From positions 1-32,017 of the forward strand of contig JAHPZE010000038.1 of assembly GCA_019058365.1 (NCBI GenBank): a DNA stretch of 32,017 nt. The letters are read 5' to 3'. This stretch comes from Promethearchaeota archaeon. Lineage in GTDB: Archaea; Asgardarchaeota; Lokiarchaeia; Sigyniarchaeales; SOKP01. Below are positions 1 through 32,017 of the stretch, one piece after another. Under the pieces are notes generated by a model. It saw only the letters and a list, made by a program, of their open reading frames with translations, did no database searches and was not told the DNA's origin. Both the position numbers and the translations under genes were made by a program. Positions within the stretch are counted from its first letter, which is position 1. The number at the start of each line of letters is the position of its first letter.

Positions 1-15
1 GCTCCCCGAACACGG

Positions 16-39
16 AAAAAAATAGAAAAAAAAATAAAT
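16..39 (-). terminator. Oligo-T terminator-like tract downstream of the surface-protein gene
   Basis: A-tracts on + (AAAAAAATAGAAAAAAAAATAAAT) read as T-tracts on -, starting about 25 nt after the stop codon. Confidence 0.4.
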
Positions 40-64
40 ACTTAGATACTAAATATAAAAAAAA

Positions 65-3000
65 TTATTCTATTTCTTGTCTAAATTCCCGTCGAGCGAT
101 CAATCTTTTTCTTAAGATATACAAGGTTACTACACTGATAGCTGCGATAGAAGTTATACTTATTACTATTGCGAAGATAATAATGGGATCAATACCTTTA
201 TATTTCACATTAACTATATTAATTGATACATTCTTTATTGATTCAGTATTGTTTGCTTTGTCTACTGCATAATATGATATTATATGATTTCCTAAAGTAT
301 AATTTGATAAATTAAATGGCTGAACATAGTCAACCCATTCATCATCATCGATCTTATATTTGATCTTTGCTACACCAGTACCAAGACCATCATCCGCAAT
401 CAAAGTGAAATAGGTTGAGTTTAATACTTTGTTAGATCCACTATATGGATTAAAGGAAATGTTTGTTGCTGGTGGGATGGTATCTTTAATAACAGTTAAC
501 ATATTAAGGATTTCACCCCCTAAAGAATTGTTTGCGTAAAATCGAATAATAACATTTCCTTCTGGCATGGAATCCCAAACGAGTTGATCAATGGTTCCAG
601 TTAAGCCAGTAAAAAAGTAATTATGTAATCCCTCATCTAAAGTATACCATGTACAATTTAGAGTGCCCAATATACGAAGTATAATCTCAAACTCAAAGGT
701 TATATTATTAAAGATCTGGTTTGAAATTGGTTTTATAATATTTAAACCATAACCAACATTAAAGTTAATCTGAACCTCTCGTGTATTTATATGCTGATCA
801 CCACCAAGCGCTGGATAACCAGTATCATTTGCCCATACACATAAAATATATTCTCCATCTTCAAGAAACCAAATATCAGGATCTGTCTCATAGATCTGAT
901 AATCTGCTGTACCTCCTTGAGGTGAAAGATCCACCCAATTACTGGATGACTTATTTAAAATACCGTACCAGATTGTATCTGTATCTAAATCTGGACTCGA
1001 AATATTAACAGTAATATAATTATCTAAAATATCTTCTTGGGCTATGGAATGAACAAGAATGGTAGGTGGTGTCGAATCAATTCGATCAGCATCGTAAGTC
1101 CAACCAGAAATATCATATTCCCATACAATATCATATGTTGAATTTATTTCTATTATTCGATTTCTCCAAGAATCAGCAATAAGTACATTCCCATTAGGCA
1201 ATTTATCACAATCTCTTGGCCATAGTAAATCAATTTGAGATTGATTCACTTCCCACACTATTTTACCAATAGGATCTATTTCTATACACCGATGATTCAT
1301 TGAATCTGCGATCAAAGTATTCCCATTTTTTAATCTATCCGCATTGTGTGGTCCAAAAAGTTTTGAATGGTTTTGAGCAGGAAGAAGGGGATTAACATAT
1401 AATAAATCTCCATATTGCCAAACTATATCACCAGCAGGATTAACCTCAATTACCGTATCATAATTCCGCAATGTTATTAATGTATTTCCATTCGGTAATC
1501 TGTCAACATCGTTTAAATGGACCCAGTCATCTGGAATCGGTTCTGGATGAGAAAGATGATCAATACTTCGCCATTCCCATACAATATCATATGTAGAATT
1601 CACCTCAATTACTCTATCTTGACTCATATCTGCGATTAAGTAATTACCATTAGATAATTTATCAACATCATGCACTTCATGATTATGAGTTTCTGGACCA
1701 GTTATGGTATAATTCCAAACCACTTCATAAGTTGGTGTCATTTCAACAATATTGTTTACTAAGGGAGCTGTAGGATTTATGAGAACATCATCACAAATAC
1801 TAAAGAGATAATTGCCATTTGATAATCGTTCAGCATCCCATGTTATTTTACCTTCTTCATGATAAGACCATAAAACATCTCCTTCTGGACTGACTTCTCT
1901 TAAATTAGGAGAAATTAAAGTATTTCCGGGAAATGGTTTGGAGGGGTCATATTGAGAGCTTAAATTAATTTTGAATTTTACAACATCATAATCCCTTTGT
2001 ACTATTGCCCTGCTGGTTGGATGTGCCCCTCCTTCCATTACTATGTCTTTTGCCCATGTGTGAAGTGTATATGAATGTAAATGTTTCAGGAATACCTGAG
2101 TAGGACCAGTATATGTTATATTTCCACTTGTTAGCCAATTTTTGTCAGTATTATCATAAATTCGATAATACATCTCATCATACCAGGGATCTTGATTTTC
2201 TAAAGTGATTGTAATTGAGATAGACCCTATATAAGTTATATTACTAGGACTTTTAATATTAATTATTGGAAACAGAGTATCTAAGCGATCAGCATCATAA
2301 TTAGCCCCTAATGTATCATAATACCATACAACCTCTTTAGTATTCATATCAATTTCCCAAATTCTATTATTTCCATTACTCATTTGCGCTGTATCACAAA
2401 TTAACAGATTTCCATTAGGCAATATATCAGCATCGCGAGGCCATCCTAAATATTCATCCTCAGTGGAGGTAGGGGCATATTCCCATATTATTTCTTTAGT
2501 AGTCTTATTAACTTCGATTATACGATGATTTTCTGAATCTGCTATAAGGATCGTACCTTGAGGTGTGAATTCGGGATTATGTTGATGGTGACAGAGAGTA
2601 TAATTTCCATATTCTCCATATTCCCAAATAATATTACCTGAGGTATTAACAATTATTACCATATCAAAATTTCGTAAACTGATCATTGTCGAACCATCAG
2701 GCAAACGATCAGCATCATTTAAGTGAGTCCAATCCCATCCTCCTTCAAGCAAAGGATCTCCATCAGGAGATTGACCATAAATAAAATGATCTGCAGCGTT
2801 CCACCCCCATTTAATTGTTCCATTTCTATAACATTCTATCGCTCGATTATTAGATGTATCAGCAATTAGGAATGTTTCATGTCCATTCTCATCGTATCCG
2901 AGATAATCTACATCATGCGTAAAGTTTAGTGGACGACCACCAACGATTGAAAGATTCCATACAACGTCAGAAGTTGTAATATTTATTTCCTTGATTACAG

Positions 3001-5110
3001 CATTAGCAGAAGTAGCGCCGCCATAATCTACTGCTAAAATATTTCCATTAGGAAGCATTTCTAGATCTGCAGCACTAATAGGAGTAGACCAGGACCAGAT
3101 GGTATTTCCCGTACCATCAATAATTTTAAGTGTTGATCCATCAGCTAAAAGGGTATGATCTCTAAATTCGTAAATAGATGTACAATTAACTGTAAATATT
3201 GGACTAAGAGATCTCTCATTATTTGAACTGTTAATACAGAATCTTATTTTATTATTAATCTCAGAAAATTCATCGAATCTAACAGAACTCACTGATATCA
3301 TTTCCTTAGCTGTTGATCCATCAGAACCAGTTACAACGATTTCGGGTGATGGAAACCAATCTTGGAACATTATTGAAGCACCATGCTCAACAATTATTCC
3401 CACTTTAGCAACAGCACCCGGAATAGGGTAGTAATCCGACTGATCAAAAGCACCATCCCAAGAAGTTATTTTAATTGATCCAACATCATAATATACCGCA
3501 TATGTATCACCATCAATAGAGTACTGACCAATCCAATTGTCACCTTCCCTAATAATTCTAAGCCATATTGGACTAGATTGACTAGGTATAACCTCATTTA
3601 TTAAAGAATCTGAAATACCATTCATATAGTAAAACGAAATATTGACTTGATCTGATTCATTTTTAATAATTAATTTAAGAGCATTCATCTCATCAAGATA
3701 AACAATTATCCCTGCTGATTTATTTTCATTTAAGTTAATTATATTCATTTTAACATTAACTTCAAACGAACCCGCTATATTTTGAGTGATATAGGGTGCA
3801 TCATGTATTGTTGAATTCCAGATGTGGTCACCTGAATCTGTAAAGGTAAGACCAGTTGTATCTTCTATTAAAATGCCATTTGAAGGATTTTGAAGTTCCC
3901 AACTTTTTTGCAGATTGCCATCATTGAATTCATCGGAATATGGATTCATAAATGCTGTTGGTTCTCTCCCATTAATTGAAAAGGCGTATTGAGCTGTGTA
4001 CTTATCGATTCCATTCGTTTCATCCTGTATCGAAATATGCGCTGCTGGATTATCAACATCTGTTTGGTATGGCTGAAAATCGCTAAAAATTACTGGACTT
4101 TTAATTTCCGTGATATTGACTGTATATGTATTCGATATAGCAATATTATCATTCATATCATTAATTTTAAACTTGATTTTATTTTCATCTTCACTATAAT
4201 GATTGAAGGGGACCTCATGAACGGTCATAGTTTCAGTACTTGTCGTAGTGTTGGTACCCGTACATTCAATCCAAGGTGTTATTTCCCAATCATCAAATGT
4301 AGCATTTGTATTATCCCCAACAAACATACCTACTTGAGTTAAATGAGTTAGGGGTACGTCACTAAAACCTAAAAGATTAAAATTAGTTCCATCGAGAGAA
4401 TAGAATCCTGCAAACTCATCTCCAGAGCGGATTATTCGCATCCAGAGGTCATCTACAAGACCCACTGTGTATACAGCTATACGAGAACCTATACCACTTA
4501 TAGAAGACCATAATGCAATATTATACGATCCTGCTCCAAATGGTACAAAAGTATATTGATATAAGAAAAAATTATCAAGCTCATCGCATATTAATAGTCC
4601 TGCAATGTCCCATCCCTCCAGTAAAGTAGCGGATACTTTTACTTGTGCCGTAACATCACCCGAGATTGTTTGATACATGAAAGGAGCATTACGAGAATTG
4701 CCACCCCAAGTATGGTCACCGTTTAGATCTGTAATAGTTATATTTGTTCCACTCTCTACAAAACTACCGTTATCTTGATTGCGAAATGACCAAAAATCCC
4801 CAATTTTATTATCATTGAAATCGTCTCTATATGGATTACTAAAATTTGTAGGCTCAGATCCATTTGTGGCGAAAGCAAAATATCCCGAATCAACATTTAA
4901 GCCGCTTTCTGAATCAATTACCTGTATTGTTACATCTGGTGTTATATCATTTGTTTCATCGGGAGAAAAATTAGAAAATGATGGAGGTGTAGAACCAGCA
5001 GAACGAGGTTTTTGATGAATAGATTGATTCATTGAGGTACTATTTATTATTGTAGTAACAATTAGTATAAATAAAATAAAATATGATTTATTTCTCTTTA
5101 AAGCTTTCAT
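65..5110 (-). CDS. Large secreted, C-terminally membrane-anchored multidomain surface protein (2x Ig-like/ConA-like lectin module, 2x arylsulfotransferase-like beta-propeller, OmpL47-like domain)
   Basis: 1681-aa ORF with a basic+hydrophobic N-terminal signal (MKALKRNKSYFILFILIV). Two homologous modules begin PPSFSNFSP../PVIFSDFQP.., both followed by NPY.D.FND and W(L/M)RIIR.GD. Propeller repeats read D(A/V)DxLxNGNxLIAD, with WxHLND motifs. YYAVDKANNTE near the C-terminus is followed by a TM helix and a basic tail (RKRLIARR). Confidence 0.8.
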   Translation of the reverse strand: MKALKRNKSYFILFILIVTTIINSTSMNQSIHQKPRSAGSTPPSFSNFSPDETNDITPDVTIQVIDSESGLNVDSGYFAFATNGSEPTNFSNPYRDDFNDNKIGDFWSFRNQDNGSFVESGTNITITDLNGDHTWGGNSRNAPFMYQTISGDVTAQVKVSATLLEGWDIAGLLICDELDNFFLYQYTFVPFGAGSYNIALWSSISGIGSRIAVYTVGLVDDLWMRIIRSGDEFAGFYSLDGTNFNLLGFSDVPLTHLTQVGMFVGDNTNATFDDWEITPWIECTGTNTTTSTETMTVHEVPFNHYSEDENKIKFKINDMNDNIAISNTYTVNITEIKSPVIFSDFQPYQTDVDNPAAHISIQDETNGIDKYTAQYAFSINGREPTAFMNPYSDEFNDGNLQKSWELQNPSNGILIEDTTGLTFTDSGDHIWNSTIHDAPYITQNIAGSFEVNVKMNIINLNENKSAGIIVYLDEMNALKLIIKNESDQVNISFYYMNGISDSLINEVIPSQSSPIWLRIIREGDNWIGQYSIDGDTYAVYYDVGSIKITSWDGAFDQSDYYPIPGAVAKVGIIVEHGASIMFQDWFPSPEIVVTGSDGSTAKEMISVSSVRFDEFSEINNKIRFCINSSNNERSLSPIFTVNCTSIYEFRDHTLLADGSTLKIIDGTGNTIWSWSTPISAADLEMLPNGNILAVDYGGATSANAVIKEINITTSDVVWNLSIVGGRPLNFTHDVDYLGYDENGHETFLIADTSNNRAIECYRNGTIKWGWNAADHFIYGQSPDGDPLLEGGWDWTHLNDADRLPDGSTMISLRNFDMVIIVNTSGNIIWEYGEYGNYTLCHHQHNPEFTPQGTILIADSENHRIIEVNKTTKEIIWEYAPTSTEDEYLGWPRDADILPNGNLLICDTAQMSNGNNRIWEIDMNTKEVVWYYDTLGANYDADRLDTLFPIINIKSPSNITYIGSISITITLENQDPWYDEMYYRIYDNTDKNWLTSGNITYTGPTQVFLKHLHSYTLHTWAKDIVMEGGAHPTSRAIVQRDYDVVKFKINLSSQYDPSKPFPGNTLISPNLREVSPEGDVLWSYHEEGKITWDAERLSNGNYLFSICDDVLINPTAPLVNNIVEMTPTYEVVWNYTITGPETHNHEVHDVDKLSNGNYLIADMSQDRVIEVNSTYDIVWEWRSIDHLSHPEPIPDDWVHLNDVDRLPNGNTLITLRNYDTVIEVNPAGDIVWQYGDLLYVNPLLPAQNHSKLFGPHNADRLKNGNTLIADSMNHRCIEIDPIGKIVWEVNQSQIDLLWPRDCDKLPNGNVLIADSWRNRIIEINSTYDIVWEYDISGWTYDADRIDSTPPTILVHSIAQEDILDNYITVNISSPDLDTDTIWYGILNKSSSNWVDLSPQGGTADYQIYETDPDIWFLEDGEYILCVWANDTGYPALGGDQHINTREVQINFNVGYGLNIIKPISNQIFNNITFEFEIILRILGTLNCTWYTLDEGLHNYFFTGLTGTIDQLVWDSMPEGNVIIRFYANNSLGGEILNMLTVIKDTIPPATNISFNPYSGSNKVLNSTYFTLIADDGLGTGVAKIKYKIDDDEWVDYVQPFNLSNYTLGNHIISYYAVDKANNTESIKNVSINIVNVKYKGIDPIIIFAIVISITSIAAISVVTLYILRKRLIARREFRQEIE

Positions 5111-5412
5111 TAATAACGCCGTTTACAAATTTGTATTAAATTCGATTCACTTTTTATTTTTAAATATAATACTATCATCATCTCCTTAAAAATATTGTAG
5201 ATTCTATTAATAATTACCAGTACTGGCTGAATTTATTGCAAGTTAATAATTATTTTTCATTTTGAATAAATTTAAATCTTAATTGATCCGAATGTGATGC
5301 AATGTGATAACAGTTTTAAATTAAGCTTAAATTTACATTGATTCATAAACCATGAGAAAATAAATAAAAAAATAAATATTTAGATACTAAAAATTTAAAC
5401 AAACTTATTCAG

Positions 5413-6540
5413 ATGAATTTCTTTAAAAAATTAAATAAAGTTCTGTTTAAATACAAAACAGAATTTATCGTTTTCATTATATTTCTTTTATATTTGATTA
5501 TTATAAGAATAATAATTCCAATCGTTTATATTCCTTTTTTAGGGGAATTAGATTATGATTGGGATAGTTATTTTAGAATGTCAAATGATATCACATCTAT
5601 ATTTAGACGTGAGATAGTTGCACCATTTTGTTTTAGACCATTAATGCCATTTTTAGCTGGCTTATTACCGTTCGATTTAAGAACAAGTTATTTTTTTATT
5701 AATTTTATCGCAGTCTATTTAACCGGGATTGTACTTTTTTTCACCTTACGATTAAAATTCAGTAAAATGCTTTCAATAATAGGTCTTTTTTTTTTCTGTT
5801 TCTTAAACTACATTGAGGTTATATATAGATCTATTTTTCAATTCTTCTTTTCACCTTTTTATCATATATATTTTTATGAAATATATAATGTAGATACTCT
5901 GGCATTTCTTTTCTTAATGATTTGTTTTTATTGTATTTTATCTTCAAAAAATTCATTATATTCAATTTTTCTAGTGTTAGGATTATTAATAAAAGAAACT
6001 ATTCTGTTTACAATACCAGTATTCATTCTACATATATGTTTCGAAAGAGTAAGATCTGAGAATAAAAAAGTAAGATACTTTAGTTTATTAAAAAACTTAA
6101 TGTACATTTTACCTGGTATATTAGTTTATAGCTTAATGCACGTCTATATTATACCAAAATCTGTTGTTGGAACCGTTTGGGATTTATATTACGAAGGCAA
6201 TGAATACCTTTCAGTTGATATGATAATGATATTCGTTAAAATGAGAATTATAGATCTATTTGAAGGAAATGGCTTCTTCCAATGGACGGTTGGCATATGG
6301 GGATTAATCCTTATAATGTTGATTTCCTTCAACACAAAAGAAGAGATCTTTAAATGGATGAAACTATACGGGATTTTTATGGTTCTTATATATAGTCAAA
6401 TGTTCTTGGGAATTGCGGTTAAAAAGTATATTTATTACGGATTTTTTCCTATGATTTATTTAGGTGTCTCAGGATTAAACTGTCTAAAGGAGGGGTTACA
6501 AAATTATTTTAATTATGATTTTTTGATATATTTAATATAA
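5413..6540 (+). CDS. Polytopic membrane protein, GT-C-fold glycosyltransferase-like
   Basis: 375 aa with many TM segments. An acidic loop after TM1 (DYDWDSYFRMS), a PFCFRPLMP loop and later VDT and KET motifs are typical of lipid-linked-donor GT-C enzymes. Confidence 0.55.
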   Translation: MNFFKKLNKVLFKYKTEFIVFIIFLLYLIIIRIIIPIVYIPFLGELDYDWDSYFRMSNDITSIFRREIVAPFCFRPLMPFLAGLLPFDLRTSYFFINFIAVYLTGIVLFFTLRLKFSKMLSIIGLFFFCFLNYIEVIYRSIFQFFFSPFYHIYFYEIYNVDTLAFLFLMICFYCILSSKNSLYSIFLVLGLLIKETILFTIPVFILHICFERVRSENKKVRYFSLLKNLMYILPGILVYSLMHVYIIPKSVVGTVWDLYYEGNEYLSVDMIMIFVKMRIIDLFEGNGFFQWTVGIWGLILIMLISFNTKEEIFKWMKLYGIFMVLIYSQMFLGIAVKKYIYYGFFPMIYLGVSGLNCLKEGLQNYFNYDFLIYLI

Positions 6541-6557
6541 AGTCGTAGGTATCATGT

Positions 6558-7892
6558 ATGTATATAAATTGGACAAATCTTTCCAATAAAAAAAAGCTAA
6601 TTACTGTTTTTATAATTTCAATCTGTATCCAATTAACTATCTTTTTATTAATCCAATCTTCTGGTTGGTTGTCTCAAGTGAGTTCTGATGATCCATGGTT
6701 TGTTTTTCTAACGCAAACTATTGAACCGTACACAGATTTTAAATTTTGGTATCAGCCAACTGCAAGTCAGTTTCTATTTAAAGAGTGGTTACCTTACTTA
6801 AATTTAATTAATTTAGTCAATAATCCTGAACATTTACGTCCTTTCATTTATCCACCTCTTTTTTTTTATGTATTAATTATTCCATCTTTTATTAATGTTA
6901 ATTTGGTTGTTGTTCCTTTACTTCTATCAAATATTTTATTGCCTATCGTTGTATATAATCTCTTAAATAAAGTTTTTGAACAAAAAGTTGCGGAATGGGG
7001 ATTTATTAGCACAGCATTATGCCCATTGTATCTTTTTTATAGTGGGGGTATGGCATTAAACTCTTCTTTGATTACATTATTCTTCGTCTTATCATTATAT
7101 TATATCTCAATTAATCGGTTCAACTATGCCATAATATTTTTATCCATATCTATTCTTTTCAAACAAATAGTTATCCTTTTAGTTCCACCAATTCTGTTTT
7201 ATCTTATATTAAAATCTAACTTAGGCAGAGAAAAGGTGACATATTTGAATTATATAAAGAAATTTCTTCAATACTCAGCAATTTTGACATTAACATTATT
7301 TATAGGTTCTTTGCCTTGGATTTTGATTTCTCCTAATAATTATATAATATCATTAACTGCATATGGAACATTTAGACCAACTTTACGTCCCTATTTTGGA
7401 CCCTTATATGGACATTACAATATACCAAGATTTTGGTATGATTTTTTAATATATTTAAATGCACCATATGAAGTATTTTATGTGTTTGGATTTCTTAATT
7501 TCTCGTATGTTGGTTTAATAATTATAGAAATCGCAGTTATTGTAATGATATACTATTGGTATCAGAAGAATATTTTAGATTGGAAAAAATTTCTTAATAT
7601 TATCATTTATACAACATTTTTAACTTACCTCTTTTTTCCAAGAGGGACCTATAAATATTATTATTCCTTTTTGATCCCACTTATTGTTCTATGGATATGT
7701 TTTAATTTTGATACTGTATTGTCATACAATGGCTTCAAAAGAAAAAATTGGTTATTAACTATTATATTGGTTTCGATAACTTTTATGCTAATACATCGTT
7801 ATTATTATCAATTATTAGTTTGGGCGATATTTATCTATATTCTAATAAAGAATAGGACTTTAGCCAAAAAAAAAATTATGAAACTTTTATGA
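6558..7892 (+). CDS. Polytopic membrane protein, GT87/PMT-like (GT-C) glycosyltransferase
   Basis: 444 aa, multi-TM. Has a DFKFWY..PFIYPP loop (YPP motif) and LFKQ motif. Lies 17 nt after the previous gene, so probably co-transcribed. Confidence 0.6.
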   Translation: MYINWTNLSNKKKLITVFIISICIQLTIFLLIQSSGWLSQVSSDDPWFVFLTQTIEPYTDFKFWYQPTASQFLFKEWLPYLNLINLVNNPEHLRPFIYPPLFFYVLIIPSFINVNLVVVPLLLSNILLPIVVYNLLNKVFEQKVAEWGFISTALCPLYLFYSGGMALNSSLITLFFVLSLYYISINRFNYAIIFLSISILFKQIVILLVPPILFYLILKSNLGREKVTYLNYIKKFLQYSAILTLTLFIGSLPWILISPNNYIISLTAYGTFRPTLRPYFGPLYGHYNIPRFWYDFLIYLNAPYEVFYVFGFLNFSYVGLIIIEIAVIVMIYYWYQKNILDWKKFLNIIIYTTFLTYLFFPRGTYKYYYSFLIPLIVLWICFNFDTVLSYNGFKRKNWLLTIILVSITFMLIHRYYYQLLVWAIFIYILIKNRTLAKKKIMKLL

Positions 7893-7981
7893 ATGATACA
7901 AAAACAATATCTTTAAATGAAGACATTAGTTAACCTAAAATAACATCCAGAATCAAAAGCAAAAACCCTTATACTCTAAAA

Positions 7982-9397
7982 TCATAGTATCTCACTAGAT
8001 TTCGTAGAAAGCTCAGAAATTAAAATTTTTTTCTTTTTATAACGTTTAATAAAAAGAATGATACAATATATTGAACTAATTAAAATAATGATGATGAGAT
8101 ATAAGACTAAAGCATTTAGATTATAAATTTCTTGTCCGAAATTAAATAAAACTCCCTTACTAATACCTAAAATTATGCTTATAATTCCATAAATAATAAG
8201 AGAAATAGAGATTATAACAAAAACCATATGATACTGTTTTTTATTCTTAATATATTTACCTAAATAATAAAATGGAATTGCGACTATGATGCTTACGATA
8301 ATGATTAAGGGAATTAATAAAACTAATAATACTGTTGTTTTTTCAAATGCGAAATAATCAAAAAAAACACTGGCAGTTATGTAAATAATCAACGGGTGAA
8401 ATAAAAATATTTCATATAGTTTTTCTCCTGGAAATACCAATATTCGATTGATTCTTTTGTTTTTATTTAAAGCATTAACTATGAATATAAAAAATGTAAT
8501 GGTTAATAGCGGATTATAAAGTATTATCGGAAAGTCCAGGAAGGTATATCTCCATATTGTAAAAATAACATATGTTATCATTAGGATAATAAAAAAACTA
8601 AATGCAAGCAAACCCGATTTGCGATTCTGTAAAAATCTATAGCTTTTTTCAGGTTCTTTTCCAATCCAATATCCAATAATCATCCCAAAAAAGAAATCAA
8701 AATATCGAAGAGTTGTTACGCCAAATTGCCACCAGTATAAATCTTGCTGAAAAATTGCAAAAATATCTCTCTTTAATGTCCAAAAGATTGAATTAGAGAA
8801 AGCAAGATAAATTACATATAAGATTAGTGTTAATAGCACTGTCAATCTAAAGTTTTTTCTCAAAAAATGATAAAATACAGGAAAAATTAAATAACAAATC
8901 AGGATAAATGTAATAAACCAATGAGAGCTTTCAATGCGTAAAAAAACTGAAAGAGGCTGCGTAGGAATCGATTGCAAACCACTCATGTGAATTAGTATTG
9001 AATTAATAGAATAAAAATGACCCTTAACGAATAAATAAAAAACAACATAAGCTAAAGTTGCGATTAAAAAGATTGGAAATATTCTAACTAATCTTTTTTT
9101 ATACCATTCTTTCCATGAATGGTTATCATAATTTGATTTAGTTAAAATATATGTTAAAAGAAGCCCGCTTAAAAAGGCATACATATCCCCTGAAAAATCA
9201 CCTAATTCAATAAAAGATTTGATGATTATATTCGAATGTGTTTGTAATGGAAGGAATCCAGCGAAATAGTAACAATGCCATACTATCATTTGCAAAAGGG
9301 CTATCGTTTTTAAAGAGTTTATAGATATTGATAAACTTCCGAAGTGCTCTAGTTTTTCTTGCTCTTGGACTAAGACTAATTTTTCCTTATATCTCAT
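7982..9397 (-). CDS. Acyltransferase family 3 (OafA-like) membrane O-acyltransferase
   Basis: Contains SLKTIALLQMIVWH, FLSGLL, KRLVRIFP, HWFI and YEIFLFH, matching the Acyl_transf_3 motifs; about 11-12 TM segments. Confidence 0.8.
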   Translation of the reverse strand: MRYKEKLVLVQEQEKLEHFGSLSISINSLKTIALLQMIVWHCYYFAGFLPLQTHSNIIIKSFIELGDFSGDMYAFLSGLLLTYILTKSNYDNHSWKEWYKKRLVRIFPIFLIATLAYVVFYLFVKGHFYSINSILIHMSGLQSIPTQPLSVFLRIESSHWFITFILICYLIFPVFYHFLRKNFRLTVLLTLILYVIYLAFSNSIFWTLKRDIFAIFQQDLYWWQFGVTTLRYFDFFFGMIIGYWIGKEPEKSYRFLQNRKSGLLAFSFFIILMITYVIFTIWRYTFLDFPIILYNPLLTITFFIFIVNALNKNKRINRILVFPGEKLYEIFLFHPLIIYITASVFFDYFAFEKTTVLLVLLIPLIIIVSIIVAIPFYYLGKYIKNKKQYHMVFVIISISLIIYGIISIILGISKGVLFNFGQEIYNLNALVLYLIIIILISSIYCIILFIKRYKKKKILISELSTKSSEIL

Positions 9398-9722
9398 AAA
9401 GTTTATTCTCTTAGTTTTAAAAAACCGAATTTAAAATTTAAAAATTAAGAAAAAATAAAAATTATATTAAAATTATTTCTGGGAAACTTTATTTATTTCG
9501 CTAAAATTTTTTGATAAATTCAAATTTTATAATTTTAAAAATGTGATTATTAAGTTTTTATAAATTTGAATTTGATTTAATTACTAAAACTAATACCCTC
9601 CTAAGGAATTTTCATTATAAATGAAGCACATTTTAAGAAAATAATAAGAAATTTAATTTTTCTAAAATTCAATTTTATAATCTATAAAAAAATAATATTA
9701 AAAATTTAAGAATGGTGAAATA

Positions 9723-10982
9723 ATGGGAAAATTAGCGAGAAAAGTAGCCATGATTGGTGCTGGTATGAGTAAATTTGGAGCACATTTTCCTCTAAAGCGG
9801 AATCCAGATTTATGGGTTGATGCATGGTTAGATGCAGTAAGTAGAGTTGATAATGGTATTGATCCTAAAGATATTGATGCCTGTTATGTTGGTAATTATT
9901 CTTCAGATCTATTTAATCACCAAGGCCATCTCGGACCTCAAATGGCAGATTTGGTAGGGTTAGTCCCAAAACCAGCAGGTCGTTTTGAGGGAGCATGTGC
10001 CAGTAGTGGAATTGCTCTTAGACAAGCAATTTTAGCAATTGCATCAGGAGTTCATGATGTTATTGTGGTGAGTGGTGTGGAGTGCATGACTGAATTACCT
10101 ACTACTGGAGTAACTGATGTTTTAGCTACAGCCTCAGATAGTTTATTCGAATATCCTGCTGGAGCGACATTTCCAGGATTATATGCAACTATAGCATCAG
10201 CTCATTTTCATAAATATGGAACTACAGTGGAGGATTTAATGAGAGTTGGAATAAAAAATCATGAAAATGGGAAGGAAAATCCATATGCTCAAATGCAAAG
10301 TTCTATTTCCGATATGATGAAAAGTAAGATCGCTAAAATCGAAAAATCTGGTGGAAAAATTCCAGATTGGAAGGATGAGTTTGACTATCTTAAAAGCAGC
10401 TCAAATCCAATGATTGCTTATCCCTTGAGGTTATTCGATTGTAGCTTAATTACTGATGGTGCGGCTTGTGTATTCTTAGCAGCTGAAAACGTAGCGAAAA
10501 ATTTCACTGATACTCCAATTTGGATAACTGGCACTGGTCAAGGTAGTGCAGCATTATCTTTACATGATCGAGACGATTTAACTAGTTTTATAGCTTCTAA
10601 AGAAGCAGCACGACAAGCATATGAAATGTCAGGATTAAAACCCAAAGATATCCAAATAGCTGAAGTTCATGATTGTTTTACTATCGCTGAAATTGTAGCA
10701 TTAGAAGATTTAGGTTTTTATGAAAAGGGTAAAGCTGTTGAAGCAATTAGAAATGGAGAAACTAAACGAGATGGGTCATTACCTATAAACACAAGTGGAG
10801 GTTTGAAGAGTAAAGGCCATCCTGTAGGTGCTACTGGTGCTGCATTTTGTGTCGAAGTATTCAAACAAATGCGAGGTATAGCGGAAAGAAATAGGCAAGT
10901 AAAATTCGATGTAGAGAGAATGATGGTTCATAATTTAGGTGGTTCAGGAGCAACGTGTGTGGTGACAATTTTTGAAAAATAG
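9723..10982 (+). CDS. Thiolase (archaeal/SCP-x-type acetyl-CoA C-acyltransferase)
   Basis: Catalytic Cys in EGACASS, plus EVHDCF, KGHPVGATG and HNLGG. Preceded by a GGTGA ribosome-binding site. Confidence 0.93.
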   Translation: MGKLARKVAMIGAGMSKFGAHFPLKRNPDLWVDAWLDAVSRVDNGIDPKDIDACYVGNYSSDLFNHQGHLGPQMADLVGLVPKPAGRFEGACASSGIALRQAILAIASGVHDVIVVSGVECMTELPTTGVTDVLATASDSLFEYPAGATFPGLYATIASAHFHKYGTTVEDLMRVGIKNHENGKENPYAQMQSSISDMMKSKIAKIEKSGGKIPDWKDEFDYLKSSSNPMIAYPLRLFDCSLITDGAACVFLAAENVAKNFTDTPIWITGTGQGSAALSLHDRDDLTSFIASKEAARQAYEMSGLKPKDIQIAEVHDCFTIAEIVALEDLGFYEKGKAVEAIRNGETKRDGSLPINTSGGLKSKGHPVGATGAAFCVEVFKQMRGIAERNRQVKFDVERMMVHNLGGSGATCVVTIFEK

Positions 10983-10993
10983 AGGTGTGAAAA

Positions 10994-11416
10994 ATGACTG
11001 AAAGTGAGAGAGATTTTACAATAAAAAGTTATATAGATTATTTATCCGAAAAGAAATTAATGGGTTCAAAATGTAAAAATTGTGGAGCTACTTATGTTCC
11101 TGTAAGAAAATTATGCACTAAATGCTATAAGGCAAATATGGAATGGATGGAAATGTCAGGAAATGGTAAAATTGCAGCTTTCACAAGTATTACTGTAGGA
11201 ACTCCATTTTTTGTTGAAAAGGGATATAATAGAGATAAACCTTATTGTTTTTCAGTAATAAAATTAGACGAAGGTCCAATGGTGAGCGGACAGTTGATAG
11301 GAGTGAATGAAAGTAAACCTGAAACAATTAATATTGGAATGCCTGTTAGAGCAACTTTTATTGAAACAGATATCAAAGGTGAAACAAGAGTAGATTTAGG
11401 TTTTGAGCCTAAATGA
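10994..11416 (+). CDS. DUF35 Zn-ribbon/OB-fold thiolase partner protein
   Basis: CKNC..CTKC zinc ribbon, then the OB-fold pattern GKIAAFT...PYCFSVIKLDEG...IGMPV. Lies 11 nt downstream of the thiolase. Confidence 0.92.
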   Translation: MTESERDFTIKSYIDYLSEKKLMGSKCKNCGATYVPVRKLCTKCYKANMEWMEMSGNGKIAAFTSITVGTPFFVEKGYNRDKPYCFSVIKLDEGPMVSGQLIGVNESKPETINIGMPVRATFIETDIKGETRVDLGFEPK

Positions 11417-11422
11417 ATTCAA

Positions 11423-11442
11423 ATTTTTTATTTTTTTTATTT
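11423..11442 (+). terminator. Oligo-T terminator after thiolase-DUF35
   Basis: TTTTTTATTTTTTTATTTT immediately after the stop codon. Confidence 0.5.
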
Positions 11443-11496
11443 TAAATAATTATCAGGTTTTTTTCAAAAACATTTTTTATTATTAGGTGAATTTGG

Positions 11497-12657
11497 ATAA
11501 AAAAATTATACAAAATCTTAATTCCAATCGTATTTTCATCAATTGTAATATTCTCTGTTATTTACTTATATTTTCCATCACATAACATATCAATTCAAAA
11601 TTATGATATAGAATTAGAATTTAATGGTGATAACGCTTATTCTTATGTGCAGGATCAGTTAGACATTGGATTCCGTATACCAGGAACCCCAGAACGCGTA
11701 AATTGTGCTAATTACTTTATTTCTAAATTTAAAGAAATTAATAGCAATTTCACATATGCTCTACATAATTTTACTATTCACTCGATTGATTGCCAAAATG
11801 TACTTTTTAAGTTAAATGAAGATAATTCGAATATAGTAATACTAGGAGCCCACTATGATTCTCGTGCTAAAGCGACTAAGGATCCCATAATAATAAACAG
11901 AAACAATCCTGTTCCAGGGGGAAATGATGGAGCAAGTGGTTGCGCTGTTTTAATTGAGCTCGCTAGGATACTTTATTCTGAGCGAGTTAATTTATCTTGT
12001 CAAATCTGGTTCTTATTTTTTGATGCTGAAGATCAAGGAAAAGATAATGCCTATGGAATAGATGAATGGGATTGGTGTGAAGGTTCTCAGCAATTTGGAT
12101 TAGATATTAAAAATTTTTATGATTCAGATACAGAGGATTTTGATTGCATGATTTTATTAGATATGGTTGGAGGAGAAAATTTGCAGTTTATTAATGAACA
12201 ATACTCTACATCCTCATTATTAGATGAGATATTTATAATTGGAAGACAATTAGGTTATACTAATCAATTTCAATCGAATCCGGAAAGTGCCTCGATAATA
12301 GATGATCATAGAGCGTTTGTGAGTGCGAAAATTCCTTCAGCCGATTTAATAATTAATTTTTGGGATAATCCCGGTTGGCCTTATCATCATACTACTGAAG
12401 ATGATCTTTCTCATATTTCAAATACTAGTCTTGAAATTACGGGTAAAACAGTAGAACAATTCATCTACAATAACTATATTGATGATCCAAATAATCTATA
12501 TCGTGGGAATTATCCGTGGAGTCAAGATATAAATGTACCAAATATAGACGTAATTATAATTGTTATTATTTTGTTTACTATTCTCGGGATTGCTGTATTA
12601 ATGCACAATACTACAAAGAAAATATCTGAAAAAGAATCGGACATGCCGAAAAATTAA
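11497..12657 (+). CDS. M28 family metallopeptidase / glutaminyl-cyclase-like, membrane anchored (start uncertain; ORF track starts at 11647)
   Basis: Zn-ligand motifs GAHYDSR, GGNDGASG, FFDAED, LLDMVG, DDH and HHTTED; C-terminal TM helix. The frame is open upstream to 11491 and encodes a signal/TM segment plus the family-typical FNGDNAYSYVQDQLDIGFRIPGT. Confidence 0.85.
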   Translation: MKKLYKILIPIVFSSIVIFSVIYLYFPSHNISIQNYDIELEFNGDNAYSYVQDQLDIGFRIPGTPERVNCANYFISKFKEINSNFTYALHNFTIHSIDCQNVLFKLNEDNSNIVILGAHYDSRAKATKDPIIINRNNPVPGGNDGASGCAVLIELARILYSERVNLSCQIWFLFFDAEDQGKDNAYGIDEWDWCEGSQQFGLDIKNFYDSDTEDFDCMILLDMVGGENLQFINEQYSTSSLLDEIFIIGRQLGYTNQFQSNPESASIIDDHRAFVSAKIPSADLIINFWDNPGWPYHHTTEDDLSHISNTSLEITGKTVEQFIYNNYIDDPNNLYRGNYPWSQDINVPNIDVIIIVIILFTILGIAVLMHNTTKKISEKESDMPKN

Positions 12658-12759
12658 TTATATGGATATTTCACCAAATTAGACTTGAACTATTAATTTT
12701 TTGTATATCTTCGAATTTAGACATTTCTGTAAGTAATAGCTTGGAGAATTAAAAACTTT

Positions 12760-13401
12760 TCAATTCTTAATACCTAAAACTGCTCGATGTCTCTTTCTAT
12801 CATCATAAATTTCTAATAGGTTAAATGAATGAAATACCTCATGAATTTCCTCTATAGTGAAAAAATGATGTAGGAGCCCTTTTTCTTGCCCTGCTTGAGG
12901 AATATAAGTATTTTTCTCAATTTCCTTTAACTTCCACTTTTTTAATCCAGATCTACCTTCTAACCTTGGAAAGGTTATATAGAGAATGCCCCCTTTTTTT
13001 AAAACCCTTTCAATTTCACTTACAGTTCTTTTGATATTTTTCATTTTATTATGGTGGATAACTTGGATTGAGATAATAGCATCAAAAAAATCATCGTTGT
13101 AAGGAAATTTTTCTTCCATTCTATGAATTATTATTTCAGCTTTTAGATTTTCCTCTGATAACCACCGTTTTGCAATCGAAACTCCTTTAGGCGACGCATC
13201 CATACCATAAACTTCAAATCCTTTCTTTGAGAAATATAAAAGGTGGCGACCAGTTCCAGATCCTATGTCCAATATCCTCTGCACTCCCTTCTTTTCAAAG
13301 AGTTTAGCAAGTTTCTCCATATCCTGGTGAGGTTCAGTGAAAACTTTACCCTTTTCAGAAAAAATATTGTCCCAATCTGGCATTGAAGGTTTTAATCTCA
13401 A
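12760..13401 (-). CDS. Class I SAM-dependent methyltransferase (likely true start ATG 13383)
   Basis: Motif I ILDIGSGTGRH, followed by GMDAS, FFDAIIS..VIHH and RVLKKGG. Confidence 0.9.
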   Translation of the reverse strand: MRLKPSMPDWDNIFSEKGKVFTEPHQDMEKLAKLFEKKGVQRILDIGSGTGRHLLYFSKKGFEVYGMDASPKGVSIAKRWLSEENLKAEIIIHRMEEKFPYNDDFFDAIISIQVIHHNKMKNIKRTVSEIERVLKKGGILYITFPRLEGRSGLKKWKLKEIEKNTYIPQAGQEKGLLHHFFTIEEIHEVFHSFNLLEIYDDRKRHRAVLGIKN

Positions 13402-13412
13402 AAATTTGTATA

Positions 13413-14378
13413 TTAATCGTAATTACATTCCCAGAAGTATCTACCATGTTCCTTCTTAAAATCTTCTGCTACTTCATCAACTTGTGGGCGAATAAATTCA
13501 TATCCCTCTTTAATACATTCATAATTAACAGGTAACGGATCTAAAATTTCTCCATCAACTTGACAAATATAAGGATTAGATTCTTCAGAATCTAACATCT
13601 CAACTCTAACTTTTTTACTAGTAAATTCATAAATATTTGGATGAGGTAGGAGAGTAGCTTTATACATCCTATTAAAATGTTTAAGCAATTTAAATTTACT
13701 AATATCGACAATATTTACATGAAAAATTCCATCATCAACTCTAGCTTTTTGACAAATGTACATAAATCCTCCGTATGATGGACCATTCGCAACCGCTAAG
13801 CAATTGGCATATCCTTCATAAGTATCATTATCCATAGTTACCTTAATTCGTTTATTCTTCCATGGCAATAAAGCTTTAAGAGTCTGAGTAACGTAGCTCT
13901 TTCCTCTTTTTGCTTCATTAAATCTTCTGGTTACATCACTATCGAACCCCTGACTTCCAATTCCTAAGAAGTAACGCTCAATGCCCGTGTCTGTTTTTGC
14001 AAAACCAATATCCGATTTACTACTATTACCTTCAGCGACTATTCCACAAGATCTCTTTATATCTGGAGGGATTCCAATAGCGGCGGGAATATCATTTCCA
14101 GATCCCATAGGAATAAACCCACATAATGCATTAGTATTTGAGGTTATTACTCCATTCATAACTTCATTGCAAGTGCCATCTCCTCCAGCCCCAATGACCC
14201 TATAACCCTCTTTTGCTAATTCCCTTCCTAATTCTATAGCATGTCTCATATATTCAGTTTCAAACAATTTATATGAAATATCTAACTCTTTTAGACATTT
14301 TTCCATAAAATTGATATCTTTCTTTGCCCCTTTTCCTTTACCAGACTCAGGATTATAAATAATTGCATAATCTTCCAT
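13413..14378 (-). CDS. Diacylglycerol kinase family (YegS/DagK-like) lipid kinase
   Basis: Contains NPESGKG, GGDGT, PMGSGND, NGPSYGG and QVDGE. Confidence 0.92.
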   Translation of the reverse strand: MEDYAIIYNPESGKGKGAKKDINFMEKCLKELDISYKLFETEYMRHAIELGRELAKEGYRVIGAGGDGTCNEVMNGVITSNTNALCGFIPMGSGNDIPAAIGIPPDIKRSCGIVAEGNSSKSDIGFAKTDTGIERYFLGIGSQGFDSDVTRRFNEAKRGKSYVTQTLKALLPWKNKRIKVTMDNDTYEGYANCLAVANGPSYGGFMYICQKARVDDGIFHVNIVDISKFKLLKHFNRMYKATLLPHPNIYEFTSKKVRVEMLDSEESNPYICQVDGEILDPLPVNYECIKEGYEFIRPQVDEVAEDFKKEHGRYFWECNYD

Positions 14379-14565
14379 TTTTCTCAGATCTGATTATCCA
14401 AGTGATTTTTAATATTTTCAAAATCTATAATCATTATTTTAAATTATAAACTATTTAAAATTATATTTAAATTTTAAAATATGAGAGTATAATTTTAAGT
14501 TTAGAGCTTATTGAATAATTTATTTTAGAGTAGTATAATATTGGGAAGAAATGTTAAACAGAATA

Positions 14566-15357
14566 TTAGTGCACTCTCCATTCATGGCCGCATTCTGCAC
14601 AGCAATTTTTCTTACCATATATTTTAGGATAGTCCAAGATTATTACGCTCTTATCAATCATTTCATGTATAAGCCCCTCATTTCCACAATTAGGGCATTT
14701 TCTACGCCCACCAGGATTTTCGAGCAATACAACATTATTTTTTTGAGAATTTAAAGATAAATCGTCTCTATTAGTAGCTAAAACAGGTTTGTTGCTTTCT
14801 AGTAAGGTTTCATTTTTGATAGATGATTCAGCTTTTTCAAGCAGATAATCTTGATTGACCATTATCAAATATCCTTTAACTATTGAATGAAATTCATTTT
14901 TTTGTGGTAATCTATCATACTCTTCTATGAAATTTTCTATAAACCTCTGAACATCCTCATCTTTGATAATATATCCTTTTAATTTAACTAAAACTTTAAT
15001 CTCTTGGACTATATCTTCTTTTGAAGGAACTGATTCCTCGATTTTAGAGATAGATGTTGAGATGTTCAACTTTTTCTCGAGTTCATTCCATAATTGGTTT
15101 ACCTGTAAATCCGTCAATTTTCCGTTTATTTGAATATAAACTCTTTTTTCGGGTTCCTGTAATATTGTAATCCTATTATTTTTCTGTTCGTCTTTATCAA
15201 TCTTAGTATCAAAATAATTTATTCTGAGCAAAGAACTTCCCAGTCTTTCAGAATCAGTTGATAAAGACAATTTATTTTCTAATACGTTCTTCATTATATC
15301 TTGAATATCATTATGATTTTTATCTCTTAATTCAAACGAGTAACTTCTTTCCAGCAT
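14566..15357 (-). CDS. Hypothetical protein with C-terminal Zn-ribbon
   Basis: 263 aa; C-terminus RRKCPNCG...DYPKIYGKKNCCAECGHEW has two CxxC pairs. Confidence 0.7.
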   Translation of the reverse strand: MLERSYSFELRDKNHNDIQDIMKNVLENKLSLSTDSERLGSSLLRINYFDTKIDKDEQKNNRITILQEPEKRVYIQINGKLTDLQVNQLWNELEKKLNISTSISKIEESVPSKEDIVQEIKVLVKLKGYIIKDEDVQRFIENFIEEYDRLPQKNEFHSIVKGYLIMVNQDYLLEKAESSIKNETLLESNKPVLATNRDDLSLNSQKNNVVLLENPGGRRKCPNCGNEGLIHEMIDKSVIILDYPKIYGKKNCCAECGHEWRVH

Positions 15358-15574
15358 TTTACCGTTCTTAACCCTAATTAAAGTGTATTTATTCCTTCAA
15401 TCTAGATAATTTTATTCTAGTTTTTTTTATTTAAAATGTTTCTCTTCTGATATGATTTAAAATCTAAATTTGTAAATGGCGAATTTAATTATTCCAAATT
15501 TCATTTGTTATGTTAAGAAAATTTATATTGATATTTTTATTTAATTTGACCATAGAACAACTGTTTTTTTTGTT

Positions 15575-16276
15575 ATGGAGAAAAAGGATTTACCCTCAGC
15601 ATTTACCAAGAAAAGATTGAAGAAAAAGGAACCATCTTCTAAAAGGAAAATTATAATTGCGATTATATTAATTGCTTTTGCGTTTTCAGGATCCTTTTTG
15701 ATTTATTTTATAATGCAATCAGCATTACATACAAACACACCTATGGTGGTTGTTGTAAGCGGGTCCATGGAACCAACCCTACTTAAAGGGGATTTATTGT
15801 TTCTAGAAGGAAAGAATCCATCTCTAATAAAAAATGGTACAATTGAAGGAAAGGAGGGTGATATTATTGTATTTAATGCTGTTGGGTTGCCTGGTTGGCC
15901 AAATGCTCCTGCTGATCCAATTGTTCATAGAGTTATTGATAAAAAGTATGATAATGGTTGGTTTTTCCGCACGAAAGGGGATGCAAATCTCTTTCCAGAT
16001 AATGATTGGGTTTCAGATAATAGAATTCTAGGTGTTGTAGTAGGACGGATCCCCTATATTGGATGGGTAAAAATCATACTCACTGAGTCTGGATTATTAA
16101 TTCCACTTTTAGTGATTGTTTCAGCTTTACTACTTATAAGCATCATCCGGGATATAGTAAAAAAGGATGATGAGAATAAAGATAAAAAAGAGGGAGAACA
16201 AAGCCTAATCTATAATCCAAAAGCTAAGGATAATGATTTAGTCAGAGAAATTGAAATTGATTTCACTAAAAAATAA
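15575..16276 (+). CDS. sec11: Signal peptidase I, archaeal/ER type (S26B, Sec11-like)
   Basis: N-terminal TM helix, catalytic Ser in VVSGSMEP, GDI, catalytic His in IVHRV, TKGDAN, and a C-terminal TM helix. Confidence 0.93.
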   Translation: MEKKDLPSAFTKKRLKKKEPSSKRKIIIAIILIAFAFSGSFLIYFIMQSALHTNTPMVVVVSGSMEPTLLKGDLLFLEGKNPSLIKNGTIEGKEGDIIVFNAVGLPGWPNAPADPIVHRVIDKKYDNGWFFRTKGDANLFPDNDWVSDNRILGVVVGRIPYIGWVKIILTESGLLIPLLVIVSALLLISIIRDIVKKDDENKDKKEGEQSLIYNPKAKDNDLVREIEIDFTKK

Positions 16277-16422
16277 ATAATTCCTTCCATTTAATAGCAA
16301 AGCAATCATCTATTCATTTTTTCAAAAAGTATATATAGATTTATAAAATATTAAACCAAATATTAACTTATTAAAATTTTATAGTAAAATTCTAATAAAG
16401 AAAAAATTTAGGTGTAAAACAA

Positions 16423-16641
16423 ATGGGATGGACTCCTCCCAGTAAATTTATTGTAATATTAACATGTCTTTTAATGATTTTTGGAATTTTTATCTTTATA
16501 GACCTATATATGGGTATTTGGACAAGCATTTTACCAGTATTTAATCTTGGTGCATACAATGCATGGCTCATTATTGGATTGATACTATTTTTTCTTACTT
16601 GGTTTCTCTTCTTTCTAGGCGTAAAATTGAAAGGTATATAA
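16423..16641 (+). CDS. Small two-TM membrane protein
   Basis: 72 aa with two hydrophobic helices; AGGTG RBS-like sequence upstream and a T-tract downstream. Confidence 0.7.
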   Translation: MGWTPPSKFIVILTCLLMIFGIFIFIDLYMGIWTSILPVFNLGAYNAWLIIGLILFFLTWFLFFLGVKLKGI

Positions 16642-16896
16642 TTCTATAAATTAATTTTTCTATTTTTTTTCTACTTTTATTAGTAAGTATCCCCTTTAAC
16701 TTAGATTTTTAAAATATATAAAATCCTTATTAATCTGACAATAAAATTTAAAACATTTCTAAAATTTCAAGAAAATGTTATTACGTAATTTAAAATCAAA
16801 AATACAATAAAACTATAAAACGTAATACGCAAACGCAAATTAGCAAAAAAAGTAAAGAAATACAATTAAAAATTAAAAACTAAAGAGGAAATTAAA

Positions 16897-17211
16897 ATGG
16901 CAAAAGAAAAAGAAACCAATTCTGTTTTCGTAGGCCGCCGTCCAACAATGAACTATGTGATGGCCACTATGATGATCCTTAATAAAGGCGAGGAATGTAC
17001 TGTTAAAGCTCGAGGTAGAGCTATTTCTCATGCTGTCGATGTATGTGAAATCTTGAGAAATCGATTCTTAAAAGGTACAGAATATAGGGACATCAAATTA
17101 AGCACTGAACAATTAGAAGGCGAAAGAATTACCGGGTAGACCGATAATTTCGCATACGGACAAAATAACAACGTCTCAAGCATTGAAATTGTTCTTGCTC
17201 CACCGAAATAA
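16897..17211 (+). CDS. albA: DNA/RNA-binding chromatin protein Alba (Sac10b family); predicted spliced CDS join(16897..17125,17156..17211), 94 aa
   Basis: VFVGRRPTMNYV and KARGRAISHAVDVCE are Alba hallmarks. The conserved last strand NVSSIEIVL lies in the same frame beyond the TAG at 17137-17139 and ends at TAA 17209-17211. Confidence 0.93.
17126..17155 (+). other. Predicted 30-nt bulge-helix-bulge (BHB) intron in alba mRNA
   Basis: Central 4-bp helix GCGA(17120-23)/UCGC(17150-53), 3-nt bulges AA^G(17124-26) and AU^A(17154-56), intron stem AAUUA/UAAUU + CGG/CCG, and outer pair G17119-C17157. Excision is in frame and removes the UAG. Confidence 0.82.
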
Positions 17212-17212
17212 A

Positions 17213-17269
17213 CAGTGAAATTATCTTTACTTCGCTGAATCAAAATAACACAATTTTTACTTTTTTTTT
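17213..17269 (+). terminator. 3' hairpin plus oligo-T tract after alba
   Basis: CAGTGAA(17213-19) pairs with TTCGCTG(17231-37) with one G-U pair, followed by TTTTTACTTTTTTTTT. Confidence 0.5.
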
Positions 17270-17630
17270 AATATTATACTCTTTCGATTTATTCTAATTT
17301 AAGTTTTTTAAAAAAAGATTTTAATTCAAAACCAAAATTATAATAATAAATTAATAAATTTTTATTTATGAAGGAAGAGAAGAATGATTTTTATTAAACC
17401 ATTATCATTTAAAAAGATATTATCTTGTTAATAAATCTCTTTGTAGGTTATTATTGTTTGATTTCTATCAGTTTTCTTGAAATAGAAAAGAAATTATGAA
17501 TTTTTTGCTAAAATCACAAACATTTAATAATACAGTTAGGAAAATAATAATTAACAAATCATAATTTGTTTCAATTTTAAATCCGATTTTAAATAATTAC
17601 TAAAAAAAATTCTAAAAGAGGAAGATAAAA

Positions 17631-17825
17631 ATGGCGAAAAAGGCTTCAGAACCTTTGTATGTTAAATCTAAGGTAAGAGAATTTATTAAGGGTAAAGGGT
17701 GCAACACTAGCAGTGGTGTTCTTGATGGGGAAACTTTAAATGCAATCATAATGGAACATCTTGATAATGCTATAAGACGAGCAAAAGCTAATAATAGAAA
17801 GACAGTAAAGGCAAGAGATTTATAA
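17631..17825 (+). CDS. Histone-fold protein, short-alpha3 type (face-to-face HTkC / Bd0055-like)
   Basis: 64 aa; N-terminal LYVKSKVREFIK and C-terminal RRAKANNRKTVKARDL histone-fold signature; the protein ends right after RDL. GAGGA RBS upstream. Confidence 0.85.
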   Translation: MAKKASEPLYVKSKVREFIKGKGCNTSSGVLDGETLNAIIMEHLDNAIRRAKANNRKTVKARDL

Positions 17826-17857
17826 ATTCACTTGCCAATCATAACAATTTTTTTTTT
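17810..17857 (+). terminator. 3' hairpin spanning the histone stop codon plus oligo-T tract
   Basis: GGCAAG(17810-15) pairs with CTTGCC(17831-36), followed by a 10-T run. Confidence 0.5.
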
Positions 17858-17889
17858 AATTTTCAATTTCTTTTTAAGAATTTTATTTA

Positions 17890-19983
17890 TTAAATAATAA
17901 TTGAAGGTTTTTCATACTTAGCTCGGCTTATTCCTGTAGATAAATCCTTTTCAACAACTATTTTAGAAGTAGATATATCTTGTGGTATTGTGGTATGAGT
18001 AATTAGAAAAATTTGAGAAAATGATTTAGATTTTATTAAATGCTTGAGAATTTGTTCTCTTCGAGTTTCATCCAAAGCTGCTAAAGGTTCATCTAATAGA
18101 AGAAAGTCAACTTTTGGATTTCTTCTTGGTGAATCTTTGGTGGGACGAATAGTACTCATTAATTCTGATATAGCGAGACGTAACGCAATTCCTAAAGCAG
18201 TACGATCTCCGCCTGAAAGGATCTCTGTGGATTCATATTCTCCATTATAATTATCTCTAATTCTAAGAGATAAACCTGTTTTTCTTGTTCCACTTAAATC
18301 AAGTAGTAAATCACTATATTGTCCAGAAGTAAAATCTTTTATATATTTATCAGTGGTTAACGCTATGTTTTTCACTAACCGTTTTACAACCATATATTCA
18401 GTTACAAATCTGCGGACAAATTCTTTTGCTTTATTAATATGATCTATATCAACTTCATATTCCCCGATTTTTTTTGCTAAATCTTTCATTTTTTGAATTT
18501 CATTTTGTAATTTTCCTATTCTTTCTTGATTATTTTGAAGTTTTATCTGTTTTTCCTTTAAATCATTTAGTAAAGCTTTTAGCTCTGTAGAGAATTTCTC
18601 CTTTTCAACTGACAATTTTTTGATCCCTTCAATACGTGAATCCTTAAATTTCGTTCCATTTTTTGAAAGGAAAATTTTTAACTCCATTTCAATTTTTCTT
18701 GATTCGGATTCATATTTTTCATAATTCTGAAAATCATCTTTAAGACCGTGATATATAGTTATGTTTCTTTTAATTTTATCTAATTTATTTTGAAGTGGTT
18801 TAATTTCCTTATCAAAATTAGTTAAAATTTTAGTGATGGAATCAATCTTTTCTTGATTTAAATTTATATCATTAGTGAATTTCATAATCATTTCATTATA
18901 ATGCTCTTTTGTTAACTCATTTTGGCAGGTCGGACATTGTGCAATTTCTTTCCCCTCTTTTCTTATCGTAAACTTTAAACTTTTTTCCATTTTATTCATA
19001 GATTTTTTTATGTCCTCTATTCTTCCCTTTGTTTTCCCTAAACCCTTAAATGTTGCCTCCCTTTTCTTGTCTAATTTATCTTTATTTCTTTGTAGTTTGA
19101 TTTTATTCTCTTCTAATGATCTTATTTTATTAACTATTGTATCTTGAGAATCAAAATCATCAAAATTTAGTTCAGTTTTCTTGATTTTTACTTTGAAATC
19201 ATTTTCATATGATAAGTATTTATCATATGCGATTTTCTTTTGATTATATAAATTTTCTAACTCTGATATTAATTCATTTGAAGGAAAATTCCTAATTTCT
19301 TGTTCAAAAATATCTTTTTTTTTCTCTTTTTCTGTAATAATATCTTTGCATTGATTATTTTCTTTTTCGATATGATTGATATCTTCTTTAATCCTCTCTA
19401 TAGGTACTCTTGATTTTTCAAGATTTTCTTTTTCATATTTTTTTCCTTTAGACTCATTATCTAAAAAAGAAATAGCATCATCAATAATATTCAAGCGAAA
19501 TAAATCAATTAGCATATCTCGTAACTCTGCTCCTTTTTTATTAGCCAATTCTTCTACCTCTCCTTGGCGAACGAAAACAGTACTCATTGCTTGTTCTGAT
19601 GAAATTTCAAAAAATTTTTCAACATTAAAACGTTTTACTTCCTGATAATTCGTCTTATTTTCTGGTAATTCAAATAATTTTGTTGTAATACTTCCTGTTC
19701 TACCCCATTTTCGAAAGATATAATACTTTTTCTTGTCAAGGGTGAAATACACATAGATCTCGGATTTTTGCGCGCCATAGGTTATAAATGAATCTGCGTT
19801 TCTTCCTTTAAAGATCCTCGGTCCAAAAAATGCAAAAAGAATTCCCTCCAAGATTGTTGATTTTCCATAAGAATTTTTTCCGCTTATAAGTATCAGTCCA
19901 TTGGGCAAATCTTCGCCCCCTTTTGGCAAATTTAATTGTTTATAACCCATGAAATTCTTAAAAGTAAGCTTAGTGAGCAACAT
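17890..19983 (-). CDS. rad50: Rad50 DNA double-strand break repair ATPase
   Basis: Walker A GKNSYGKST, Q-loop VRQGE, coiled coils around a CPTC zinc hook, signature LSGGD, Walker B LLLDEP and H-loop ITH. Confidence 0.92.
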   Translation of the reverse strand: MLLTKLTFKNFMGYKQLNLPKGGEDLPNGLILISGKNSYGKSTILEGILFAFFGPRIFKGRNADSFITYGAQKSEIYVYFTLDKKKYYIFRKWGRTGSITTKLFELPENKTNYQEVKRFNVEKFFEISSEQAMSTVFVRQGEVEELANKKGAELRDMLIDLFRLNIIDDAISFLDNESKGKKYEKENLEKSRVPIERIKEDINHIEKENNQCKDIITEKEKKKDIFEQEIRNFPSNELISELENLYNQKKIAYDKYLSYENDFKVKIKKTELNFDDFDSQDTIVNKIRSLEENKIKLQRNKDKLDKKREATFKGLGKTKGRIEDIKKSMNKMEKSLKFTIRKEGKEIAQCPTCQNELTKEHYNEMIMKFTNDINLNQEKIDSITKILTNFDKEIKPLQNKLDKIKRNITIYHGLKDDFQNYEKYESESRKIEMELKIFLSKNGTKFKDSRIEGIKKLSVEKEKFSTELKALLNDLKEKQIKLQNNQERIGKLQNEIQKMKDLAKKIGEYEVDIDHINKAKEFVRRFVTEYMVVKRLVKNIALTTDKYIKDFTSGQYSDLLLDLSGTRKTGLSLRIRDNYNGEYESTEILSGGDRTALGIALRLAISELMSTIRPTKDSPRRNPKVDFLLLDEPLAALDETRREQILKHLIKSKSFSQIFLITHTTIPQDISTSKIVVEKDLSTGISRAKYEKPSIII

Positions 19984-19990
19984 AGATAGG

Positions 19991-21298
19991 CTATACCTCT
20001 TTTTCTTTCTCCATTAGTCTTAGGGCTCTCTTTATCGCGTTCATCCCATAATCAGTTAACTTTTCAATATCATATTCTGTTTCATCTTCACTCAGTTTTT
20101 CTCTCACAAAAGTTTTAAATTCATCATCTGGCTTTTCAAGGATATAATCGAGAATTAATCCTGTACTTAGATCATCTTCAAGAGTTTCAGAAATATCCAA
20201 CACTTTCCAGATTAATTGCAATATGTTATGTTCATCAGGATGAGAAAATAAATTTCTTCGAATTTTAGCCATCATCTCATTAATTTGCCAATTCTTCTCA
20301 AATGTCATTTCACCTTTAATATTTAATTTTAACCTAGCAGATGTCTGATGATTGAAATTCCCTTCTCCCATAAACTTATTTATTTCATTTAAAATGTGGT
20401 TTTCTAGATCTGTAATGGAATATTTAGCTTTAGCATCAATATCTATAATTCCAAATGGTCTCTTTAGTAATTCATCCGTAGAGATTCTTTTCACTATTAA
20501 TTCTCTTGTACTTTCATTAATATCTACAATGAGATAACCTTGATTTTCATACCTTTCTTTGAAATTCAGAGGCAATAACCCTCCCGAATAGTAATGATTT
20601 TTCGATAATTGTTTAAATCCATGTTCATGCCCTAAAGCAACATAATCATAGTTAAAATCATCAGAATTAACTTTGCTGTGTAATGTATCATCGCTCGCAG
20701 AACCGTGAGCTACGGCAATATTAATGTATTCGTTATCCTTTGGTTGTTGGTTTTTTATCCAATTATTATAAGCAGATGTGTAAGTTTCAAAACTTTTAAA
20801 TTCGAAATATGGAAATAAATAGAATCTTACTTTCTTATCAGCGAATTCTAAGGATAATGGAATATTTGATTTAATGGCTCTTATTAGATCTCGCTCTTTA
20901 AAATAATATAGGTTTGGATATTGATCTTTATTAAGATGTGATTCTAAGGGAGTATATTCATATCCCCGAAAAACTCCATGATTTCCTTCAATATATATAA
21001 ATGGAATTTGATTTTTTGTATTATCAAAAAAAATTTGTAAACCTTGTATTAAAATTCTTCTTGCGGGTTCAGGAGGGGGATATGAACTATATTGAGAAGG
21101 ATGGTGAAAAATATCTCCACAGTGAACAAGAAAATCAATGTCTTTAATTTTAGAAATTTGTTCCATGACAGATAAAAAGCAATCATAAATTTCTTGTTCA
21201 TAAGGTTTTGAATAATTCTCTATTGCCCATTTATTAATTGTTCCTCTCCTTGCTTTATAACCAAGATGAGTATCTGCCATATGAATTAATTTTACCAT
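19991..21298 (-). CDS. mre11: Mre11 nuclease (calcineurin-like phosphoesterase)
   Basis: Contains ADTHLG, GDIFH, EGNHG, AHG and YVALGHEH; directly upstream of rad50. Confidence 0.9.
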   Translation of the reverse strand: MVKLIHMADTHLGYKARRGTINKWAIENYSKPYEQEIYDCFLSVMEQISKIKDIDFLVHCGDIFHHPSQYSSYPPPEPARRILIQGLQIFFDNTKNQIPFIYIEGNHGVFRGYEYTPLESHLNKDQYPNLYYFKERDLIRAIKSNIPLSLEFADKKVRFYLFPYFEFKSFETYTSAYNNWIKNQQPKDNEYINIAVAHGSASDDTLHSKVNSDDFNYDYVALGHEHGFKQLSKNHYYSGGLLPLNFKERYENQGYLIVDINESTRELIVKRISTDELLKRPFGIIDIDAKAKYSITDLENHILNEINKFMGEGNFNHQTSARLKLNIKGEMTFEKNWQINEMMAKIRRNLFSHPDEHNILQLIWKVLDISETLEDDLSTGLILDYILEKPDDEFKTFVREKLSEDETEYDIEKLTDYGMNAIKRALRLMEKEKEV

Positions 21299-21310
21299 TA
21301 TTTCACCTTT

Positions 21311-22525
21311 TTATACTCCTAATACTTTATGCCTCCATGATTCGGAATATTTTTTAGTTCTTTCATCATATTTTAATTCTTGGAACTTACTTTCTAATTT
21401 GTTATATTCAGAAACTAATAATGTACTTGCTTCGTGAGCTCCTTTTAAACATAAAGGATATCCTCTGGGGGAATAGGGCATTATATTCTGTAATATATAT
21501 TTTGCATCTTTTGTATCTAAGAAATCTGGTACGTCAAATCTTAGTGCTGCGCTATTTTCTTGAATTCTAGCGATATATGCCTTACTTTTAGTATACGCTG
21601 AAAGATCAGGCATTTCTACCAAGAAATTTTTTTCCTTCATAATTTCTGACCAAATTGGTAAAATAAAATTACCTTGAGCATCCCTTAATCTGCAAGTTTT
21701 AGAAATAGTATAATAATTTATATTATAAGATTCAACAAATTTAAAAAAGAATTTAGTAAAAGCTTGTGGTGGAAAAATATGATGCCGGAACATTTGAATA
21801 CCATCACCTAGGAATACAACGTTTTCAACTTTCCCCCAATTACTTTCCTCTTTAATTCTTATAAGTGATTTCAAAATCTCATCAGCGGTTCTTATTCTAT
21901 CAACTACATGCTTTATAGAAGGGTAATAAAATGCATGGTTATCTATAGCATTCTTTATTTTGTTACTAAAAGTAGTTTCATACCATTCTTCTAATTCATC
22001 AATAAAATTTTTCAGATCTCCAATATAGAAGAATTTTTTAATTGCTTTCACAAAGTTTTCAATAACAGTTTGGTAAATGATTAATTTATGTTCGTTATCT
22101 TCAATATAAGTAGTAATTGGTTTATACATTATTTTTTCAATATTATATTTTCCATCTGTAAGAGTAATTTGACCCTCTCCAAATTTAAATGATCCTAATA
22201 TAGCATAAGTTCCAGGTAATGTATTTGAACTCTCATCAAACCCAATAATTTTAAACGCCTTATCTACATAATCATTTAAATGCTTTTCAATTCTTATATG
22301 AGGCATTTTACTAAAGTGAGCCCCCATATTTCTAAGTTTTTCTTCAGCACTGCTAGTAGGATCAGGATCTTCTAACTCTTTTTTTTCTTCTTCTGTCCAT
22401 GTAATCTTATTAGACTTAATAAAATCCATAAATTCTTTAATGTCAGGATTAAGAGATTCTTCCGGTCGATTATTCATCGACTCTTCCAATGATATTAATT
22501 CAAAATCAAATGAAATTAAAATCAC
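21311..22525 (-). CDS. nurA: NurA 5'-3' nuclease (start may be ATG 22477)
   Basis: Contains IIGFDESS, FLGDG, ISKT and the NurA-typical C-terminal GYPLCLKGAHEAS; lies between herA and mre11. Confidence 0.82.
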   Translation of the reverse strand: MILISFDFELISLEESMNNRPEESLNPDIKEFMDFIKSNKITWTEEEKKELEDPDPTSSAEEKLRNMGAHFSKMPHIRIEKHLNDYVDKAFKIIGFDESSNTLPGTYAILGSFKFGEGQITLTDGKYNIEKIMYKPITTYIEDNEHKLIIYQTVIENFVKAIKKFFYIGDLKNFIDELEEWYETTFSNKIKNAIDNHAFYYPSIKHVVDRIRTADEILKSLIRIKEESNWGKVENVVFLGDGIQMFRHHIFPPQAFTKFFFKFVESYNINYYTISKTCRLRDAQGNFILPIWSEIMKEKNFLVEMPDLSAYTKSKAYIARIQENSAALRFDVPDFLDTKDAKYILQNIMPYSPRGYPLCLKGAHEASTLLVSEYNKLESKFQELKYDERTKKYSESWRHKVLGV

Positions 22526-22543
22526 CCAATATAATTATCAAAA

Positions 22544-24295
22544 TCAAGGAAGTCCTGTTGGAGGAGGACTTAGATTTATTTCTCTCATTTTTTTAGAAAA
22601 ATCCTCATAAAAGGATTTTGAAGTAGTTTCAAAATAATCATCATATAGAGGAATTTTAAGTTTTTGGAAGTTAGTGAGCCAAATTCCTGAGATTAATGCA
22701 ATTCCAACTGTACCAGTAAGAGATTCAAGATCACTTTGTTGAACTCCACCACCAATACTCCGTGCAGCTACTTGTTTTTCTTTGTCAGATCTCAATGGCA
22801 AATTAATTACAGTATTCATATTTGATAATATTGTGTCATCTATAGGGGAATATTGTTGGGATATTACTTCAAGAGCTAAATTAAACTTTCTTCCCTGACG
22901 AGAAATGTCTTTGAACACATTACTAAATCTCATCATTTCTGGTCTTAATATACTAGGTGCCTCTTCAATTGTAAATATAATTATTGGTAAATCAGTTGGG
23001 TCCTTAACTTCCTTTCCACTTTTAATATATAATTTATCAATTGAGTTTTCATAATTTTTATAGAAATTTTCAGGTAAAGTTTGTTTAAGTTTTGTTTTTA
23101 ATGTGTCAATATCCGTAGATGATTTTAAAGCTTTTCTAATGTCAAATAGGGTCCTGGCTAACACACTATTGAACAAAAACTGCTCTAAATCTGAGATCAT
23201 GGACACATTAAATATTATTATACCACCTTTTTCTAACTTTTTCACTATCTCTGGTAATTTGCTACTTGCGTTAGATCGAAACATCTCAGAATATTCTAAC
23301 CAAGTAAGTCTCCTTCTTACAGCCGCCATAGTTGGATCACTATGCCCTCCACGTAAGGGAGAATATCCTTCTGTTAAGAGATTCTCAATATATTCTTCAT
23401 GGTTCTCACTATATGCAGAATGAACCGCACCTACTTGTAAATCATTAAAAGTTCCTGTAGCGTATAAGTCAACCGGTTTTATTTCTTGATAATTTATAAT
23501 ACAAGGTTGAGCCATACTTTTTATTGGAGCCGGAGGTACTCCTTTATTAGGATAAAGATAAAACCAACTTCCAATAAGCTTTTTATTATAATCTGCAGCT
23601 TTACAAATATCATTAACTCCATATTTTATACATCCTAAAGCATATTCGTCATGCATATCAATCGCTAACATAGAGATCTTTGTTCCCTTTCCCTTTAAAA
23701 TAACATGTGCATTATGCTGCAGGAGGCCATCAAGAAAAACTTGGTTTAAATTCGATTTCCCAGTACCTGTTGCTCCGGCAATGAAAAAATGATACATTAG
23801 ATATTTATAGGGGAAATAGACATTTACATTGGCTTCAGATGCCAATGAACCCATATACACACCATCAGGAGTAAATATGGTCTCTAAATAGTGAGCTTTA
23901 TCATCTTGAATCTCAGAGATTTTCATTGAATGGGGTTTTAATACACCCTTCTCCATAATATCTTCAATAAGAAAGAAAATATTTGTAGTGAAATTTTTTA
24001 CTTTTTTAGACTTCTTATCTCTCTCCATGAGAATTATCGGGCGTCCTTGAATCACATATAGTAATTCAGTTTCAAGTTCTGCGGTAATATATTCTGTCAT
24101 TTTAACATTCTTTAACTTTTGCCGAGTCATTATATAGTCTTGAATAGTATATTCTTTTAGAATTTGGATTATTATTGTATAGTCTTTCTTTTCGGTTTTA
24201 TCTTCAGCCTCTAATTTAACAAACCCATGAAGATGTACATAATTCTCATAAAATATTTCAATAACGCTTTCTGTTGGATTTATTCTAATTATCAT
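22544..24295 (-). CDS. herA: HerA bipolar DNA helicase/translocase (FtsK-HerA ATPase)
   Basis: Walker A HFFIAGATGTGKSN, IDMHDEY, Walker B IEEA, arginine finger RQGRKF, ISQ. Confidence 0.9.
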   Translation of the reverse strand: MIIRINPTESVIEIFYENYVHLHGFVKLEAEDKTEKKDYTIIIQILKEYTIQDYIMTRQKLKNVKMTEYITAELETELLYVIQGRPIILMERDKKSKKVKNFTTNIFFLIEDIMEKGVLKPHSMKISEIQDDKAHYLETIFTPDGVYMGSLASEANVNVYFPYKYLMYHFFIAGATGTGKSNLNQVFLDGLLQHNAHVILKGKGTKISMLAIDMHDEYALGCIKYGVNDICKAADYNKKLIGSWFYLYPNKGVPPAPIKSMAQPCIINYQEIKPVDLYATGTFNDLQVGAVHSAYSENHEEYIENLLTEGYSPLRGGHSDPTMAAVRRRLTWLEYSEMFRSNASSKLPEIVKKLEKGGIIIFNVSMISDLEQFLFNSVLARTLFDIRKALKSSTDIDTLKTKLKQTLPENFYKNYENSIDKLYIKSGKEVKDPTDLPIIIFTIEEAPSILRPEMMRFSNVFKDISRQGRKFNLALEVISQQYSPIDDTILSNMNTVINLPLRSDKEKQVAARSIGGGVQQSDLESLTGTVGIALISGIWLTNFQKLKIPLYDDYFETTSKSFYEDFSKKMREINLSPPPTGLP

Positions 24296-24451
24296 TTTTA
24301 TCTTTAGTCCCTTCTCTTATTCATTAATATTATTATTTAATCTAAATAAATAAAAAATTGTATTAATCCAGACTTACAATTATTATTTAGTTTTTTGAAC
24401 ATATTATTTGTCGTTATAAATAAAATTCGAGGACCTAACAAGTTTAGTGGT

Positions 24452-26587
24452 CTATAAAAGATCTATTGCTGATTTGAAAAAATCTTTCTTATCAATTTGT
24501 CCTTTTCTTTTCTGAGATTTAAATTGAACTGAAGACTTCTTATAGACCTTTGGGCTTAATTCAGATATAAATTGTGATGTCCTTACCATTTGAGGGCCCC
24601 GGTATGTATTTTTAATGGAAGGAGAAATAAGATACAATTGATCCTTTGCTCTTGTTATTGCGACATAAAATACTCTACGTTCTTCTTCGAATGCCTCTTG
24701 ATCTCCTATAGTTCTGCTTGAAGGAAATGAATCTTCACATAACATAGGAATAAACACTACTCGCCACTCAAGTCCTTTAGCTCTATGAACCGTAGATAAT
24801 ATTAATGGATTCTCTTCCTCTGTTTGTTCGCCTGCATGAACCGTTTTAGATTCTAAATTAGATAGATTTAAGCTTAAATTTTCTAAGAATTTTCGGATAG
24901 TGTTAAAACTTTGGGCATAAATACTTAGTTGCTTTAAATCCTCTATACGATCTTGCCAATTATCATATTTTGACTTTAAATGATCCTCTAGAACTTCTAC
25001 TAAATCTTTAATGGCCTTTGATGGATTGTCATCAGGAGAAAAATCAATCAGTTTTTTTACATAAGAAATGAGGTTTTTTATTCCCTCCTTAGATATACGA
25101 GATCCTTTTAATTTCTCAACATAAAACATTTTATTGATCAAAGCATCAATTGGATGTTCTATATTAGATATTGCTTCAAATATTTTTGAACCAGAAGAAG
25201 TCCCTATCCCATGAATGATTGAAAATATTCTAGACCATGATACTTCGTCATAAGGGTTCTCAATTATTCTTAAATGAGCTAACAGATCTTTAATATGGGC
25301 TCTTTCAAAAAAAGCCACTCCTGCTCGAACTTCATAAGGTATGTTTTTTGCTTTTAATTCAAGTTCAATTCTTAGAGTATGAGAACCTGCCCTAACCAAA
25401 ATTGCCATTTCTTCTAAATTGTAATCATCTGAGCGTAACTTTAAAACCTGGTTAACAATAAATTTTGCTTGGTCAATATCATCGCCTAAATTTACTTGGT
25501 ATGGCAAAAGACCTTTGATACGCGTGGAGCGCATAGATTTTTTAAACTGTTTTTCATTATGCTGTATAGAGTTATTAGCTAAATTTAATATCTCAGGTAT
25601 ACTCCGGTAATTATAAGTTATTGTATATCTCTCGCAATTCTTATACTTTTTTTCAAAATTGAGGATATTTTGAAAGTTTGCACCTCTAAATGCATATATA
25701 CTTTGAGCATCATCTCCTACTGCAATAATATTTTGATCTGGATTCTGCTTTACTATTTTATATATGATTTCATCTTGAATATAGTTAGTATCTTGATATT
25801 CATCCACAAGAACATATTTTATATTCTTCGCAATTAGTTGAGCAACGGCTCTTTCATCTAATAACTGATTCCAATATATCAACAAATCGTCGAAATCAAC
25901 TAAATTAGCTTGAGCTTTCTTCTCTCGATAAATCTTAAAGACTTCTTCTAATTTTTTAATAACGTTTTCACTGTCAAATTGAGAATATTTCCAAAGAATA
26001 ACATCCCTAATTGATTTATTACAATTAATAGAAAATGATAAGATATCTTTTACTATTCTAGAAGTAGGAAATCTTTCTCCGATTTCTTGCACATTTGCTT
26101 TCTCTATTGAGAGTTTCATCAACGCTCGCGCGTCAGTTTCATCCATTATGATATAATTTGCTTTTAAACCTAGCATTTTAGCATATCTTCGAATAAAACG
26201 ATTCGCTATTGAATGAAAAGTTCCACCCCAAATTCCTTTTGGACGCTTTCCTAAAAGTGTTTCCACACGTTTGATCATTTCATTTGCAGCCTTATTAGTA
26301 AAAGTTACAAGCATGATTTCGTTTGGTCTTACTCCTGATAGTAATAGTTTTGCAACTGAATATGTAATTGTTCTTGTTTTGCCACTTCCAGCACCCGCTA
26401 TAACTAACATTGGTCCTCTAATGTTATTGATGATATTGAGCTGTTCCTCATTTAAATCTACTTTAAAATTGATTTCATTATATTCTTCTAAAACTTCTGC
26501 TACTTCTACTTCTAAAGATTCAGAATAATCCTCATCGTAAAACTCAAATGTGTATTCCTCTTCTGGGTTATCTTTCTTCTGATTCAA
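24452..26587 (-). CDS. uvrD: UvrD/PcrA-family SF1 DNA helicase
   Basis: Contains LNEEQ, AGAGSGKT, TFTNKAA, TFHS, VDEYQDTN, VGDDAQSIYAFRGA, NYRS, TVHRAKGLEW and EERRVFYVAITRA. Confidence 0.95.
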   Translation of the reverse strand: MNQKKDNPEEEYTFEFYDEDYSESLEVEVAEVLEEYNEINFKVDLNEEQLNIINNIRGPMLVIAGAGSGKTRTITYSVAKLLLSGVRPNEIMLVTFTNKAANEMIKRVETLLGKRPKGIWGGTFHSIANRFIRRYAKMLGLKANYIIMDETDARALMKLSIEKANVQEIGERFPTSRIVKDILSFSINCNKSIRDVILWKYSQFDSENVIKKLEEVFKIYREKKAQANLVDFDDLLIYWNQLLDERAVAQLIAKNIKYVLVDEYQDTNYIQDEIIYKIVKQNPDQNIIAVGDDAQSIYAFRGANFQNILNFEKKYKNCERYTITYNYRSIPEILNLANNSIQHNEKQFKKSMRSTRIKGLLPYQVNLGDDIDQAKFIVNQVLKLRSDDYNLEEMAILVRAGSHTLRIELELKAKNIPYEVRAGVAFFERAHIKDLLAHLRIIENPYDEVSWSRIFSIIHGIGTSSGSKIFEAISNIEHPIDALINKMFYVEKLKGSRISKEGIKNLISYVKKLIDFSPDDNPSKAIKDLVEVLEDHLKSKYDNWQDRIEDLKQLSIYAQSFNTIRKFLENLSLNLSNLESKTVHAGEQTEEENPLILSTVHRAKGLEWRVVFIPMLCEDSFPSSRTIGDQEAFEEERRVFYVAITRAKDQLYLISPSIKNTYRGPQMVRTSQFISELSPKVYKKSSVQFKSQKRKGQIDKKDFFKSAIDLL

Positions 26588-26602
26588 TTTTATATGCTTC
26601 TC

Positions 26603-27670
26603 TTATTTTAATTTTAACTTATTAAGTAAAGGTTTACTCCATTCTAATATATCAGGGAAATTTGCTTTTTGTTCTTCAATAAATTTTTCTCTATTAAAGG
26701 AAATAAATCTCTTTCCATCTCGTGTAATAATATTTGAAAATTTATATATTGGTTCATATGATAAGTCTTTTATATCAAAACTGTGTGCAAAATTTTCAAT
26801 AGAAACCGGTGAATTATCTACAATAAATTGTAATTCTTGTAAAGTTATAATATCAATAAATTCTAAATCCCTTGATTCTTTACCAACAATTTTCTCCCAG
26901 CAATCTTTATATAATTTAATAAATAACTCACGCCTTCTCTCAACTTCTTCAACTGAAATTTGTTTTGTAAGAATGATTTCAGAAATTCTAATTTTCCAAC
27001 CTTTAGGCAACCATTTAAGAGAGTAGGAATAATTTAAAGCCCACTTTTCATAAGGAGGATATTCATTGTTAGCTAAAAATACCAAACCAATTAAGCCAGA
27101 TATTGCGCTACTTATTAATTGATTAGCTGCCAGAGGATCCCCCCTATTAATCCATTGTAATATGACTAAATTTCCAATATACATACATTTGTTAAAATTT
27201 TCTGAGATGCATTGATATTTTTCTTGTGAAGTAAAAACATCTTTTTCATAAAATAAAGCTTTGATCTTTTTTTCCGAATCAAATAGTATTACGTTATAGG
27301 ATGCATCCCACTTTTTAATTAAATCCCAATTTTCTTTAATTTCATTTTCAAATGAAATAAACTCAACATCTATGTAATCACCCTTCCATAAAGCATCGTT
27401 CTGAGGAATAGGGCCAATACCCGTAATCCAATCATTATAAACCTCATTTTCTAGATAAACATTCAGATCAATTTCAGACAATTCGTCAGCATATCCTCTA
27501 CTTAGACCTCCGCAAAGTGTTATACCAATTACTCCCCCTTCTCTCGCGAGTTCATTTGCGATCTTTTTTGCTTTATCTAACATCTCATCATATTTTCCTT
27601 TTGAAGTAATCTTACCATACGGTCTATTTTTCCTATCTCTAATACCAATTATTTCCTTAAATAACTCCAT
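26603..27670 (-). CDS. Pol-beta-superfamily nucleotidyltransferase-domain protein (DUF4037-like)
   Basis: GGLSRGYADELSEIDL resembles the GS..D.D motif; helical C-terminal part with NNEYPPYEKW. Confidence 0.7.
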   Translation of the reverse strand: MELFKEIIGIRDRKNRPYGKITSKGKYDEMLDKAKKIANELAREGGVIGITLCGGLSRGYADELSEIDLNVYLENEVYNDWITGIGPIPQNDALWKGDYIDVEFISFENEIKENWDLIKKWDASYNVILFDSEKKIKALFYEKDVFTSQEKYQCISENFNKCMYIGNLVILQWINRGDPLAANQLISSAISGLIGLVFLANNEYPPYEKWALNYSYSLKWLPKGWKIRISEIILTKQISVEEVERRRELFIKLYKDCWEKIVGKESRDLEFIDIITLQELQFIVDNSPVSIENFAHSFDIKDLSYEPIYKFSNIITRDGKRFISFNREKFIEEQKANFPDILEWSKPLLNKLKLK

Positions 27671-27775
27671 AGTTATACAATTATATTTTAAATAAAAAGA
27701 TTAAATTAAATCTTTAAAATCGATACTTTCGATTAATATAAATATACTAATATTAATCAAAAATAAAAAATTAAC

Positions 27776-28069
27776 TTATAAAAGACCAACAATTATTTTA
27801 AACGCAGCAGTTTCATCTTTTTCATCTACGGAACTAATTGTAAATGTTCTGTCGTATTTATCTCTTATATGTAGTGCTGCTTGGGCTGAAATAAATTTCA
27901 TACGAGTATTTGTGTTTTTTCCTTCCCAAATCCAAACCTTTCGGTTATGCATATCTACAAACAATAAAATTTTATCTGAATCTAATAATTCAAATAATGG
28001 AACATTTTCATGAACTTCCAGTTCTTCAAAATCTTCTAACTCTTCTTTAAATTGATATATAAATATCAA
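27776..28069 (-). CDS. Single-domain gelsolin/villin-like protein
   Basis: 97 aa; LLDSDKILLFVD...VWIWEGKNT...VDEKDETAAF matches the gelsolin-repeat pattern (LxSxDxxxLD, xxxWxG, ExxExxxF). Confidence 0.75.
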   Translation of the reverse strand: MIFIYQFKEELEDFEELEVHENVPLFELLDSDKILLFVDMHNRKVWIWEGKNTNTRMKFISAQAALHIRDKYDRTFTISSVDEKDETAAFKIIVGLL

Positions 28070-28273
28070 AATTAATTCACTTGAATTTCTTCTTTATACT
28101 AAGATAATAATATTCTATCTTGTTGGTTTATAAATCTTTGATATATAGAAATCTATCTTTTTATAAATTCTATAAAATATAGAGAGTTTAATTTGAAACT
28201 CTCAAATATTACATAAAGAAAGTATAATTAAACGAAGCTGTTACTTAAACAATTTAAATTATAATTTGGATTC

Positions 28274-28654
28274 TTAAAAATCGTTTTGGAATTTTCTTCT
28301 TCGCAATGTTGAGATAAGATGCCCTCTTGAGAGAAGTTGAATTCCAAATTGTGAACTATATTCTCGAGAGAATTCGGTAACAATATTACAAATCATAATT
28401 CCACCTTGAATATTAGTATCAATACACGCTTTATGAAGTTGGCGTAATTGTGTGATTGAAATTTCTCTTTTCCAGTCTCGAATGAATATACCAAAGGTAT
28501 TAAGATTATTCTTTACAAGTGCATCAAAAGTCCAAGACTTTCCAGATTTTCCTTTATATTTTAATGGGCCTTTGACAAAATCATACTTCTCACTAAAAAC
28601 ATTTCTTGCTAATTCATTTAAATTTTTATCTCCTAATGACATGAACACACACAA
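28274..28654 (-). CDS. Restriction-endonuclease-like (Mrr-type PD-(D/E)xK fold) small protein, probably inactive; likely start ATG 28642
   Basis: GKSGKSWTFDAL...IFIRDWKREISITQL...GGIMI...FGIQLL fits the Mrr_cat-like pattern, but the ExK motif is absent. Confidence 0.6.
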   Translation of the reverse strand: MCVFMSLGDKNLNELARNVFSEKYDFVKGPLKYKGKSGKSWTFDALVKNNLNTFGIFIRDWKREISITQLRQLHKACIDTNIQGGIMICNIVTEFSREYSSQFGIQLLSRGHLISTLRRRKFQNDF

Positions 28655-28806
28655 TTTTTTATTATTGAGACTAATTCATCTGTATTATTGATATGTTATT
28701 TCAATATTTATCTAAATATTATTTAAGCTGATGTATTACGCAGAAAACATATATAGGAAAATTTGAAGAAAATAGGAAAGCGATTACCGACAAAAATATT
28801 TAGAAT

Positions 28807-29637
28807 TTATTGAAGATCTCTTTTTTCATTTTTGTTGAATTCATATAATTTGAAAAAAGGATATTCTCCCTCAGAATCAGGATTCTTTTTTACATATTTT
28901 AATAAATTTTGTTGCAAAAAGGCAAGTAATCTCTTTGATATCTTTTCGCATATTGATGGACATTCTAAGAAATTGTTATTTAAAATATAGTCACATTTGT
29001 TATTTTGTTTTTCACAAAATTTTTTCACTTGTAAAGTCAGTCCTTGAGCGAGTAAAATTGAAATACAACCCCAAGTATCCTTAAAGCCAGATAAATAACT
29101 TGGAGGTGTATGTTTTAATAAACTTTTTAAATTATTTTTACATAAATTATTATTTAATCTAGTATTAATTAATTTAGCTTCTTTCTTTGCTTCAAGTTTA
29201 CATAGAAAGACATAATACTGTAATAGATTTTCTGCCTCTTTAGCTTTTTCAACATTTATTATTTTCCATCCATTTGCTCTTTTACAGCTGATTTCCTTAT
29301 GCTTGGGATTAGAAAAATTAGTAGGGTAAATCCAACATTGTGGAGGTTTAATTCCTGAATTATGAACTATACAACCATTAATCTCTTTATTAAATAGGAA
29401 ACACTTTCCCTTCGCTTCATCAAATCTTAATTTAAAACTAAAAACATCACCTCTAATGAAATCATCTTTAATTGCATATCCTTGTTTTATATATTCTTTT
29501 GCTAGAATTTTGGGAACATCGATCTTGATTGAACAACAATCACCATGACAAACAGATATGCAATTCGGCCCCTCAATTGCATATTTCATTAGAGCATTAA
29601 ATTTTCTAACGACTTGCCAAAATTTTTCATTAACCAC
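28807..29637 (-). CDS. YkgJ/CxxCxxCC family cysteine-cluster (Zn/Fe-S chelating) protein
   Basis: CISVCHGDCC ... KCFLF ... GCIVH ... KPPQCWIYP, with additional Cys in the C-terminal extension. Confidence 0.8.
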   Translation of the reverse strand: MVNEKFWQVVRKFNALMKYAIEGPNCISVCHGDCCSIKIDVPKILAKEYIKQGYAIKDDFIRGDVFSFKLRFDEAKGKCFLFNKEINGCIVHNSGIKPPQCWIYPTNFSNPKHKEISCKRANGWKIINVEKAKEAENLLQYYVFLCKLEAKKEAKLINTRLNNNLCKNNLKSLLKHTPPSYLSGFKDTWGCISILLAQGLTLQVKKFCEKQNNKCDYILNNNFLECPSICEKISKRLLAFLQQNLLKYVKKNPDSEGEYPFFKLYEFNKNEKRDLQ

Positions 29638-29826
29638 AGTATTTTAAACTAATTTACTTATTATTTTTATTCATAATGACTTATTATCATTTAAAATTCA
29701 TATATAAAATATCTTTCTGTGTAAATAACTTTAAATTAGCATAATTTTATTATTTAGTAAATTTTGATAACAAATTTTGATAAATTTTTCTAAATTTAAA
29801 CAATACAAATAAGAGAAGATTATCGA

Positions 29827-31938
29827 ATGTCAGAAAATCTAGTTGTTATAGACATAACCGATCGCGAACATATTGTTCTCGATGGTTTACAAAGTTATAA
29901 AGAAATCTCTGGTAACGGAATGCTGGTTGTAAAAAATCCAACACAAAGAAGTAGATTATGGAATTTATTATGTAACGTTAAAGAGAACGTGAATACTTCC
30001 ATTGAATCTAAAGAACTAAATATAGGTACATTAAATCCTGGACAAAATTTTAAGAAAGAGTATGAAATTAAAGAAATTAAAGAATCTTCTTTAAAGGTTG
30101 AGGAAATATTTGATACTGATAAATTAGATTCTAATAAAGTAAATAATGTATTTCTCTATAAAAATGATAACAAATGCGGATTGAAACTCATTCTAACAAA
30201 CCCTTTAAACTTACCAATCTTCGATATTAAAGTTAAAAGAGATATGCCAGCCTTTATTCAAGAAATAGAAATGAGGAATCCTAGTAATGGAGATGCAAAT
30301 TTAAAAGAAGAAGATGGGAAACGAATACTTGAATGGGATTTAACATCTTTGGATGTTGAGAGTAAAGCTGAGCTTGAGATTTTCTTTACAGTGAATATGA
30401 AAAAATTAACGACTCAAGAACTTGGAATGTTAACTGTTAATTATCTAATTAATAATTATAAATTAACAATGATGAATCCTGATGTGAGGGGGCTTACAGA
30501 TTCAATGAGTGGAATCGATAGAGACGAAGGCTCTCAGCCTGGTATGTGGGATTGTAATATTGAATTTATTAATGAATCTGGATTCCAAGTGAAACTCGAA
30601 GACGTAAAAGTATCGCAAACAATAACTACCGGAGTTGAAACCTTAGTTTCTCAAACACCCGATAGAGTTTTAAATCCTGATGAATCATGGAATTTTGGCT
30701 TTCAAGTTGAAGCTAAGGATGTACCAGAATTGAGTTCTGAAATTGGATTTACACCATTGTTTGTGGTGATTCCAAGGGTTATCGGTGAAATTGTAAAAGA
30801 GTCTACTTTCTACGAAGTTGTAAGTGCCACTATTGATAAAGCTATAAATCCACCTGAAGTAGACGCATATGCAAATACTGACATGACAATTACAAATACT
30901 ATCGTAAATAATGGTTCCTCTCCAATCAATAAGTTTATCTTATCAGATGAGCTTCCTCCTGATTTTATTCCTCCTTTAGTTAATGAAATAAAAATCCTAT
31001 TAGCTGATATTGATATAAGTTCTAGAGAAGAATTCGTCCAAAAAATACTAATAGAACCTAATGATCAAGATTTTTCTAAAAAACATCTAATTTCTATCGA
31101 ATTATTTAATCTTGCAAATGAGTTTCTTCCAAGTAAACAAATGGTAATCTCATATCCACTACTTGCAAGGAATCCTCGACCACCTACTGAAACAAAATAC
31201 GTGACTCCAGTGAAAATTGAGATCAATAGTCCCGTAGAAGGCAACTTCTTCTTTAGAACTACAGATGAAGAGTCAGAAATAAAAGTTAGATATGTTAAAC
31301 GTAAATTAAAAACCCTAAAAAGTATTAAACCAGGAGTATCTGAAGGAGAATTTAGCATTGACGTTAGAGTTCAAAACAAAGGAGATGTAGAATTAGAAAA
31401 TATTCTTGTTAAAGAAATTATTCCTATCGGCTTTAGTTTGACTAAATTTACACCGCCTACTGGAGCAACTCATGAAGTAGTGCAAGTGGGAGATCTTTCA
31501 GAATTACATGTAAAAGTTATTGAGATAAAAGGGGGTTCTTCAGTGAGTATTAATTATAATTGCTCTGGTGTGGGTGATTATCCTCGATCAGAACCTGTTG
31601 TTATTGTTGGAGGAAGGGGTGCAGGAGAGTCATCAAGTTCCTCAAAAATACCTCAAGCTGGAACAGAAACTCCAAAAGCTCATGTAGCAGACTCCCAAGC
31701 TGGAAAAATACACGATTTATTTATTGATTTATATAAGGCTATTGATCGAGCTCCAACATGCGAAGTTTTTGGAAATATGCTTGAAAGAAGGAGAGATGCA
31801 TTACCACCAGGACCAGTTCTTCATCAAATTTTAGCATACGCTAAGGAACTAAAAGCTCTTGGAGAAAAAGTTATTGTTGGTTCACTATTTGATGAAGTAA
31901 TGGTAAAATTAAAAGGATTTAAAAGCAAATATGATTAA
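29827..31938 (+). CDS. Hypothetical protein with repeated Ig-like/DUF11-like beta-sandwich domains, no signal peptide
   Basis: 703 aa with recurrent motifs (LTNPLNLPIFDIKVKRDMP, IVNNGSSPINKFILSDELP, VQNKGDVELENILVKEIIP), a Ser/Gly linker and a helical C-terminal domain; no hydrophobic N-terminus. Confidence 0.65.
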   Translation: MSENLVVIDITDREHIVLDGLQSYKEISGNGMLVVKNPTQRSRLWNLLCNVKENVNTSIESKELNIGTLNPGQNFKKEYEIKEIKESSLKVEEIFDTDKLDSNKVNNVFLYKNDNKCGLKLILTNPLNLPIFDIKVKRDMPAFIQEIEMRNPSNGDANLKEEDGKRILEWDLTSLDVESKAELEIFFTVNMKKLTTQELGMLTVNYLINNYKLTMMNPDVRGLTDSMSGIDRDEGSQPGMWDCNIEFINESGFQVKLEDVKVSQTITTGVETLVSQTPDRVLNPDESWNFGFQVEAKDVPELSSEIGFTPLFVVIPRVIGEIVKESTFYEVVSATIDKAINPPEVDAYANTDMTITNTIVNNGSSPINKFILSDELPPDFIPPLVNEIKILLADIDISSREEFVQKILIEPNDQDFSKKHLISIELFNLANEFLPSKQMVISYPLLARNPRPPTETKYVTPVKIEINSPVEGNFFFRTTDEESEIKVRYVKRKLKTLKSIKPGVSEGEFSIDVRVQNKGDVELENILVKEIIPIGFSLTKFTPPTGATHEVVQVGDLSELHVKVIEIKGGSSVSINYNCSGVGDYPRSEPVVIVGGRGAGESSSSSKIPQAGTETPKAHVADSQAGKIHDLFIDLYKAIDRAPTCEVFGNMLERRRDALPPGPVLHQILAYAKELKALGEKVIVGSLFDEVMVKLKGFKSKYD

Positions 31939-32017
31939 CTTTTTAAAGAATATCTAAAAACTAGGGTATTTTTATAAATGAATGAAGAATTATAAATGTT
32001 TTCAACGTTCTTCGTTT

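What the first reader, a model, noticed from the sequence alone, without database searches (positions are those of the whole stretch)
17101..17211. BHB-type mRNA intron interrupting the Alba chromatin gene in a probable Asgard archaeon
Seen in sequence: the ORF track stops Alba at TAG 17137-39, yet the conserved last beta-strand (NVSSIEIVL) continues in the same frame to TAA 17209-11. The intervening RNA can fold as a bulge-helix-bulge: 4-bp helix GCGA(17120-23)/UCGC(17150-53), 3-nt bulges AAG(17124-26) and AUA(17154-56), an inner stem AAUUA-C-CGG/CCG-A-UAAUU with the UAG in the GUAGA loop, and an outer pair G17119-C17157. Established: the archaeal splicing endonuclease EndA cuts after the second nucleotide of each bulge and RtcB ligates the exons; the classic protein-coding example is crenarchaeal cbf5. 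Applying that rule gives exactly 30 nt (17126-17155) and the junction GGC GAA A|AC GGA, reading EQLEGENGQNNNVSSIEIVLAPPK, a normal-length 94-aa Alba. Inference: this archaeon splices an mRNA with tRNA-type machinery, mechanistically reminiscent of IRE1/RtcB splicing of XBP1. Gene callers would mis-annotate it as truncated. Weak point: the helix immediately outside the second bulge is only one base pair. I cannot confirm from here whether this has already been described.
Basis: partly seen in the sequence, partly recalled or inferred. Interest (0 to 1): 0.95.

Follow-up and report, generated by a model that had tools for sequence, protein, structure and literature searches.

The report
tRNA-type mini-intron in Asgard alba gene
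The chromatin gene alba of this Lokiarchaeon (an Asgard archaeon) is broken by a 30-base insert shaped like a tRNA intron, one of at least 13 in its protein genes, including RNA polymerase, so it almost certainly splices mRNAs with its tRNA-splicing enzymes, which the papers I could search show inside an archaeal coding sequence for only one gene (cbf5).

Summary
Confirmed. A 30-nt insert (17126-17155) with an in-frame TAG splits alba. All 29 same-genus orthologues read lack it, and only the bulge-helix-bulge (BHB) cut register restores their sequence. The motif is relaxed: a strong 4-bp central helix and inner stem, but only one outer pair. Two unrelated alba lineages carry homologous 29- and 31-nt introns at the same base, with compensatory stem changes; a fourth lineage carries a different intron one base upstream. 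The genome has at least 13 such 28-37-nt introns in 11 protein genes, among them the single-copy RNA polymerase A'. All carry stops or shift the frame, which excludes stop recoding. Over 19 sites, 70 of 76 central-helix positions pair, against 41 expected by permutation. Two EndA subunits and RtcB are encoded. No RNA data could be obtained, so splicing is inferred (about 0.9). The alba intron seems to have arrived on a short recombination tract, and another intron sits beside a free-standing LAGLIDADG gene. I found no paper on Asgard mRNA introns, but this scan has already reported the same class on other Asgard DNA. The XBP1-like regulation idea is untested.

The parts
16897..17125 (+). alba exon 1 (codons 1-76 plus the first base of codon 77)
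   Evidence: PF01918 hit, E 1e-16; 92-97% identical to same-genus orthologues
17126..17155 (+). 30-nt relaxed-BHB intron, phase 1, with in-frame TAG
   Evidence: absent from 29 of 29 orthologues; unique register; homologues at the same base in L260 and L261
17156..17211 (+). alba exon 2 (rest of codon 77 to TAA); encodes the whole last beta-strand, residues 80-91
   Evidence: AlphaFold model of the intron-less orthologue, pLDDT 91; only synonymous differences from the nearest relatives
17120..17123 (+). exon strand of the central helix (GCGA); uses the rare synonymous codon GGC
   Evidence: pairing probability 0.87-0.98; GGC in 3 of 3 carriers of this intron against 6 of 110 other alba genes
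17124..17126 (+). 5' bulge AA^G, predicted 5' cut at 17125/17126
   Evidence: BHB rule; restores the orthologue sequence
17127..17149 (+). inner (intron) stem-loop; TAG 17137-17139 lies in the loop
   Evidence: two pairs changed on both sides among three homologous introns
17150..17153 (+). intron strand of the central helix (UCGC)
17154..17157 (+). 3' bulge AU^A (cut at 17155/17156) and C17157, which gives the single outer pair with G17119
   Evidence: AAC (not AAT) at codon 77 in all three carriers
17120..17208 (+). probable short recombination tract that brought in the intron (inferred)
   Evidence: against the nearest intron-less relative L268: 8 of 59 exon bases differ here, 5 of 199 upstream; Fisher p 0.002 on a post hoc split; all 8 synonymous

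Best explanation
The insert is a true protein-spliced intron of the archaeal tRNA type in alba mRNA. Shown: it is an exact 30-nt insertion at the tip of the beta3-beta4 hairpin; if retained it ends the protein before its last strand; it folds with exon 1 into a relaxed BHB (4-bp helix, 3-nt bulges, inner stem, one outer pair). Inferred: the two-subunit splicing endonuclease EndA cuts after the second base of each bulge, RtcB joins the exons, and the mRNA encodes normal 94-aa Alba. It belongs to a class of about 30-nt ORF-less BHB introns scattered through conserved motifs of protein genes in this Lokiarchaeia family, with the same size and AA/AU 3' end as many of the genome's tRNA introns. More speculative: the introns move between lineages by DNA recombination, at least sometimes driven by neighbouring free-standing homing endonucleases, and persist because only exact removal restores the gene.
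For: 29 of 29 orthologues lack the insert and fix the register. Homologous introns sit at the same base in L260 (31 nt) and L261 (29 nt, frameshifting) with compensatory stem changes, and a different one sits one base upstream in L262-264. At least 13 introns occur in 11 genes of this genome, including single-copy RpoA'. 70 of 76 central-helix positions pair over 19 sites, against a permutation mean of 40.7 and a maximum of 59 in 200,000; for the first 8 sites 29 of 32, p 5e-5. Among indels processed identically, 11 of 19 frame-breaking ones look like BHB against 3 of 29 stop-free in-frame ones. The RpoA' site-237 intron covaries across 5 genomes: 7 of 11 pairs changed on both sides, one of them an exon wobble base. 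EndA x2 and RtcB are present. Exon 2 shows only synonymous change.
Against: The outer helix is one pair and is not predicted to form, and the 5' bulge can slip. An intact second alba paralogue exists (C43), so alba alone is not proven essential. Only three homologous alba introns are in hand, so their covariation is not significant on its own (52 of 500 shuffles reach it). Registers tied by homology were broken in favour of the best BHB, which inflates the pooled statistic somewhat. No homing endonuclease lies next to alba.
Confidence: 0.9

Rival explanations
1. Translational bypass: the ribosome hops over the hairpin (as in T4 gene 60) and the mRNA is never cut.
For: The inserts are hairpins with stops, and one neighbours a homing endonuclease gene, as in phage cases (own knowledge).
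Against: The alba junction lies inside a codon (phase 1) and the class uses all three phases; take-off and landing codons do not match. Exon-intron pairing in BHB geometry is kept by compensatory change, which hopping would not need.
Confidence: 0.03
2. Stop read-through or recoding (pyrrolysine, TAG reassignment) gives a 104-aa Alba with a longer hairpin loop.
For: The alba insert is in frame and lies in a loop that might tolerate extra residues.
Against: No PylS above the cut-off. TAG ends 279 long ORFs in this genome. Sister introns use TAA, TAG and TGA or shift the frame, including the homologous alba intron in L261. None of 120 homologous proteins has a ten-residue loop extension.
Confidence: 0.02
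3. This alba copy is a recent pseudogene: the insert is not (or poorly) removed and the second Alba covers for it.
For: An intact paralogue exists on C43; the outer helix is weak; the insert is missing from a close relative, so it may be recent here.
Against: Exon 2 carries only synonymous changes and is intact in all four intron-bearing lineages. The same class interrupts single-copy RpoA' and uL11.
Confidence: 0.04
4. Assembly or sequencing artefact.
Against: A Logan assembly is identical. Related but diverged introns occur at the same base in unrelated samples. The insert matches nothing else in the genome.
Confidence: 0.01

Closest known systems
cbf5 pre-mRNA intron of Crenarchaeota (Watanabe 2002; Yokobori 2009, PMC2738675)
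   Same: Short ORF-less intron inside a coding sequence, bounded by an 'unconventional' BHB, cut between the second and third bulge base by a hetero-oligomeric EndA; patchy presence among relatives.
   Different: cbf5 is one gene and one site, with spliced cDNA shown. Here there are at least 13 introns in 11 unrelated genes of one genome, several per gene in uL11 and RpoA', in an Asgard lineage, and no cDNA yet.
Haloferax volcanii HVO_1309 BHB intron (PMC7714728)
   Same: An mRNA substrate of the splicing endonuclease.
   Different: It lies in the 5' UTR and does not interrupt a reading frame. That paper (2020) names cbf5 as the only other mRNA case.
Non-canonical tRNA introns of Asgard archaea (bioRxiv 10.64898/2026.10.13.758758) and of this genome
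   Same: Same BHB type, repeated gains, two-subunit EndA. This genome's tRNA introns include many of 27-32 nt ending in AA.
   Different: That study covers tRNA genes only (no occurrence of 'mRNA' or 'cbf5'). The mRNA introns here match no tRNA intron sequence of the genome.
Collaborative homing of free-standing homing endonucleases and ORF-less introns in phages (PMC2988022)
   Same: An ORF-less intron in a conserved motif with a free-standing LAGLIDADG gene next door: acyl-CoA dehydrogenase locus C46, where both are missing from the syntenic G006 locus.
   Different: The phage cases are self-splicing group I introns. No endonuclease lies beside alba, and cleavage specificity was not tested.
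IRE1/RtcB splicing of XBP1 and HAC1 (PMC13149111)
   Same: Protein endonuclease plus ligase removes a short intron from an mRNA without a spliceosome.
   Different: Different nuclease and recognition (two stem-loops), and stress-regulated. No homology or regulation is shown here.

Membership tests
Archaeal BHB (EndA-spliced) introns, relaxed HBh' type | 4-bp central helix between exon 1 end and intron 3' end | tested here: met
   GCGA/UCGC, probability 0.87-0.98; conserved in L260 and L261
Archaeal BHB (EndA-spliced) introns, relaxed HBh' type | 3-nt bulge followed by an intron-internal helix | tested here: met
   AAG bulge then an 8-pair stem; a slipped form of equal energy exists; compensatory changes
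Archaeal BHB (EndA-spliced) introns, relaxed HBh' type | Cutting after the second base of each bulge restores the host gene | tested here: met
   only register that gives the orthologue residues
Archaeal BHB (EndA-spliced) introns, relaxed HBh' type | Host encodes a two-subunit EndA and RtcB | tested here: met
   two TIGR00324 hits above cut-off, one RtcB; assembly into a heterotetramer and substrate range are inferred
Archaeal BHB (EndA-spliced) introns, relaxed HBh' type | Spliced RNA or EndA cleavage demonstrated | not testable with these tools
Strict canonical hBHBh' motif | Stable exon-exon outer helix of two or more pairs closing the second bulge | tested here: not met
   one pair only, probability about 0.005; not filed as the strict form
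Self-splicing group I or II introns | Catalytic RNA core, far longer than 30 nt | tested here: not met
   30 nt; no Rfam match at E <= 1
Pyrrolysine or TAG recoding | PylS in the genome and TAG-only interruptions | tested here: not met
   no PylS above cut-off; mixed stops and frameshifts
Collaborative homing unit | Free-standing homing endonuclease gene beside the intron | tested here: not met
   none beside alba; met for the C46 acyl-CoA dehydrogenase intron
Collaborative homing unit | The endonuclease cuts the intron-less allele and spares the intron-bearing one | not testable with these tools
   needs a cleavage assay

The most novel reading that the evidence does not exclude
One family of Lokiarchaeia routinely splices a dozen or more mRNAs per genome, including those for RNA polymerase, a ribosomal protein and chromatin, with its tRNA-splicing enzymes. 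The 30-nt introns spread sideways by short recombination events, some driven by homing endonucleases, and stack up with micro-exons as short as 4 nt that must be spliced in order: an intron-proliferation system in protein genes of the archaeal relatives of eukaryotes, independent of the spliceosome.
Probability: 0.75. Interest if true: 0.9.

Novelty: new variant of a known kind. Interest (0 to 1): 0.8.

Why it matters
In the papers I could search, archaeal coding-sequence introns are confirmed for one gene. If these are spliced, mRNA splicing is routine in a lineage close to eukaryotes, and EndA/RtcB become necessary for making core proteins. It gives a living case of introns spreading through protein genes in a cell without a nucleus, where ribosomes can meet unspliced RNA; the in-frame stops in all eight 30-nt introns scored may relate to that. 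In practice, gene callers truncate or split these genes (the 80-aa Alba fragment is already in public protein sets), which biases Asgard gene inventories, marker-gene trees and metabolic reconstructions. One metatranscriptome can test it.

Tried and rejected
A motif-only BHB scan was useless as a finder: about 10,800 loose hits, and 518 after ORF-joining filters, mostly noise. No source for the alba intron was found in its own genome, tRNA introns included, nor in viral contigs; the metagenome pattern scan found no other carrier. No reverse transcriptase (RVT_1) was found in this genome, so loss through cDNA is unsupported. One origin of the three site-229 carriers with vertical descent only was rejected (p-AU 0.0085 on a short 252-nt alignment that includes the junction codons). 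L265 (P0114) looks like a truncation or foreign insertion, not a BHB intron. C26:106599 (30 nt, no stop, ArsR-type gene) is ambiguous and was not counted. Nine literature searches found no report of Asgard mRNA introns (107 was on homing); subscription journals are largely not covered.

Full report
Observation. The alba frame (PF01918) starts at 16897 and stops at TAG 17137-39, while the conserved last strand follows in the same frame to TAA 17209-11. GCGA 17120-23 pairs with UCGC 17150-53 (probabilities 0.87-0.98), and an inner stem holds the TAG in its loop. The outer pair G17119-C17157 is barely populated and the 5' bulge can slip, so this is a relaxed HBh' motif, not a strict hBHBh'. The fold alone is weak evidence (z about -2; loose BHB patterns are common). 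A Logan assembly reproduces 10,737 nt of the window without a mismatch.

Organism. Relatives found with a same-genus protein are labelled Promethearchaeota (Lokiarchaeota), so the Asgard guess holds. The genome encodes two EndA subunits above the TIGR00324 cut-off and one RtcB, and its tRNA genes carry many 27-37-nt introns, often ending in AA.

The insert is exact. All 29 same-genus orthologues read lack it and read EGE(N/D)GQ. Of twelve sliding 30-nt deletions only 17126-17155, the one the BHB rule predicts, gives those residues. In a model of the intron-less orthologue (pLDDT 91) the junction lies in the loop between strands 62-74 and 80-91, so the unspliced product lacks the last strand. 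Exon 2 differs from close relatives only at synonymous sites.

Other alba genes carry introns here. Among 120 homologous proteins three more break at this loop. Their DNA shows a 31-nt intron (L260) and a frameshifting 29-nt intron (L261) at the same base, and an unrelated 30-nt intron one base upstream (L262-264). The first two align with the window's intron; 95% of cells pair and two stem pairs changed on both sides (three rows are too few for significance). All three use the exon codons GGC and AAC, which supply the central G-C pair and the outer pair; GGC occurs in 6 of 110 other alba genes. The carriers are not one clade (p-AU 0.0085); the window and L260 each have a close intron-less relative.

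It is a class. A comparison with the related genome G006 that did not use the motif to find gaps (about 1.7 Mb of aligned coding sequence) found 30-32-nt inserts in RNA polymerase A', AMP phosphorylase, acetoacetate-CoA ligase, an LsrF-like aldolase, an acyl-CoA dehydrogenase, a JAMM protease and an 88-aa ORF. The six in named genes lie in conserved motifs; each of the seven has a stop or shifts the frame and is removed cleanly at a BHB register. Leads from earlier scan notes, checked here, add three introns in uL11 and one each in RNase HII and mevalonate kinase, some shared with G006. That gives at least 13 introns in 11 genes; G006 has two more of its own. RpoA' is single-copy here, so the class cannot be all pseudogenes. 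Over 19 sites 70 of 76 central-helix positions pair, against 40.7 on permutation (maximum 59 in 200,000), and 18 of 19 introns end in AA or AU; stop-free in-frame indels treated the same way rarely look like this. Across 85 rpoA' loci (five of them duplicates) the site-237 intron recurs with 7 of 11 pairs changed on both sides, one involving an exon wobble base. In two genomes a second intron follows after a 4-nt exon, and its central helix is complete only once the first is removed. About 30 of 114 AMP phosphorylase matches in this family have internal stops, most with 30 extra bases, against none in 23 genomes of other families (DNA not read). Five genomes of other families, three of them single-contig, show no stops in RpoA' or RNase HII; if the cultured strains are among them (my inference from genome size), that may be why the class was missed.

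Mechanism. Shown: exact insert, BHB geometry, enzymes present, selection on the pairing and on exon 2. Inferred from established EndA chemistry (PMC2738675): cleavage after the second base of each bulge, ligation by RtcB, translation of 94-aa Alba. I put this at 0.9. Recoding is excluded by mixed stops, frameshifts and the lack of PylS. Hopping, pseudogene and artefact readings share the remainder.

How it arrived (more tentative). Against its nearest intron-less relative L268 the window differs at 5 of 199 bases upstream but at 8 of 59 from the central helix to the stop, all synonymous (p 0.002, post hoc), and the downstream spacer is colinear. This fits import of the intron on a short recombination tract. 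No homing endonuclease is next to alba, but a 482-aa double-motif LAGLIDADG gene directly follows the intron-bearing acyl-CoA dehydrogenase, and both are missing at the syntenic G006 locus. That resembles collaborative homing in phages (PMC2988022). I looked for such a gene because an earlier scan note mentioned one.

Comparison with what is known. It works like, and meets every sequence-testable feature of, relaxed BHB introns; the closest case is crenarchaeal cbf5. A 2020 paper names cbf5 and a Haloferax 5' UTR intron as the only mRNA cases (PMC7714728), and an October 2026 preprint on Asgard introns treats tRNA genes only. I found no paper on Asgard mRNA introns, within a library that lacks most subscription journals. 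This scan has, however, already noted the same class in several other Asgard genomes and elsewhere in this one; those are unchecked AI notes except where I tested them.

Verdict. Real feature; first reading supported; a new variant of a known kind because of its scale, its essential hosts and its apparent lateral spread. Interest 0.8. The missing step is a junction read.

Noticed in passing
L246:10238-10306 and L249:10238-10306 (rpoA'): Two introns (30 and 35 nt) separated by a 4-nt exon; the second gains its full central helix only after the first is removed, which suggests ordered splicing.
   Followed up: partly
L252:9088 and L253:2894 (rpoA', site 241): 85-nt BHB insert with several internal hairpins, possibly nested introns.
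   Followed up: no
G000 C46:49119-50564 (+): Free-standing 482-aa double-motif LAGLIDADG gene right after the intron-bearing acyl-CoA dehydrogenase; absent, like the intron, at the syntenic G006 locus.
   Followed up: partly
G000 C35:94654-95286 (-): A second free-standing LAGLIDADG-like ORF (211 aa) near short stretches that match G006 closely, perhaps RNA genes; target not examined.
   Followed up: no
G000 C35:56271-59600 (+): A 1110-aa ORF with an internal LAGLIDADG domain, probably an intein-bearing protein.
   Followed up: no
L260:5208-5276: 19-nt tandem duplication of the exon end just before the 31-nt alba intron; either an assembly error or a case where only a 50-nt excision restores the frame.
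   Followed up: partly
G069:C64:14250-14552 and G067:C5:48345-48566: Two more same-genus alba genes look interrupted (30 extra bases with a TAA; match ends at residue 77); DNA not available.
   Followed up: partly
window 17631-17825 (+): 64-aa histone-like gene with a short C-terminus and no Pfam or NCBIfam hit, directly after alba, with a similar GAGG leader.
   Followed up: no
window 17890-24295 (-): herA and nurA (Pfam hits) with mre11- and rad50-like genes (by sequence features) converge on the alba-histone pair.
   Followed up: no
G000 C26:106599 (+): 30-nt in-frame insert without a stop, ending in AA with a weak BHB, near the end of an ArsR-type gene; possible stop-free intron.
   Followed up: partly
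G000 C34:39130-39280 (-): uL11 has three introns (37, 36, 28 nt) within 150 nt; Pfam matches suggest that many genomes of the genus are split at these sites.
   Followed up: yes
G000 tRNA genes (e.g. C35, C39): ARAGORN finds only 29 tRNA genes and misnames many because of non-canonical 27-37-nt introns.
   Followed up: partly
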